Shown piece after piece: positions 1-64,000 of a stretch of 64,000 bases of DNA (position 1 is its first letter; the number at the start of each line of letters is the position of its first letter). The notes under the pieces are model-generated. The model was not told the origin of the DNA. It worked only from the letters and a program-made list of their open reading frames with translations, and searched no databases. Source of the stretch: Nostoc sp. (lineage in GTDB: Bacteria; Cyanobacteriota; Cyanobacteriia; Cyanobacteriales; Nostocaceae); contig NZ_JBALEO010000077.1 in the NCBI RefSeq assembly GCF_036918015.1, positions 64,126 to 128,125 on the forward strand. The letters are read 5' to 3'. A program made the position numbers and the translations under genes.

Positions 1-205
1 GGGATCAAACTAAATATTATTGTTTCCAAATATCTTCTAAGAAACTGTACTTCTCTGAAGATGATAGAATGGTGAAATTTGAATAAACACTGTAATTCCA
101 GTAGATATCTACAATAGTAACAAACAAGCTGATGCTAAAACCAATATCCTTCTTACATTAATATAGATATATTTCAAGATATCTTGACTTTTCCCAGAAG
201 TCCCT

Positions 206-541
206 TTGATGCAAAACACTCGTCTCAACAACTTGTTCGATGCCATTGCTACACGCTTTGGGCAATGGTTTTTAAATCCTTGGCGACGGCTATCGTTGCT
301 GATAATTAGTTTTTTGTTCGGTTTTTTTCTGGGAAACGCAGTTTCTACTACAGCTGGACAACGGGCAGAGTTAGACATTGTGGCAGCTGGTTTTTTAGTA
401 TTGTTGACGGAAATTACCAGCAGAATATTTTACAGTCGTAGTTTTTTGGAAAGGCGATCGCTCTTGGTAGACTCACTAAATCTTCTCAAAGTTGGTTTGA
501 TCTACAGCCTGTTTCTCGAAGCTTTTAAGCTGGGATCGTAG
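206..541 (+). CDS. DUF565 / Ycf20-like small membrane protein
   Basis: 111 aa with hydrophobic segments; NPWRRLSLLIISFLFGFFLG and FKLGS C-terminus typical of cyanobacterial Ycf20/DUF565. Confidence 0.75.
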   Translation: MMQNTRLNNLFDAIATRFGQWFLNPWRRLSLLIISFLFGFFLGNAVSTTAGQRAELDIVAAGFLVLLTEITSRIFYSRSFLERRSLLVDSLNLLKVGLIYSLFLEAFKLGS

Positions 542-556
542 TCAGATGGAGAATTT

Positions 557-1600
557 ATGAATTTGTGGCTGAGTGTTTTAGCAAGCAATGGGGTGGGGGA
601 AACTTGGAAGCAGGAAGCAAGAGAAGCAGCGCTGGCAGATCGGTTAAGGGCAAAAGCTTTTGGGATCGCGCCGGAAAATGTTGATGAAACGATCGAAAGG
701 CGATCGCATTTACTAAAATCTGTCTTTCCAGCTTTTAGCGAATTCTGTAAAGCTACTCTCCAAGTACAACCCCAGGAAATGTTACAGGTATTGTGGGACT
801 TGTGGCTGCCTTTGGGGATTAAACTAGCATCGCAGCGCCAACAGTTGGGACGCCCACTGATTCAAGGCATATTGGGAGGACAAGGTACTGGTAAAACCAC
901 AATGTCCAAAATTCTCATTTTGATTCTCGATCATTTGGGATACAGGACTGTGAGTTTATCTTTGGATGACTTATATAAAACTTACAGCGATCGCTTGCTT
1001 TTGAAACAGCAAGATCCCCGCTTAATTTGGCGGGGCCCACCAGGAACCCATGATATAGACTTAGGCTTAAATGTACTAGATCAAATCCGTGAGTTGCAAA
1101 GCCCAGTAATGCTTCCCCGCTTTGATAAATCAGCTTTTGGAGGTGCTGGCGATCGCACTACTTCCGAAATGGTGGCGGATGTAGATATTGTACTATTTGA
1201 AGGTTGGTTTGTGGGTGTGCGACCAATCGAACCAGATGTATTTGATACTGCGCCACCGCCAATTGTCACAGATGAAGATAGAGCATTCGCCCGTGAGATG
1301 AATCTTCGCCTCCACGATTATTTACCACTGTGGGAGCGATTGGACAGTTTAATTGTGCTGTATCCCATCGATTACCGCTGTTCTTTGGAGTGGCGTAAAC
1401 AGGCGGAACAACAGATGATTGCTGCGGGGAAATCAGGGATGAGTAATGCAGATATAGAGCAATTTGTCAATTATTTTTGGCGATCGCTTCACCCGGAATT
1501 ATTCATCAAACCGTTGGTAAGAGATGCAACAGTGGTTGATATGGTGATTGAGATTCATCCCGATCATAGCTTTGGTCAAGTATATTGCGATCGGGCTTAG
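557..1600 (+). CDS. D-glycerate 3-kinase (plant/cyanobacterial GLYK type, P-loop kinase)
   Basis: Walker A GGQGTGKTT, SLDDLY, RGPPGTHD, P-RFDKS, VLFEGWFVG motifs. Confidence 0.85.
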   Translation: MNLWLSVLASNGVGETWKQEAREAALADRLRAKAFGIAPENVDETIERRSHLLKSVFPAFSEFCKATLQVQPQEMLQVLWDLWLPLGIKLASQRQQLGRPLIQGILGGQGTGKTTMSKILILILDHLGYRTVSLSLDDLYKTYSDRLLLKQQDPRLIWRGPPGTHDIDLGLNVLDQIRELQSPVMLPRFDKSAFGGAGDRTTSEMVADVDIVLFEGWFVGVRPIEPDVFDTAPPPIVTDEDRAFAREMNLRLHDYLPLWERLDSLIVLYPIDYRCSLEWRKQAEQQMIAAGKSGMSNADIEQFVNYFWRSLHPELFIKPLVRDATVVDMVIEIHPDHSFGQVYCDRA

Positions 1601-1727
1601 GGCGTTAGTTCTCAAGCAAATCAGCTAAAAACATTATAATTTGCTGAAAGCGTGATTTATCCTACTCCTTAGACCAAAAATGCCAGAGGTATAATTAGAG
1701 AAGTTATAAAAAGCTCTCTCGGTAATT

Positions 1728-1961
1728 TTAACTACTTGGGAAACCTCCAGCTTGAAAAATCTGTTCGGCGGTTAAATTCAATTCTGGGAAAGTAGGCGAG
1801 ACTATGCGATCTGTACCTCTAAATTGAGTAACTTGGTATTCACCATCGATTAGTTGATAAATAGACATAGTAGGCTATTTGGGGTTGCCAGTGAACTTTT
1901 TAGCGCCTAAACCGAGATAATCTACAACCCAATATTCAGGAATTCCAATACCTTCATACTT
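1728..1961 (-). pseudogene. 3' remnant of a Uma2-family (DUF820) endonuclease gene
   Basis: Own translation: KYEGIGIPEYWVVDYLGLGAKKFTGNPK*PTMSIYQLIDGEYQVTQFRGTDRIVSPTFPELNLTAEQIFQAG; internal TAG at 1875-1877; 5' half replaced by a repeat element. Confidence 0.8.
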
Positions 1962-1964
1962 ACC

Positions 1965-2082
1965 TTCCTAACCCCCCTTTTTAAGGGGGGAACCGGAATC
2001 AAAGTCCCCCTTTTTAAGGGGGATTTAGGGGGATCTAAAACTTTTTGCTACCGATAGGAGGACTTTTCAAACATCCTCTTAG
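1965..2082. repeat. Palindromic dispersed repeat (CCCCCTTTTTAAGGGGG x2) with GAGGATGTTTGAAAAGT-type end
   Basis: Two copies of ccccctttttaaggggg separated by 15 nt, followed by gacttttcaaacatcctc; sits at the break point of the Uma2 remnant. Confidence 0.7.
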
Positions 2083-2094
2083 TCATCAATACTT

Positions 2095-2760
2095 TTAAAG
2101 CTGACAAATTGCTTTTAAAACTTGTAGCAACTGACTTGAACGCTCTCTTTCCATTAAATTTAATTCTGGCAACAGATAATAAATCGGGGGATTTCCTTGT
2201 TCGATATAGACAAACTGATAACTTCTACCATTAGTCGCTAATCCCCAAACTGATTTTTGATTATCTAAATTTTTATAAGCATAAGTGAGTAACTGAGGCA
2301 AACCTGTTGATATATCAATCTGACTATTTTTAGATTCAATTAACAGTACCCAAAAATATGTTTTAGGCTTTGTATGTTTAGCTTTACTAATAGCTAAAAT
2401 ATCAAATCTGCCTTTAATTCTGATATCTTCATCTTCAACTTCAATATCAGCAATATTCTCTTCCAAAACAATCTCGATAGGATAGCGATAAAAGCCAGCT
2501 AATCTTAGTAAAGGTGCAACTGCAAGAAACTTTACCTGGCCTTCAGAAACTTTACCTGCTGTCAGGTAGCGTCGAAAGTCATTTCTAATTTGCAGAAGTT
2601 CCTGCTGTTCTGCTTCCGCGAGAGGTTCCAGAGATAAGTAGTTAGAAAATGAGTCACTGTACTGTTCTTCAAAGCTAAACAGACGCTGAACTTCTTCTAA
2701 AGATAAATTACGAGCATTGAGAATTGTCATATATTTTTGGTTGATTCGGCCACAACTCAA
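2095..2760 (-). CDS. Type I restriction HsdR N-terminal-like PD-(D/E)xK nuclease-fold protein (probable start 2730)
   Basis: GRFDIL...IESKNS, GLPQLLTYA (QxxxY), VWGLATNG motifs; paralogue at 41833..42477. Confidence 0.7.
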   Translation of the reverse strand: MSCGRINQKYMTILNARNLSLEEVQRLFSFEEQYSDSFSNYLSLEPLAEAEQQELLQIRNDFRRYLTAGKVSEGQVKFLAVAPLLRLAGFYRYPIEIVLEENIADIEVEDEDIRIKGRFDILAISKAKHTKPKTYFWVLLIESKNSQIDISTGLPQLLTYAYKNLDNQKSVWGLATNGRSYQFVYIEQGNPPIYYLLPELNLMERERSSQLLQVLKAICQL

Positions 2761-2882
2761 TCCAAATTCCTTATATAAAACCTATCTTAATCCCTGGCTG
2801 ATTACATAAAATACGAATCGGTAGCACAATTGTGCTATCCTACCGTGATAAAAAATCTAGCTTCATGAGCAAACTTTCTGTA

Positions 2883-3020
2883 CTAGCAATAAATGCGATC
2901 GCGATCGCATCTAGCAAAATTGGTGCCTGAATTAGGCGTGGTAAGCTGGCAAGTGTTGGTAGATGCCGGTACTTCACTAGTCAATGAGGATTTGTCTATG
3001 ATTGCTTTCAAATTTCTCAT
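2883..3020 (-). CDS. Small unannotated ORF (45 aa) or truncated gene start
   Basis: ATG at 3020 preceded by AGAGGAG; MRNLKAIIDKSSLTSEVPASTNTCQLTTPNSGTNFARCDRDRIYC*; ends across a tandem HIP1 site. Confidence 0.4.
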   Translation of the reverse strand: MRNLKAIIDKSSLTSEVPASTNTCQLTTPNSGTNFARCDRDRIYC

Positions 3021-3433
3021 TTGCTTCTCCTCTAATGAAAAGTTTTTAATTTTTGGCTGACAAGGTGAACTGTTACAATGCAGCCGAAACTAGACTTGCA
3101 TTGAATAGTTCAAACCTATTTACTGAGTTTTAATTACAACGTAACTTTACTGCCATACTCAGCCGTCAAATAGCAAGCACGAAATCATTAAGTTAAATTG
3201 ACTTACGGTTATAGTTACTATTTACATTTCTTAATGATTACAAGTACATGATAACAATAGTGTTATCTGATTGATATTACATAACTTTTTTATTGGATTC
3301 GCCGCAAAATATTAATTAAAATTAAACAATAAATTATAATTGCTATAAAAAAGGTATGATTTTGTTCTTTTCATTTAATTAAATATATTTATTATCATTC
3401 TCTGGATTTTGGGAAATTATTTTGGAAAGTCTC

Positions 3434-4924
3434 TTAGCGCTTGATAGGATTCATCCAAGCTTCTAATCGGCTAAATGCCTGGGAAGAAAGTAGCGTCAAA
3501 CATAAATAAACCACCGATACACCTGCGTAAATCTCAAAGGCGCGATAGTTGTCAGCAACAATTAACTGTCCTTTACGTACTAATTCTTCAAACCCAATCA
3601 CAGAAACTAAGCTAGTATCTTTCAACAAACTGATAAACTCATTCCCCAAAGGTGGAATCATCCGCCGGAAAGCTTGGGGAAAAATTACATAACTCATAGT
3701 TTGCACAGAACTTAAACCTAATGATTTTGCTGCTTCTGCTTGTCCTGGTTCAATTGATTGAATTCCAGCACGAACAATTTCGGCAATGTATGCAGCGCTA
3801 TTCAAACTTAAGGCAATTACCCCAGCACTTAGACGATCGAAAGAAAATGTCCAACCAAATTCTTGTAAAATTGCTGGTAAACCAAAGTAAATCATAAAAA
3901 TTTGTACCAGCAAAGGCGTTCCTCGAAAAAAATCTACATACGCCCTGGCCAACCAACGCACAGGTGCAATATGAGAAAGGCGAACAATACCAATTAAGGA
4001 ACCGCCAATTAAACCAAATACTACCGAAAGTATCGTCAACTGCAACGTTATCAATGCACCCTGTAATAGACTAGGAAAAGCCTGTAAAACCACGCTAATT
4101 GAAGTTAATATTTTAGGTGCGCCAGCGTTAATTTGATTCTCAAATGGTGATTTAGCTGGTAGTGATGGTGGTTCAACTTTAAACCATTTCTGGTAAATTT
4201 GGGTATAAGTGCCATTTTTCAGCACCCTATCCAAGCCATCATTTATCAATGTCAAATTCGGCGAGTTTTTAGGTGTAGCAATTCCATAAAACTCTTCCGT
4301 CAGCAATTTCTCTACTACTTTAATTCCCTGAAGATTGCCCGTATTAATAGCATATACAGTCATAGGTGCATCATTAATTACTGCATCCACATTGCCATTG
4401 AGCAATTCTTGCAAAGCTACGGGCGCAGAATCAAAGCTGCGAATTTGCACTCCTGGAATACTCTTAGCCTTTGCAGCCCCGGTTGTACCAATTTGTACAG
4501 CAATTTTCTTATTTTTAAGACTGTCAAAACCAGTAATATCTTGATTGTCTGCGCGAATTGCGATCGCTAATCCAGCCTTAAAATAAGGACGGGAAAAAGA
4601 AATCGTCTTCGCCCTCTCCTCTGTAATTGTGATGGAACTAATCGCAGCATCTACCGTTTTGGCTGCTAAAGCTGAGATCATGCCATCAAAAGGAATACTT
4701 TGAAGATTTAATTTGAAGTTAGCAGAGGAAGCGATCGCATTCATTAAATCAATCGAAAAACCTTGTAACTCACCACTTTTTTTCTGAAACTCAAAAGGTG
4801 GAAACGTCGGATCTGTAACAACCCGCAGAGTTTTACCCGCGCTAGGGTTCATAACACAGCCAGCCAGTAACAAACAGCTAAAACCTACAACCACACACCA
4901 GCGCCCAAAACCAAATTTAACCAT
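3434..4924 (-). CDS. Polar amino acid ABC transporter, fused substrate-binding protein and permease (BgtB-like)
   Basis: Lipoprotein signal LLLAGC, PBPb domain (DPTFPPFEF, FSRPYF), His/Glu/Gln permease (FFRGTPLLVQ, AYIAEIVRAGIQSI). Confidence 0.9.
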   Translation of the reverse strand: MVKFGFGRWCVVVGFSCLLLAGCVMNPSAGKTLRVVTDPTFPPFEFQKKSGELQGFSIDLMNAIASSANFKLNLQSIPFDGMISALAAKTVDAAISSITITEERAKTISFSRPYFKAGLAIAIRADNQDITGFDSLKNKKIAVQIGTTGAAKAKSIPGVQIRSFDSAPVALQELLNGNVDAVINDAPMTVYAINTGNLQGIKVVEKLLTEEFYGIATPKNSPNLTLINDGLDRVLKNGTYTQIYQKWFKVEPPSLPAKSPFENQINAGAPKILTSISVVLQAFPSLLQGALITLQLTILSVVFGLIGGSLIGIVRLSHIAPVRWLARAYVDFFRGTPLLVQIFMIYFGLPAILQEFGWTFSFDRLSAGVIALSLNSAAYIAEIVRAGIQSIEPGQAEAAKSLGLSSVQTMSYVIFPQAFRRMIPPLGNEFISLLKDTSLVSVIGFEELVRKGQLIVADNYRAFEIYAGVSVVYLCLTLLSSQAFSRLEAWMNPIKR

Positions 4925-5000
4925 ATTATTTTCTCTCCCTCTCTGCGCTCTCTGCGCCTCTGCGGTTCGTTAAAAACCTTACAATCAACTTTAGAGCAGC

Positions 5001-5768
5001 TTGATACAAGTAATGAACAATACCATCCCCGCGATTATTTTTGACAATATCGAAAAAAACTTTGGTTCCCTAAAAGTCCTCAAAGGGATTACCGGCGAAA
5101 TCAACCGGGGAGAAGTCGTTGCAGTTATCGGTTCCTCCGGCTGTGGTAAAAGTACCCTATTACGCTGCTTCAACCGCCTAGAAACCATTGACAAAGGGCG
5201 TTTAATCATCAACGGAATCAACTTATCTAGGCCCACTGTCAACTATAGCCAACTGCGGCAACTACGAACACAAGTAGGCATGGTTTTCCAACAGTTCAAC
5301 CTGTTTCCTCATCTCAGTGTCTTAGAAAATATGACACTCGCACTGCGTAAAGTCTTGGGTAAAACACCAAAAGAAAGCGCCCAAATAGCGAGATTATATT
5401 TAGAAAAAGTTGGTTTATCTGACAAAGCCTCTGCTTATCCCGAACAACTTTCTGGCGGACAAAAGCAACGAGTAGCGATCGCTCGTAGTTTATGTATGAA
5501 TCCCCAAATCATGCTATTTGACGAACCCACCAGCGCCCTAGATCCCGAACTTGTCGGCGAAGTTCTGCAAGTGATGCAGCAATTAGCCACAGAAGGCATG
5601 ACAATGGTAGTTGTCACCCATGAAATGCAGTTTGCCAAAGAAGTAGCCCATCAAGTTATATTTTTAGACAAAGGTATTGTGACAGAACAAGGCCCAGCCT
5701 ATGAAGTACTGACCAATCCCCAAAGCGATCGCCTACGTATTTTCCTAAGTCGCCTCAACGTTAGATAG
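5001..5768 (+). CDS. Polar amino acid ABC transporter ATP-binding protein (GlnQ/BgtA-like)
   Basis: GSSGCGKST, LSGGQKQRVAIAR, LFDEPTSALDPE, VTHEM. Confidence 0.92.
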   Translation: MIQVMNNTIPAIIFDNIEKNFGSLKVLKGITGEINRGEVVAVIGSSGCGKSTLLRCFNRLETIDKGRLIINGINLSRPTVNYSQLRQLRTQVGMVFQQFNLFPHLSVLENMTLALRKVLGKTPKESAQIARLYLEKVGLSDKASAYPEQLSGGQKQRVAIARSLCMNPQIMLFDEPTSALDPELVGEVLQVMQQLATEGMTMVVVTHEMQFAKEVAHQVIFLDKGIVTEQGPAYEVLTNPQSDRLRIFLSRLNVR

Positions 5769-5772
5769 TTAA

Positions 5773-5915
5773 GAGTTAGGAGTTAGGAGTTAGGAGTTAG
5801 GAGTTATAAATTAAAGGCTTCTTTTGCACTCATCACGGGCTAAACACTCCGCTACCACTAACATCACTCATCCCTCAGCACTCAGCACTCAGCACTCAGC
5901 ACTCAGCACTCAGCA
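5773..5915. repeat. STRR heptamer arrays (GAGTTAG)n and (CTCAGCA)6
   Basis: Tandem 7-mers seen directly at 5773-5806 and 5874-5915. Confidence 0.9.
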
Positions 5916-5919
5916 CTCT

Positions 5920-6126
5920 TTAAAGATACTCGCGCAAAAAATCAAAGGGATCGTCTTCCCAACAAGGTTCAGGTATTAGCCAAAATAAACTACCGCTGAT
6001 GTCAGCTTCAATTTCATCACCGTCGTCTCTATCAAATAGTTCTATCAAAGCTGTCCAATCACGTTCTCTGAGAGATGTTATCGATGGGGCATATACCTGG
6101 AGATTATTGGAGTAATTCACGCGCAA
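5920..6126 (-). CDS. Small hypothetical protein
   Basis: 68 aa ORF with acidic, Trp-rich C-terminus (WLIPEPCWEDDPFDFLREYL); no overlapping gene. Confidence 0.6.
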   Translation of the reverse strand: MRVNYSNNLQVYAPSITSLRERDWTALIELFDRDDGDEIEADISGSLFWLIPEPCWEDDPFDFLREYL

Positions 6127-6202
6127 AGTTGTGCTTAACAGCCGTAAAAAGTTAGTATAAAAATTTAGAAATAATCAGATTCTAGCTTTGACAACCGCAG
6201 TT

Positions 6203-6284
6203 ATACCAATTCCAAATTCAAAAAGTCTGATTTAATCTGGCTTCTCAGGTTTGTATCTATCACATTCTTTTTTCAAACAGGTAT
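6203..6284. mobile_element. Short MITE-like element, ATACCAAT-end family
   Basis: Left end ataccaatt; right end cacattcttttttcaaacaggtat matches the right end of the 12272..12374 element. Confidence 0.5.
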
Positions 6285-6385
6285 TAAATAGTTATTTTGA
6301 TACTATTTAATATGGACTACTCTCATAAGTGTCTCACAATTTAAATAGGACTGCTATAGTATTTATTACATATTACAAGCTGAAT

Positions 6386-7132
6386 TTACTCAGACTGGAA
6401 AAATCCTTGAGGCTGAGATTCTACTAATTCCACGCCAAAGACTTCCGCAAAAGATTCTGCTATGTAAAAACGCACTTCTTGGCAGGTGATACCTGGAATC
6501 CATTCGGCTAAACTGCCTACAGGTTTGTCAGAAATACCGCAGGGTACAATGCGCTCAAAGCCTGTCATATCTGGACAAACATTTAACGCAAAGCCGTGCA
6601 TAGTAATCCAACGGCTGACTTTAATACCAATTGCTGCAACTTTTCGCCCTTGCAACCAAACGCCAGTAAAAGCCGGAATTCTTTCTCCTTGCAATCCATA
6701 AATTGCCAATACACGAATTATTACTTCTTCGAGTTGCCGTAAGTACCAATGGAGGTCTTTGCGATAACGTTGCAGATTTAAAATTGGATAGCCCACCAGT
6801 TGACCGGGACAATGGTAAGTAACCTCGCCGCCTCGTTCAACTCGATGCACATCATACTCACTGTTTACCCTGAGCGAAGCCGTTCGCGCAGCGTCTCGTA
6901 GAGAAGGGTCAATATCAAATTTGAGAAAGTCTGAGTTGCTTCCTTGTCCCAAAGTATAGACAGCAGGATGTTCTAGCAAAATTAATACGTCATCTAGACT
7001 TGGGTCATGAATGCGCTCAGTTAGAAGCGATCGCTGCCATCCATGAGCTTCCAAGTAAGGCATTAATCCTTTATTATACAGCAAACAAATATTTTTGTGT
7101 GGTTCCCTACTATGGATCATGCCAAAATTCAA
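6386..7132 (-). CDS. lipB: Lipoyl(octanoyl) transferase with an in-frame repeat insertion
   Basis: [47 protein letters not shown]. Confidence 0.95.
6863..6907. repeat. Nested small dispersed repeat (about 24 nt plus 21 nt) inside lipB
   Basis: Minus strand ccttctctacgagacgctgcgcgaacggcttcgctcagggtaaac encodes [15 protein letters not shown]; related to the repeat at 61998-62024. Confidence 0.75.
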
Positions 7133-7739
7133 CCGTATAAAGAACTAAATATATTTCAAGTTACAGGATTAGAATCAACAATTGTCAAGCTTTGCAAAGG
7201 ATTTTAAAGGAAAGTCAAGGGAAGATGCATTAGAAAATACAAAGTGCTAGCTTGAATATACAACCTCAATAGGTTTTAGGAGGAATTCTCTGCAATAAGC
7301 ATTATGCCAAGACAATAAGGAAGAATGTACTGGCTGATGACTTTAATATCATTGTTTGCATTTCAAACAGAATCAAACTTCCACAAAGCCTTGTATTCTT
7401 GAGCAACAGCAAGCAAACCTCAATCGAACACAGAAGGAGCAACTATCAACAGTTCTGTAAGCATTCCTTTAAAGGAAAAGGTAGTCATAGGAGCTAAATT
7501 AGATTTCCTCACTCAATAGTGCTAATTGGATATACAATTAGACATCAGCGCAGAGATGAGGAAGTAAATCAAGGCTATACTTGACAATTCCTCAGATGCA
7601 GCAAGCTGAGAGATAGCTTAACAGCAGTAAATACAATATAGTTCACAATTTGTTTTGGCGGGAGTAATAAACCTTACCGCAATTTCTTTTCATACAAAGC
7701 AAATTCACACATCCAAAATATTCAGCGGGAGAGTATTAC

Positions 7740-8387
7740 ATGAAGCTTGTCATCCACGGCAAAAATATTGAAATCACCGATGCGATTCGTGAGTATGTAC
7801 ATCAAAAGATTGAAAAAGCAGTTAGTCACTTTCAAAGCATTACAAATGAAGTGGATGTGCATCTTAGCGTCGCTCGGAATCCCCGAATTAATCCAAGACA
7901 AGCAGCTGAAGTAACTATTTATGCTAATGGTAGCGTTATTCGTGCCGAGGAAAGCAGCGAAAGTCTATATGCCAGCATTGACTTAGTTGCAGATAAAATT
8001 GCTCGTCAACTGCGGAAATATAAAGAACGGCGTCAAGACCAGAAAACTCATGCTCTACCAACAGAAGTAGTTGTTGCAGAGTCGATAGTAACAGATTTAA
8101 TTGGCGATCGCACCCCCGAATTGCCCAACGAAGTCGTCCGCACCAAATATTTTTCCATGCCGCCGATGACTGTTGCAGAAGCCCTAGAACAACTGCAACT
8201 CGTAGGACACGACTTTTATATGTTCCATAATTCTGAAACTGGAGAGATTAATGTAATTTACGAACGTAACCACGGCGGTTATGGCGTCATCCATCCCCGC
8301 AATGGTAACGGACATACTAACGGCAAAAATGGCAAGGCAAGCCATACTAATATAGTCATGCCAGAAAAGTCCCATTCTAGTAAATAG
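7740..8387 (+). CDS. hpf: Ribosome hibernation promoting factor (LrtA/long HPF)
   Basis: [41 protein letters not shown]-terminal [13 protein letters not shown]...GHDFY. Confidence 0.95.
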
Positions 8388-8413
8388 GCACTGGGAATAG
8401 GGAGATGAGGGGA

Positions 8414-8472
8414 GCAGCACTTCGGCTCCCTTCCCTACGGGACGCTACGCGTAGCTTGCTTCCCCGGAGGGG
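8414..8472. repeat. Composite small dispersed repeat at the copR deletion junction
   Basis: gcagcacttcggct shared with 61998-62011; 8441-8462 is the exact reverse complement of 19303-19324. Confidence 0.7.
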
Positions 8473-8532
8473 TAAGGTACGCTTAATTGCCGAACCCAAA
8501 TCTGGCTCATCTTCGACTAGCAGGACTCGCAT
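8473..8532 (-). pseudogene. First 20 codons of an OmpR-family response regulator (CopR/RppA type)
   Basis: MRVLLVEDEPDLGSAIKRTL is a receiver-domain N-terminus; the frame then runs into repeat DNA; no kinase gene follows. Confidence 0.8.
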
Positions 8533-8662
8533 ATTATCTATTAAAACTAAAACGCTCATCTACTTTTTTGGCATCAATCTCTACAAGCATTTTCACTTGA
8601 TATTGACCTGAAGACTTTATCACGAATTACGTTAGCGCAGCGTTAGCGACGCAGGAGCGTCA

Positions 8663-8725
8663 TTACGAATTACGAATTACGAATTACGAATTACGAATTA
8701 CGAATTACGAATTACGAATTACGAA
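8663..8725. repeat. STRR heptamer array (TTACGAA)9
   Basis: Nine perfect tandem units; short copy also near 25596. Confidence 0.95.
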
Positions 8726-9424
8726 TTACTTGTTGTACCAAGCTTTTCGCCACTGTTGCATTTGTTTAATCTCTATATCTTGGGCTTTGATAATTTCTTG
8801 GGCTAATTTCTTGATTTCAGGGCGTTTAGACTTACTTAAGGTATCTTTTCCCATTGTTACAGCCCCTTCGTGGTGAGGAATCATCGCATTGATAAAGCGC
8901 AAATCAAATTCAGCATCAGCTGCACCTAAGTCTTGACTCATCATCATAGTTTGCATCTGGTCAGACGACATCTCCATCATGTGACCCATTTGGCTGTTGT
9001 AAGCCATTGGTTTATCTCCCGCCTTGGGATACCAAGCTTGTCGCCACTGCTTCATCTGAGTGATTTCTTGGTTTTGCGATTTGATAATATTGTCTGCTAA
9101 TTTTTTGATTTCAGGACGTTTTGATTTCTGCTGCGCAACATTCGCCATTTCCACAGCCCCTTGATGGTGCGGTATCATAGCGTCAATAAATCGTAAATCA
9201 AAATTAGCATCGGCTGGGCCTAAATCCATTCCCATGCTGTGATTTGTCATGCCACCACCGTGGTTCATCATCTGCTTGTCTTTAGTATTGGTGGCGGTTT
9301 CCTTTGGCGCTTGGCTTTGGTTCTGGGAAGCAGTACTAGTACAGCCTGTAATTAACCCACCGGCTGAAGCGATCGCAGTAAAAGTTAGCGCTAAAAAGCC
9401 ATTCCTTAAAAATAGCAGTTGCAT
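8726..9424 (-). CDS. DUF305 periplasmic metal-binding lipoprotein (CopM-like)
   Basis: Lipobox LITGC; two DUF305 repeats FDLRFIDAMIPHHQGAV / FDLRFINAMIPHHEGAV; Met/His-rich. Confidence 0.85.
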   Translation of the reverse strand: MQLLFLRNGFLALTFTAIASAGGLITGCTSTASQNQSQAPKETATNTKDKQMMNHGGGMTNHSMGMDLGPADANFDLRFIDAMIPHHQGAVEMANVAQQKSKRPEIKKLADNIIKSQNQEITQMKQWRQAWYPKAGDKPMAYNSQMGHMMEMSSDQMQTMMMSQDLGAADAEFDLRFINAMIPHHEGAVTMGKDTLSKSKRPEIKKLAQEIIKAQDIEIKQMQQWRKAWYNK

Positions 9425-9469
9425 AAATCTTACCTAATATATTTCTAATTCTAATGATCTAATGATCTA

Positions 9470-9486
9470 ATGAAATTTAGATGAAA
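9470..9486 (-). promoter_or_regulatory. CopR-type direct-repeat operator TTTCAT-N5-TTTCAT
   Basis: Minus strand TTTCATCTAAATTTCAT about 45 nt upstream of the DUF305 start, followed by a TAGAAT -10-like hexamer; matches the CopR box described for Synechocystis copMRS. Confidence 0.75.
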
Positions 9487-9490
9487 TCTA

Positions 9491-9530
9491 AAGATCCCCG
9501 ACAACTTGTTTTTACAAAGTCGGGGATCTT
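9491..9530. repeat. REP-like inverted repeat
   Basis: aagatccccgac...gtcggggatctt perfect 12 bp arms. Confidence 0.7.
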
Positions 9531-9540
9531 GTTTCTTATT

Positions 9541-9696
9541 GCACTGATTGCTCATGCCTATACTCGCTACATGGGAGATTTATCAGGTTTACTACTGTTC
9601 ACGCAGTAGCATTGCTGGCTCCTTGGTTTTCTCCTGGGGTGCATTGGGTATAGCTATGTTTCTACCTGGCTATTTGGCAGCATCGCAGTTTGTTTA
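9541..9696 (+). pseudogene. Fused remnant of heme oxygenase and acyl-lipid (delta-9) desaturase genes
   Basis: 9541-9588 reads ALIAHAYTRYMGDLSG (heme oxygenase signature); 9591-9696 reads TTVHAVALLAPWF-SWGALGIAMFL-WLFGSIAVCL with two frameshifts (desaturase first TM region). Confidence 0.7.
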
Positions 9697-9835
9697 CTGG
9701 ACTAAATAAAATTAATTAATACGTATCTATCTTAGGTTATAGTTTATCTAGCTTATAAAGATTGATAGTTGATGGTTTTGAACAGCATGATAACTATACT
9801 CATACTGGCCATGTTTTACAAAAAAATAAATCTAT

Positions 9836-11410
9836 ATGCATAGACGAGCGCCCTTATATTATTTCTTTTTAGGAGTATTAACGAGTTCTAGCTGTTTGGT
9901 CTTCAGTGTAGCAGCCCAAGTCCCATCTAATTCGCAGCAGTCCTCGACTCGGAATGAAGCTGAAACTGCTAGTTGGTTTGAAGCCCATCGCACACAGCCA
10001 GCGGCTTTACGAGCATTTGTACAGCGAATGCCGAAGGGTGGAGATATCCACAGTCATCTAAGCGGGGCTGTGTACGCAGAAAAATATCTGGAGTGGGCTG
10101 CCACCGATGGGTATTGTGTGAATCCAAAAGCGGGGGCTTTAGTTGAACCTAAGGCTTGCGGTCAGGACAGTAGCTATTTTCCAGCCTCAGAATTGTTAAA
10201 CCGAACATCTGTTTATGATTCCCTAATAAATCGTTGGTCTACTCGTAACCTCCAATTTGCTGGAAAATCAGGACACGACCAATTTTTTGAAGCTTTTAGT
10301 GGTTTTGGGCCAATATCAGACTCTATGAGCCGTCGGGATGATATGGTCGCGTCAGTAGCAAATCGGGCAGCTTCGCAGCATATTACCTATCTAGAGTTAA
10401 TGCTTACCGTTCAAGGCAGTGAGGTTCGACAGCTAGGGCGTGAAGTTGGTTGGAATAAAGATTTGCAAGAGATGCACCGTCAATTGCTCAAACGAGGATT
10501 AACCAAGCTAGTGACACTCGGCAACCAGCAATTTGCACAGTTGGAGCGCGAAGTCTCGAAAACACTCGGTTGCGGCACTCCATCGGCACAGCCTGGATGT
10601 GCAGTGACGGTGCGCTATTTGCAGCAAACGACAAGAACAAAGTCGCCCGTTGAAGTGTTTGCTCAGTTAGCTTATGCCTTTGCACTAGATTCATCAGATT
10701 CGCGGGTAGTTGGCATCAATCTTGTCGCCCCAGAAGACAACCCGATTGCACTGCGCGACTACACCCTGCAAATGCAAATGCTGCAATTTTTCAAACGCCA
10801 ATATCCCAATGTCAAGGTCGCGCTCCATGCCGGAGAGTTAACTCTGGGGTTGGTGACCACAGAGGATTTACGTTTTCATATTCGGCAAGCTGTAGAAGTG
10901 GCACAGGCATCTCACATCGGACATGGTGTGGATATTCTTTTTGAGGAGCGTCCCTTCGAGTTGATGGAGCAAATGCGGCGACGTGGCGTGTTAGTCGAAA
11001 TCTGCCTGACCAGTAATGAAGTCATTTTGAATGTCCAGGGAGATCAGCATCCTTTTAGGGAGTATTGGAAGGCTGGAGTACCAATGACCCTTGCTTCTGA
11101 TGATGAAGGCATTTCCCGCATCGATTTGAGTAATGAGTATTTGTTAGCAGCAACGAGATATGGGCTGGGATATAAAGACCTCAAGCGACTGGCTCGCAAT
11201 GGCTTAGAATATAGTTTCGCTCCGGGAAATAGTCTCTGGAAGTCGTCTGAGTTTAAGGCAATGGTTCCAGCTTGTGCAAGCGATACCCCTGGTGAAACCT
11301 CTGTTTCTCAAGGGTGCAGTGCCTTTTTGAACAAAAGCGATCGCGCCCGGATTCAATGGCAGCTAGAGTCAGAATTTGCTCGGTTTGAGTCATTGCAGAA
11401 CTGGCTTTGA
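9836..11410 (+). CDS. Adenosine deaminase-family protein with signal peptide
   Basis: MPKGGDIHSHLSG, ALHAGE, HIGHG, LASDDEG metal ligands; N-terminal hydrophobic signal ending VAA-Q. Confidence 0.85.
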   Translation: MHRRAPLYYFFLGVLTSSSCLVFSVAAQVPSNSQQSSTRNEAETASWFEAHRTQPAALRAFVQRMPKGGDIHSHLSGAVYAEKYLEWAATDGYCVNPKAGALVEPKACGQDSSYFPASELLNRTSVYDSLINRWSTRNLQFAGKSGHDQFFEAFSGFGPISDSMSRRDDMVASVANRAASQHITYLELMLTVQGSEVRQLGREVGWNKDLQEMHRQLLKRGLTKLVTLGNQQFAQLEREVSKTLGCGTPSAQPGCAVTVRYLQQTTRTKSPVEVFAQLAYAFALDSSDSRVVGINLVAPEDNPIALRDYTLQMQMLQFFKRQYPNVKVALHAGELTLGLVTTEDLRFHIRQAVEVAQASHIGHGVDILFEERPFELMEQMRRRGVLVEICLTSNEVILNVQGDQHPFREYWKAGVPMTLASDDEGISRIDLSNEYLLAATRYGLGYKDLKRLARNGLEYSFAPGNSLWKSSEFKAMVPACASDTPGETSVSQGCSAFLNKSDRARIQWQLESEFARFESLQNWL

Positions 11411-11461
11411 TTGACTTTCACGAAAAATGTAGAGCAACGAATTATTTGACCACAGGGACAC

Positions 11462-11609
11462 ATATCATGTCCACATAATTTAGTTATGCTAACCACTGTC
11501 ATTACACCCCACCCCCAACCTCTCCCCGCTTGCGGGGAGGGGAGACAAAGCGTAGCTTTGGCGGGGTGGGGTTCTGCGGGTTTAATAAGCAATCAAGCGG
11601 ATATGATAT
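11462..11609. mobile_element. MITE-like element, ATATCATGTCC-end family (copy 1)
   Basis: Ends atatcatgtcc / ggatatgatat; internal hairpin ctctccccgcttgcggggaggggag and ctttggcggggtggggtt shared with 30814..30950. Confidence 0.7.
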
Positions 11610-11649
11610 TAGAAGTCAAGTTTTTCATACCTGCAAGCTTTACTGCAAA

Positions 11650-11698
11650 CAATACCTTTGCCAAAATTTTTCTAGGCTCTTATTTTGGCAAAGGTATT
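11650..11698. terminator. Inverted repeat, possible terminator
   Basis: aatacctttgccaaaa...ttttggcaaaggtatt 16 bp perfect arms between convergent genes. Confidence 0.45.
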
Positions 11699-11915
11699 GG
11701 TTGAGTAACAGTTATTAGCCCATACTGCCAAAGAACCATAGGCAACAAACTTGGAGTTTGCTCAACCTAACATAAAGCCAAGCTAATAGTAGCAGCAGGA
11801 ATTGCCGACTACTCTAGTAAAAAGTTAATTAATTTCGTGTATTTTCTAGATTCCATAATAAAAATACGCAAAAAATTTGAGGAACTTGTGAGGAAGCGCA
11901 AGATTATCTCTTCAA

Positions 11916-12107
11916 TCAAACATCAACATTTATCTGTTCTATCTGTCTAGCGGCTTTATCCCAAAGCTTTGCTGAAGTCTCATCTTGCCAATGAGTTCTC
12001 AGATTTTCCGCTTTTTTATGACATATTCGCTCTAACATTTCTAATATTGCGGATAATGTCAATTTATTAATTAATGATTCTAAAATCTCCATATATTCTT
12101 TTTGCAT
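11916..12107 (-). CDS. Small hypothetical protein
   Basis: 63 aa helical ORF (CHKKAENLRTHWQDETSAKLWDKAA) in an otherwise empty intergenic region. Confidence 0.65.
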   Translation of the reverse strand: MQKEYMEILESLINKLTLSAILEMLERICHKKAENLRTHWQDETSAKLWDKAARQIEQINVDV

Positions 12108-12271
12108 GATACTTACCTCCTTAAGGTCAACTGATATATGCTGACAAAACTAATGTGCCCTCAAACTATAAATATAAATTAAGATTTGTTGCAGAGCGTG
12201 ACTAATATTTTGCCAGTTTATACACGCAGTTTAGCCTATTTTGAAGACTCAATTTTGGGAATTTATTTGTA

Positions 12272-12528
12272 ATACCAATTCAATTAATGATTGCAACACA
12301 TCCTTGGGTAAAGACGCGATGAATCGCGTCTCTACAAATGGTCTATTTGTCGCATTCTTTTTTCCAATTGGTATAACATATAGGACTCATATTTGATTTT
12401 TGAAATATACGTAGGGTGCGTTATGCCTCTGGCTAACGCACCAAAGCCTTCGGATGGTGCGTTACGCTACGCGATAACACACCCTACGCATACTTAGATT
12501 TTTTCATAAATCAAATCGGATTCCTATA
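12272..12528. mobile_element. Two adjacent MITE/REP-like elements
   Basis: 12272-12374: ends ataccaatt/aattggtat with internal agacgcgatgaatcgcgtctctac. About 12378-12528: ends tataggactcatatttga/tcaaatcggattcctata with GTAGGGTGCGTT...ACACCCTAC REP-like palindromes. Confidence 0.7.
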
Positions 12529-12771
12529 GAAAAAAACTGTTTAGTTCAAATATTTCCTGACAAGTTCCTCAAGTGTTTTATCTAAATTAAAAATAGGGTT
12601 GGATAACTAAAAAGTATGAATTGTAATGCGATGGGCTATATTCTACCGGAGGCGATCGCTAGCCGCGCCAGCCCGGATGCCTAGCCAATTGACTATATTC
12701 TCACGCAAAAAAACAAAGACGCAAAATTATATTTTGCGTCTTTGCTTTTTTATCAGAAATCATTCTCAGAT

Positions 12772-13410
12772 TTACTTGTTAGGCTGAGGAGTCATCCGCA
12801 GATAAGGTTTGATTTCCTCATAACCTTTGGGGAATTTCTGTTTTAGTACTTCTGGATCTTTCAGCGAGGGGACAATTACAACATCGTCTCCATCTTTCCA
12901 GTCAGCTGGTGTCGCCACGCTGTAATTATCAGTCAATTGCAGAGAATCAATCACCCGCAAAAGTTCGTCAAAATTGCGTCCTGTGCTGGGAGGATAGGTG
13001 AAAGAGAGACGGAGTTTCTTGTTGGGGTCTATTACAAAAACCGATCGCACTGTCACAGATGCATTAGCATTAGGGTGGATCATGTCGTAAAGCTCAGAAA
13101 CCTTGCGATCGGCATCCGCCAAAATTGGGTAGTTAAGAGTGGTGCTTTGAGTTTCTTCAATGTCTCCCACCCAGCCTTTGTGGGATTCTACGTCATCAAC
13201 GCTGAGTGCGATCGCTTTGACATTGCGTTTGTCAAATTCTGGTTTGAGCTTGGCAACTGTGCCAAGTTCTGTTGTACAAACAGGTGTAAAATCAGCAGGG
13301 TGAGAGAACAGCACAACCCAGCTGTCACCTGCCCATTGGTAAAAATCGATGTCGCCGTGTGTTGAGGCTTGCGTAAAGTTGGGTACTGTGTCACCTAGAC
13401 GGAGAGCCAT
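12772..13410 (-). CDS. 1-Cys peroxiredoxin (Prx6 family)
   Basis: FSHPADFTPVCTTE, YPPSTGRNFDELLRVIDSLQL, ATPADW. Confidence 0.95.
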   Translation of the reverse strand: MALRLGDTVPNFTQASTHGDIDFYQWAGDSWVVLFSHPADFTPVCTTELGTVAKLKPEFDKRNVKAIALSVDDVESHKGWVGDIEETQSTTLNYPILADADRKVSELYDMIHPNANASVTVRSVFVIDPNKKLRLSFTYPPSTGRNFDELLRVIDSLQLTDNYSVATPADWKDGDDVVIVPSLKDPEVLKQKFPKGYEEIKPYLRMTPQPNK

Positions 13411-13724
13411 GAGAGATTCCCTGTAGTTAGAAAAGCATATATATTCTAGTATGCTATCATCCCATAAAACCCCTATTCCCCAATCGGGCTTTAGCGGTTT
13501 GAAACAAAATTTTAGGTTGTCAGCGCCCTCAGATAAAGGACGCTTTTCAAAACCTTATATGTTAATTGGGATTGGTTTTGTGATTGCGGATATTGTTGTC
13601 AAAGCAGTTCTAGCGCCTATTTGGCAAAAACTGCTGTTATCTGCGTTGGGTTAAAAGAGAAGTCAGAATTCAAAAATTCAATTCTGAATTCTGACTCCTG
13701 ACTCCTGAATTCTTTTTATGAAAT

Positions 13725-14915
13725 TCATTTGTTTGCCAGAATTTTTTGGTAGGCTTGGATTGTTTGCTTTGCGATCGCATCCCAGCTAAAATTTTCCAAG
13801 GCATATTTTTGTGCGTTTAATCCCCGTCGTTGGCGTTCTGCGGGATTTTCCAAAGCCTCTTGTAGTAACTCTACCAATGCTTGGACATCTGTTGCACCTA
13901 CCCAACCCGACTCGCTATCACGTATTTGTTGACAAATATGCACTTGGTCAGAAATGACTACGGGTACACCTGCAACCATCGCTTCAGCTACAGCAATCCC
14001 AAAATTTTCGTAGTAGGAAGGTAAGACGAATAAATCAGCAGCTTGTAGTAAACTAACTTTGAGTTCACCACTGACAAAGCCAGTGATTGTAGTGTGCGAT
14101 CGCAATGGTGAATTTTGAATTTGGGATATTATCTTTTGTTCGTAATCTGGATCTTGAGGATTTGTCCCAGCTAAGACAAAATGAAACTTATAACCAACCG
14201 CTAACAGCTTCTCTAGCGCCGGAATCAACAAATTCAACCCCTTTTTCGGGTCAATTCGTGACATAAACAGCACTAACGGTACATCTTTTGGTATTTCTAA
14301 CTGACTACATACATTTTTAATAGAAGATTGACGGGGAATCACACCCAAGGGAATCACCAAATCTGGCGTAGATACTCCAAATCGTTCTGATATTTTAGCT
14401 TCTTGGTCGCTAGTAAAATGAATTGCTGCGGCACTAGCTAAATTTTGACGTTCTATAATTGCGACATAAAGCTGTTTTAATTGCTTTTTCTTCTGTAAAT
14501 CAGCCGGATCGAGAGTACCCAAAGGACGGAAAATATAAGGTAGCTTTTGCTGACGACACACAAGAGCAGCAGCACTAATTATTGGCGAGAATAGAGCGTG
14601 AATATGTGCTATGTCAAACTCGTGAGCATGACGTTTTAACCAGTTTAATAAATCTAGGGAAAATTTGTAGCGACGAAACGGCGCGCAACGAAAATAAATT
14701 ATTTCATAGCCATCTTGTTTAATTGGGCGATTTAAAGGAACATCCAGAGGTGTTTGACCATTATCGCCATTACTATCAGTTGTGAGAATCGTAACTTCTA
14801 CTCCCTCTTTTACTAACGCTGGAGCTAATCCAAGTACCATTTGACTAGGCCCACCGTAAATTAGAGAAATTGAGGGAACAATTTGTAACACTTTCATTTT
14901 TTTGTCATTTGTCAT
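13725..14915 (-). CDS. hpsP: GT4 glycosyltransferase, hormogonium polysaccharide HpsP-like
   Basis: GT-B motifs YGGPS, FMSRIDPKKG, PSYYENFGIAVAEAM; last gene of an hpsL-N-O-P-like order; symbol from recall of family and synteny. Confidence 0.65.
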   Translation of the reverse strand: MTNDKKMKVLQIVPSISLIYGGPSQMVLGLAPALVKEGVEVTILTTDSNGDNGQTPLDVPLNRPIKQDGYEIIYFRCAPFRRYKFSLDLLNWLKRHAHEFDIAHIHALFSPIISAAALVCRQQKLPYIFRPLGTLDPADLQKKKQLKQLYVAIIERQNLASAAAIHFTSDQEAKISERFGVSTPDLVIPLGVIPRQSSIKNVCSQLEIPKDVPLVLFMSRIDPKKGLNLLIPALEKLLAVGYKFHFVLAGTNPQDPDYEQKIISQIQNSPLRSHTTITGFVSGELKVSLLQAADLFVLPSYYENFGIAVAEAMVAGVPVVISDQVHICQQIRDSESGWVGATDVQALVELLQEALENPAERQRRGLNAQKYALENFSWDAIAKQTIQAYQKILANK

Positions 14916-14967
14916 TTTTATTTTATCCTTCGTCCTTCGTCATTTATTATTTACTAATGACCAATGA

Positions 14968-16149
14968 CTAATAACTAATGACCAACTCTTTATAAAACTC
15001 CAATTGCTGTTTAGCCAAAGCTTTATTTGTATATTGAATCATTGCTTTTTGATAACCCATTTCACCGAGAGTATGAGCAAAATCTGGTTTATCCATTAAT
15101 TGAACTAAGCAATTAGCAAGAGCTTGAACATCACCTTCAGGAAATACTAAGCCAGCATCACCAATTACGTAGGGAATTTCCCCAGAATCAGAACCAATCA
15201 CAGGAACTTGGCAAGCCATTGCTTCAATTAGCACATGACCAAATTGCTCTTTCCAACCAGCAGAAGTTAAGGTTTTAAACTTGTAAGTTGTTTCTGAAGG
15301 TAATACTAAAGTACTCATTAAATTGATATAGCTTGCAACCTCATCATGGGGAACACTTTCTATCAAAATTAATCGTTCTTTAATATTGTTTTCTGCCGCA
15401 ATTTTCATTAATTCACTTTGTAACTCTCCTCGTCCCAATAATAGTAATTTCCAAGGTTTATTTTTCAAAGTCGCTAAAGCTTGCAAAAGCGTTAACAACC
15501 CCTTTTCCTGCACAAAGCGCCCTACAAAACCTACTACAAAATCCTCTTTTTCAATGCCCAACTTAGCTGCTAACTCTGGTTGAGCTTTGGGAGTAAATAA
15601 ACTTTCATCTACACCCAGTTGTGGCATGACTTTAATTGCACCTGTATATCCCCGTTGCCGCAAAACCTCTGCTCCATCCTGATTGCCAGAAATAATGCCG
15701 TGGCTGTGGTTGAGGTTATATTTTTCTAATAAAGAAATTGGTAGTTTCAGTTCATAAGGAAGATTCCACCAGGTAAAAAATAAATTTTTTGCCTTGAGTC
15801 CTAATAGCTGATTTAAGGCAATCATTTGAGTATAAGCCAAGGCTCTAGAACCTTGTTCAACTTGGATGATTTCGGGGCGAAATTGTTTTAATAAAGATAT
15901 CAAATCAGCGCCAAATGTCAGAAGTCCCTGATGATTTTGACTAAAATTAGAAACTGGAACTATTCTAAATCTGCCTTCATCACGGTATTCAGTTTCAATA
16001 ATTCTGTTTTGTACACCGCCTGGTTTCCAGCGCTTTGGGACTACAACTGTAACTTCAATGTTAGGTTCTAGTTGAGATAAAGCGCGTAATTTCTCACAGT
16101 TGAGGTCTACGATATAAGTGTGACTAGCAACTAAGATTTTCATTGTCAT
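14968..16149 (-). CDS. hpsO: GT4 glycosyltransferase, HpsO-like
   Basis: MKILVASHTYIV, VGRFVQEKG, WKEQFGHVLIEAMAC; synteny. Confidence 0.65.
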   Translation of the reverse strand: MTMKILVASHTYIVDLNCEKLRALSQLEPNIEVTVVVPKRWKPGGVQNRIIETEYRDEGRFRIVPVSNFSQNHQGLLTFGADLISLLKQFRPEIIQVEQGSRALAYTQMIALNQLLGLKAKNLFFTWWNLPYELKLPISLLEKYNLNHSHGIISGNQDGAEVLRQRGYTGAIKVMPQLGVDESLFTPKAQPELAAKLGIEKEDFVVGFVGRFVQEKGLLTLLQALATLKNKPWKLLLLGRGELQSELMKIAAENNIKERLILIESVPHDEVASYINLMSTLVLPSETTYKFKTLTSAGWKEQFGHVLIEAMACQVPVIGSDSGEIPYVIGDAGLVFPEGDVQALANCLVQLMDKPDFAHTLGEMGYQKAMIQYTNKALAKQQLEFYKELVISY

Positions 16150-16219
16150 TTGTCATTTGTCATTTGTCATTTGTCCTTCACTAATTCCTAACTCTTAACT
16201 CCTAACTCTTAACTCTTAA

Positions 16220-17200
16220 CTAAACTTGTTTATCCAATCGACTGTAAATTTGACCATCATTCCATAGTGATTGGATGACAGTACCCAAGGCTTTGAAAAA
16301 ACCCAAAATGTAGAAAATACCGCGAGTGGCAATTTTGATGGGGGAACCACTTTTATGGCAAGGTGGTCGTCCCAGAACGTGACAGTCAAATAAACGACCA
16401 TATAAACGCAAAGCTTGAGTCACAGTCAGGTTTTTCAGCCCTAGTAGGAAATGGTTGTGATAAAAGGTGAGTTGATATTTTAGCGATCGCATACTAATAT
16501 CATGACAACCCCCTGTTTCTTCGCCTAAATGCACCAAATGGGCTTCTGGGTCGTACCAAATCTTATATCCCGTCTGTCTCACCCGCAAACAAAAATCTGA
16601 CTCTTCACGTACTGCACTCCCGCCAAACCTCTCATCAAACCTCAATCCATACTTAGTAAAGATTTCGCGGCGAAATGACATATTACAGCCCCTCGCTGTC
16701 AGCACTTGTTGGGGTTTAATGGTATGTACTAAATCAATATGATACCAAGCAATTCCTGGGTCCATAGCTTCGGGAGGCAGATATTCAATCTGTAAATCTC
16801 CTCCAGAATCACCTAATTTCATTCTGTCAAAGACCCGACCTGCTACAGCCCCCACCTCTGGGTTTTGCACATAATTTTTCGCATGGGCTGCTAACAATCC
16901 AGGGGTTAACTGAACATCGTCATCAATAAACAATATTATTTCACCAGATGACCGCCGGACAGCATAATTCCGCGCCCCTGGCAAACTTGCCCAATCTAAG
17001 CGCAACCATTTAATTTTACCTGCATCCGCCATCTCTTCTAGATAGGCTTGAATTTCTGGTTGGTGTTTTGCGGTTTGGTCAACAACTAAAACTTCAAAAT
17101 TTGGATAGTCCTGTTTTAAGACATCCACAATGCTATCGCGTAACGCTTCCTCTCGTCCGTAGGTCGGGATAACTACAGTAACTAATGGACAATTATTCAT
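16220..17200 (-). CDS. hpsN: GT2 glycosyltransferase, HpsN-like
   Basis: VVIPTYGRE, ILFIDDD, GCNMSFRR, FDERFGGSAVREESD; synteny. Confidence 0.65.
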   Translation of the reverse strand: MNNCPLVTVVIPTYGREEALRDSIVDVLKQDYPNFEVLVVDQTAKHQPEIQAYLEEMADAGKIKWLRLDWASLPGARNYAVRRSSGEIILFIDDDVQLTPGLLAAHAKNYVQNPEVGAVAGRVFDRMKLGDSGGDLQIEYLPPEAMDPGIAWYHIDLVHTIKPQQVLTARGCNMSFRREIFTKYGLRFDERFGGSAVREESDFCLRVRQTGYKIWYDPEAHLVHLGEETGGCHDISMRSLKYQLTFYHNHFLLGLKNLTVTQALRLYGRLFDCHVLGRPPCHKSGSPIKIATRGIFYILGFFKALGTVIQSLWNDGQIYSRLDKQV

Positions 17201-17470
17201 AACTTTTATTAAGTAATTTTACTACTTCTATAATAGCCTTCTAGAAATTAATTTTCATGAAATTCAGTAAGTGGCTATTGCTTTAATTTACATACTGTAT
17301 TTTCACGGATTCTGAAAAATCTCGCTTCCATGCCTCTCTCTGACTACGAAATTGCTTACCCATCAATAAGTATCATCGAAAAATAAGTTTATGGCGAGAA
17401 TTTAGAGGTAGGTTTTCAATACTGAGGTCTGTTTGATCTCCAATTATATTTTTGGCCATTTTTATTTCAT

Positions 17471-19165
17471 TTAAATTGTTTTTAGACGTTTTTTCTTGTT
17501 TTTTTGCTGAGGGTTGGCATCTTCCTTATCTTGTTTCTCCAGTTCTGGCAACTTAAAAAGAACTCCCGCAAAAAACCAATAATAGGCCGCAACAGGATCG
17601 ACATCTAGAGGATAGTAATAAGTGTTGGTGCTAATAAACAATATAAACACCCACAAAGCTGCTCCAGAACTACGGAAATTACGGTTCTTTATGGAGCGAT
17701 AGGTTTTAAAGCCCAGAATTGTTAAAGTTGTTACCAAACCCAGAAACGCTAGTAATCCAATAATTCCCACTTCATAAAGTACTTTGGGATAGTAAGTTTC
17801 CACAAGCTTAGTTTGACCCATCACACGGGCAGAGTTGGTTGCTCGTCCTAAGCCGCTTCCTAATGGCCCGTCTACGTTTTTCCAATTTTCTTCAAATTGC
17901 TGGATGATAAAATCTTGAGGTGGTGAAGCGTTCCAACGACTGACAAAACTCTCAGTTCTCTCTTGTACGACAACAGGGTTAGTCACCATCGCAATTCCCA
18001 GAATGAAGGCAAGTCCTACGCCTATGGGGATAAATCGTTTCAGGTTGCCAAGTTGTCCGGTAAGCAATAGCAAAATCCCAAAGCAGATTGGTACTAAGGC
18101 TAAGGCGATTCTCTGTCCAGAGATGACAGCATTGATAAAGACTCCCACTATAGAACCTAAACCGATGATCCGCCATATTGGCGAAGGATCGGTGAAGCCT
18201 GTGGCAAAGGTAAAAAAGATGCTAGAAATTAAGAACCAAGCCCACTGCCAAGGAGCTACAAATGTCCCTGGTAGGCGAATAATCCCTTCTTCGGGACTAT
18301 ATACTAGCGCTCCACCAAAATAACATCGGGCTTCGAGTGTTGCTCTAAATAAGGCATCTCCTTCAAGACCTCTAGTACCTTGACAGACACCAGTTAGTAG
18401 TAAAAAATATTGAATAAATCCTAGCGCGCAGCAAATCAGTGTAAGGACAATCTGGAGGCGCAATAAAAATAGAAAATCCCGCTTATCGCGAATTAAATAG
18501 TAGGCACAACCAATCAGGGGGACATACCCTAAAAATACTTTTAGTCCTAGAATTCCCATACCTAATGGTACTTCTGGGGCTGCTTTTTCTAATAGTCCTG
18601 CACTAGGCGGGTTAAATTGCTGTCCACCATTGACAAACAACAGTGTTAGCAGACTGCAAGCCAAAACAATATAAAGTGGGATTGTAATACCTTTGGGAAT
18701 AATTATAGGTAGCCCCTGTTTACGGCAAGTCTGCCAAAGTCCAATTAGGGCTGGAACGTAAAAGGCATCTTTAGCTAATTGGAGTATGGGACTATTGCCT
18801 AAGTAGTAGGTGACAGTACCTCCCACAGGTATGTAAATAATGAACGCATATAGGGCTTGGCGCGGATATTTGTAGGAAAGGGACATGACTATTATCCCTA
18901 ACACGCCAGGGACTGCTGCTTTAATTCCAGCTACGAAAAAAAGTAGAATGCCAACGAAGACACCGCCAAAAATGGCGGTGGTGAGTAAGCTAGTGAGTTC
19001 TTTACGTACTTGGGCAGATTTGCGCTTTTGGGCTAACTGTTCTTTAAGGCTAAGGGTAGAAGTTTCCTTTTTAGCCTGCTTTTTCGATTTTTTAGATTGC
19101 TGAGATTTTGGTTTAAATTTTGGCATAGTGGCACTGTAGCCTATCAGCCTCGCAAAATACTCCAT
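17471..19165 (-). CDS. hpsL: Multi-TM O-antigen ligase/polymerase-like protein, HpsL-like (probable start 19126, MPKFK)
   Basis: About 12 TM helices, Lys-rich N-terminus, RLPGTFVAPWQWAWF, GSGLGRATNSAR, LYEVG; upstream of three GTs. Confidence 0.65.
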   Translation of the reverse strand: MEYFARLIGYSATMPKFKPKSQQSKKSKKQAKKETSTLSLKEQLAQKRKSAQVRKELTSLLTTAIFGGVFVGILLFFVAGIKAAVPGVLGIIVMSLSYKYPRQALYAFIIYIPVGGTVTYYLGNSPILQLAKDAFYVPALIGLWQTCRKQGLPIIIPKGITIPLYIVLACSLLTLLFVNGGQQFNPPSAGLLEKAAPEVPLGMGILGLKVFLGYVPLIGCAYYLIRDKRDFLFLLRLQIVLTLICCALGFIQYFLLLTGVCQGTRGLEGDALFRATLEARCYFGGALVYSPEEGIIRLPGTFVAPWQWAWFLISSIFFTFATGFTDPSPIWRIIGLGSIVGVFINAVISGQRIALALVPICFGILLLLTGQLGNLKRFIPIGVGLAFILGIAMVTNPVVVQERTESFVSRWNASPPQDFIIQQFEENWKNVDGPLGSGLGRATNSARVMGQTKLVETYYPKVLYEVGIIGLLAFLGLVTTLTILGFKTYRSIKNRNFRSSGAALWVFILFISTNTYYYPLDVDPVAAYYWFFAGVLFKLPELEKQDKEDANPQQKNKKKRLKTI

Positions 19166-19167
19166 TA

Positions 19168-19514
19168 TATAGGACTAATATTTGATTTTAAAATACACGT
19201 AGGGTGTCAGTGCGTTGCGGAGGTTCCCGACGCTTGAGTACTTGCTCTCAGGGTTGGCGCAGCCTAAGAAGAGAAGTCATACCGTTGGTGTACCCTTACA
19301 GTGAAGCAAGCTACGCGTAGCGTCTCACTTTAGGAGAAGAGAAGGCTTTACGTTGTAGTAACTGGCGTTGTGTTAGCGCAGAAACTACTGACGTGTCAAG
19401 ACTAAATTTGTGCATTAGCAAACTCTTGTGGGATGGGCTTCTAGTCCGTCCTAATTGGCGGGCAAGATGCCTGCCCCACAAGAAAATTTATTGCAACATT
19501 TTAGTCTTGACACG
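19168..19514. mobile_element. Composite of nested MITE/REP/small repeats
   Basis: Starts tataggactaatatttgatt (same family as 12378); contains gaagcaagctacgcgtagcgtc; ends with an element with 15 bp perfect TIR cgtgtcaagactaaa (19392-19406) / tttagtcttgacacg (19500-19514). Confidence 0.7.
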
Positions 19515-19602
19515 CCACTACAGCACAATTTCAAGCTTTTGGTGCGTTACACTCCGCTAACACACCATATAAGACCATTTATAAGATTTTTTCAAAAACA
19601 AT

Positions 19603-29347: not shown

Positions 29348-30814
29348 ATGGGTGCAAATACTTTTAACGGACGCAACGGACACAAAACCCCAATTTTAGA
29401 AAAAGAAGTGGTTCCCGATTTAGAGACATTAGAAGTTGTTACCACAGAGACATCCGCAACAGCAGAAGCGCCTGTTGTAACTCCTGAGATCGAGAAAGAA
29501 GTTCCACCGAAACGCAAAAGACCGACTGGTTTAATTTTGGCAGGATTAGGCGTGGGTGCGATCGCCGCAGGTACTTTTGGTTATCACTACTGGCAATACG
29601 CCTCTACCCACCAAGAAACAGACAACGCCACCGTCGCGGGAAATATTCACCAAGTTAGTAGCCGCATTCCCGGAACTGTAAGTGAGGTGCTGGTGAATGA
29701 TAACCAACTGGTGCAACCAGGACAATTGTTGGTGAAGTTAGATCCACGAGACTATCAAAGTAAGGTACAACAAGCACAAGCCGCCCTCGAAAATGCTCGT
29801 GGTCAAGCGCAAGCTGCTCAAGCAAATATTGCTTTAAGTTCACAAACCACCACTGGTAAGACAACTCAAGCGCAAGGAGATGTCAGTGGTGCAGTAGCAG
29901 CAATTTCTACAGCCCAAGCAGCAGTCCAAGAAGCTCAAGCTGGGATTCCTGCGGCGCAAGCAGCAGTCCAAGAAGCTCAAGCTGGGATTCCCGCAGCCCA
30001 AGCGCAGGTAGCGCAAACAAACGCCAATTTGTCAAAAGCTCAAGCAGATTACAATCGTTACAACGAATTGTATAAAACAGGTGCGATTCCTCGCCAGCAA
30101 TTAGATACAGCCAAAGCTGCTTATGATGTGGCGACGGCACAGAAAAACGCCGCGATTCAGGGAGTAGAACAAGCTAAAGCCAAGTTCGCCTCCGCCAAAG
30201 TTGGTGTTGCCCAAGCCCAGTCTCAATTAGCACAGGCGCAAGAAAATGTCACCAACGCCCAAGCTAAATTGGCAGCATCTAAGGGAGGATTGCAACAAGC
30301 TACCGCAGGGGGACAAGATACTACAGTTAAGCGTAGTCAATATGAAGCGGCAAAAGCAGCGATCGCGCAATCAGAAGCATCGCTGAAAGATGCACAATTG
30401 CAACTATCTTATGCCAATGTTACTGCCCCCAGTGCTGGACGGGTAGGTAGGAAAAACGTGGAAGTTGGCAACCGAGTCGCAGCAGGAACACCATTAATGG
30501 CGATCGTGGATAACAGCTATTGGGTAGTTGCGAACTTCAAAGAAACTCAATTAGAAAAGATGCGGCCAGGAGAGCCAGTAGAAATCAAGCTGGATAGTTT
30601 CCCTCATCACACCTTTATCGGTCGTGTTGACAGTATTTCGCCAGCTTCCGGCGCTCAGTTTGCCTTATTGCCACCGGATAATGCCACAGGTAACTTTACT
30701 AAAGTTGTCCAACGCATTCCAGTAAAAGTAGTTTTCGATCAAAAGAGCATTCAAGGATACGAATCGCGGATTACTCCTGGGATGTCTGCGGAAGTTGCGG
30801 TGGAAGTCAAGTAA
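29348..30814 (+). CDS. HlyD/EmrA-family efflux periplasmic adaptor
   Basis: ETDNATV, lipoyl half-motifs, SGAQFALLPPDNATGNFTKVVQRIPVK, GMSAEV. Confidence 0.92.
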   Translation: MGANTFNGRNGHKTPILEKEVVPDLETLEVVTTETSATAEAPVVTPEIEKEVPPKRKRPTGLILAGLGVGAIAAGTFGYHYWQYASTHQETDNATVAGNIHQVSSRIPGTVSEVLVNDNQLVQPGQLLVKLDPRDYQSKVQQAQAALENARGQAQAAQANIALSSQTTTGKTTQAQGDVSGAVAAISTAQAAVQEAQAGIPAAQAAVQEAQAGIPAAQAQVAQTNANLSKAQADYNRYNELYKTGAIPRQQLDTAKAAYDVATAQKNAAIQGVEQAKAKFASAKVGVAQAQSQLAQAQENVTNAQAKLAASKGGLQQATAGGQDTTVKRSQYEAAKAAIAQSEASLKDAQLQLSYANVTAPSAGRVGRKNVEVGNRVAAGTPLMAIVDNSYWVVANFKETQLEKMRPGEPVEIKLDSFPHHTFIGRVDSISPASGAQFALLPPDNATGNFTKVVQRIPVKVVFDQKSIQGYESRITPGMSAEVAVEVK

Positions 30815-30950
30815 TATCATGTCCGCCAAATTACCCATAATAAAAGAACCCCACCCCCAGCCCCTCCCCGCCTGCGGGGAGGGGAGCTAAAAGCACAGCT
30901 TTGGCGGGATGGGGTTGCAGGTTTTATGGTTAATTGCTCCGACATCATTA
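30814..30950. mobile_element. MITE-like element, ATATCATGTCC-end family (copy 2)
   Basis: Ends atatcatgtccgccaaattacccataa / ttatggttaattgctccgacatcat; internal hairpin shared with 11462..11609. Confidence 0.7.
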
Positions 30951-31082
30951 ATACCAAATTGCCTGCAAAACAGATGAAAAACCTCTTTCTAACTGTGATA
31001 TGTTTCTACATCTACGGAGAGGCATACAAATATGAGGTGAGATGATATTTATGAAAGCAGATTGGTATAAAACAAGCCTGAG

Positions 31083-32342
31083 ATGAAAAAATCGCTACTA
31101 CCTGCATTAAGATCAAGAAACTACCAGCTGTTTTTTGCCGGACAAGGTATTTCCCTAATTGGGACGTGGATGACGCAACTTGCCACAATTTGGCTAGTTT
31201 ATGACTTGACAAAATCCCCATTAATGCTAGGAGTTGTGGGATTTTCGAGTCAAATTCCTAACTTTTTTTTAGCTCCCTTTGGCGGAGTATTTGTAGATCG
31301 CTTTTCTCGGTATCGTACCTTAATTGGTACGCAAATCTTGGCGATGATTCAATCGTTAACATTAGCAGCGCTAGCGTTAACTGGAGTGATTGAGGTATGG
31401 CACATCATCGGCTTGAGTTTGTTGCAAGGATTTATTAATGCCTTAGATACGCCAGCCCGCCAAGCTTTTGTGCCAGAATTGGTTGAACGCAGAGAAGATT
31501 TAGCCAATGCGATCGCTATTAACTCCACAATGGTTAACGGTGCTAGATTAATTGGCCCTGCGATCGGCGGTTTATTAATTGCTAGAGTTGGAACTGGCTA
31601 TTGTTTTTTAATTGATGGTTTGAGCTACATTGCTGTAATCGCCGCTTTATTGGCAATGAAAGTTAAACCTTGGAAAAATTCGGTAACTGACGGTAATCCC
31701 TTGCAAAAAGTCAAAGAGGGATTTGTATATGCCTTTAGCTTCTCACCGATTCGCTCCGTCTTATTGCTATCAGCTTTAGTCAGCCTGATGGGACTGCAAA
31801 ATACTATTCTCGTCCCCGTTATTGCTGAAGAAGTTCTCAAAGGTGGTGCAGAAAGTTTGGGTTTCTTGATGGCGGCATCTGGAGTTGGAGCCTTAACTGG
31901 TGGTATTTATCTAGCTACCCGCCAAACAATCTTGGGAATTGGGAAATTGATTGCCTTAGCTCCAGCAATTTTAGGAACTGGTTTAATTGCCTTTTCTTTA
32001 TCTAGATTTTTACCACTCTCTTTATTTACAATGTTATTTGTTGGCTTAGGAACAATTCTTCAGATTGCTGCTAGCAACACATTTTTACAAACCATTGTTG
32101 AAGACGATAAACGCGGGCGATTGATGAGCTTATACACAATGTCCTTTTTGGGAATGATTCCCGTGGGTAATTTATTAGGAGGTTTATTAGCAAGTCGTAT
32201 TGGCGCTCCCAATACTTTAATTATTGATGGAATCGCTTGTATTTTAGGGTCAATCATTTTTAGCAGACATTTACCTGCTTTAAGGAAAATAATGCGTCCA
32301 ATTTATGAGCAAAAGGGGATTATTACAACTCAAGAAGTTTAA
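31083..32342 (+). CDS. MFS transporter (macrolide efflux/DHA3-like)
   Basis: ALRSRNYQLFFAGQGISLIGTWM, D-PARQAFVPELV, RGRLMSLY; 12 TM. Confidence 0.9.
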   Translation: MKKSLLPALRSRNYQLFFAGQGISLIGTWMTQLATIWLVYDLTKSPLMLGVVGFSSQIPNFFLAPFGGVFVDRFSRYRTLIGTQILAMIQSLTLAALALTGVIEVWHIIGLSLLQGFINALDTPARQAFVPELVERREDLANAIAINSTMVNGARLIGPAIGGLLIARVGTGYCFLIDGLSYIAVIAALLAMKVKPWKNSVTDGNPLQKVKEGFVYAFSFSPIRSVLLLSALVSLMGLQNTILVPVIAEEVLKGGAESLGFLMAASGVGALTGGIYLATRQTILGIGKLIALAPAILGTGLIAFSLSRFLPLSLFTMLFVGLGTILQIAASNTFLQTIVEDDKRGRLMSLYTMSFLGMIPVGNLLGGLLASRIGAPNTLIIDGIACILGSIIFSRHLPALRKIMRPIYEQKGIITTQEV

Positions 32343-32508
32343 GAGAAATAACCGGAGTTAAATTTATATTTGTGTTTACGGGGCTTTCTATAGCAATTAT
32401 TTTTTAAATTTTAGCGTAATGCAAGCTCACGTATAGGCAAAGAACATATTGGTATAAGATTTAATAATCAAGTTTTTTGCTACTTAACCTTGAAACTGGA
32501 ACAAAGTT

Positions 32509-34104
32509 ATGGCTAATACAGGTGTAATTCGTCAGCAAGGGCAAAATCCTGCTTTACCACCAGACTATGTACCGCTAAAAACCTGGATTGGTGTATTAGC
32601 CAGTATGCTTGGTGCATTTATGGCGGTATTGGATATTCAAATAACTAATGCTTCACTGCAAGATATTCAAGCAAGTTTAGGAGCAACTCTCGAAGAAGGT
32701 TCTTGGATTTCTACCGCGTATCTTGTAGCAGAAATTGTGGTAATTCCTCTAACAGGATGGTTATCACGGGTATTTTCTCTGCGACGTTATCTGTTAGTCA
32801 ATACTGCACTCTTTATTTTCTTTTCTATCTGCTGTGGCTGGTCGTGGGATCTCAATTCCATGATTTTCTTTCGGGTCTTACAAGGTTTTAGCGGAGGAGT
32901 ATTAATTCCCACTGCTATGACAGTTGTCTTAACAACTTTACCCCAATCAAAACAATCAGTTGGACTGGCTGCATTTGGGTTTAGTGCAGTTTTTGCACCT
33001 TCAATTGGCCCGACATTAGGGGGTTGGTTAACCGAAAATTTTGGTTGGGAATACAACTTTTATATAAATGTAATTCCAGGGGCATTAATGCTGGCTGGTG
33101 TTTGGTACGGAATCAAGCAAGAAAAACCCCAAATCAGTTTACTTAAACAAGGTGACTGGTGGGGAATTATTGCAATGGCTATTGGCTTAGGTTCGCTACA
33201 AGTTGTTTTAGAAGAAGGTAGCCGCAAAGATTGGTTTGGTTCAGCGTTAATTGTGCGCTTAAGTGTAATAGCGGCAATTTTCTTGGCAATATTTTTCTTT
33301 ATAGAATTAACTCGTAAACAACCATTTATTAATTTACGGCTTTTGTCTAGGCGGAACTTTGGTTTAGCCAGTATTGTTAATGTGTCGTTGGGAGTAGGAT
33401 TGTATGGTTCAATTTACATTTTACCGTTGTATCTTGCCCAAATTCAAAAATACAATGCTCTGCAAATTGGTGAAGTATTAATTTGGGCTGGTATTCCTCA
33501 ACTGTTTATTATTCCCCTCATCCCGAAATTGATGCAACGCATTGATGTGCGGTTAATGGTAGCTTTTGGTGTGACTTTGTTTTCCATCAGTGCATTTATG
33601 AACTCTGGAATGACTAATGAAACGGGATTAGATCAATTACGCTGGTCGCAATTTGTGCGTGCAATGGGACAACCCCTAATTATGGTGCCGCTTAGTTCTA
33701 TTGCTACTGCTGGTTTGAGTCCGAAAGAAGCAGGTTCAGCAAGTGGTTTATTTAATATGATGCGGAATCTGGGCGGTTCTATCGGAATTGCTTCTTTAGC
33801 GACTTTATTAGCAAATAGAGAGCAATTTCACTCGAATAGATTGGGTGATGGAGTATCTTTATATAACTCAGAAACTCAGCAGCGAATTGACCAAATGACG
33901 CAGTATTTTGTCAGTAAAGGAGCAGATTTAAGTACAGCCCAAAATCAAGCGATCGCATCTATATCCAATATAGTCCGCAGAGAAGCATTTGTAATGGCTT
34001 TTAACGATTGTTTCTACTTTATTGGTATCGCATTATTACTCAGTGGAATTGCTATTTTATTCCTCAAAAAGGTGAAGCCAACTGGTGGCGCTGTCGCTCA
34101 TTAG
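32509..34104 (+). CDS. DHA2/EmrB-family efflux MFS permease
   Basis: FMAVLDIQITN, WISTAYL, APSIGPTLGGWL, SGLFNMMRNLGGSIG; 14 TM. Confidence 0.92.
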   Translation: MANTGVIRQQGQNPALPPDYVPLKTWIGVLASMLGAFMAVLDIQITNASLQDIQASLGATLEEGSWISTAYLVAEIVVIPLTGWLSRVFSLRRYLLVNTALFIFFSICCGWSWDLNSMIFFRVLQGFSGGVLIPTAMTVVLTTLPQSKQSVGLAAFGFSAVFAPSIGPTLGGWLTENFGWEYNFYINVIPGALMLAGVWYGIKQEKPQISLLKQGDWWGIIAMAIGLGSLQVVLEEGSRKDWFGSALIVRLSVIAAIFLAIFFFIELTRKQPFINLRLLSRRNFGLASIVNVSLGVGLYGSIYILPLYLAQIQKYNALQIGEVLIWAGIPQLFIIPLIPKLMQRIDVRLMVAFGVTLFSISAFMNSGMTNETGLDQLRWSQFVRAMGQPLIMVPLSSIATAGLSPKEAGSASGLFNMMRNLGGSIGIASLATLLANREQFHSNRLGDGVSLYNSETQQRIDQMTQYFVSKGADLSTAQNQAIASISNIVRREAFVMAFNDCFYFIGIALLLSGIAILFLKKVKPTGGAVAH

Positions 34105-34152
34105 ATTTATTGTATGAGTTAAAATGTTTGATAAAATTACTAAGGTACAAAA

Positions 34153-34734
34153 ATGGTCATTAGCCAAAGTGAGTACTATATCTCCCCGGAAGAATATCTA
34201 GAAGGCGAGAAAGTAAGTGAGATCAAACATGAGTACATTGATGGGCAAGTCTACGCAATGGCAGGGGCAAGTGATGCTCATGTCACTGTAGTAGGAAACT
34301 TGTTTGTACTGTTGCGAAACCATCTCCGGGGTAGTGGTTGCCGTGTCTATATGTTAGACATGAAAGCACAGATTGATATCATAAATCGCTATTTTTATCC
34401 CGATGTGATGGTGACTTGCGATACACGAGATAAAGAATTTGACTATTTTAAGTGCCATCCTTCCTTAATTATCGAAGTGCTTTCTGAGTCAACCGAAGGC
34501 TATGACAGAGGCAAGAAATTCGCTAGTTACCGACACTTAGAATCACTGCAAGAATATGTGTTAATTTCACCAGACCGAATGAGTGTAGAATGCTTTCGCC
34601 GGAATCAAGATGGACAATGGGTACTTTACCCTTATGAAAAAGGGGAAGAAGTGCATTTAGCTAGCGTTGATTTTCGTTGTGCGATCGCAGAAATATATGA
34701 AGATGTAATATTGATAGATGAGAATATTTCCTAA
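34153..34734 (+). CDS. Uma2-family (DUF820) endonuclease-fold protein
   Basis: KHEYIDGQVYAMAGAS, YPDVMV, IIEVLSESTEGYDRGKKF, LQEYVLI. Confidence 0.9.
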   Translation: MVISQSEYYISPEEYLEGEKVSEIKHEYIDGQVYAMAGASDAHVTVVGNLFVLLRNHLRGSGCRVYMLDMKAQIDIINRYFYPDVMVTCDTRDKEFDYFKCHPSLIIEVLSESTEGYDRGKKFASYRHLESLQEYVLISPDRMSVECFRRNQDGQWVLYPYEKGEEVHLASVDFRCAIAEIYEDVILIDENIS

Positions 34735-35501
34735 TCTAACATTTCTGGCTCAATTCCTAAAGCATTGAGTTGTTCAGCAGAGAGCGATCGCAATTTCTCT
34801 ACAATTCTCTCTCGTTTTTGCCGCTCAATCACAGCACGTTCTTCACCTGTTAGCAGTAAATTTCCTTGTGCATCCCACCACCGCAACCAAGGTAACTCTG
34901 CATTTTGATAAAATCCTTGCCAGATTCCTAACTCTACACCCATAGGAGCAATTGGGTAATGTCCCCGTTCATTAACTTTCATTAATTGATAATTATTATC
35001 GACTAGATGATACACCTCAATCTGAGCTTTTGCTACTTCATAAATCCCATAATAAGGCACTCGAATTGCCTGTTCATAAACCCAAAACTTCCCAACATTT
35101 CCACCTTGCCCTTGAGATGGCGGTGTTTTATCTCGTTCTTCGGAACCATCTCCAGAGACAAATTCAATCACAATCAAGGGCGCGATATACTCCTTCCACA
35201 GCACATAAGAACGCCGCGTTTTACCATCGAGAGTAGGCGGTACATTGGGTACATAAAACCAGTCTGGTGCCTCAGCCCCTTTCTCTGGAGGATCTGTCAA
35301 TCGCCAGTAGATACCTAAATCTTGCCCAATACAATATTGACTATCAGGATGAAGTTCCTCTAAGACAAGTTTAATAGAGTCAGTAAGTAAGATACTTTGG
35401 GGATGCTCTTGCCAGTTTTTCACAAATGTACCATCTGAGTCTGGTAACTGGGTGTGATCGGGTAAAGTTAATGCCGATAGCGAAGTCATAGGCACAACCA
35501 A
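34731..35501 (-). CDS. Uma2-family (DUF820) endonuclease-fold protein
   Basis: LPDHTQLPDSDG, APDWFYVP, PLIVIEFVS, WLRWWD. Confidence 0.88.
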   Translation of the reverse strand: MVVPMTSLSALTLPDHTQLPDSDGTFVKNWQEHPQSILLTDSIKLVLEELHPDSQYCIGQDLGIYWRLTDPPEKGAEAPDWFYVPNVPPTLDGKTRRSYVLWKEYIAPLIVIEFVSGDGSEERDKTPPSQGQGGNVGKFWVYEQAIRVPYYGIYEVAKAQIEVYHLVDNNYQLMKVNERGHYPIAPMGVELGIWQGFYQNAELPWLRWWDAQGNLLLTGEERAVIERQKRERIVEKLRSLSAEQLNALGIEPEMLD

Positions 35502-35688
35502 GATTATGTTTGTATTTCAGTTATTATACTAATAAATCTAACAAGCTTTGTTGGGCTATAAGACTTGAGACTTAGGAATTTTGCACTTGTTAAATTCACA
35601 ATAAAGTATGTTTTTTCAAATTAGAGATACTCACAAAAATACTGTATCTTAATTATTAAGTTTTTCTTTTTTTACTTTGCCTTTGGTA

Positions 35689-36585
35689 TCAGTCCACTGC
35701 TATTTGATAAGTTATCAAGCGTGTATCAAGGTCAACAACTACCGTTCCTCCCCGATATTTATCCACCTGTTGCCAAACATCATAGCCCATCAGAATTGCC
35801 TTCTCCCAATCACCCAGCGAACACTGAGAAACTTCTAAATGGGATGTCATATTTTTGATAGTCTTCAATAGTTGGTAATCTAATGTTGAAACGCCTTCTA
35901 AGAAACCGTGATCTTTGGCATAGCTAAATACAAGTGCTGATATACCTTCCTCAATTGCTACTGCACGCCCGCCGTCTTCAACCTCGTCAATACTAGAATT
36001 ACTTTTGCGCTTACATTTAAGAATACTACGAGTGACAACCGACCAACCTAAAACTGCGGCGTAGGAAAAATGGAAAACATCATGAAAGCGGTAGCCATCG
36101 CTTGTATAGGAATTATCGGTGAGGTCATTTCCAATTTGTTCTTTGTTGATAAATGCCTTCATCTTGATTGAGTTATCTTTGCTTATCTCCGTAATTTCTA
36201 CTTCAAACTGTCGTGGTAAACTTTCATTTTCGGGAAAGTCATTGTCGAATATGTAGGTTGTAGCTTTATCATCTATTGGTGCTGAATCTCTCCATCCCCA
36301 ACGGTCACGGCACTTTCTCATATTATCTTCCGCAATTTCTTCCAAATTAAGGTTAAACTTGCTTGCCAAGTTGGAAATATACCAAAGCATATCTCCCAAT
36401 TCTTCCGCGATGCCTTCTTTAAATAGTTTATGTGCATCACCATCGCGTAAATGTTTTTTATACTCAGTCATCAATGAGCCAACTTCACCTATCAAGCCGA
36501 GAAGAGGTATTATTAGTTCAGTACCTTCTACAGCAGGAATCTGGTTTGTATTAAGTGCTTGTGTTTGATACTCAGAAAATTTCAT
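35689..36585 (-). CDS. MazG-like NTP pyrophosphohydrolase fused to a MazG_C-type domain
   Basis: MKFSEYQ, LGLIGEVGSL, EELGDMLWY; C-terminal DGYRFHDVFH, RKS, DEVEDGGRAVAIEEG; GGAGA RBS. Confidence 0.85.
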   Translation of the reverse strand: MKFSEYQTQALNTNQIPAVEGTELIIPLLGLIGEVGSLMTEYKKHLRDGDAHKLFKEGIAEELGDMLWYISNLASKFNLNLEEIAEDNMRKCRDRWGWRDSAPIDDKATTYIFDNDFPENESLPRQFEVEITEISKDNSIKMKAFINKEQIGNDLTDNSYTSDGYRFHDVFHFSYAAVLGWSVVTRSILKCKRKSNSSIDEVEDGGRAVAIEEGISALVFSYAKDHGFLEGVSTLDYQLLKTIKNMTSHLEVSQCSLGDWEKAILMGYDVWQQVDKYRGGTVVVDLDTRLITYQIAVD

Positions 36586-36693
36586 AATGAAACTTCTCCA
36601 ATTTCAAGTTTGTTGATTAAAGCGATTTTTATAGGGATAAAATACAAATATTATGATACTTAAAAAGTATTGCTATTAAAGTTTTAAGTTCAG

Positions 36694-37236
36694 CTATATT
36701 TGTAGGGAAAAATTAGGAAAAATAATTAATTTTGTACTGTCTTCAACTTTAAGATATAGCGGATGGTTTGGGTATCCCTTCTTTGTTAGCTTGAGGCAGT
36801 GAAGAGTTTTTTTACCAGAAATTAGACTTAGCACTTCTTTGTCACGGTCACGGTTATTTCTGGGATACTTACTCGCTCCCCATGCCAAAATAATTAAGTC
36901 AGCGCGTTCTGTTGCTGATTTAATATAAGAGTTATTTTCTAAACCCACAGGATCATTTACTTGATGAAGTTCACGGGGTTTTGGAGTAATATAAGCAAAT
37001 AGATTGACCACTTCAAGAGAACCATAACCCCAAAATTCAGCAAATTTAATACATCTAGTGAGTGTCCTATCATCTTTGTCAGCATCGGCAGTACTTGGGT
37101 TAAGCATCACAAAAGTAACTTGCGGCAAATTCTCAACCCATTTACGCCCTAGTAAATATCGATACTTTTCAGTGCTATCAATCTTGGCATATCCTTTCAT
37201 TTCGATATGTTTTACTCTGAATTGCTGTTTATTCAT
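36694..37236 (-). CDS. DUF1643 domain protein
   Basis: YRYLLGRKW, FVMLNPSTAD, VVNLFAY, LAWG, GYPNHPLY. Confidence 0.88.
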   Translation of the reverse strand: MNKQQFRVKHIEMKGYAKIDSTEKYRYLLGRKWVENLPQVTFVMLNPSTADADKDDRTLTRCIKFAEFWGYGSLEVVNLFAYITPKPRELHQVNDPVGLENNSYIKSATERADLIILAWGASKYPRNNRDRDKEVLSLISGKKTLHCLKLTKKGYPNHPLYLKVEDSTKLIIFPNFSLQI

Positions 37237-37255
37237 GAATAAATAATAGAATGCA

Positions 37256-38443
37256 TCAAAATAGACATAACTGTTGAGATTGTTCTGTATTTACGTTTTG
37301 TAAGGCTTTTAATTTTTTATTCTGAGTCTCTTGCTTATATTTTTTATGCAGTTTTGATATATTATTCGGAATTTCAGATGTTGTTTTTACCAGAGAATCT
37401 AATTGCAAAGATAATTGCTGATAACTACTATTATTGATTTTTTGCAAATTAGGAATATCTAATTTTGGCAATCTCTGTGCTAAACTTTCTTGTACTTTAT
37501 CGTTAATACGCCATTTTGGTGGATAAAAATAATCAATTGGTTGATGCGTTGAAGTAAATTTTGATTTTATCTTTTTGCGATTACTTTTCAAATCAGGAAA
37601 TGCTGCTCGGCAGTATTTATCAGTTTCACAAAATAAATTTTGGCAATCTATAGCTTGTAGCGGACGACCCCAAAGTGATTGAAAATTTAACCCCAAACGC
37701 TGAAATTCTTTCTCTTGGTTTTCAGTCATCCAATGAATAACATCTGTGTATGTTTTACCATCTGTATCAATGAAACACTTGTCGATACCACGTTCGGCTC
37801 CTGGGCCTGCTATAGTAAAACTGTTTTCGTCAAAGTTGATAATTTCACTATAGTTAATATCTGTCGCTAATTGGTAAGCCATAAACTTACCTAGCAATGG
37901 ATATTCTTGAATAATCTTAAAAACGTCTTCAAAATTTTGGGTTTTGACTATGCGTTTAACTACTCTATCTTGGACAACCATTTTATCAATTAATGCCAAA
38001 TGATTCTGGTGTTTTTTATCATAACCAAACTCCTTGCTGGCACAGGACATATACGCACTTGTGTAAATGACATATCCAAGATTCATAGCCTCTTGTAATA
38101 TATCTGAGTATACATTTGAGTCGAAATTAGACAGTGTAATATAATCTCCTATTTTGTTTTCTAAGTATTTCCATGTTTCTATTTTATTAAAGATTTTAAA
38201 TAGTAGAATCCGTAAAATTACTTCTTCTTCATTTTGGCTCCTCTTCTCATCGTAAATTACGTTTTTGATCAGATATTGTGAAACGCGATCGCTTGCTCGA
38301 TATGCATTACAAAATTTATAAGTATTAATAATCGGATCACTCGTCCACGGTGGTGGTAAGTTGTTAATTTTGTTGAAGAATACTTCCTGGCGCGTAGCAG
38401 CAAATCGCCAATAAGTATCAAAAATTTCTTGTCTTACTTGCAT
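37256..38443 (-). CDS. 5-hydroxymethyluracil DNA kinase-like protein (aGPT-Pplase1 family); ORF open to 38554 but ATG 38443 has an AGGAG RBS
   Basis: YWRFAATRQEVF, PWTSDPII..YKFCNAYRASDRVSQYLI, LLFKIFNKIETW, FMAYQLATDINYS, GPGAERG, IDCQNLFCETDKY. Confidence 0.8.
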   Translation of the reverse strand: MQVRQEIFDTYWRFAATRQEVFFNKINNLPPPWTSDPIINTYKFCNAYRASDRVSQYLIKNVIYDEKRSQNEEEVILRILLFKIFNKIETWKYLENKIGDYITLSNFDSNVYSDILQEAMNLGYVIYTSAYMSCASKEFGYDKKHQNHLALIDKMVVQDRVVKRIVKTQNFEDVFKIIQEYPLLGKFMAYQLATDINYSEIINFDENSFTIAGPGAERGIDKCFIDTDGKTYTDVIHWMTENQEKEFQRLGLNFQSLWGRPLQAIDCQNLFCETDKYCRAAFPDLKSNRKKIKSKFTSTHQPIDYFYPPKWRINDKVQESLAQRLPKLDIPNLQKINNSSYQQLSLQLDSLVKTTSEIPNNISKLHKKYKQETQNKKLKALQNVNTEQSQQLCLF

Positions 38444-38616
38444 ACACTTTTCTCCTGGTTTGTCGTCATCATTTTCAAACCTATTTTTTATCCATGAGGC
38501 AAGATTATGCGACAACTGCCGCATAATCTTCGTATCCGATACCATTTCTAGCAAAGCATCCTTAAAGCCGATCGCAGCAACTCTTCTTAACTTTTATCCA
38601 CTGAATAATATGATGT

Positions 38617-39297
38617 TTATGAAACACCAGGCTCATCAGCAGTTTTGATCTCTTTTAAAATTCGTTCTACTTGGTTAACTTTTTCACCTCTATTCTGTTC
38701 TTTGAAAATATTTAAAGCTTTTTCTAAAGAAGATAGCGCCTCATCTTTTTTATTTGTTTGCCACATTGCCAGTGCAAAATTAGTCAACGCCTCGCCATAA
38801 TTAGGATTAATTTCCAAAGCTTTTTTATATTCAGTAATGGCTTCTTGCCAGCGACTTTGGCTAGCGTAAGCCATACCGATCGCATTGTAAGCTAGAGCAT
38901 ATTTTGGCTGGAGGCGAATGGCTTCTCGATAGGAACTAATTGCATCTTCTGGTTTCTTTTGCTGAAAAAGCGCATTTCCCAGTTGAAAATGTCCAAATGC
39001 ATCTTCTGGGAATTTTTTAATGAATTTACGTAAATTTTCCTCTGCGCCTTTAAAGTCTCCCTGATTATATAAAGCATTGACTTGTTGCAGTATCTGCGAT
39101 CGCTCTGGTGTCCCTGTACCTGAAGCTTGTGCTATTCTTTGTGGTTGTCTCTGTGCAGACTGTTGTGGCGAATGCAAAGAAACTTGTCCAGGAACCGCTA
39201 ACACTAATGGTGATATTCCCATTACACTGATAATACTCAGCATCATGCAGCCAATAGGTTGAACAAATGCTGATTTGGATTTGCACTTCACCTTCAT
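38617..39297 (-). CDS. TPR-repeat protein with probable signal peptide
   Basis: Tandem TPR helices (AFGHFQLGNAL, ALAYNAIGMAY, EALTNFALAM); hydrophobic N-terminal stretch. Confidence 0.85.
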   Translation of the reverse strand: MKVKCKSKSAFVQPIGCMMLSIISVMGISPLVLAVPGQVSLHSPQQSAQRQPQRIAQASGTGTPERSQILQQVNALYNQGDFKGAEENLRKFIKKFPEDAFGHFQLGNALFQQKKPEDAISSYREAIRLQPKYALAYNAIGMAYASQSRWQEAITEYKKALEINPNYGEALTNFALAMWQTNKKDEALSSLEKALNIFKEQNRGEKVNQVERILKEIKTADEPGVS

Positions 39298-39396
39298 CGC
39301 CCTAAATGCCTCAATAATGTTCTAATCTTTATGATAAATTGGCCTGCGTTAGCGCGTAATGCATCACAAGACAGACGGTAAGGGCAGCATATATGT

Positions 39397-39594
39397 CATT
39401 GTTGTCAATTTTACGTGAAACCCGCTTGGTGACAACGTTTTGCCCTCACCCCAGCCCCTCTCCCCAAGGGAGAGGGGAGCTAGCTAGAGATTCAATTCCC
39501 CTTCTCCCAAGGGAGAAGGGGTTAGGGGATGAGGGCGTGAGGGATTTGCAAAACGCCTGTCCGATATAGTTTTCGGCTTCAGTTGACACCAATG
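39397..39594. mobile_element. 198 bp MITE with 12 bp TIR and 9 bp target-site duplication
   Basis: TIR cattgttgtcaa (39397-39408) / ttgacaccaatg (39583-39594); flanking direct repeat catatatgt at 39388-39396 and 39595-39603; internal GC-rich hairpins. Confidence 0.85.
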
Positions 39595-39632
39595 CATATA
39601 TGTGCGTCCCTACTAAGCTCATTTGAAATTAT

Positions 39633-41606
39633 TTACGCGCCTTCTCGTAACTTATCCAACACACTTCTATCTTCTAATGTCGAAGTATCACCAGATACCT
39701 CTTGCCCCGCAGCTAGATTCCGCAGCAAGCGCCGCATAATCTTACCCGATCGCGTTTTGGGCAAAGCATCTGTAAAGCGAATTTCTCCTGGACGTGCGAT
39801 CGCACCTATTTCTTTGACAACGTGCAGTTTGAGTTCTTTACTCAACTCTTCACTTGCCTGATAAGTGCCTTCTAGAGTCACAAAAGCAACTACTTCTTCC
39901 CCCTTAAGTTCATCGGGTTTACCCACTACTGCCGCTTCTGCAACCGCTGGATGCGAAACTAAAGCTGATTCTACTTCCATTGTACCGAGTCGATGTCCTG
40001 AGACATTCAGTACATCATCCACACGACCCATTACCCAGAAGTAACCGTCTTCATCTTGTCTTGCACCATCACCAGCAAAGTAAATGTAGTTACCATCTTT
40101 AGGCGGAATGTGTTCCCAATAGGTGCGGCGGAAGCGTTCTGGATCGCCGTAAACTGTCCGCATCATTCCTGGCCACGGATGTCGCACAGCTAAATAACCG
40201 CCTTCATTATTGGGTACGGTGTTTCCTTCCAAATCTACGACATCTGCAATAATTCCAGGGAAGGGAAGAGTTGCAGAACCGGGTTTGGTGGGAATTGCCC
40301 CTGGTAGCGGTGTAATCATGATACCGCCGGTTTCCGTTTGCCACCAAGTATCCACAATTGGACAGCGATCGCCACCAATTACTTTGTGATACCACATCCA
40401 AGCTTCCGGGTTAATTGGTTCGCCAACGGTTCCCAACAAACGCAATGAAGACAGGTTTCGCGCATTCGGATGTTGTTCACCCATCTTAATAAATGCCCGA
40501 ATTGCCGTAGGTGCAGTATAAAAAATATTAACACCGTATTTTTCAATTACATCCCAGAAGCAGCCAGGATTAGAAGTCCGGGGCGCACCTTCATACATTA
40601 TCGTGGTTGCACCATTGGAAAGCGGGCCGTAGACAATGTAGCTGTGCCCCGTAATCCAACCTACATCGGCAGTACACCAATATACATCTGTGTCTTGCAG
40701 GTCGAATATCCACTTGGTGGTGATATGGGTATACAAATTATAACCAGCAGTTGTATGCACTACACCCTTCGGTTTGCCCGTACTGCCGGAAGTGTAGAGG
40801 ACAAACAGCATATCTTCGCTATCCATCGGTTCGGGGGGACAATCTGCTGATACTCCTTTTTGCAAATCATGCCACCAATGATCGCGTCCGCCCAACTGCA
40901 TATAAGTTTCTTGTCCGGTGCGCTTGACAACTAGGACGTTTTCGATACTAGGAACAGCACCATCAGCTAAGGCTTTATCTACCTGTTCCTTCAGAGGAAC
41001 GATCGCATCTTTGCGCCAACCACCATCAGCCGTGACTACTAGTTTAGCTTGAGCATCAATTAAGCGATCGCGCAAAGCTTCGGCACTAAAACCACCAAAT
41101 ACCACACTGTGGGGTGCGCCAATTCGGGCACAGGCTAACATTGCGATCGCAGCTTCGGGAATCATCGGCATATAAATACCAACGCGATCGCCTTTTTGTA
41201 CGCCTAGTTGCTTTAATACATTGGCGAATTGGCAAACTTCCCGATGGAGTTGGGCGTAGGTAAGGGTACGGGAATCACCTGGTTCTCCTTCCCAAATTAA
41301 TGCTGCTTTATTTTTGCGCCAGGTAGTGAGATGTCTGTCAAGACAGTTGTAAGAAATATTAATCTTACCGCCAACGAACCACTTAGCAAAAGGTGGTTGC
41401 CAGTCTAATACTGTATCCCATTTTTGGAACCATTCTAATTCTTTTCCAGCCAAATCTGCCCAAAATTGCTGCGGATCGGCTTTGGCTTGATCGTAGAGAC
41501 GCTGATAGTCATCCAGGCTTTTGATATGGGCGTTCTGCGAGAATTCCGAGGTAGGATGAAAGAGACGGTTCTCTTGTAAGATTGATTCTATAGTTGGTTG
41601 AGACAT
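39633..41606 (-). CDS. acs: Acetate--CoA ligase (acetyl-CoA synthetase)
   Basis: [54 protein letters not shown]. Confidence 0.97.
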
Positions 41607-41832
41607 GATTACATTTAGAAACGGTATTGTTACTGAAAACTATTTTTAGCTTAGTTGTACTAGACGCTGTTTAGATTTTCGTTAAGCTAGGTAAAAATTG
41701 CCGAGTTATTTAGTTTACATTCATTTTCATCTACCGAAAGCAAGCGATTAAAAAATTTAAAGACGTTTTACAACCTATCTACCAAGAATGTTGCAATATT
41801 GGAAGTAGTCTTGACAAGCAAAGCCTGAAATT

Positions 41833-42477
41833 ATGACGCTTACCGTCGAAGCTAGCAGCCTATCCCTTAATGATGTTCATCGCTTTCTAAAACTAGAAGA
41901 ACTTTCCAATGGTTCATTCACAGACTTCTTAACTCTAGAACCACTCTCTGAGTTTGAACAGCAGGATTTATTGCGAATCAGAAACGACTTCCGTCGCTAT
42001 TTAAGCGCAGGTAAAATTTCTGAAGGGTTGGTTAAATTCTTAACGATCGCACCCTTAATGCGCCTAGCTGGATTTTACGATGTGCCGATTCGGTTGACAA
42101 TGGAAGACAGCATTGCGATCGCAGTCGAAGATGAAGACAGAAGAATTACTGGACGGATGGATATTTTAGCAATCAATAATCCTCAAAGTAATATTGCGCC
42201 GCCCTTTTGGGTTGTGGTGATTGAAACGAAAAATAGTGCGGTTGAAGTGGGTGAGGGTTTACCTCAATTACTCACTTATGCTTTTAAAAGTTTAGATCAA
42301 CAACCATCTGTTTGGGGTTTAGCAACTAACGGACTGCGTTATCAATTTGTTTATTTAAGACATGACGAACAGCCAACTTATCAGTTAATGCCATTATTAA
42401 ATCTGAATGAATCTCCCGGTGCAATTAAGTTGTTACAAGTTCTTAAAAGCATCTGCAAGTTACCAAATTTTCAGTAA
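41833..42477 (+). CDS. Type I restriction HsdR N-terminal-like nuclease-fold protein
   Basis: GRMDILA...IETKNS, GLPQLLTYA, VWGLATNG; paralogue of 2095..2760. Confidence 0.7.
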   Translation: MTLTVEASSLSLNDVHRFLKLEELSNGSFTDFLTLEPLSEFEQQDLLRIRNDFRRYLSAGKISEGLVKFLTIAPLMRLAGFYDVPIRLTMEDSIAIAVEDEDRRITGRMDILAINNPQSNIAPPFWVVVIETKNSAVEVGEGLPQLLTYAFKSLDQQPSVWGLATNGLRYQFVYLRHDEQPTYQLMPLLNLNESPGAIKLLQVLKSICKLPNFQ

Positions 42478-42507
42478 AATGAACGTATAATTGCGGGGCG
42501 ATCGCTG

Positions 42508-43257
42508 ATGTCTGAACCTGCTACCCTAGAAATCATCTCTGATAATATTTCAGAGGATGAAGTTATTTTTCCTCTTGGTGATATACTGAGTGACGAACCA
42601 CCCTTGGAAAGTGATCTACACCGAGAACAAATTGATTTGCTGATTCGCATCCTCAAATTGTGGTGGCGAGAGAGGCAAGATTTCTACGCTTCTGGCAATT
42701 TGACGATTTACTACAGTCCTAAACAGAAAAAATCAGAATATTTTCGCGGCCCAGACTTTTTTGTAGTTTTGGGAACCCCAAAAAAAGACCGTAAGAGTTG
42801 GGTAGTTTGGCAAGAAGACGGCAAATATCCCAACTTGATTGTGGAAATTTTGTCAAGTTCAACGACAGCAGTTGATAAAGGTTTAAAAAAACAAGTTTAC
42901 CAAGATACCTTCCGTACACCAGATTATTTCTGGTTTGATCCTGTAACAATGGAACTTCAGGGATTTCATTTAGTTGATGGTAAGTATCAAGAAATCCAAG
43001 TAACCACTGATGGACGTTTGTGGAGTCAGCAGTTAGAACTTTATTTAGGAGTTTATGAAGGTAAATTAAGATTCTTCACTACTGAAAATCAATTAATACT
43101 ATCATCAGAAGAATTGGCTGAACAAGAACGTTTACGTGCCGAACAGGCAGAAGAACGCGCCGAACAGGCAGAAGAACGTGCCGAGCAAGCAGAGCAAGAA
43201 ATTGCTCGACTGCGCGAGGCTTTACGTATACAGGGTATCGACCTAGAGAATATTTGA
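42508..43257 (+). CDS. Uma2-family (DUF820) endonuclease-fold protein with coiled-coil tail
   Basis: DEPPLESDLH, GPDFFVV, PNLIVEILSSST, YFWFDP; RAEQAEE repeats encoded by 21 nt repeats at 43135-43197. Confidence 0.9.
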   Translation: MSEPATLEIISDNISEDEVIFPLGDILSDEPPLESDLHREQIDLLIRILKLWWRERQDFYASGNLTIYYSPKQKKSEYFRGPDFFVVLGTPKKDRKSWVVWQEDGKYPNLIVEILSSSTTAVDKGLKKQVYQDTFRTPDYFWFDPVTMELQGFHLVDGKYQEIQVTTDGRLWSQQLELYLGVYEGKLRFFTTENQLILSSEELAEQERLRAEQAEERAEQAEERAEQAEQEIARLREALRIQGIDLENI

Positions 43258-43349
43258 TTACATCAGGAAATAAACTAAAGACATTTTCAAGTTAAAATCT
43301 AGTTATCAATGTGTAAAAAAAGCGTAATCTTCTGAAAGTAGGGCATCGA

Positions 43350-44039
43350 TTGCAAGCACAAGAAATTAAGGATCAGCTAAAGTCCCTTATCGAGCAAGCC
43401 TCCTCGATAGATCATAATTTAGCGAGAAGATTAGATGAAATCAATCGTTGGGTAAAAAACATCAAGCCAGGTTCCCTGACTGCAAAACCCTTTGTCATCG
43501 CCTTTCTGCTAGAGGTGATTACGGATTCGACAATATGGCTGACGATCAAATCCTTACCTTCAGAAGAGGAACAAAACGCAAAGTTCGAGATGATGACGCC
43601 GATTGAGAGATATTGGTATGGTTATCTATTTCCCAGATGGATCAATGCAAGTGACTCCAAGTTTTATATTTGGAAACAAAAATTGATGGCAGGTGAATTT
43701 AATCAGGTTGATAATGATATCATTAGATCAATAGCCCAAGATATTGTTCAGCGAGAAGGTAGTTTTTGGCAGCGTTATATTGCCGACCTTTCAATGGCAA
43801 CAGATTTAATTGTTAGTCGTAACAATCAACCACTGTGCATTCAAGTTACCAGTGTTAGTGAAGAACTCAATCAACAAAAGTACCAAGCTTGGCAAAATAC
43901 ACTGCGATCGTGGGAAATAGAGAGAGGATTGTTCTTAAGTTACAATCCCAAGGATACTAATTTTGTGAACCAGTTAGTCAACGTGGCCCTGTATAACAGT
44001 GATTACCTTTCTGGTGGCAAATATTTAAAATTTTCGTGA
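43350..44039 (+). CDS. Hypothetical protein, possible PD-(D/E)xK-like nuclease C-terminal domain
   Basis: 229 aa ORF; ADLSMATDLIV...LCIQVTS arrangement. Confidence 0.6.
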   Translation: MQAQEIKDQLKSLIEQASSIDHNLARRLDEINRWVKNIKPGSLTAKPFVIAFLLEVITDSTIWLTIKSLPSEEEQNAKFEMMTPIERYWYGYLFPRWINASDSKFYIWKQKLMAGEFNQVDNDIIRSIAQDIVQREGSFWQRYIADLSMATDLIVSRNNQPLCIQVTSVSEELNQQKYQAWQNTLRSWEIERGLFLSYNPKDTNFVNQLVNVALYNSDYLSGGKYLKFS

Positions 44040-44067
44040 AATTTCAGGAATTTGATATTTCAGATTT

Positions 44068-44547
44068 GTGTCTAGCCTACATACTTACGTGCTAATTACA
44101 GCTTCTATGGCTAATAAAAGAGAAACTCACTGCAACAATCAAGTAGATACGTTTGCTGAAGCTTTAGCGACAGCGCGACAAATGCAGCAGAACTGGCTGA
44201 CTTATGGGGTTGATTTTGTCAATATTTACGTTGAAGATGTGGAGGGAGACTGGCTAGAAACGTGGGGACATGATGAAATATTAGGTAATTTTCAGTTAGA
44301 TACTATTAAAGAATTTCTGGTAAGTAATGATAGTGTAGCTATTAGCATAAGAGAGCATTTAGGAGAGCGATCGCTGTTTGATTTTGCAGTAAACTTAGAT
44401 GAAGTTTGGAGAATTTCGGAAACTAGTGACAAGTTATCTGCTGTGAGAAGCTTGTTAGCTGGTGAAGTAAATAATATTGATACTGACGATATCAGGTTAT
44501 TGGATTTAGCAGATAGTCTAGTAGGAAAGTTAGCAGAGATTTTGTGA
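44068..44547 (+). CDS. Hypothetical acidic protein
   Basis: 159 aa ORF directly downstream of and co-oriented with 43350..44039; no recognised motif. Confidence 0.6.
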   Translation: MSSLHTYVLITASMANKRETHCNNQVDTFAEALATARQMQQNWLTYGVDFVNIYVEDVEGDWLETWGHDEILGNFQLDTIKEFLVSNDSVAISIREHLGERSLFDFAVNLDEVWRISETSDKLSAVRSLLAGEVNNIDTDDIRLLDLADSLVGKLAEIL

Positions 44548-44638
44548 AATTTTTAGTTGCGTAGTGGTAGAGTAAATTTTGAAGTTTTATTTTGGTTGCC
44601 TTGGGTGGTATGTAGGCGATCGCTTTTCCAGATAAGCT

Positions 44639-44890
44639 TTAATAATCTTTGAGATGTGCAATCTTTATCACTGTTACTAGCAAGGGTTGATCTTGAATCT
44701 GGTAAATAATGCGGTATTCACCCAAAAGAACCTTATACAGTCGTTCAGTGTTCTTCAATGGGTGAGCATCTTCTGGATATGGATTTAATCCTAGTCCCTC
44801 TAACTTTTGTGCTAGTCGTTGCTGCACCTCTGAGTCCAATTCTGCAATTTTCTGCACAGCCGAAGGTGCTAATGCTACTTGGTAGCTCAT
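44639..44890 (-). CDS. RelE/ParE-family toxin
   Basis: YQVALAPSAVQKIAEL...P...LYKVLLGEYRIIYQI..LVTVIKIAH. Confidence 0.85.
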   Translation of the reverse strand: MSYQVALAPSAVQKIAELDSEVQQRLAQKLEGLGLNPYPEDAHPLKNTERLYKVLLGEYRIIYQIQDQPLLVTVIKIAHLKDY

Positions 44891-45156
44891 ATCCCTAGCT
44901 CCCTTTTAATTTCTTCCAAGGGTGTAATCCCCAGCCCTGCAATTTCCTCTAGTACCTTATAAGCATCTCTTGCATCAGCCTCATCTAACCTTGCTTCAAT
45001 TAGCTCATGCATCTGCTCTGTTGAGGTAATTTCAATCCCTGGTTCTTCTCTAAGTTTGTCCGTTAATGCATAAAAAGCTTCGCGATCGTCTTGATGTTCC
45101 AACACATAAGCTCTTAACTCTTGTTTAGTCATCCCTTGAAAATTTGCTTTAGTCAT
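44887..45156 (-). CDS. DUF6887-like N-terminus with RelB-type antitoxin-like C-terminal tail
   Basis: MTKQELRAYVLEHQDDREAFYAL; tail LDEADARDAYKVLEE...ITPLEEIKRELGI; overlaps relE start by 4 nt. Confidence 0.6.
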   Translation of the reverse strand: MTKANFQGMTKQELRAYVLEHQDDREAFYALTDKLREEPGIEITSTEQMHELIEARLDEADARDAYKVLEEIAGLGITPLEEIKRELGI

Positions 45157-45323
45157 AAATATCTTACCCTCCCATTTGGTAATATTTCTACTTCAAAGCT
45201 TTGTCCAGCCAGAATGTAAATGCGTGTTGTCCGTTCATCTAATCTCACCAAGTAAATTGGTAGGTACATCGGAGTTAAATCGTGACACACCTTAAATAAT
45301 TCAATTGCTTGTTCATTAGTTGG
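45153..45323 (-). CDS. DUF6888-like small protein, not in the ORF track (ATG at 45269; homology extends to 45323)
   Basis: PTNEQAIELFKVCHDLTPMYLPIYLVRLDERTTRIYILAGQSFEVEILPNGRVRYL*; stop overlaps next start (ATGA). Confidence 0.6.
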   Translation of the reverse strand, partial: PTNEQAIELFKVCHDLTPMYLPIYLVRLDERTTRIYILAGQSFEVEILPNGRVRYL

Positions 45324-45570
45324 TTTGATTCAGCATAATTAGCAAAATACCAGTAAAAAATCCCCAATTTTTAGGGTGCGTTATTAAGGCACCATATATT
45401 AAATAGCAATGGCGTTGCGAAAAGGTTAATTTATGCACCTTTTCAACGCCCAAAGAGCAATTTGACATCAAAAATTACTTTTATAAATATAACTTTAGCA
45501 AAAAACTTAAATAAGTTTCCATTTTGGGAACTATAGACCTATTGAAGCTCAGGCAGGTAGGTCAAAAGCA

Positions 45571-45918
45571 TTGATTAGTGAAACTGCAAAACTATTCTAC
45601 CCCTCGGTGGAGAAATTGGTTAACGAGATTGTGGCAGTTAACCACGCTTGGAAAGTAGCTCGTGAATTATTTGGAGAAGATTCACCCCTATCTATTTCTT
45701 CACGGGATTTAAAAACCTGTTTGCAGGTGCGTTTGTTGCGAAGCTATGCACCAGAACAGGTTTATTTAATTGAGGATAAAAAGGCAAAAGGGGAGCGACT
45801 TTATAGCTTATGCCTCCGGGAACCTATAGGAGAACGCCTGGATGCAGAACATCTCCCAATGCGGATAGCTGAAAAAGTTCTTACGGATAAAGAATTAAAG
45901 CAATTCAAAAAGATATAA
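45571..45918 (+). CDS. Hypothetical protein upstream of the Zorya-like genes
   Basis: 115 aa ORF with TTG start; co-oriented, 31 nt before zorA. Confidence 0.6.
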   Translation: MISETAKLFYPSVEKLVNEIVAVNHAWKVARELFGEDSPLSISSRDLKTCLQVRLLRSYAPEQVYLIEDKKAKGERLYSLCLREPIGERLDAEHLPMRIAEKVLTDKELKQFKKI

Positions 45919-45949
45919 CCAAGACAAACAAGAGGAGTGCAGCGTAGAA

Positions 45950-47167
45950 ATGACAAAAGTTTGGAACATTATTTGGCATAATGAACCTTTTCATTACACA
46001 ATTGCTTTTGTGTTAGTAATTGCAATTATTATCGAATTTTGCACATTATGGGAGTATTGGCGCTCAGAGTGTGGAACAACTGAAGCCGGAATTAAATTTT
46101 TGAGTAATTTTAAAAAGGGTAAAAATGTCAAGCCTTCAGAAAAGGATAGTCGTTGGTTAAAAGACCATCTAGGAACTGATGACTCTAGTAAATTCAGACA
46201 ACAAGATGGCAAGTTCGTACTGATAAAGTATCCATCTGTCTTAGCCCACCCAATACCTCGTAGTTCCCTACGCTTCGTGACAACCTTGTGTACTGCCATT
46301 GGTCTTTTAGGAACCTTTTATGGTATACAACAGGGACTCCAAGGAATCAATTTATCTACAGAAAATACCAAAGAACTGATGACTGCCAGTAAAGAGCTAC
46401 TGGTGGGAATGAAAACAGCTTTCTCGACTTCCATGATGGGGCTTGGTTCTGGTAGCTTGTTTCTTCTAGTTTTGTTTGGGCGTGATTCACTACGGCAGAA
46501 ACTACGTGATAGTTTGCGTCAGAAATTGAAGGCGATCGCAACTTTAAAAACGGCAGACAATAGCAACCATGAAGTAGCTGAAGCACTTAGTCTTGTAGCA
46601 AAAAGCTTGACCGGGTTAAAGCAGCTAAATGCAGAAGGCATTGGTCAAGCTGTAGGTAGGAGTATTGCAGAACAATTCGCAGGTTTAAATCAGTTGTCAG
46701 CCCAAGCTATTGGTCAAGCCGTAGGTCAGCAGATTAAGCCAGCCTTGGGAGAAATATTCAAAGAACAGAAAAAACTCCGAGAAATTCAAGAAAACCAGGG
46801 ACAGAGAGTTTTAGAAGAACTCATCAAAGATTTGCGAATTCAGGTACTCGAACCGATTGCAGATCGGCTAGATAAAAGTGCAGAATTAACCCAACAAGCT
46901 TCCGAAGCTGTGCTGACTCTGCATAGAGAATTGAGTGGTATATCTCAAAGTTTGGCAAGTTCCATCCTGACAATTGAGAACTTTCAAAAAAAGACTTTGG
47001 TAGAACTCCAAGAATTTGCTAAGAGTTTGGGAGACACTCTCAATCAATTTAAAACAGATACAAAAGGGGTTTTACAGCAAACAGCCGACGAAATCAATCG
47101 AGCTGTAGATCACTATTTATCACTACATTACTCCAGCTTGCACAAAAGGATGCACCCAAACGAGTAG
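45950..47167 (+). pseudogene. zorA: Zorya ZorA-like MotA/ExbB protein, tail truncated
   Basis: TM1, then TAIGLLGTFYGI and GMKTAFSTSMMGL, then a coiled-coil tail; last about 18 aa read zorB DNA out of frame. Confidence 0.7.
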
Positions 47168-47649
47168 TAATTGGCAATGTTGTGGGACAGATGAAAAGCA
47201 ACAATATCAATGTTAAAGTCAACCCAGAAACCGGGGATGTCAGTATTCAAGAATCAATTCTTTTTGCCAAGGGAAGCACAGAACTTAAACCAGAAGGGAA
47301 AGCCTTCCTACGCCGCTTTATTCCTGTTTACAGTGGTGTTATTTTCTCAAAACCAGAATTTGATAAGGAAATTAGCCGTGTAATTATAGAAGGTCACACT
47401 AGCTCAGATGGAGACGACAAAACCAATCTACAACTAAGCTTGTTGCGATCAGCATCAGTTTATAACTACATTTTCTATGATATGAATTTCCCTACAAAAG
47501 TACCTTTAAGCCATAAAATATTAGCTGCTGGGCGTGGAGAAATTGAATCTGACAAGAAACGTGATAATCCAGGCGATCGCAAAGTAGTTTTCCGCTTTCA
47601 GTTTCGCAGTGATGAGTTAAAGAAAGATATCCTGAAAACCCCTCTTTAA
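47113..47649 (+). pseudogene. zorB: Zorya ZorB-like OmpA/MotB protein lacking its N-terminus
   Basis: In-frame LFITTLLQL (TM end) from 47113; ILFAKGSTEL, IIEGHTS, NLQLSLLRS, RKVVFRF OmpA-like motifs; no start or conserved TM Asp upstream. Confidence 0.75.
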
Positions 47650-47662
47650 AGGAGCTAAAACA

Positions 47663-48661
47663 TTGAATTCTCAGTTTTCCATTCCTTCCCTACCTGAAAC
47701 TCCCCAGTGTAGTCCTAATCAACTTATTCAGCTTGCAAGTAACTTACCAGATGTAACAATATCAATACCAAATGTTGATAAAATATTGGAAGCTATTGAA
47801 CAGGGTAAAGCTGATCAAGTAAGTAAGTTGGACTGGGTTTACTGCATCCATGCTAAAGCACAGTGGGATCAGCAAAATCTTGACCGATGCAGAAAAACAT
47901 CAGCAGCTATTTGGAAGGTAGCAATTTCTAATTTATGGTTGCAACATCAGCTATTGTGGCGTTTAGCTCTTTATTATGGTGATCAGCAAAAACAGGTGTT
48001 AGCACAGTCTTTAGTTGAATCTTTTGATATTTTTGCTAATTCTGATTTAGTTAGTCACCTCCTACCAGTTCAAATTATTCGGGCGCTTTGCAGTAAACAA
48101 GCAGGTAGAGAATTAGCAAAAATTCTTTGTGAACAGCGTATTAATCGAACCGAATTGCTAAACAACATCCGAGAAGATTTACCTGTTTGGATTCCATTAC
48201 TCACGAAATTTATAGAAGACATAACTCCCTGTTTTACTACAATTATTTATCCAAATCAGCAGCAGGTAAAATGGCTGTTAAGTTGTTTGGGTGAAATGTC
48301 AGAGAGTCAGCAAATAAAGGCTGTTAATCATTTGCTCACTAATGTTTCTAATGATATAGCAAGCAATCATTCTTTATTGGTTGATTGGTTGCGAAATAAC
48401 TATAGAAATGGTGAAAAATGGTATAAACTTTCAGATCCTGCAAGGCAAAGACTTCGAGAGTGGATTGGAGGTATCAATTATGGTGATTTCCAAAAGCTAG
48501 TAAATCTAATATTGAACAAGCTCGATTTACCAGACTTCGAGTCAAATCGGCTATGTAGTCGCAGGGACTTTTGGGCTAATTACAGTAACCGCTTTGAACG
48601 GCTTCGCATCTTGTTACCCAAGACATCACAAATTGCCATAGGGTATCAAATCAGAGATTGA
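47663..48661 (+). pseudogene. ZorC-like (EH-signature family) protein, probably C-terminally truncated
   Basis: Follows zorB; ends with RRDFWANYSNRFERLRILL, the start of the EH-signature region; no EF/EH motif or zorD follows. Confidence 0.6.
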
Positions 48662-48725
48662 ACGTCTAGAAAGGGAAGCTAAAACCTACTGTAACAAGAT
48701 TTGTTTTCTAATAGAATAAAAATTA

Positions 48726-49031
48726 TTACCGTGAATCATCATCTAAAAACAGCGCCTCTAAATCACGATAGCCACTTACTATTCGCACAACTTCAATCCC
48801 CTCTGCAATTGGGCGATAAAATATCAAATAATCATCAGCTGGAAAGCTTCGCAACGCAGTTAAAAGTTCATCCCGTCTACGTCCCATACTGGGAAACTTT
48901 GCCAAAGTATCCAACTTTTGAGTTATGAGTGTGAGCAATCTATTTGCAACATCTGGATTTCCAGCAAATAGGTAATCGTTAATTTCTTGTAAATCTTGGG
49001 CAGCTTGAGGCGATAGAAAATATAAACTCAT
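48726..49031 (-). CDS. ParE-family toxin
   Basis: LSPQAAQDLQEINDY, LAKFPSMGRRRDEL, YLIFYR, VVRIVSGYRDL. Confidence 0.9.
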   Translation of the reverse strand: MSLYFLSPQAAQDLQEINDYLFAGNPDVANRLLTLITQKLDTLAKFPSMGRRRDELLTALRSFPADDYLIFYRPIAEGIEVVRIVSGYRDLEALFLDDDSR

Positions 49032-49300
49032 TATTGTGCCTGAGTCTTTCTCAAAGCTTGGTTTTTTTGACGCAGTTGCTCGATTACTTCTTTACCGTCA
49101 AGTCGTTCTTTGCGGTCAAGTTGCTCAACCCCAATCATAATTTCTCTTTGCAGTTCCTCAAACCGACCCTTGTAAATACGTTCCCGTTCCTCCAATAGCC
49201 TAATACCCGCAATAATCACTTCTTCAGATGAGGTGTACTTCCCGCTTGCAACTTGACTTTGAATGAACTGCTCAAGCTCGATTGTTAAGGAAATATTCAT
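49031..49300 (-). CDS. ParD-like ribbon-helix-helix antitoxin
   Basis: MNISLTIELEQFIQSQVASGKYTSSEEVIIAGIRLL; overlaps parE start. Confidence 0.9.
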   Translation of the reverse strand: MNISLTIELEQFIQSQVASGKYTSSEEVIIAGIRLLEERERIYKGRFEELQREIMIGVEQLDRKERLDGKEVIEQLRQKNQALRKTQAQ

Positions 49301-49571
49301 AAACTATTACCATATTTTTGTTCTTATATTCTAATTCTAGATGTCAACTGACAGCAGTCCATTGCGATCGCACTAAGCTAGATGTTAAAACTTTGGGAGT
49401 ATTGACTTATACACAAATAACCCCACTCACACGATGATCGCACACATTCAACCCTCTTCAAAATGCACCACAACCACGTTAAGCTGAATTAGAGAGACAA
49501 TTTATTGCGCTTTTTAACATACAAATCTCCGTTCTTGTCAAATTTTAATTTTTCTGCTTGAGAAACCCGGA

Positions 49572-50294
49572 ATGCTAGACCGAATTTTTGATTACCTCGA
49601 TTTTCATTTCAGCCTTGAAGCCCTTATAGTTCTGGCGATCCTGGTGCTTTTAGAGGCGCTGTTATCTGCCGACAATGCCATCGCCCTAGCTGCGATCGCT
49701 AGGGGGCTGGAAGACAAAGAACTTGAGCGTAAAGCTTTGAACTTTGGTTTAGTCGTTGCCTATGTGCTGCGAATCACCCTGATTCTTACTGCCACTTGGG
49801 TACAACAATTCTGGCAATTTGAATTATTGGGCGCTACTTATCTCCTGTGGTTGGTATTCCAACACTTTACCTCGGAAGAATCTAAGGACGATCGCCATCA
49901 CGGGCCGCGCTTTAATTCATTGTTGCAAGCGATACCTGTGATTGCATTTACAGATTTGGCATTTTCTTTGGATAGCGTGACAACTGCGATCGCAGTTTCT
50001 CAAGAAAAATGGCTAGTGCTAACGGGTGCAACAATTGGTATTATTGCGTTGCGATTCATGGCAGGATTATTCATTCGTTGGCTAGACGAATACGAAAACC
50101 TAGAGGATGCAGGCTATGTAACTGTCGCCTTGGTGGGTTTACGCTTGTTGTTGAAAGTACTCAACGATAGTTTAGTTCCACCAGAATGGATCATGATTGC
50201 TGCCATCTTCCTGATTTTAGGCTGGGGATTTTCCAAGCGCGTTGGTACTGAATCACCCCAAATAGAACCGGAAAAGAGCGAAGTCTCTAAATAA
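49572..50294 (+). CDS. TerC-family integral membrane protein
   Basis: LEALLSADNA, DLAFSLDSV. Confidence 0.9.
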   Translation: MLDRIFDYLDFHFSLEALIVLAILVLLEALLSADNAIALAAIARGLEDKELERKALNFGLVVAYVLRITLILTATWVQQFWQFELLGATYLLWLVFQHFTSEESKDDRHHGPRFNSLLQAIPVIAFTDLAFSLDSVTTAIAVSQEKWLVLTGATIGIIALRFMAGLFIRWLDEYENLEDAGYVTVALVGLRLLLKVLNDSLVPPEWIMIAAIFLILGWGFSKRVGTESPQIEPEKSEVSK

Positions 50295-50309
50295 GTGAGG
50301 AGGAAGGAA

Positions 50310-50430
50310 GAGTTAGGAGTGAGGAGTGAGGAGTTATTAATTATTATGAGTTTTTAACTCCTAACTCCTAACTCCTAACTCATAACTCCTAACTCCTAAC
50401 TTTTGTACAGACGCGATTTATCGCGTCTCC
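50310..50430. repeat. STRR (GAGTTAG/CTCCTAA) arrays plus REP-like agacgcgatttatcgcgtct
   Basis: Seen directly between convergent terC and ndk. Confidence 0.8.
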
Positions 50431-50433
50431 CCC

Positions 50434-50883
50434 TTACTCGTGCAACCAAGGCGTTAAGTGTGGTTGCCAACTGACCAATTCTTCATCCTTAAACCACAGG
50501 GCAATTTCCTGTTGCGCGGTTTCTGGAGCATCAGAACCGTGGATTAAGTTGCGACCAATATTCAGTCCAAAATCGCCGCGAATCGTTCCTGGCTCTGCTG
50601 TTAAAGGGTTTGTCGCACCAATAATCTTTCTGGCAGATGCAATAACACCATCACCTTCCCATACCATCGCTACCACTGGGCTAGAAGTTATAAATTCCAC
50701 TAGACCACCAAAAAAGGGACGTTCTCGGTGAACGCCATAGTGTTGTTCAGCCAATTCTCGACTGACTTTTAGTAACTTTAAACCAACCAGGGTAAAACCT
50801 TTGGTTTCAAAGCGACGGATAATTTCACCTACTAATCCCCGCTGGACTCCATCAGGCTTAATTGCTAAAAATGTGCGCTCCAT
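50434..50883 (-). CDS. ndk: Nucleoside diphosphate kinase
   Basis: [34 protein letters not shown]. Confidence 0.98.
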
Positions 50884-50925
50884 TGCTATCTCCCAAAGCT
50901 TAATAAAGTTTTTATCTAGTCAATT

Positions 50926-51005
50926 GTCCTTTGTCCTTTGTCCTTTGTCCAAAGGTTTTGCACTAATGACCAATGACCAATGACCAATGACTAATGACCA
51001 ATGAC
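50926..51005. repeat. STRR arrays (TGTCCTT)n and (TGACCAA)n
   Basis: Tandem heptamers in the ndk-speA divergent intergenic region. Confidence 0.85.
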
Positions 51006-51114
51006 TCTTGACCAATCAGAGTTTATCTCAGAAATTATCTTTGGGTGCATATACGTTCCCAGATGAATGCGCTAAATTGTTAACTCGTGGGTGAAAAACA
51101 GAGGTTAGGAAGAA

Positions 51115-53130
51115 ATGGGTGTTGAGTCAACTGCTACATCTGACGAGGTGGTACAAGTACCGTCCAATGGACAAAAAGAAGTGAAAAGTCATAAACAAAA
51201 AAAACTGTTACCACCGAGTCCTACCACAGGAGATTTACCTCGCTCCTGGAAAATTGAGGATAGCGAAGCCTTGTACCGGATTGAAGGATGGGGACAACCT
51301 TATTTTTCCATTAGCGCTGCTGGTCACGTTACCGTGTCACCCAAGGGCGATCGCGGGGGTTCTCTTGACTTGTTTGAATTGGTCAACTCCATGAAACAGC
51401 GCAACTTGGGACTTCCCATGTTGATTCGCTTTTCTGATATTTTGGAAGACCGGATTGAGCGGTTGAACGCTTGTTTTAATAAAGCGATCGCTCGCTACAA
51501 TTACCCTGGTGTCTACCGTGGCGTGTTTCCCGTCAAATGCAATCAAGAACGGCATTTGATTGAGGATTTAGTCAAATTTGGCAAACCCCATCAATTTGGT
51601 TTAGAAGCTGGTTCCAAGCCAGAATTAATGATTGCTCTGGCTGTGTTGGATACACCAGGAGCATTGTTAGTTTGCAACGGTTACAAAGACCGGGAATACA
51701 TCGAAACGGCAATGTTAGCCCAAAGACTAGGGCAAACACCAATCATCGTCTTAGAACAGATTGAAGAGGTTGATTTGGTAATTGATGCCAATCGCCAGTT
51801 AGGTATTAAGCCAATATTAGGTGTTCGTGCTAAACTCAGTACCCAAGGCATGGGACGTTGGGGAGCCTCCAGTGGCGATCGCGCTAAATTTGGTTTGACA
51901 ATGCCTGAAGTAATCGAGGCTGTTGACAAGTTACGCGAAGCTGACCTGCTCGATTCTTTGCAGTTGATGCACTTCCACATCGGCTCACAAATCTCTGCCA
52001 TTAATGTGATTAAAGATGCCATCCAAGAAGCCAGCCGCATTTATGTAGAATTGTCGATGCTGGGGGCGGATATGAAATACCTTGATGTTGGTGGCGGCTT
52101 GGGCGTAGATTATGATGGCTCCCAAACCAACTTCTATGCATCGAAAAATTACAACATGCAGAACTATGCCAACGACATCGTGGCAGAGTTAAAAGATACC
52201 TGTGCGGAACGCCAAATTACCGTACCAACACTGATTAGTGAAAGTGGACGAGCGATCGCTTCCCATCAGTCAGTACTGATTTTTGATGTTCTTAGTACCA
52301 GCGATGTCCCCCTCGATTCACCAGAACCTCCACAAGAGGGAGAATCCCCAATTATTAATTATCTTTGGGAAAGCTATCAATCCATCAACCAAGAGAATTA
52401 CCAAGAGTTGTACCACGACGCCGCACAATTCAAAGAAGAAGCCATTAGCCGCTTCAACTTAGGAATTTTACGCCTTAGAGAACGAGCCAAAGCCGAACGC
52501 CTCTACTGGGCTTGTTGTCAAAAAATTCTTACTATCACTAGACAGCAAGAATACGTACCCGATGAGTTGGAAGACCTAGAGAAAATTATGGCTTCCATCT
52601 ACTACGTGAATATGTCAGTGTTCCAATCAGCACCAGATTGCTGGGCGATCGACCAGCTATTCCCAATCATGCCAATCCACCGCTTAGATGAAGAACCAAC
52701 GCGGCGGGGAATTTTGGCAGACCTCACCTGCGACAGTGATGGTAAGATCGACCGCTTTATAGACCTGCGCGATGTCAAATCGGTTTTAGAGTTGCACACC
52801 TACAAACCTGGAGAACCCTATTATTTGGGAATGTTCTTGAATGGAGCTTACCAGGAAATCATGGGCAATTTGCACAACCTCTTTGGGGATACCAACGCCG
52901 TTCACATTCAATTGACGCCCAAAGGCTACCAGATTGAACACATCGTCAAAGGTGACACCATGAGTGAAGTGGTAAGCTACGTCCAGTATGACTCCGAAGA
53001 TATGGTGGAAAACATTCGCCAACGTTGCGAGAAAGCATTAGAAGAAAAGCGCATTACCCTAGCGGAATCTCAGCGACTACTGCAAACCTACGAGCAGAGT
53101 CTTAGAAGATATACGTACTTAAATAGTTAG
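51115..53130 (+). CDS. speA: Biosynthetic arginine decarboxylase
   Basis: VFPVKCNQ, GLEAGSKPEL, HFHIGSQI, DVGGGLGVDYDG, DLTCDSDG, GAYQEIMGNLHNLFG. Confidence 0.97.
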   Translation: MGVESTATSDEVVQVPSNGQKEVKSHKQKKLLPPSPTTGDLPRSWKIEDSEALYRIEGWGQPYFSISAAGHVTVSPKGDRGGSLDLFELVNSMKQRNLGLPMLIRFSDILEDRIERLNACFNKAIARYNYPGVYRGVFPVKCNQERHLIEDLVKFGKPHQFGLEAGSKPELMIALAVLDTPGALLVCNGYKDREYIETAMLAQRLGQTPIIVLEQIEEVDLVIDANRQLGIKPILGVRAKLSTQGMGRWGASSGDRAKFGLTMPEVIEAVDKLREADLLDSLQLMHFHIGSQISAINVIKDAIQEASRIYVELSMLGADMKYLDVGGGLGVDYDGSQTNFYASKNYNMQNYANDIVAELKDTCAERQITVPTLISESGRAIASHQSVLIFDVLSTSDVPLDSPEPPQEGESPIINYLWESYQSINQENYQELYHDAAQFKEEAISRFNLGILRLRERAKAERLYWACCQKILTITRQQEYVPDELEDLEKIMASIYYVNMSVFQSAPDCWAIDQLFPIMPIHRLDEEPTRRGILADLTCDSDGKIDRFIDLRDVKSVLELHTYKPGEPYYLGMFLNGAYQEIMGNLHNLFGDTNAVHIQLTPKGYQIEHIVKGDTMSEVVSYVQYDSEDMVENIRQRCEKALEEKRITLAESQRLLQTYEQSLRRYTYLNS

Positions 53131-53250
53131 GAGTTAGGAGTGAAGAGTTAGGAATAAAGTTAAGAGTTAGAAGTGAAGAGTGAAACACAAAATAATAACT
53201 CCTAACTCCTAACTCCTAACTTCTAACTCCTAACTCCTAACTCCTAACTT
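53127..53250. repeat. Inverted STRR arrays (GAGTTAG)n / (CTCCTAA)n, possible bidirectional terminator
   Basis: Complementary heptamer arrays between convergent genes. Confidence 0.75.
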
Positions 53251-54419
53251 TAATTTACGTTCGTCCCCAACAATTCCTCTATCGCTTGTCGCTCAACAGG
53301 GGTATGTGATGGTGGTGTTTGACGAGCATCGGTAATCAGCCAGTCTAAAGCAGCAGCTTGAACATCGATCGCAGCGCCAGTTTTATCTACGCAATAACGT
53401 CCAAATACCAGTTTATCGACTAACCGGACTCCAGGGCCCAAGCGCGACCATTCAAAAATCACGCTATTTTCCACTGTTGCGCCACTACAAATCCAACAAT
53501 TGGGGCCAATCATTGCTGGCCCGACAATTTTAGCTCCGTCTTCGATTCTCGTCATCCCGCCAATGTAAACGGGGCCTGTAATATCTACTTTGTCCCAATT
53601 GACAGCGACATTTAAGCCCGTGTAGATGCCGGGGGCGACTTCATGACCAGGAATTTGCACATTTTTGATTTCACCCAGCAGTACACCGCGAATCGCCCGC
53701 CAATAGTCTGGTACTTTACCAATATCTACCCATTCAAAGTCCATCGGAATGGCGTAAAAGGGGGCTTTGATTTCTACCAATTTGGGAAATAATTGGCTAC
53801 CAATGTCATATTCAACATCAGAGGGAATATAGTTAAAAACCTCTGGCTCAAAGATATAAATACCTGTGTTGATGTTGGTGCTGAGGGCTTCTTCAGTTGA
53901 AGGTTTTTCTTGGAAAGCTTTGACACGACCATCTTCGTCAGTCACAACCACACCATAGCTAGAAACTTCTTCCTTGGGGACAGATTTAGTGATAATGGTA
54001 GCGATCGCTCCTTTGGATTTATGCCATTTAACCGCCGCAGTTAAATCCAAGTCAATCAAAGCATCACCGCACAAAACCACAAAGGTATCATCAAAAAAGG
54101 GTGAGAAGTCTTGGATGCGGCGCATCCCTCCAGCTGAACCAATTGCTTCTCCCTCCAGTTTACCCTCGTCATTAATTTTCCCTTCAAATGAATAGGCAAT
54201 CTGCACCCCAAACCGCTGACCATCACGGAAATAGTTTTCTATTTCCTCAGCCAAATGACTAACATTGACCATAATTTGGTCAAATCCATGTTGGCGTAAC
54301 AGTTCCAGCAAGAACTCCATCACTGGCTTTTGCAGGATGGGAATCATTGGTTTGGGAATTGTATAGGTAATCGGACGCACGCGAGTACCCTTGCCAGCCG
54401 CGAGAATCATCGCTTTCAT
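53250..54419 (-). CDS. cugP: NDP-sugar pyrophosphorylase (cyanobacterial UDP-glucose pyrophosphorylase CugP-like)
   Basis: MKAMILAAGKGTRVRPIT..PKPM, WVDIGKVPDYW, C-terminal hexapeptide repeats. Confidence 0.7.
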   Translation of the reverse strand: MKAMILAAGKGTRVRPITYTIPKPMIPILQKPVMEFLLELLRQHGFDQIMVNVSHLAEEIENYFRDGQRFGVQIAYSFEGKINDEGKLEGEAIGSAGGMRRIQDFSPFFDDTFVVLCGDALIDLDLTAAVKWHKSKGAIATIITKSVPKEEVSSYGVVVTDEDGRVKAFQEKPSTEEALSTNINTGIYIFEPEVFNYIPSDVEYDIGSQLFPKLVEIKAPFYAIPMDFEWVDIGKVPDYWRAIRGVLLGEIKNVQIPGHEVAPGIYTGLNVAVNWDKVDITGPVYIGGMTRIEDGAKIVGPAMIGPNCWICSGATVENSVIFEWSRLGPGVRLVDKLVFGRYCVDKTGAAIDVQAAALDWLITDARQTPPSHTPVERQAIEELLGTNVN

Positions 54420-54696
54420 AAAAATTTATCCCTCAACCACAAGCCAGTTTACTTTCATCGAGTGATACTTAATCATCAGTTTTTATTTCTTCTCTAAGTC
54501 ATCCCCCAGAATAGGGATAACAAGAATTCAGTGGTTATTACAACCATCGATATACTTAGATGACAAGCGATCGCTTATCTTTTCAATTTACTCGGATTTT
54601 GGGGCTGAATCAAAAATCTATGACAATGTAGGCAGCAGCTATGCTGGAGCCAGGAGGAAAATCCCATAAATAAATTCCTATTTTTCTCATAAGGAA

Positions 54697-54861
54697 GCCT
54701 GAACCTGGATTTCTCACAAGTGAGAAATCCAAAGGGTGTGGGAGGTGTGGGAGGTGTGGGAGGTGTGGGAGGATGGGGAAGAAGTCTTACCCCCCACACT
54801 CCCCACACTCCCCACACTCCTCTTCCCCTGAAGCCTACACTATGCGTGAGAAATCCGGGCT
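54697..54861. mobile_element. MITE-like element with internal 9-10-mer repeats
   Basis: Ends cctggatttctcac / gtgagaaatccggg; (ggaggtgtg)n and (ccccacact)n complementary arrays. Confidence 0.65.
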
Positions 54862-54984
54862 GAAATCTTGTTAATGCCAAGGATTCACTTTGCTTCCTGC
54901 TTCACTTCGACTCCTTTCAACTCAGCACGGGACAAACGCCCGGCTGCCGCTAACAGCACTCGGAACTCAGCACTCTTCATAGAC

Positions 54985-55818
54985 TTAGTTCATCGGATTC
55001 TCAAAAGGTTTGCCGATATGAGCTGAATCTCTAATTAAGCGAATTTTAATTTCATGATAAAAATCCTCTTGAAATAGCTCTACTTTCGATTGAGCCGAGA
55101 GTAATAGTAGTGCCCAGAAAACGCTAACTAGGTTACTGTGTTCAGACTCATGTCCAGACCCATTTTGCTTGAAAAGCTTTGTCTTAGTCCACAATTCTAC
55201 AAGTTGTTCTAAATTCACCCAATTGTGTTCTAAACTTAGGTCTATTGTCGACAATTTCAACACCTGCTCCAGTTCTCCAGCGACTTCTGTCAGATTTTCC
55301 TGGTGAGCTAACTCCAGCGCCTCCCGCATACTTTGGACGCTAGGTTGACGCCTGGGACGGATAGGTTTGCTGACTTTTTCTACCAGTTTCAGTTGGTTCG
55401 CCATAATCTGCAATTGCTTGATTAACTCTTGCAGAGTTACTCGGCGCTTTGGTGGCGGCATTGCCGCTGGACGACGACGCAATTGCCGTTCTAATGGTAG
55501 ACGATGACCCTGATGTAATACACCGTCTTCACCTTCTAAGAGGGCATCATCTTCTATACCATCTTGTGCATCTCCGACTGTTGACAATTGCATCAAGGTA
55601 TTGGCTTTGAATAATACCAACATTGATGCTGATAAAAATGCCTGTCCAGATTGAGACAAGTCGGCTTCATAGCCTCTTGTTATTGCCCCTGGTGCCATCA
55701 GTTCTAAATAGCGGTCAATCACCTCAATCACTTGGACATCCCAAGGATCAATTTCACCCTGCTCGGCTTGGTAAATCAAAAATGTGATTGTTTCTAACAG
55801 CTCGGAAGCTTCCATCAA
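54985..55818 (-). CDS. scpA: Segregation and condensation protein A
   Basis: IDPWDVQVIEVIDRYL, RRVTLQELI, FWALLLLSAQSKVELFQ. Confidence 0.9.
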   Translation of the reverse strand: MMEASELLETITFLIYQAEQGEIDPWDVQVIEVIDRYLELMAPGAITRGYEADLSQSGQAFLSASMLVLFKANTLMQLSTVGDAQDGIEDDALLEGEDGVLHQGHRLPLERQLRRRPAAMPPPKRRVTLQELIKQLQIMANQLKLVEKVSKPIRPRRQPSVQSMREALELAHQENLTEVAGELEQVLKLSTIDLSLEHNWVNLEQLVELWTKTKLFKQNGSGHESEHSNLVSVFWALLLLSAQSKVELFQEDFYHEIKIRLIRDSAHIGKPFENPMN

Positions 55819-56118
55819 CAGGTTCTAAGTTAATTAATGAGAATCAAAATACTGTAAATTCAACACTAAACTAATTGACTATTGGCAAAGCGTGTACTGT
55901 ATACATTCGCTTTTGCTTCTTTTATTCAGAAATTGCCTGCTGGCAGTATCCTCTACAATTTGTAATCGATCACCATTGTGAATTGTGATATTGGATTGTG
56001 CAACTTTTGAGTTGGGCAATGGGCGGGGAGGGGGCAGAGGGGAAAACATTTACTGCAACTTCTCCCCTGCTCCCCTGCCCCTCCGCTCCCCTGCCCCTGC
56101 TCCTGTCCTTCTGCTACC

Positions 56119-57213
56119 TTAATCAGGGGGCGGATCGCGACCAATAGTGACAGTTGAGACAAAATCACTCGGCTTACCGCTCTTAATAGCATCGAAAGTG
56201 CCTTTAATCGTACCAGCAATGGGAACAGCAACAAGCGTCCCTAACAACCCAGCAATCTCAAATCCCATCAAAATAGCCACAAAAATCCAGATGGGATTCA
56301 GTCCGATAAAATTGCCGAGTAACCTGGGAGCTAACAAGTTATCTTTAAGCTGCTGCATGAGAATTGCCGCGATCGCAACTTGAACTGCCAACCACCAATT
56401 TTGCAGTAGTACTAAAATTGTCACCAGACCAATACCCAGAGATGCCCCAATAAAGGGAATGAGTTCTGAGATACCGATTAATATGGCAAACAACAGGGCA
56501 AAGGGCACTTTCATCACTAAGAAAATTGGTGTCAGGGTTAGCACCATGAACAATCCGAGTAACAATTGGCTGAGGAAAAAGTTCTGGAAGTTTAGGCGCA
56601 AGGATGTGGTGAGGGGATCTCCAATGTTAGAAGGCAAAAGATTGATCAGACCATACCAGACGCGATCGCCATATAAAAGCATATAAAATGCAAGCACGAT
56701 AACTAACACTACGTCAAGTAATCCTGACAGCAGTGTGCCAGCAAATCCCACTGCCCCAGAAGCTAGCTGTTGCACCACATTCTGAATGTTGGCATTGATT
56801 TGACTGCTCACAACCCTCAGATCGACTGGCAAACGTCGTTGCTTTGCCAACATCTCAAACTGCTCTAGGTTTGCTTGACTGGCGGTTAACCAATCAGGGA
56901 TCTTATTTAACAGTTGGATTGTTTGGTCAATGATCAACGGTACTAGGGTGACACCCAAAATCCCAAGCAGGGTTAATGTTGCCAGTAAAACTACGATCAC
57001 CGCCTGAGTGCGGGTGATCTGAGCACGTTCAAAGAACTTAACCGGGTAATTTAGGAGAAAAGCCAGAATCGCTGCAATGAGCAATACAGTAATAGGATGC
57101 TGGAAATAGCGAAAAAGCACAGACAGCAACCAGACATTGAGAGCGATAATCGGACCGCTCAGACCATAAATTAACAAGCGTTGAAGGGAGGCTGAACGGC
57201 GCATCTGACGCAA
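56119..57213 (-). CDS. AI-2E family transporter
   Basis: LAFLLNYPV, LIPFIGA, DNLLAPRLLG, GLLGTLVAVPIA. Confidence 0.9.
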   Translation of the reverse strand: MRQMRRSASLQRLLIYGLSGPIIALNVWLLSVLFRYFQHPITVLLIAAILAFLLNYPVKFFERAQITRTQAVIVVLLATLTLLGILGVTLVPLIIDQTIQLLNKIPDWLTASQANLEQFEMLAKQRRLPVDLRVVSSQINANIQNVVQQLASGAVGFAGTLLSGLLDVVLVIVLAFYMLLYGDRVWYGLINLLPSNIGDPLTTSLRLNFQNFFLSQLLLGLFMVLTLTPIFLVMKVPFALLFAILIGISELIPFIGASLGIGLVTILVLLQNWWLAVQVAIAAILMQQLKDNLLAPRLLGNFIGLNPIWIFVAILMGFEIAGLLGTLVAVPIAGTIKGTFDAIKSGKPSDFVSTVTIGRDPPPD

Positions 57214-57331
57214 CCTATTTTAGATATTTATTCAGAGAATTTGTAAAATTCTTGATGGCACTGATTATCATCATAGATATTTTTGACAAAGATATATATA
57301 AGCGTATCTGATAGCAAGGAAACAAATCACA

Positions 57332-57976
57332 ATGGACAAAACGGTAGCTGACCTTCGCAAAGACTACACCTTGGAAGGTTTAAGCGAACTCGAAGTAGAA
57401 CTCAATCCTTTTATCCAATTTAAAAAATGGTTCGATCAAGCTTTAGCAGCACAACTCCCCGAACCCAATGCCATGACTATTGCCACAGCCACACCAGACG
57501 GTAATCCCTCAGCTAGAATGGTGCTGCTCAAGGATTTTGATGAACGGGGCTTTGCCTTCTTCACCAACTACAACAGCCACAAAGCACAACAACTAGCAGA
57601 AAATCCCCAGGCGGCTTTAGTCTTTTGGTGGGCAGAACTAGAACGTCAAGTCAGAATTTCGGGGTATGTGGAGAAAGTTTCCGAAACTGAGTCTGACCAG
57701 TATTTTGAAAGTCGCCCTGCCAAAAGTCGCTTGGGTGCGTGGGTATCTAATCAAAGCGAGGTGATAGAAAGCCGAGAAGTTCTTGAGCGACGCGTGCAGG
57801 AATTCCAGAGCAAATATGAAAATCAGGAGATTCCTCGACCGCCTCATTGGGGAGGCTTACGAGTGATCCCTACAGAAATTGAATTTTGGCAAGGACGCCC
57901 TAGCCGTTTGCACGATCGCTTACTCTATAGCCGTTTAGATAATAGCACTTGGAAAATTGAGCGATTGTCACCCTGA
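57332..57976 (+). CDS. pdxH: Pyridoxamine 5'-phosphate oxidase
   Basis: [42 protein letters not shown]. Confidence 0.97.
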
Positions 57977-58060
57977 AGAAGAGGCAGGGGGCAGGGGAGC
58001 AGGGGGGCAGGGGAGAAAGATAATTGCAGTCAGTTTTTCTCCTCTGCCCCAGCATTCCTC

Positions 58061-58687
58061 TTACCACTGGGCGATCGCGTCTTGAATTGCTGCCCTTGCT
58101 TCTGATAGAGATTGGGTACGGGCAGCATCACCTTCATTCAAGCTATTAGCGTTAATAAATTGAATATCTGTAAGCCCAATAAAGCCGAAAATCGTCCGCA
58201 GGTAGGGTTCTTGGAAGTCATAGGGAGCGGCAGGAGATTTCGCCGTAAAGTCACCGCCGCGAGATGTGATGACAACTGCCTTTTTACCCTCAACTAACCC
58301 TCTATAACCGCCTTGAGCATCTATAGCAAAAGTCCGGTTAGGGCGAACGATTTGGTCGATGTAAGCCTTGAAAGTGGAAGGTATATTAAAGTTGTACATT
58401 GGCACTCCAAAGACGTAGCGATCGGCTGCCAAAAACTCATCAATCAGTTCGTCAGAAATCCTCAGTGCCTCAATTAATTCTGGGGTATGGGTTTCTGGTG
58501 GTGAAAATGATGCTGCAACCCAAGCTTCATTAACGTGAGGAACTGGGTAATGCCCTAAATCTCGATAAGCGATCGCATCTTCAGGATGCGCTGCTTTCCA
58601 AGCACTGACGAATTCTTTGGATAGTTCTCTAGAGTGCGATCGTTCACCACGGGGGCTGGAATCAATATGTAGAATGTTTACCACCAA
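58061..58687 (-). CDS. azoR: FMN-dependent NADH-azoreductase
   Basis: ILHIDSSPRGERSHS, PMYNFNIPSTFKAYID, ITSRGG. Confidence 0.92.
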   Translation of the reverse strand: MVVNILHIDSSPRGERSHSRELSKEFVSAWKAAHPEDAIAYRDLGHYPVPHVNEAWVAASFSPPETHTPELIEALRISDELIDEFLAADRYVFGVPMYNFNIPSTFKAYIDQIVRPNRTFAIDAQGGYRGLVEGKKAVVITSRGGDFTAKSPAAPYDFQEPYLRTIFGFIGLTDIQFINANSLNEGDAARTQSLSEARAAIQDAIAQW

Positions 58688-58757
58688 ATATCTCCTGATT
58701 AACTAGGATTTACTGCTTTTACTTTTCTTTGAGTCTTTATTTCAAAGCATTACATCA

Positions 58758-58808
58758 GATACTAAAAGTAACTAGTTACTAAAGTAAAGTAGTTACCATA
58801 AAGTAACT
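58758..58808. promoter_or_regulatory. Cluster of palindromic operator-like sites upstream of azoR
   Basis: agtaactagttact (58767-58780) and agttac-N6-gtaact (58791-58808), plus gatactaaaagtaac. Confidence 0.55.
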
Positions 58809-58820
58809 ATTGGTTGAAGA

Positions 58821-59053
58821 AGAATTCAGAAGTCAGAATTCAGGAGTCAGAATCAAGACGCTTGCTGACTCGCTAACGCTTCGCTATCAGTCGGTGATTC
58901 AGACTTGCGACTAATTGAAGACCACCAAATTTTCAATTTAGTGGGGGTACAAAAACGTCGATTATTCAGACGCTCGAAGACTCGCTAACGCTACGCTATC
59001 CGCCAGTCGTACAGAAAACATTGCTGAATTCTGACTCCTGACTCCTGAATTCT
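58821..59053. mobile_element. MITE-like element with STRR-derived TIRs and nested ctcgctaacgct(a/t)cgctatc repeats
   Basis: agaattcagaagtcagaattcaggagtcag / ctgaattctgactcctgactcctgaattct; similar ends at about 13658-13712. Confidence 0.6.
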
Positions 59054-59168
59054 GTTGGATAATTTTGGCTAACTTATCGATAGTAATGTTTAACCATAAA
59101 TTACACAAGTTTTATCTCAAACCTAAGTATTTTTAGGGTTATTGTCCAAGATATTTTGATTGTGGGCT

Positions 59169-59750
59169 TCAAGACAGTTCCATCCATACCGAAAGATCCT
59201 CCATACCAAATAGAGGAAGTTTTTGAATACCAGCTTTTTCGAGGCTGTTGTCTTGTGTACTTCCGCGCCAGATTACGCAGAGTACGAAGTCCACGATCGC
59301 TCCCTCATTACGCAACGCATCGGTACTTTTTACAACCTGACCACCTGTTGTAATCACGTCTTCAATGATACACAATTTTTTCCCTTGAATATCAATTCCT
59401 TCTGCTAGCTTCTCAGTACCATATTCTTTTTTTGTCTTCCGAACAAAGACAACTGGTAATTCAACTTCTAATGAAATTGCTGTTGCTAAAGGAACTCCCC
59501 CTAATTCCAGTCCGGCTAAAATTTCCGTGTCTGGTGGAATTTTTTTTACCATTTCTTTAGCTAACCGCTTTAGTAACAAAGGATTAGATTCAAACTGATA
59601 TTTGTCAAAGTAATGGTCAGATATCTGACCAGAACGTAACCGAAACTCGCCTTTCAAATAGGAAACACGAACAATTTCTTTGGCTAATTCGCTATGACTC
59701 ATTTTTACAAAAAACTGGATAAAGTGTAAAAAAGCCGATGGAGAACGCAT
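59169..59750 (-). CDS. pyrE: Orotate phosphoribosyltransferase (probable start 59702)
   Basis: GEFRLRSGQISDHYFDK, VFVRK, IIEDVITTGG PRPP motif. Confidence 0.85.
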   Translation of the reverse strand: MRSPSAFLHFIQFFVKMSHSELAKEIVRVSYLKGEFRLRSGQISDHYFDKYQFESNPLLLKRLAKEMVKKIPPDTEILAGLELGGVPLATAISLEVELPVVFVRKTKKEYGTEKLAEGIDIQGKKLCIIEDVITTGGQVVKSTDALRNEGAIVDFVLCVIWRGSTQDNSLEKAGIQKLPLFGMEDLSVWMELS

Positions 59751-59784
59751 CGGCTTAACTGATAATCTTCAACAGATAAATAGT

Positions 59785-60705
59785 CTACTGTTCCTGAATT
59801 GCTGCTGTTTTGGGAGGAAACTGAATTCTTGGATCTGGCATGAAATTATATCTCAAGTACCATCCTGCCGAAACAAACAGGATAATTAATAACCCACCAA
59901 TACCAAGGGGACTAGGAAGCCAAAAAACAGCTTCTATGTGATTTAGCTCACCAGGTTGGAGTTTCCACACTAATTGATTGCCATTTTTTTCTGGCTCAAT
60001 TGCAGTTTCAGTTAGTTGAATATTTTTGGCTCCCCAAGGAGTCTTCAAGCTAAATTCTAAGTCGAGAATTGAACCAGCATTAGCTAGAACGTTACCTTTA
60101 CTGGCAATTAGAGAGAGCGATCGCAAATCCAAATCATAAATTAACCGATTTCGGACTAAAAGTAAAAAATTATTCTGCTCCAAGAGGACGTTTGATTCAA
60201 TTTTTGGCAGTTCTGAGTTAGATTCGCTCTGCACAGACTCAGAGGGTTGATTCGCATGGGAGTTAAAGAATTCGTTGAACTTCTCTTGCAATTCCGTACC
60301 ATTGCTAAAAGGAATTGTGACGATAATTTCTTCTTGGGAAACTCGCTGTGCTTTACCATCAAGTTGACGGGCGCGGCGTTCTATGCTCTTTAACCATTCG
60401 TACACAGAATCGCCACTAAAACTGGTTAGCCGTTCTCCCAACTTAATATGCTGTACTAGTTCGCCACTATTTGAGTTATCAAAATTAAGCCCGACATCGT
60501 ACTTCACACAGCCAGTCAGTAGCAAAGATGTTAATAGCACGAGCCACAGAATAGGATTTCGCATCGGAAAAACGCGGTTCATTCGATTTCGACCATTCAG
60601 TGGTGAGAGAAATTTCATCTTTGCCAACACAAAACTAAACGGTCTGACTAACCAGAAGAAAATCTTTCCGAAAATTGAAGAATTCATAACTATAAATCTC
60701 CCCAA
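59785..60705 (-). CDS. DUF3153 lipoprotein
   Basis: LLLTGCVKYDVGL lipobox, LVWKLQPGELNHIEAVFW, C-terminal TM. Confidence 0.8.
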   Translation of the reverse strand: MGRFIVMNSSIFGKIFFWLVRPFSFVLAKMKFLSPLNGRNRMNRVFPMRNPILWLVLLTSLLLTGCVKYDVGLNFDNSNSGELVQHIKLGERLTSFSGDSVYEWLKSIERRARQLDGKAQRVSQEEIIVTIPFSNGTELQEKFNEFFNSHANQPSESVQSESNSELPKIESNVLLEQNNFLLLVRNRLIYDLDLRSLSLIASKGNVLANAGSILDLEFSLKTPWGAKNIQLTETAIEPEKNGNQLVWKLQPGELNHIEAVFWLPSPLGIGGLLIILFVSAGWYLRYNFMPDPRIQFPPKTAAIQEQ

Positions 60706-60715
60706 AAGTCAACAG

Positions 60716-60870
60716 ATTTTGGATTTTAAATTTTGGATTTTGGATTAACCCCACCCATAAACGGATAAAGTTCAAAGATTTTAAATTTTGGATTTTGGTT
60801 CATCCCTCAACCCTTCTGGGTGAAGGATAAACCAAAAGAATCTAAAATCCAAAATCCAAAATCCAAAATT
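60716..60870. repeat. Inverted STRR arrays (TTTTGGA)n / (TCCAAAA)n
   Basis: Seen directly. Confidence 0.8.
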
Positions 60871-60874
60871 GTTA

Positions 60875-61417
60875 TCAGCCAGGAGTTCCTGAAAAATTCA
60901 ACCAAACCAAGTACGAGATGGTTAAACCAATGGCAATTAGCGCCACCCAGATAAAGCGATTATCTCTGGTATTGACCTGACTGAGGTCAACGAATTCTGG
61001 CTCGGCAGGTTTTGGCTTTTGCTGGACAGAAGATTTTGGAGACTTAGCAGGTACAGAAATTTTGAGTTCATTATCGGCTAATGCACCCAAATCGGGGATT
61101 TCGGTCATCCATTCGCTTGGTCTTTTCAGCTTTGGTGCTTTTAAGATATAAAGCATCTGCCGCGCTTGTTTGCTGATTTCAAAATGGGCATGGCGTTTGA
61201 GTCTTTCGCAAAGAGCGATCGCATCATCCGTGCGTCCAGCCGCTTCATAAGCTGTCACTAGATGAATTTCTACTTCGCCCCCAAGGCGAGAATTACGAGC
61301 TAACAGAGCGCTGGCCTTTTCTAAATTTTCTACGGCTTCACGGTATTGCCCATTCTCAAAGGCAAGTTTCCCAGCCTGGTAGCGGGTTTTAGCAATTTCT
61401 AAACTTTCTGTACTCAC
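60875..61417 (-). CDS. TPR-containing membrane-anchored protein
   Basis: YQAGKLAFENGQYREAVENLEKA TPR; C-terminal TM. Confidence 0.8.
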   Translation of the reverse strand: MSTESLEIAKTRYQAGKLAFENGQYREAVENLEKASALLARNSRLGGEVEIHLVTAYEAAGRTDDAIALCERLKRHAHFEISKQARQMLYILKAPKLKRPSEWMTEIPDLGALADNELKISVPAKSPKSSVQQKPKPAEPEFVDLSQVNTRDNRFIWVALIAIGLTISYLVWLNFSGTPG

Positions 61418-61569
61418 GTCTTATACAAAAATTAGCACTATTTTCATTTTGCCAATGCCAGCAATCTTTTTGGAATCTTTTCAAAAGCTGGCAATCTGAA
61501 AGTGGATAAACTTCTAAAATTTTAAGTAAGTAGCTGCGACTATTTTCTGATTAAAAATTCCGGTATCAA

Positions 61570-61986
61570 ATGCAGGTGAGCAAAATTATGTTGAAAATCA
61601 AGCATTCGCAACTGAATTGGCTCTTAGCAGGTATGACTTTAGCAGTGATGGGTGTAAGTGTTGCTCCAGCTTCGGCCCAACGTGCGTTCAGGATTGATGG
61701 TGGTTATGGAGTCAGGCGATCGTCGCCTTCTGTGGGTTCCTTTATTTATGGTAGTCCGATTCCCACGCCTATGCCTGTAGACCCAACAACGGGACTAATG
61801 ATACAACGCAATCATTACCGCGATTATTCCTATCCCCAGTTCAGGCAGAACGTGAGAAATTCCACCCCGATCAATCCAACAATTCGAGACTCAACCCTAG
61901 TTAATCCAGTAATTATCAATAATTCATGGCGTCGTACACCATTTAGCGGCGGGCGATCGCGGGTTATTATTACCTATCCCCGCTAG
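61570..61986 (+). CDS. Hypothetical secreted low-complexity protein
   Basis: Signal peptide ending APASA; Pro/Asn/Arg-rich. Confidence 0.65.
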   Translation: MQVSKIMLKIKHSQLNWLLAGMTLAVMGVSVAPASAQRAFRIDGGYGVRRSSPSVGSFIYGSPIPTPMPVDPTTGLMIQRNHYRDYSYPQFRQNVRNSTPINPTIRDSTLVNPVIINNSWRRTPFSGGRSRVIITYPR

Positions 61987-62137
61987 GAAGCAGGGGGGCA
62001 GCACTTCGGCTACGCTCAGTGACCGAGGAGTAGAGGGGCAGGGGAGGTGAATATCAAATACTCGTCCACAAGTAAAAAACGAGTTTTAATTTACCCAAAA
62101 TTACAGTTACAAATCATTTTCCCAGCCTCCCCGGCCT

Positions 62138-63034
62138 CTACGACGTAAACTGCGAACCGAGAATCATTGTCCCAATCCCAACATCAGTAAAGATTTCTAG
62201 TAACAGGGCGTGGGGAATGCGACCATCGATGATGTGTGCGGCACGGACTCCTTGAGCAAGCGATCGCACACAACAACTCACTTTGGGAATCATCCCACCG
62301 CTGACTATACCATTAGCAATTAACTCGCGGGCTTCGCGGATATCTACTTTCGGAATCAAAGTAGATTGGTCTTTGTAATCTTTTAAAATTCCACTGGTGT
62401 CGGTCAGTAAAATTAACTTTTCTGCTCCTAATGCAGCAGCGATTTCCCCGGCTACAGTATCAGCGTTAATGTTATACGCTTGCCCCGTCTCATCTGCGGC
62501 GACGCTAGAGACTACCGGAATATAGCCATTGCTAGCAAGGGTTTCCAAAATCTTGATATTTACATTGCTGACTTCCCCCACAAAGCCGATGCCTTCTTGA
62601 CCTTGGGGACGGGCTGTAAATAGATTACCGTCTTTACCGCAAAGTCCGACAGCCAATCCACCGGCTTGGTTAATTAGCGCGACAATTTCTTTGTTAACTC
62701 GACCAACTAAAACCATTTCCACCACATCCATTGTGGCGGCATCAGTGACTCGCAAACCATTCTTAAATTGTGGTTCGATGCCCAGCTTATCTAACCAACT
62801 GTTAATTTCTGGGCCACCACCGTGTACTACTATTGGACGCAAGCCAACGCAGGATAAGAATACAATGTCGCGGATAACTTTGTCTTTGAGTGTGCTATCT
62901 TTCATCGCTGCACCGCCATATTTGACAACAACAGTGCGACCGGCGAATTGTTGAATATAAGGTAGTGCTTCACTGAGTACACGCACACGAGTAGCTTCAG
63001 TTTGTCTGATGTATTCAGAATCGTTGTCCGTCAT
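62138..63034 (-). CDS. argB: Acetylglutamate kinase
   Basis: [37 protein letters not shown]. Confidence 0.97.
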
Positions 63035-63312
63035 GAGGAGCCTAACAGAGAGAGTTAAAACCTATTTCAGTCAGTGTAGAAGACTTTGTAACTCGTCACA
63101 ATCTCTGATGCCAAAGTTGAGTATGTCTGTACTGATCAGCCATAAGCTGTCGCGCATTTAAATTTGATAATTTAGCGCCAGAAAACGTTTCCTGTATTAG
63201 ATTGTCTTGTAAAACTAGATGCCGAACAACTTAGCTGTTTAGTTTGTCTCAGAAAGGTGAAAATCTATAAAAGAAGGACTAGCAACGAAAATCGAAAATT
63301 ATCAGGAGAAAT

Positions 63313-63540
63313 ATGGACACACCGATTCTCCATCGGCTAATTGAAGAATTAAAAGTTATGCCTGAAGACTTGCAGTATCGAGTGCTGGAGTTTGCCCGAA
63401 CTTTAGTAGGTTCGCAAATTCATGGTGTTCCAGGTAGACAATTATTAAATTTTGCAGGTACAATACCGCCAAACGATATTCAGTTGATGCGCGAAGCAAT
63501 TGAACAAGATTGCGAACAGGTAGATATAGATGAGTGGTAG
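63313..63540 (+). CDS. Putative antitoxin (VapB/DUF2281-like)
   Basis: 75 aa, LQYRVLEFARTL...GVPGRQLLNFAG; overlaps the PIN toxin start. Confidence 0.7.
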   Translation: MDTPILHRLIEELKVMPEDLQYRVLEFARTLVGSQIHGVPGRQLLNFAGTIPPNDIQLMREAIEQDCEQVDIDEW

Positions 63541-63686
63541 ATACCTGCTTGACACTAATATTATTATTGCTTTATTTGCAATTGATATAGCAGTAAATAA
63601 TCAGCTAGTAAATACAGAAGAAATTTTTATTCCTAGTGTTGCTATTGGTGAATTATTCTACGGTGCTAGAAAATCAGGGCGATCGC
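63530..63686 (+). pseudogene. VapC PIN-domain toxin truncated at a HIP1 site
   Basis: YLLDTNIII, IPSVAIGELFYGARKSGR; PIN similarity ends at GCGATCGC 63679-63686. Confidence 0.8.
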
Positions 63687-64000
63687 CTGTCAAAATGACC
63701 CAGATGTATCTAAGCAGAAAAACAAACAAGTTATGTGGCCAACCTGTATCAAAAACCTTTCACCTATTAAATATGCTTTAGAAACAGGAGAGCTACCTCA
63801 ATGGATAAGGCAGGCTTTTAATAGGGAAGGGATCTTTAATGAAGATGAAATGGTCATCCCTATTCGTCCAGTTTCATTTTTAGGTAACTGTAGCACGGCT
63901 GCATACATTGATTGTCCTAATACCCCTGAACACCACATAGAAAATGCTCGATACAGTAGCGGCTATCTTCGTCAGGTCGGAAAGTATTACTGGTTTGACT
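63679..64000 (+). other. Headless open frame running off the window end
   Basis: AIACQNDPDVSKQKNKQVMWPTCIKNLSPIKYALETGELPQWIRQAF...GYLRQVGKYYWFD; no stop in 107 codons; upstream in-frame TAG at 63667. Confidence 0.6.

What the first reader, a model, noticed from the sequence alone, without database searches (positions are those of the whole stretch)
35689..38443. Candidate anti-phage operon: 5hmU DNA kinase-like + DUF1643 + MazG/MazG_C, with no base-synthesis enzyme
Seen: three co-oriented, tightly spaced (19 and 108 nt gaps), visibly AT-rich genes inserted between Uma2 genes and a TPR gene. Established: the aGPT-Pplase1 family was shown in thymidine-hypermodifying phages to be a 5-hydroxymethyluracil DNA kinase, and MazG_C-fused MazG proteins occur in bacterial gene clusters with this family. 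Those clusters usually also carry a thymidylate-synthase-like hydroxymethylase and a P-loop nucleotide kinase, neither of which is here. Inference: without a way to make 5hmU, the module probably acts on foreign DNA. The kinase could mark 5hmU in phage DNA, DUF1643 (NPS...HP motif layout reminiscent of uracil-DNA-glycosylase-fold proteins) could excise or cut the marked base, and MazG could deplete or sanitise the modified dNTP. This would be a modified-base-directed defence that I do not know to be described in this three-gene form.
Basis: partly seen in the sequence, partly recalled or inferred. Interest (0 to 1): 0.88.

Follow-up and report, generated by a model that had tools for sequence, protein, structure and literature searches.

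The report
Clamp-tethered DNA-base-modifier candidate defence cassette

Summary
Three co-oriented minus-strand genes lie at 37256-38443, 36694-37236 and 35689-36585. They match PF18723, DUF1643 and MazG+MazG_C, and GC is 0.31-0.35. They form a clean 3,039-bp indel (35494-38532) between a TPR gene and a Uma2 gene. Four congeners have this site empty.

PF18723 (aGPT-Pplase clade 1, now named 'HMUDK_hel') is not the 5hmU DNA kinase. The kinase is the P-loop family PF18748, which is absent here. Gene A is a helix-hairpin-helix paralogue of the amino-acid:DNA transferases, and its near-invariant Cys aligns on their catalytic Cys. The UDG fold for DUF1643 found no support from Foldseek or hhalign.

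New findings:
- Gene A and MazG-MazG_C are an obligate pair: adjacent in 62 of 66 loci, and fused in some proteins.
- The Nostocales form carries a conserved C-terminal QLCLF beta-clamp-binding-like motif in 36 of 37 proteins.
- DUF1643 is the fastest-evolving member of the cassette.
- Sister cassettes carry CapH/CapP-like immune regulators or a membrane-anchored dCTP-deaminase-fold gene.
- The genome has no hydroxymethylase besides its housekeeping thymidylate synthase.

My verdict is a probable inducible or fork-directed anti-phage system. It is a new variant of a predicted kind (DefensePredictor 2026; the DS-4 relative has been validated). The mechanism is inferred, not shown.

The parts
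35494..38532 (.). Cassette-specific segment (3,039 bp indel), low GC
   Evidence: blastn and tblastn against the syntenic empty site in four same-genus genomes lacking the cassette; GC 0.31-0.35
37256..38443 (-). Gene A: aGPT-Pplase clade 1 / PF18723 ('HMUDK_hel'), 395 aa. HhH DNA-glycosylase-like base-flipping enzyme; no kinase domain
   Evidence: Pfam E=1e-108; 30% identity and E=3e-34 to the DS-4 protein; hhalign to ADDT E=3.9e-4
37625..37630 (-). Codons for Cys272-Glu273 within DCQNLFCETDKYCR, the candidate catalytic dyad
   Evidence: E273 invariant and C272 at least 90% conserved in 40 diverse homologues; C272 aligns on the catalytic Cys of the amino-acid:DNA transferases
37400..37417 (-). 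Internal QLSLQL hexapeptide in the disordered tail (Hda-type clamp-binding-like motif)
   Evidence: QLSLxL present in 27 of 37 type I homologues
37259..37273 (-). C-terminal QLCLF pentapeptide (beta sliding-clamp-binding consensus QL[SD]LF)
   Evidence: QLxLF in 36 of 37 type I homologues, at the very C-terminus in 31, after a poorly conserved K/Q/S-rich linker
36694..37236 (-). Gene B: DUF1643 (PF07799), 180 aa. Alpha/beta protein of unknown function and the fastest-evolving member
   Evidence: Pfam E=3.9e-47; AF2 pLDDT 89; no PDB fold match; mean pairwise identity 0.63 against 0.79 and 0.81 for the neighbours
36298..36513 (-). Gene C N-domain: all-alpha MazG NTP pyrophosphohydrolase with intact E34/E41/E61/E62/D65
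   Evidence: Pfam MazG; PDB sequence hits to iMazG, YpjD and DCTPP1; Foldseek prob 1.0 to DCTPP1 and iMazG; residues invariant in 37 sequences
35704..36258 (-). Gene C C-domain: MazG_C (PF18722). Called a 'predicted nucleotide kinase' in the literature; no solved structural relative
   Evidence: Pfam E=4.5e-83; no PDB fold match beyond the N-domain; no hit in 50,697 phage records
38501..38530 (.). 14-nt-arm palindrome (AAGATTATGCGACA..TGCCGCATAATCTT), 58-87 nt upstream of the gene A ATG, at the edge of the indel. Possible operator, or terminator of the TPR gene
   Evidence: the repeat finder I9, 93% complementary; function not tested

Best explanation
The trio is an accessory, horizontally exchanged conflict cassette, most likely an anti-phage system that acts on pyrimidines in replicating DNA.

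Shown:
- The core is an obligate pair: a PF18723 protein (gene A) and MazG-MazG_C (gene C).
- Gene A belongs to the HhH, DNA-glycosylase-like aGPT-Pplase superfamily. It keeps a Cys at the position of the catalytic Cys of the amino-acid:DNA transferases.
- In the Nostocales form, gene A ends in a conserved beta-clamp-binding-type motif.
- The MazG domain keeps its metal-binding acidic residues and most resembles DCTPP1 and integron MazG.
- The cell has no hydroxymethylase and no P-loop 5hmU kinase.

Inferred:
- Gene A is recruited by the sliding clamp to freshly replicated DNA. There it flips out a pyrimidine and attacks C6 with Cys272.
- MazG-MazG_C, which replaces the P-loop kinase found beside or fused to PF18723 in other systems, either activates the target base substituent by phosphoryl or pyrophosphoryl transfer from an NTP, or removes the competing (modified) dNTP.
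- The host does not make 5-hydroxymethyl-pyrimidines. The chemically competent substrates would therefore be phage-made bases (5hmU, 5hmC or their precursors) or misincorporated dU. The outcome would be an adduct, a DNA-protein crosslink or a break that blocks phage replication.
- DUF1643, the rapidly diversifying member, is either the specificity or sensor subunit, or a hydrolase that processes the product.
For: - Domain identities.
- Pairing of A and C: adjacent in 62 of 66 cyanobacterial loci.
- Rosetta-stone fusions: HMUDK_hel+MazG+MazG_C in P0244, P0261 and P0275. The alternative fusion Thymidylate_kin+HMUDK_hel occurs in P0242, P0247 and P0250.
- Catalytic Cys: near-invariant C272 and invariant E273, aligned to the ADDT catalytic Cys. 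ADDT chemistry is from PMC8989533 and PMC13458397.
- Clamp motif: conserved in 36 of 37 proteins.
- MazG fold and residues.
- Accessory nature: 3,039-bp indel with the site empty in 4 congeners; low GC; 8 of 25 species genomes in the genus and 8 of 301 in the class.
- Immune context: truncated ZorA, ZorB and ZorC at 45950-48661. Type II sister cassettes begin with a CapH-like HTH (PADLOC capH E=1.6e-16) plus an M78 peptidase, the regulator pair of many immune operons (bioRxiv 10.1101/2022.04.27.489752 and 10.64898/2026.05.16.725639). A pAgo and a PD-(D/E)XK nuclease lie next door in L067-L070.
- Literature: DS-4 with a PF18723 protein (30% identical to gene A) protects E. coli. aGPT-Pplase, MazG, MazG-C and dUTPase systems are predicted defence systems (PMC13092281).
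- The MazG_C domain is absent from 50,697 phage records, so this is a cellular module, not a phage self-modification module.
- DUF1643 diversifies faster than its neighbours.
Against: - No PADLOC model hits any of the three proteins, and nothing has been tested experimentally for this architecture.
- The window's version has no recognisable regulator, sensor or toxic effector.
- Clamp tethering and a house-cleaning-type MazG would fit a repair or self-modification role equally well.
- The hhalign link to ADDT is modest (probability 36%), and the ADDT metal-binding Glu/Thr are Gln/Asn here.
- The function of PF18723 itself has never been shown. In the M6 reconstitution, the glycinyl-thymidine intermediate formed without gp55, which I infer to be the PF18723 member.
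- The 'kinase' label for MazG_C is a prediction that I could not verify. Iyer 2013 and Burroughs 2015 were not readable here.
- I made no proper statistical test of enrichment of defence genes around the cassette.
- In Nostoc the cassette sits at one fixed chromosomal site rather than in a classic variable island.
Confidence: 0.5

Rival explanations
1. Gene A is a 5hmU DNA kinase that marks phage 5hmU, DUF1643 is a UDG-fold glycosylase that excises the marked base, and MazG sanitises the modified dNTP.
For: [quoted passage not shown] The cassette and genome have no hydroxymethylase. DUF1643's MLNPS...HPLY layout is co-linear with UDG motifs A and B in a low-stringency hhalign register. Nodularia phages carry PF18723 homologues, so T-hypermodifying phages probably infect this host group.
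Against: The demonstrated kinase is the P-loop family PF18748, a separate gene in M6-like phages. Gene A has no P-loop. Foldseek found no UDG among the best 50 PDB matches for a confident DUF1643 model, and hhalign gave a probability of 0.2%.
Confidence: 0.07
2. Self-DNA modification. The cassette hypermodifies a pyrimidine in the host's own newly replicated DNA, with the clamp tether acting as in a maintenance enzyme, to protect it from nucleases or to mark self.
For: Phage relatives of gene A sit in self-modification clusters. The clamp-binding tail suits co-replicative marking. No toxin or effector is visible in the three-gene form. A NADAR+PF18723+DNA-methylase fusion exists (P0349).
Against: There is no hydroxymethylase or other source of a reactive C5 substituent and no partner nuclease conserved across loci. 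The Uma2 neighbours occur only in the syntenic Nostoc loci. DNA-damage-type CapH/CapP switches in sister cassettes argue for induced rather than constitutive action.
Confidence: 0.15
3. Accessory repair and sanitation module. MazG clears an abnormal pyrimidine dNTP (dUTP, 5hmdUTP, oxidised dCTP). The clamp-bound glycosylase-like gene A and DUF1643 remove the same base from nascent DNA.
For: The MazG domain is structurally closest to the house-cleaning enzymes DCTPP1 and iMazG. Clamp-binding motifs are typical of repair proteins (established knowledge). Gene A has the HhH glycosylase-like fold (PMC8989533).
Against: The cassette is low in GC, an indel, and patchily distributed. DUF1643 diversifies quickly. 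Related cassettes carry immune-type regulators and have defence neighbours. A catalytic Cys aligned with a transferase nucleophile is not glycosylase chemistry.
Confidence: 0.12
4. Nucleotide-pool defence. On infection, MazG-MazG_C hydrolyses dNTPs or a phage-specific modified dNTP. Gene A and DUF1643 serve only as sensors or regulators.
For: dNTP depletion is an established defence strategy (established knowledge, not checked here). 15 of 37 relatives add a dCTP-deaminase-fold gene. DefensePredictor highlights MazG, MazG-C and dUTPase systems.
Confidence: 0.1

Closest known systems
DS-4 ('NTTI') of DefensePredictor (DeWeirdt, Mahoney & Laub, Science 2026; PMC13092281)
   Same: It contains a PF18723 protein 30% identical to gene A (E=3e-34), including the D..N..CE.DK.CR motif. 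It is a cellular operon built from nucleotide-modification-type enzymes, and it gave measurable, weak anti-phage protection in E. coli.
   Different: DS-4 has a TS-like enzyme, a dNMP kinase, a TIR protein and Nmad2. This cassette has none of these. It has MazG-MazG_C, DUF1643 and a clamp-binding tail instead.
DefensePredictor predicted (untested) systems: 'MazG-C + dUTPase + aGPT-Pplase' and 'MazG + MazG-C + NMAD + UDG' (Fig. 6F and S12 of PMC13092281)
   Same: The same core domains, aGPT-Pplase and MazG/MazG_C. The four-gene relatives of this cassette add a dUTPase-superfamily (DCD) gene.
   Different: The window's copy lacks the DCD gene. DUF1643 is not named among those domains in the text or legends I could read, and the figures themselves are not held. 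Nothing has been validated.
Phage thymidine-hypermodification clusters (M6, ViI, SP10, PhiW-14; Lee 2018 and 2021)
   Same: PF18723 is a standard member of these clusters. It sits next to the P-loop 5-HMUDK in M6-like phages and is fused to it in SP10 gp186.
   Different: The phage clusters have a dUMP hydroxymethylase, the P-loop kinase, ADDT (PF18724) and tailoring enzymes, and they modify the phage's own DNA. Phage homologues are at most 29% identical to gene A. MazG_C is absent from phages.
CapH/CapP-regulated immune operons (Lau et al.; bioRxiv 10.1101/2022.04.27.489752)
   Same: Type II sister cassettes (Coleofasciculaceae, Pseudanabaena, Leptolyngbya) start with a CapH-like HTH and an M78 peptidase upstream of PF18723 and MazG-MazG_C.
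   Different: The window's type I cassette has no such regulators.
Clamp-binding DNA-processing enzymes (Pol IV, UmuC, Hda, MutS; eukaryotic UNG2 and DNMT1 with PCNA)
   Same: A C-terminal QLxLF motif, with QLSLF and QLNLF in some homologues, follows a flexible linker.
   Different: No base-modifying or glycosylase-like bacterial enzyme with this tether is known to me. Binding is not tested.

Membership tests
5-hmdU DNA kinase proper (P-loop, PF18748 HMUDK_HMUD1) | P-loop (Walker A) nucleotide-kinase domain matching PF18748 or a thymidylate-kinase-like model | tested here: not met
   Gene A matches only PF18723. The kinase of an M6-like phage is a separate 187-aa PF18748 protein. No PF18748 match in the genome (no positive control).
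aGPT-Pplase clade 1 (PF18723, 'HMUDK_hel') | Full-length HMM match above the gathering score | tested here: met
   363 bits against a cut-off of 25, profile positions 2-280 of 281.
aGPT-Pplase clade 1 (PF18723, 'HMUDK_hel') | Conserved GPG hairpin and D-x-Q-N-x-x-C-E-x-D-K-Y-x-R motif | tested here: met
   G213, G215, G219, D266, E273 and K276 are invariant; Q268, C272, Y277 and R279 are at least 90% conserved in 40 diverse homologues. All are present in gene A.
Amino-acid:DNA transferase (ADDT, PF18724, aGPT-Pplase clade 2) | HMM match to PF18724 | tested here: not met
   Only PF18723 is reported for gene A.
Amino-acid:DNA transferase (ADDT, PF18724, aGPT-Pplase clade 2) | Catalytic Cys in the E-T-x-x-C motif, with metal-binding Glu and Thr | tested here: inconclusive
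   hhalign E=3.9e-4, probability 36%. C272 aligns on the ADDT Cys, but the Glu and Thr positions are Gln268 and Asn269.
UDG superfamily (for DUF1643) | UDG alpha/beta fold detectable by structure comparison | tested here: not met
   For the pLDDT-89 model, the best PDB E-value was 7.6e-3 (transketolase). No UDG appears in the top 50. BFVD returns only DUF1643 proteins and weak Toprim matches. Ranks beyond 50 were not visible.
UDG superfamily (for DUF1643) | Profile similarity, with motif A (G-x-x-P-G) and motif B (H-P-S/A) | tested here: inconclusive
   hhalign against 30 family-4 UDGs gave a probability of 0.2%. The low-stringency register does place MLNPS on GE.PG and HPLY on HPAY.
MazG all-alpha NTP pyrophosphohydrolase | Four-helix fold with the E-x2-E...E-E-x2-D metal-binding motif | tested here: met
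   PF03819 at 23.8 bits against a cut-off of 22. E34, E41, E61, E62 and D65 are invariant. Foldseek probability 1.0 to DCTPP1 and iMazG.
MazG_C (PF18722), 'predicted nucleotide kinase' | HMM match | tested here: met
   277.9 bits against a cut-off of 29.7.
MazG_C (PF18722), 'predicted nucleotide kinase' | Kinase activity or a kinase fold | not testable with these tools
   No PDB structural match for residues 110-298. The label comes from PMC13092281 and Pfam, and the source paper was not readable here.
DS-4 type system (validated) | TS-like enzyme, dNMP kinase, TIR and Nmad2 alongside PF18723 | tested here: not met
   None of these is in the cassette. The only TS-like gene in the genome is the housekeeping one.
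Predicted 'MazG-C + dUTPase + aGPT-Pplase' system | dUTPase/DCD-fold gene in the operon | tested here: not met
   tblastn with the relatives' DCD gene finds nothing in the window. It is present in 15 of 37 type I relatives.
Beta-clamp-binding proteins | QL[SD]LF-type pentapeptide, usually terminal, after a flexible linker | tested here: met
   QLCLF forms the last five residues. QLxLF occurs in 36 of 37 homologues, including QLSLF and QLNLF. Physical binding is not testable here.
Known defence systems in PADLOC 2.0 | Match to any PADLOC protein model | tested here: not met
   No families at E<=0.01 for any of the three proteins.

The most novel reading that the evidence does not exclude
This would be a replication-fork-tethered immune enzyme that turns a phage's own anti-restriction DNA chemistry against it. 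Gene A, bound to the sliding clamp, would capture 5-hydroxymethyl- or phosphomethyl-pyrimidines as they enter nascent phage DNA. With MazG-MazG_C supplying the phosphoryl or pyrophosphoryl activation, its Cys nucleophile would convert them into covalent adducts or DNA-protein crosslinks that stall replication. DUF1643 would be the rapidly diversifying specificity or anti-inhibitor subunit. Such a system would be a defence that recognises hypermodified-thymidine precursors, and the first bacterial base-modifying enzyme known to use the beta clamp.
Probability: 0.15. Interest if true: 0.85.

Novelty: new variant of a known kind. Interest (0 to 1): 0.55.

Why it matters
Cellular operons built from phage-type nucleotide-modification enzymes have only just been recognised as immune systems. 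One has been validated (DS-4) and several are predicted, and none is understood mechanistically.

This cassette is the minimal form: no base-synthesis enzyme, no P-loop kinase, no TIR. That isolates the PF18723 + MazG-MazG_C core, whose biochemical activities are both unknown. It also offers three concrete handles for experiments: a candidate catalytic Cys, a beta-clamp-binding tail, and a hypervariable third subunit.

Showing what PF18723 does would also fill the remaining gap in the phage thymidine-hypermodification pathways, where this protein is conserved but has no assigned step. The report further corrects a trap in annotation. The Pfam name 'HMUDK_hel' invites readers to call these proteins kinases, but the kinase is a different domain.

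Tried and rejected
1. NCBIfam and PADLOC scans of the three proteins: no hits.
2. Sequence searches of PDB with DUF1643 as a single sequence and as a profile: nothing. With gene A as a single sequence and as a 40-sequence profile: nothing meaningful.
3. UDG hypothesis for DUF1643: Foldseek against PDB and BFVD, and hhalign against family-4 UDGs, gave no support. A Toprim relationship was also rejected: the matches are weak (E about 3e-3, TM about 0.36) and there is no DxD motif.
4. Looked for a remnant of the DCD gene downstream of gene C in the window: none. 22 of 37 type I loci also lack it, so the three-gene form is a normal variant and not a decayed copy.
5. Considered that the ThyA-like gene on contig C47 might be a hydroxymethylase. 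Rejected, because it is the genome's only thymidylate synthase and it alternates with ThyX across relatives.
6. Considered the flanking Uma2 genes as partner nucleases. Rejected, because they are conserved synteny present at the empty site too and absent from non-Nostoc loci.
7. PADLOC and Pfam tallies on 142 neighbour-gene representatives were too diffuse for an enrichment statement.
8. Promoter and terminator scan: nothing above the shuffled expectation.
9. No direct or inverted repeats mark the indel ends, apart from one palindrome.
11. Iyer et al. 2013 and Burroughs et al. 2015 could not be read.

Full report
**1. Observation**

- gene A, 37256-38443, 395 aa
- gene B, 36694-37236, 180 aa
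- gene C, 35689-36585, 298 aa

The gaps between them are 19 and 108 nt. Pfam gives PF18723 'HMUDK_hel' (E=1e-108), PF07799 DUF1643 (E=3.9e-47), and PF18722 MazG_C (E=4.5e-83) with a weak but above-threshold MazG N-domain. GC falls to 0.31-0.35 over the trio, against 0.39-0.49 around it. The flanks are two Uma2 genes and a TPR gene. PHROGs has families for all three proteins. NCBIfam and PADLOC have none.

**2. It is an indel at a conserved site**

Four genomes of the same genus lack MazG_C. All four keep the order acs-TPR-(0.45-1.8 kb)-Uma2-Uma2-MFS-MFS. The window-specific DNA runs from 35494 to 38532, which is 3,039 bp.

The cassette is patchy. MazG_C occurs in 8 of 25 species genomes of the genus, and PF18723 in 8 of 301 genomes of the class. 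No flanking repeats mark the ends. A 14-nt-arm palindrome lies at 38501-38530, upstream of gene A.

**3. No base-synthesis enzyme**

The genome has a single ThyA-like gene on contig C47. It is fused to a pterin-binding domain and sits beside a DCD-fold gene. The genome has no ThyX. Across 21 relatives, ThyX and this gene are complementary: every genome without ThyX has it, and one genome holds both, with its ThyX carrying an in-frame stop. This gene is therefore the housekeeping thymidylate synthase, not a dedicated hydroxymethylase. No PF18748 P-loop kinase was found in the genome (the tool warns that this search had no positive control).

**4. What gene A is**

The literature does not say this. 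In Lee et al. 2018 and 2021, the 5-HMUDK is the P-loop kinase: M6 gp54, ViI gp67 and gp243, PhiW-14 gp37, and SP10 gp186, whose kinase part is the N-terminal half of a fusion. The aGPT-Pplases are HhH DNA-glycosylase-like proteins. Clade 2 is an amino-acid:DNA transferase acting on 5-phosphomethyl-dU through a catalytic Cys. The M6 intermediate formed in reactions that excluded gp55.

I scanned an M6-like phage directly. It has PF18724 'ADDT', a PLP enzyme, a radical-SAM enzyme, PF18748 'HMUDK_HMUD1' (187 aa), then PF18723, Nmad5, a TS-like gene and an HD protein. PF18723 is therefore a separate protein that follows the kinase. This is also why I take M6 gp55 to be the PF18723 member. Pfam's name 'kinase, helical domain' probably reflects fusions such as SP10 gp186. 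In the 50%-identity representative library, many homologues are indeed Thymidylate_kin+PF18723 fusions.

Gene A has no P-loop. In 40 diverse homologues the invariant or near-invariant residues include the GPG hairpin and D266-x-Q268-N-x-x-C272-E273-x-D-K276-Y-x-R. A profile-profile comparison with 29 ADDT sequences gave E=3.9e-4 (probability 36%). It places C272 on the ADDT catalytic Cys, and Q268/N269 on the ADDT metal-binding Glu/Thr. Gene A is 30% identical (E=3e-34) to the PF18723 protein of the validated E. coli system DS-4, and the same motif is conserved. Phage homologues are at most 29% identical.

**5. A clamp-binding tail**

After the conserved domain, which ends ...YPPKW, type I proteins carry a tail of about 80 residues. 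It is low in complexity and poorly conserved, and it ends in QLCLF. Of 37 type I proteins:
- 36 have QLxLF (33 QLCLF, plus QLSLF, QLNLF and QLHLF), and in 31 it is the very C-terminus.
- 27 also have an internal QLSLxL.

These match the beta sliding-clamp-binding penta- and hexapeptide consensus. That consensus is established knowledge and was not tested here. An earlier first-reader note (e1-5246627) had flagged this motif, and I confirmed its conservation. Type II proteins lack the tail.

**6. Gene C**

The MazG N-domain keeps E34, E41, E61, E62 and D65, all invariant in 37 sequences. Its closest solved relatives by sequence and by fold are integron iMazG, DCTPP1/RS21-C6 and Bacillus MazG/YpjD. 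MazG_C (residues 110-298) has no solved structural relative. It also has no match in 50,697 phage records, where only residues 1-105 hit. Its 'predicted nucleotide kinase' label comes from PMC13092281 and Pfam, and I could not verify it.

**7. Gene B**

A confident AlphaFold2 model (pLDDT 89) shows a beta-alpha-beta three-layer fold. Foldseek finds no PDB match at E<0.001 and no UDG in the best 50. In the viral library it finds only other DUF1643 proteins and weak Toprim matches. hhalign against 30 cyanobacterial family-4 UDGs gives a probability of 0.2%, although the relaxed register does put MLNPS on motif A and HPLY on motif B. The UDG idea therefore remains an unsupported resemblance.

DUF1643 occurs in 142 phage records. 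It also sits beside another pyrimidine-enzyme cassette in Virgibacillus, with thymidylate kinase, HTH plus M78, ACPS, TS and dCMP deaminase next to a CBASS system.

Within the cassette, DUF1643 evolves fastest. Its mean pairwise identity is 0.63, against 0.79 for gene A and 0.81 for gene C. It forms 13 clusters at 80% identity, against 4 and 3. Among locus pairs where A and C are at least 85% and 88% identical, more than half have DUF1643 below 70% (17 loci passed the coverage filters).

**8. The family of cassettes**

A scan of species-representative genomes with a MazG-MazG_C alignment returned 66 loci. All were cyanobacterial, but the search patterns were derived from cyanobacterial sequences. 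PF18723 lies immediately upstream in 62 of them. The other four are contig edges or decayed copies.

- Type I (37-38 loci, mainly Nostocales): PF18723 with the tail, then DUF1643, then MazG-MazG_C. Fifteen add a fourth gene, a DCD-fold protein with a C-terminal membrane helix, and 22 do not. The window's three-gene form is therefore the commoner one.
- Type II (25 loci: Coleofasciculaceae, Pseudanabaena, Leptolyngbya and others): a CapH-like HTH (PADLOC capH E=1.6e-16), an M78 peptidase, an unknown protein of about 270 aa, a tailless PF18723, then MazG-MazG_C. In 8 loci DUF1643 lies divergently downstream.

CapH+CapP is a DNA-damage/ssDNA-responsive switch found on many immune operons. Elsewhere, A and C are fused into one protein (P0244, P0261, P0275). 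Some loci abut a pAgo with a PD-(D/E)XK nuclease.

**9. Literature position**

DefensePredictor (Science 2026) validated DS-4, which consists of TS, a dNMP kinase, PF18723, TIR and Nmad2. It also listed as predicted, untested systems ones containing aGPT-Pplase, MazG, MazG-C, dUTPase, NMAD and UDG domains. None of the 14 papers that mention DUF1643 discusses this context. Earlier notes of this scan describe related cassettes elsewhere: e1-5122969, e1-1253384, e1-2085770 and e1-2696478.

**10. Mechanism**

Sections 1 to 9 are what has been shown. What follows is inference.

- The clamp tail brings gene A to nascent DNA.
- Gene A flips out a pyrimidine and attacks C6 with Cys272, as ADDT does.
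- MazG-MazG_C stands in for the P-loop kinase that partners PF18723 elsewhere. It either activates the C5 substituent or removes the competing dNTP.
- The host makes no hydroxymethyl-pyrimidine. Productive substrates would therefore be phage-made bases or dU, and the product would be an adduct, a crosslink or a break.
- DUF1643 is the diversifying specificity subunit or a processing hydrolase.

I put about 0.5 on 'anti-phage conflict system acting on DNA pyrimidines', and much less on any single chemical detail.

**11. Verdict**

This is a new variant of a predicted kind of system. Interest is moderate to high, because it is a minimal, tractable form whose two core activities are unknown and which has an unexpected clamp tether.

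Noticed in passing
window 45950-48661: Truncated type I Zorya genes: ZorA (405 aa against a 683-position model), ZorB (C-terminal part only) and ZorC (332 of 495), with PADLOC E-values of 2.5e-149, 4.9e-57 and 1.5e-120. This is a decayed defence locus 7.5 kb from the cassette.
   Followed up: partly
G000 contig C47 about 20.4-23.8 kb (L001): The genome's only thymidylate synthase is a 514-aa ThyA-like protein fused to PterinBD-DUF4346. It alternates with ThyX across relatives, which looks like non-orthologous displacement. In G306 both are present, about 2 kb apart, and the ThyX there carries an in-frame TGA. Its divergent neighbour is a 259-aa DCD-fold protein with a C-terminal membrane helix that seems to lack the catalytic Glu (motif DPDWSGQFLIVVHN).
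   Followed up: partly
L003 9584-10279; L004 9774-10481 (relatives): The optional fourth cassette gene is a DCD (dCTP-deaminase-fold) protein with a C-terminal transmembrane helix. Its motif VDPGYSGKLIFAVYN appears to have Ala where the family's catalytic Glu lies. This rests on my memory of E. coli Dcd E138 and is not tested.
   Followed up: no
L045 7990-8802; L048 7986-8810 (type II loci): A conserved protein of about 270 aa, with no Pfam or PADLOC match, sits between the M78 peptidase and PF18723 in 23 type II loci. It is an uncharacterised fifth component.
   Followed up: no
L067-L070, about 11000-14030: A PD-(D/E)XK nuclease plus a Piwi-domain protein (prokaryotic Argonaute) lie immediately downstream of the cassette in Leptolyngbya/Pantanalinema-type genomes.
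   Followed up: no
window 38501-38530: A near-perfect 14-nt-arm palindrome sits at the edge of the cassette indel, 58-87 nt upstream of the gene A start. It is a candidate operator, or the terminator of the TPR gene.
   Followed up: no
L080 (Nodularia phage vB_NspS-kac65v151, 121189-122148): Nine Nodularia siphophage records carry a lone PF18723 homologue (27% identical to gene A) beside a ribonucleotide reductase and a cobalamin adenosyltransferase. Phages of Nostocales may therefore hypermodify thymidine.
   Followed up: partly
window 41833-42477: A 214-aa ORF with a weak PD-(D/E)xK match (PADLOC PD_DExK E=1e-6) lies between acs and another Uma2 gene. The same gene is conserved beside acs in Nostoc sp. 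CHAB 5824.
   Followed up: no
L006 (Virgibacillus halodenitrificans): Here DUF1643 sits next to thymidylate kinase, HTH+M78, a C1 peptidase, ACPS, TS and dCMP deaminase, adjacent to a CBASS system (DncV-like plus Sa_NUDIX). It is a second, different pyrimidine-enzyme cassette that recruits DUF1643.
   Followed up: no

What the first reader, a model, noticed from the sequence alone, without database searches (positions are those of the whole stretch)
37256..37500. Disordered tail ending in sliding-clamp-binding-like motifs on the 5hmU-kinase-like protein
Seen: after the conserved domain (ending DYFYPPKWRIN) there is a low-complexity Q/N/K/S tail of about 80 aa containing QQLSLQL and ending QQLCLF-stop. 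Established: QL[S/D]LF-type pentapeptides, often at the C-terminus, bind the bacterial beta clamp. Inference: the enzyme may be recruited to replication forks and act on newly replicated DNA, which is a mechanistic clue for the operon.
Basis: partly seen in the sequence, partly recalled or inferred. Interest (0 to 1): 0.55.

Follow-up and report, generated by a model that had tools for sequence, protein, structure and literature searches.

The report
Sliding-clamp tether on DNA-base enzyme
A Nostoc enzyme related to those that phages use to decorate thymine in DNA ends in a floppy tail whose last five residues (QLCLF) look like, and are conserved like, the peptide that docks proteins onto the bacterial sliding clamp, which suggests the enzyme works on DNA as it is being copied.

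Summary
The ORF at 37256-38554 (-) has a confidently folded core followed by an 81-aa tail. The tail is 48% Q/N/K/S, is predicted disordered, contains QQLSLQL and ends QQLCLF-stop.

The clamp-binding reading is well supported by comparison, but binding was not tested.
- In 45 distinct Nostocales tails the linkers vary freely, while Q, L, L of QQLSLE(L) and Q, L, F of QLCLF are invariant.
- Those motif codons carry many synonymous changes, so selection acts on the peptide.
- Independent clades end in their own clamp-motif variants: 89 of 120 actinobacterial homologues end QxxLF-COOH, and 94 of 119 proteobacterial ones end QxxLxL plus at most 5 residues.
- Kinase-fused homologues carry QxxLF in the interdomain linker, and tail-less phage and CPR copies carry none.
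- In this genome it is the only ORF of 100 aa or more that ends QLxLF. A UDG and an AlkB-like oxygenase carry QLSLF at their N-termini.

One correction: the protein is not a kinase. It is a stand-alone clade-1 aGPT-Pplase (PF18723) with no P-loop. Its best structural match is the phage 5-PmdU glycinyltransferase, followed by HhH DNA glycosylases.

I found no paper linking this family to the clamp. Earlier scan notes on relatives in other genomes did not mention the motif.

The parts
37256..38443 (-). Gene for the stand-alone aGPT-Pplase clade-1 / HMUDK_hel protein (395 aa from ATG MQVRQ; the open frame extends to a TTG at 38554, giving 432 aa)
   Evidence: PF18723 at E 1e-108. The 120 closest homologues are 74-90% identical, and most start at MQVRQ.
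37586..38428 (-). Folded core, PF18723 match (residues 43-323 of the 432-aa form). It has a helix-hairpin-helix glycosylase-like fold.
   Evidence: Pfam. (pLDDT above 90); the top fold match is 8z2n, PaMx11 gp46 5-PmdU glycinyltransferase (prob 1.0, E 0.013), followed by AlkA, EndoIII, MutY and OGG.
37610..37633 (-). FCETDKYC motif. The Cys-Glu pair is nearly invariant in the family. It may correspond to the catalytic Cys/Glu of clade-2 amino-acid:DNA transferases.
   Evidence: C272 and E273 conserved in 90% or more of 128 sequences. (coordinates). PMC8989533, read, describes the essential Cys and Glu in clade 2. The equivalence is inferred, not aligned residue by residue.
37259..37501 (-). 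Disordered C-terminal tail, 81 aa, Q/N/K/S-rich and basic
37400..37420 (-). Conserved island 1, QQLSLQL (family consensus QQLSLE[L/D]). It fits the hexapeptide clamp motif QLxLxL and may be a second, weaker clamp site.
   Evidence: Q40, L41 and L43 are kept in 45 of 45 tails; synonymous codon variation (CAA/CAG, TTA/TTG/CTA).
37307..37321 (-). Semi-conserved lysine patch (NKKLK) between the two islands
   Evidence: K73 in 43 of 45 tails and K74 in 39 of 45. Its role is unknown.
37259..37276 (-). Conserved island 2, QQLCLF at the extreme C-terminus: the putative beta-clamp-binding pentapeptide QLCLF
   Evidence: Q and the last L and F in 45 of 45 tails, L2 in 44 of 45, C in 42 of 45; each residue is encoded by 2-5 different codons, and all three stop codons are used; unique in the genome.
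36694..37236 (-). DUF1643 gene, the downstream operon partner in Nostocales. Its true start is probably the ATG at about 37200.
   Evidence: It is fused to the aGPT-Pplase domain in another cyanobacterium (L010). Its fold is unresolved: UDG families 4/5 are among tied weak matches at Z 5.0-5.4.
35689..36585 (-). MazG + MazG_C gene, an operon partner that is also adjacent in Proteobacteria and fused to the family in some lineages

Best explanation
The protein is a stand-alone clade-1 aGPT-Pplase. This is a helix-hairpin-helix, DNA-glycosylase-like enzyme of the family that phages use to process 5-substituted uracil in DNA. It has no kinase domain. A flexible 81-residue C-terminal tail ends in QLCLF, which I read as a beta-clamp-binding motif that plugs into the hydrophobic cleft of DnaN. 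The upstream QQLSLQL island may occupy the second protomer of the clamp dimer or add avidity. Tethered in this way, the enzyme would ride on clamps loaded on, or left behind on, freshly replicated DNA and scan that DNA for its target base. It would act together with the co-encoded MazG-MazG_C (nucleotide pyrophosphatase plus predicted nucleotide kinase) and DUF1643. The patchy, low-GC, island-like distribution and the published defence predictions make surveillance of replicating phage or foreign DNA the likelier purpose, ahead of host self-modification. What is shown: the motif, its disorder context, its conservation, its recurrence across lineages, and the DNA-enzyme fold. What is inferred: binding to DnaN, fork recruitment, the substrate, and a defence role.
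For: 1. QLCLF matches the consensus QL(D/S)LF, and clamp motifs typically lie in flexible termini (PMC6511837; PMC4549789).
2. The tail is predicted disordered and does not dock back onto the core.
3. In 45 distinct Nostocales tails the two islands are invariant while linker positions take 5-10 different residues. Motif codons vary synonymously and all three stop codons occur, so the constraint is on the peptide, not the DNA.
4. Unrelated tails in other phyla end in clamp-type motifs. Actinobacteria: 89 of 120 end QxxLF-COOH. Proteobacteria: 94 of 119 end QxxLxL plus at most 5 residues.
5. Among non-Nostocales tails, 17 of 66 carry a clamp-type pattern in the last 12 residues. Shuffles give a mean of 0.29 and a maximum of 3 in 2000. 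The genome background is 40 of 5248.
6. P-loop-kinase-fused homologues carry QxxLF 28-43 residues before the core. Across 148 representatives at 50% identity or less there are 9 hits in flanks against 0.67 expected, a density about 12-fold that inside cores.
7. A cyanobacterial aGPT-Pplase-DUF1643 fusion keeps QELELF in the linker and QLELNF near its new C-terminus.
8. Tail-less copies (Nodularia phage, CPR bacteria, Clostridia) have no motif.
9. In this genome the other terminally placed QLxLF motifs sit on DNA-base repair enzymes, a UDG and an AlkB-like oxygenase.
10. One canonical dnaN is present.
11. The core folds like a DNA-base enzyme.
Against: There is no physical or modelled evidence of binding to DnaN.

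Position 3 is Cys, not the usual Ser or Asp, and I know of no validated motif with Cys there.

The clamp-motif consensus has not been defined experimentally for cyanobacteria. The genome gave no good calibrator: no Y-family polymerase was found, and MutS has no recognisable C-terminal motif.

Island 1 has an acidic residue where the pentapeptide has Phe.

The proteobacterial variant QSTLDLG departs from QLxLxL at position 2.

MazG-fused homologues lack a C-terminal tail. That would also fit a tail whose job is to bind MazG.
Confidence: 0.7

Rival explanations
1. The conserved tail islands are docking peptides for another partner, not for DnaN. The partner could be the operon's own MazG-MazG_C or DUF1643, or a different hub protein.
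For: The tailed forms co-occur with a separately encoded MazG-MazG_C in Cyanobacteria, Proteobacteria and Actinobacteria. Homologues fused directly to MazG-MazG_C have no C-terminal tail. Island 1 (QQLSLE[L/D]) is not a textbook pentapeptide.
Against: A partner-specific peptide should not converge on the clamp consensus in each phylum (QLCLF, QxxLF-COOH, QxxLxL). It should not recur in the kinase-fused architecture at a different position. It should not be shared with an unrelated UDG and an AlkB-like enzyme of the same genome.
Confidence: 0.13
2. The tail does bind the clamp, but as an effector rather than a tether. When the system is triggered, the exposed motif competes with the replicase for the clamp cleft and stalls replication, in an abortive-infection-like way.
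For: It rests on the same motif evidence as the main explanation. Clamp-cleft competition is a known way to stop replication: griselimycin collapses ImuB-clamp complexes (PMC10421592). Two motifs per tail could occupy both clefts of a clamp dimer.
Against: The motif sits on a large, highly conserved enzyme domain with a DNA-base-enzyme fold. That fits targeting of a catalytic activity better than simple competition. Nothing suggests the tail is masked or regulated.
Confidence: 0.08
3. The C-terminal hydrophobic peptide is a degradation or stability tag, and the rest of the tail is a neutral low-complexity extension.
For: C-terminal hydrophobic residues can act as protease recognition signals (general knowledge). 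The tail is AT-rich (27% GC) and compositionally biased.
Against: A degron does not explain the invariant Gln four residues before Phe, the second invariant island, or the motif's survival when extra residues follow it (QLCLFE, QLCLFNVL). It also does not explain the internal linker copies in fused homologues.
Confidence: 0.05
4. The match is a chance product of a leucine- and glutamine-rich low-complexity tail.
For: The tail holds 13 Leu and 12 Gln in 81 residues, which raises the chance of QL-type words.
Against: Composition-preserving shuffles of homologous tails almost never produce the pattern (mean 0.29 against 17 observed). The motif is invariant across 45 tails with synonymous turnover. 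It is unique in the genome as a C-terminal QLxLF.
Confidence: 0.02

Closest known systems
Bacterial beta-clamp-binding motifs (QL[S/D]LF pentapeptide, QLxLxL hexapeptide) of DNA polymerases II/IV/V, Hda, MutS/MutL, ligase, and the C-terminal motifs of IS transposases
   Same: A short Q-L-x-L-F peptide at the end of a flexible terminal region of a DNA-acting protein. It is conserved while the flanks drift. Lineage-specific variants occur, and some clients carry two motifs (PMC6511837, PMC4549789, PMC10421592).
   Different: The carrier is a DNA-base-modification-type enzyme family not reported as a clamp client in anything I could read. Position 3 is Cys. Binding is untested.
Phage clade-2 aGPT-Pplases, the amino-acid:DNA transferases (M6 gp51, ViI gp247, PaMx11 gp46; PDB 8z2n)
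   Same: Best structural match to the core. Both have the HhH glycosylase-like fold and a conserved Cys with a neighbouring Glu (FCETDKYC here). Both act post-replicatively on 5-substituted uracil in DNA (PMC8989533).
   Different: The window protein belongs to clade 1 (PF18723), whose activity is unknown. It is cellular and paired with MazG-MazG_C and DUF1643, not with a 5-hmdU kinase, PLP or radical-SAM enzymes. The phage copy examined (Nodularia phage gp177) has no tail or motif, and no phage match extended into the tail.
Phage 5-hmdU DNA kinases (5-HMUDK: M6 gp54, ViI gp67/gp243, SP10 gp186N)
   Same: PF18723 is named after the helical domain fused to the SP10 kinase. Many cellular homologues carry an N-terminal P-loop kinase.
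   Different: The window protein has no P-loop and no kinase domain. It should not be called a kinase.
Nucleotide-modification defence candidates of DefensePredictor (aGPT-Pplase / MazG / MazG-C predicted systems; a validated E. coli system with 5-hmU-kinase and thymidylate-synthase domains)
   Same: The domain set matches: aGPT-Pplase, MazG, MazG-C. The distribution is patchy and island-like (PMC13092281; 14 of 61 related genomes).
   Different: The paper lists the aGPT-Pplase/MazG/MazG-C domains as not experimentally validated. A term search of its text found no mention of the sliding clamp (the only hit for 'clamp' is an author name in the reference list). PADLOC has no model that matches these proteins.
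Replication-coupled DNA modification through a sliding clamp in other systems (for example the proposed T4 alpha-glucosyltransferase-gp45 contact)
   Same: The idea is the same: a base-modifying enzyme held at the fork by the clamp so that new DNA is processed at once.
   Different: The T4 contact was not reproduced in a recent preprint (10.64898/2025.12.06.692756). Here the motif targets the host beta clamp rather than a phage clamp.

Membership tests
Beta-clamp-binding-motif (CBM) client proteins | A peptide matching QL[S/D]LF, or the looser QxxLxF / QLxLxL | tested here: met
   QLCLF at the C-terminus and QLSLQL internally. Cys replaces Ser/Asp at position 3.
Beta-clamp-binding-motif (CBM) client proteins | The motif lies in a flexible, usually terminal, region | tested here: met
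   AlphaFold2 pLDDT is below 50 for residues 339-395 of the 395-aa form, and the motif is the last five residues.
Beta-clamp-binding-motif (CBM) client proteins | The motif is conserved among orthologues while the flanks diverge | tested here: met
   45 distinct tails: Q, L and F in 45 of 45, with linker positions taking 5-10 residue types. Motif codons vary synonymously. Lineage-specific equivalents occur in Actinobacteria and Proteobacteria.
Beta-clamp-binding-motif (CBM) client proteins | Physical, motif-dependent binding to the hydrophobic cleft of DnaN | not testable with these tools
   No complex prediction or experiment is available. The cognate DnaN is identified (L018:1501-2664, 387 aa).
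Beta-clamp-binding-motif (CBM) client proteins | The carrier acts on DNA | tested here: inconclusive
   The fold matches a DNA glycinyltransferase and HhH DNA glycosylases, but the scores are modest (Foldseek E 0.013, prob 1.0 for 8z2n). No activity is known for clade 1.
[quoted passage not shown] | A P-loop kinase domain with a Walker A motif | tested here: not met
   No GxxxxGK[ST] in the protein, and Pfam reports only PF18723. The proven kinases are P-loop kinases (PMC8989533).
aGPT-Pplase clade 1 / HMUDK_hel (PF18723) | A full-length match to the family profile above the gathering score | tested here: met
   363 bits against a cut-off of 25; residues 43-323 cover profile positions 2-280 of 281.
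aGPT-Pplase clade 1 / HMUDK_hel (PF18723) | Conserved Cys-Glu pair, the putative active site by analogy with clade 2 | tested here: met
   FCETDKYC is present, and C272/E273 are conserved in 90% or more of 128 aligned sequences. Catalytic equivalence to clade 2 is inferred only.
Known anti-phage defence systems (PADLOC models) | A match to a curated defence-system protein model | tested here: not met
   No PADLOC hit for any of the three operon proteins at E 0.01 or better.

The most novel reading that the evidence does not exclude
The whole cellular branch of the aGPT-Pplase clade-1 family forms a set of replication-coupled DNA-base surveillance or modification systems. This covers the stand-alone, kinase-fused and DUF1643-fused forms. 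All would be hitched to the host sliding clamp through a movable short motif placed at the C-terminal tail, in the interdomain linker, or at the end of a fused partner. They would inspect or chemically mark DNA the moment it is copied. In particular they could attack phage genomes that replicate with the host clamp and contain 5-hydroxymethyluracil-type bases. That would be a defence principle keyed to the replication fork, not to a sequence or a free DNA end.
Probability: 0.3. Interest if true: 0.8.

Novelty: new member of a known kind. Interest (0 to 1): 0.6.

Why it matters
Clade-1 aGPT-Pplases and their MazG-MazG_C partners are widespread in bacteria. The searches found thousands of homologues. 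They are predicted to be immune genes, yet no mechanism is known.

A conserved clamp-docking peptide gives the first concrete clue to where and when the enzyme acts: on clamp-loaded, newly replicated DNA. It can be tested directly with a peptide, a five-residue truncation and purified DnaN.

It would add a DNA-base-modification enzyme family to the list of beta-clamp clients. It would also suggest that some phage defences, or epigenetic systems, are coupled to replication in bacteria, much as PCNA-tethered enzymes are in eukaryotes.

The analysis also corrects an annotation. This protein and its many 'nucleotide kinase domain-containing' relatives contain no kinase domain.

Tried and rejected
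1. Chance or low-complexity origin was rejected by shuffles, the genome background and synonymous-codon analysis.
2. DNA-level constraint from the nearby start of the next gene was rejected. Motif codons and the stop codon vary freely, and the DUF1643 start is probably 55 nt downstream, not 19.
3. I looked for calibrating clamp clients in the genome. No Y-family polymerase was found (PF00817), and MutS has no recognisable C-terminal motif. This gave no calibration of a cyanobacterial consensus.
4. I tried to define DUF1643. There was no PDB sequence hit. Foldseek found only generic alpha/beta hydrolase-like matches. VIA-align gave a best Z of 5.8, with UDG families 4/5, Toprim, TIR and deoxyribosyltransferase tied. 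This is inconclusive.
5. NCBIfam and PADLOC gave no hits for the three operon proteins.
6. A search for a Tet/JBP thymine dioxygenase in the genome (PF12851) found nothing, but the control genomes did not ring either, so it is uninformative.
7. Literature: I found no paper connecting aGPT-Pplase, HMUDK_hel, MazG_C or DUF1643 with the sliding clamp. The founding comparative-genomics papers (Iyer et al. 2013; Burroughs et al. 2015) are not in the held library and could not be checked.
8. A complex prediction of tail plus DnaN was not possible with the available tools and was not attempted by workaround.

Full report
**What is in the window**

The ORF at 37256-38554 on the minus strand encodes 432 aa from a TTG. 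Most of the 120 closest database homologues (74-90% identity, all Nostocales) begin at the internal MQVRQ. That start is at window 38443 and gives 395 aa.

Pfam finds a single domain, PF18723 (HMUDK_hel), over residues 43-323 at E 1e-108.

- DYFYPPKWRIN is residues 341-351.
- The following 81 residues (window 37259-37501) are 48% Q/N/K/S, against 26% in the core.
- QQLSLQL lies at 37400-37420.
- The protein ends QQLCLF (37259-37276), directly before the stop codon.

An AlphaFold2 model built on a 128-sequence alignment gives the core pLDDT above 90. The last 57 residues are below 50, so the tail is predicted to be flexible and not packed against the core.

**What the protein is**

It is not a kinase.
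- It has no Walker A motif and no domain other than PF18723.
- The experimentally proven 5-hmdU DNA kinases of phages M6, ViI, SP10, PaMx11 and PhiW-14 are P-loop kinases (PMC8989533).
- One source in the protein database names close relatives 'alpha-glutamyl/putrescinyl thymine pyrophosphorylase clade 1'. PF18723 therefore corresponds to the clade-1 aGPT-Pplase. The literature describes this as a helix-hairpin-helix, DNA-glycosylase-like protein, and clade 1 has no known activity (PMC5889632 and PMC8989533).
- The fold search agrees. The best match to the model is the crystal structure of the PaMx11 5-PmdU glycinyltransferase (8z2n, a clade-2 aGPT-Pplase; prob 1.0, E 0.013). AlkA, EndoIII, MutY and OGG glycosylases follow.
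- The nearly invariant FCETDKYC motif contains a Cys with an adjacent Glu. Clade-2 enzymes have such a pair, and both residues are essential there. I infer, but did not show, that the two pairs are equivalent.

Many cellular homologues carry an N-terminal P-loop kinase, and a few are fused C-terminally to MazG-MazG_C.

**Gene context**

In Nostocales the gene is followed by DUF1643 and MazG-MazG_C. In Proteobacteria MazG-MazG_C follows directly. In Actinobacteria a MazG-MazG_C homologue lies about 1-2.5 kb upstream.

The operon has 27-34% GC against 41% for the window. It occurs in 14 of 61 related genomes.

**Conservation of the tail within Nostocales**

I collected 45 distinct tail DNA sequences from related genomes and aligned them.
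- Linker positions typically take 5-10 different residues.
- Island 1 (QQLSLE[L/D]) keeps Q, L and L in 45 of 45 tails.
- Island 2 (QLCLF) keeps Q and the final L and F in 45 of 45, L2 in 44 of 45, and Cys in 42 of 45.
- The codons under these invariant residues vary: CAG/CAA, TTA/TTG/CTA, five different Leu codons at the last Leu, and TTT/TTC. All three stop codons are used.

The constraint therefore acts on the peptide. It does not act on the DNA, for example on a translation-initiation signal of the next gene. That gene's true start is in any case probably the ATG near 37200, because 15 orthologues have stop codons upstream of it.

A few orthologues carry one to six residues after the Phe. 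A free carboxylate is therefore not required, which is compatible with clamp motifs.

**Recurrence in unrelated tails**

The family core ends at PPKW. Many distant members stop there: CPR bacteria, a Clostridia MAG, and the Nodularia phage homologue. Where a tail exists it is not homologous between phyla, yet it ends in a clamp-type motif.

| Clade or architecture | Motif | Count |
|---|---|---|
| Nostocales, stand-alone | QLCLF at the C-terminus | Q, L, F in 45 of 45 tails |
| Actinobacteria, stand-alone | QxxLF-COOH (QAALF, QEALF, QTALF ...) | 89 of 120 (118 distinct tails) |
| Proteobacteria, stand-alone | QxxLxL plus at most 5 residues (QSTLDLGNS and variants) | 94 of 119 |
| P-loop-kinase-fused forms | QxxLF in the interdomain linker, 28-43 residues before the core | 7 of 25 |
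| aGPT-Pplase-DUF1643 fusion (L010) | QELELF in the linker and QLELNF near the new C-terminus | 1 locus |

Three statistical checks support this.
- Among 66 non-Nostocales tails, 17 have such a pattern in the last 12 residues. Composition-preserving shuffles give a mean of 0.29 and a maximum of 3 in 2000. Many of the 17 are related, but they still represent roughly seven or eight separate lineages.
- The background in this genome's ORF C-termini is 40 of 5248.
- Over 148 representatives that are at most 50% identical, QxxLF occurs 9 times in 5,738 flank residues and 5 times in 43,313 core residues. Shuffles expect 0.67.

A motif that keeps its consensus while moving between the C-terminus, a linker and the end of a fused partner behaves like a docking peptide for a universal hub. 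It does not behave like a contact for one particular neighbour.

**Context in this genome**

The protein is the only stop-to-stop ORF of 100 aa or more that ends QLxLF (1 of 8635). There are 28 QLxLF occurrences anywhere in the genome. The ones placed at termini with acidic flanks sit on three proteins:
- a UDG-superfamily glycosylase (N-terminal ETQLSLFDD);
- an AlkB-like 2OG-Fe(II) oxygenase (N-terminal MQQLSLFE);
- an unannotated 283-aa protein (C-terminal SQLDLFGRKVNK).

The internal occurrences sit in an arginase-family enzyme, an AcrB transporter, a KaiB-histidine kinase and an AraC regulator, and look like chance.

In this Nostoc, terminal QLSLF-type peptides therefore mark DNA-base-processing enzymes. 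That fits a clamp motif. The genome has one canonical dnaN (387 aa).

**Interpretation**

The published consensus for bacterial clamp-binding motifs is QL(D/S)LF. It shows considerable tolerance and typically lies in flexible termini (PMC6511837; PMC4549789). QLCLF fits, with Cys in place of the nearly isosteric Ser.

The best explanation is that the tail tethers this DNA-base enzyme to the beta clamp. The enzyme, with its MazG-MazG_C and DUF1643 partners, would then act on DNA that is being or has just been replicated. I put this at about 0.7.

Island 1 fits the hexapeptide form QLxLxL in most Nostocaceae, but it has Asp at position 6 in Rivularia- and Calothrix-type sequences. It may be a second, weaker clamp site, since the clamp is a dimer with two clefts. 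It may instead bind something else.

Whether the system defends against phages or marks host DNA cannot be decided here. Three points favour defence:
- the patchy, low-GC distribution;
- the prediction of aGPT-Pplase/MazG/MazG-C systems as defence genes;
- the experimental validation of a related E. coli system that contains a 5-hmU-kinase domain and a thymidylate-synthase domain (PMC13092281).

Nodularia cyanophages encode distant, tail-less homologues. Thymidine-hypermodifying phages may therefore exist in this host range.

**Weaknesses**

- There is no binding evidence of any kind, and no complex model could be made.
- Cys at position 3 is unusual, and its strong conservation is unexplained.
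- The cyanobacterial clamp-motif consensus has not been defined experimentally. The genome offered no polymerase IV or MutS calibrator.
- MazG-fused homologues lack a C-terminal tail. This keeps alive the rival that the tail binds MazG-MazG_C.
- The function of DUF1643 remains unresolved.
- The original comparative-genomics papers on this family could not be read. The statement that the clamp link is unreported rests on the papers I could search.

**Verdict**

This is a new client family for a known docking mechanism. It gives a clear and inexpensive experimental test and a useful mechanistic hint for a class of uncharacterised, probably defensive, nucleotide-modification operons.

Noticed in passing
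L101:1-783 (-) and L102:1-771 (+), own genome contigs C13 and C36: A UDG-superfamily glycosylase and an AlkB-like 2OG-Fe(II) oxygenase of the same genome both carry QLSLF with acidic flanks in their N-terminal extensions (ETQLSLFDD, MQQLSLFE). These may be further clamp clients in Nostoc.
   Followed up: partly
L104:1-849 (-), own genome contig C85: An unannotated 283-aa protein with no Pfam match ends SQLDLFGRKVNK. This is a clamp-type motif near the C-terminus.
   Followed up: no
window 37200-37236: The DUF1643 ORF is listed from the ATG at 37236. In 15 orthologues the frame upstream of the equivalent of Met13 (MKGYAK) contains a stop, so the real start is probably near 37200. The gap to the upstream gene is then about 55 nt, not 19.
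   Followed up: partly
L010 (G038 contig C89), 630-aa open frame: A cyanobacterial fusion of the aGPT-Pplase clade-1 domain with DUF1643 keeps QELELF in the linker and has QLELNF near the C-terminus of the fused protein. A tail-less paralogue (340 aa) lies next to it.
   Followed up: partly
L114:3998-4957 (+), Nodularia phage vB_NspS-kac65v151 gp177: Nine Nodularia cyanophage records encode a distant (27% identity) homologue of the core. In the one examined (gp177, 319 aa) there is no tail and no clamp motif. These phages of Nostocales may hypermodify thymidine.
   Followed up: partly
L045, L049, L051, L059, L062, L070: Several Nostoc and Cuspidothrix genomes keep the syntenic gene but have lost DUF1643 and MazG-MazG_C. 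Their aGPT-Pplase gene is truncated before or within the tail, so these are decayed copies of the operon.
   Followed up: no
window 35689-38443: The three-gene operon has 27-34% GC against 41% for the window, and it sits between Uma2-family genes and a TPR gene. This is consistent with horizontal acquisition.
   Followed up: partly
window 37265-37267 (Cys codon of QLCLF): The Cys at position 3 of the terminal motif is conserved in 42 of 45 distinct tails. That position is normally Ser or Asp and tolerant to change. No explanation.
   Followed up: no
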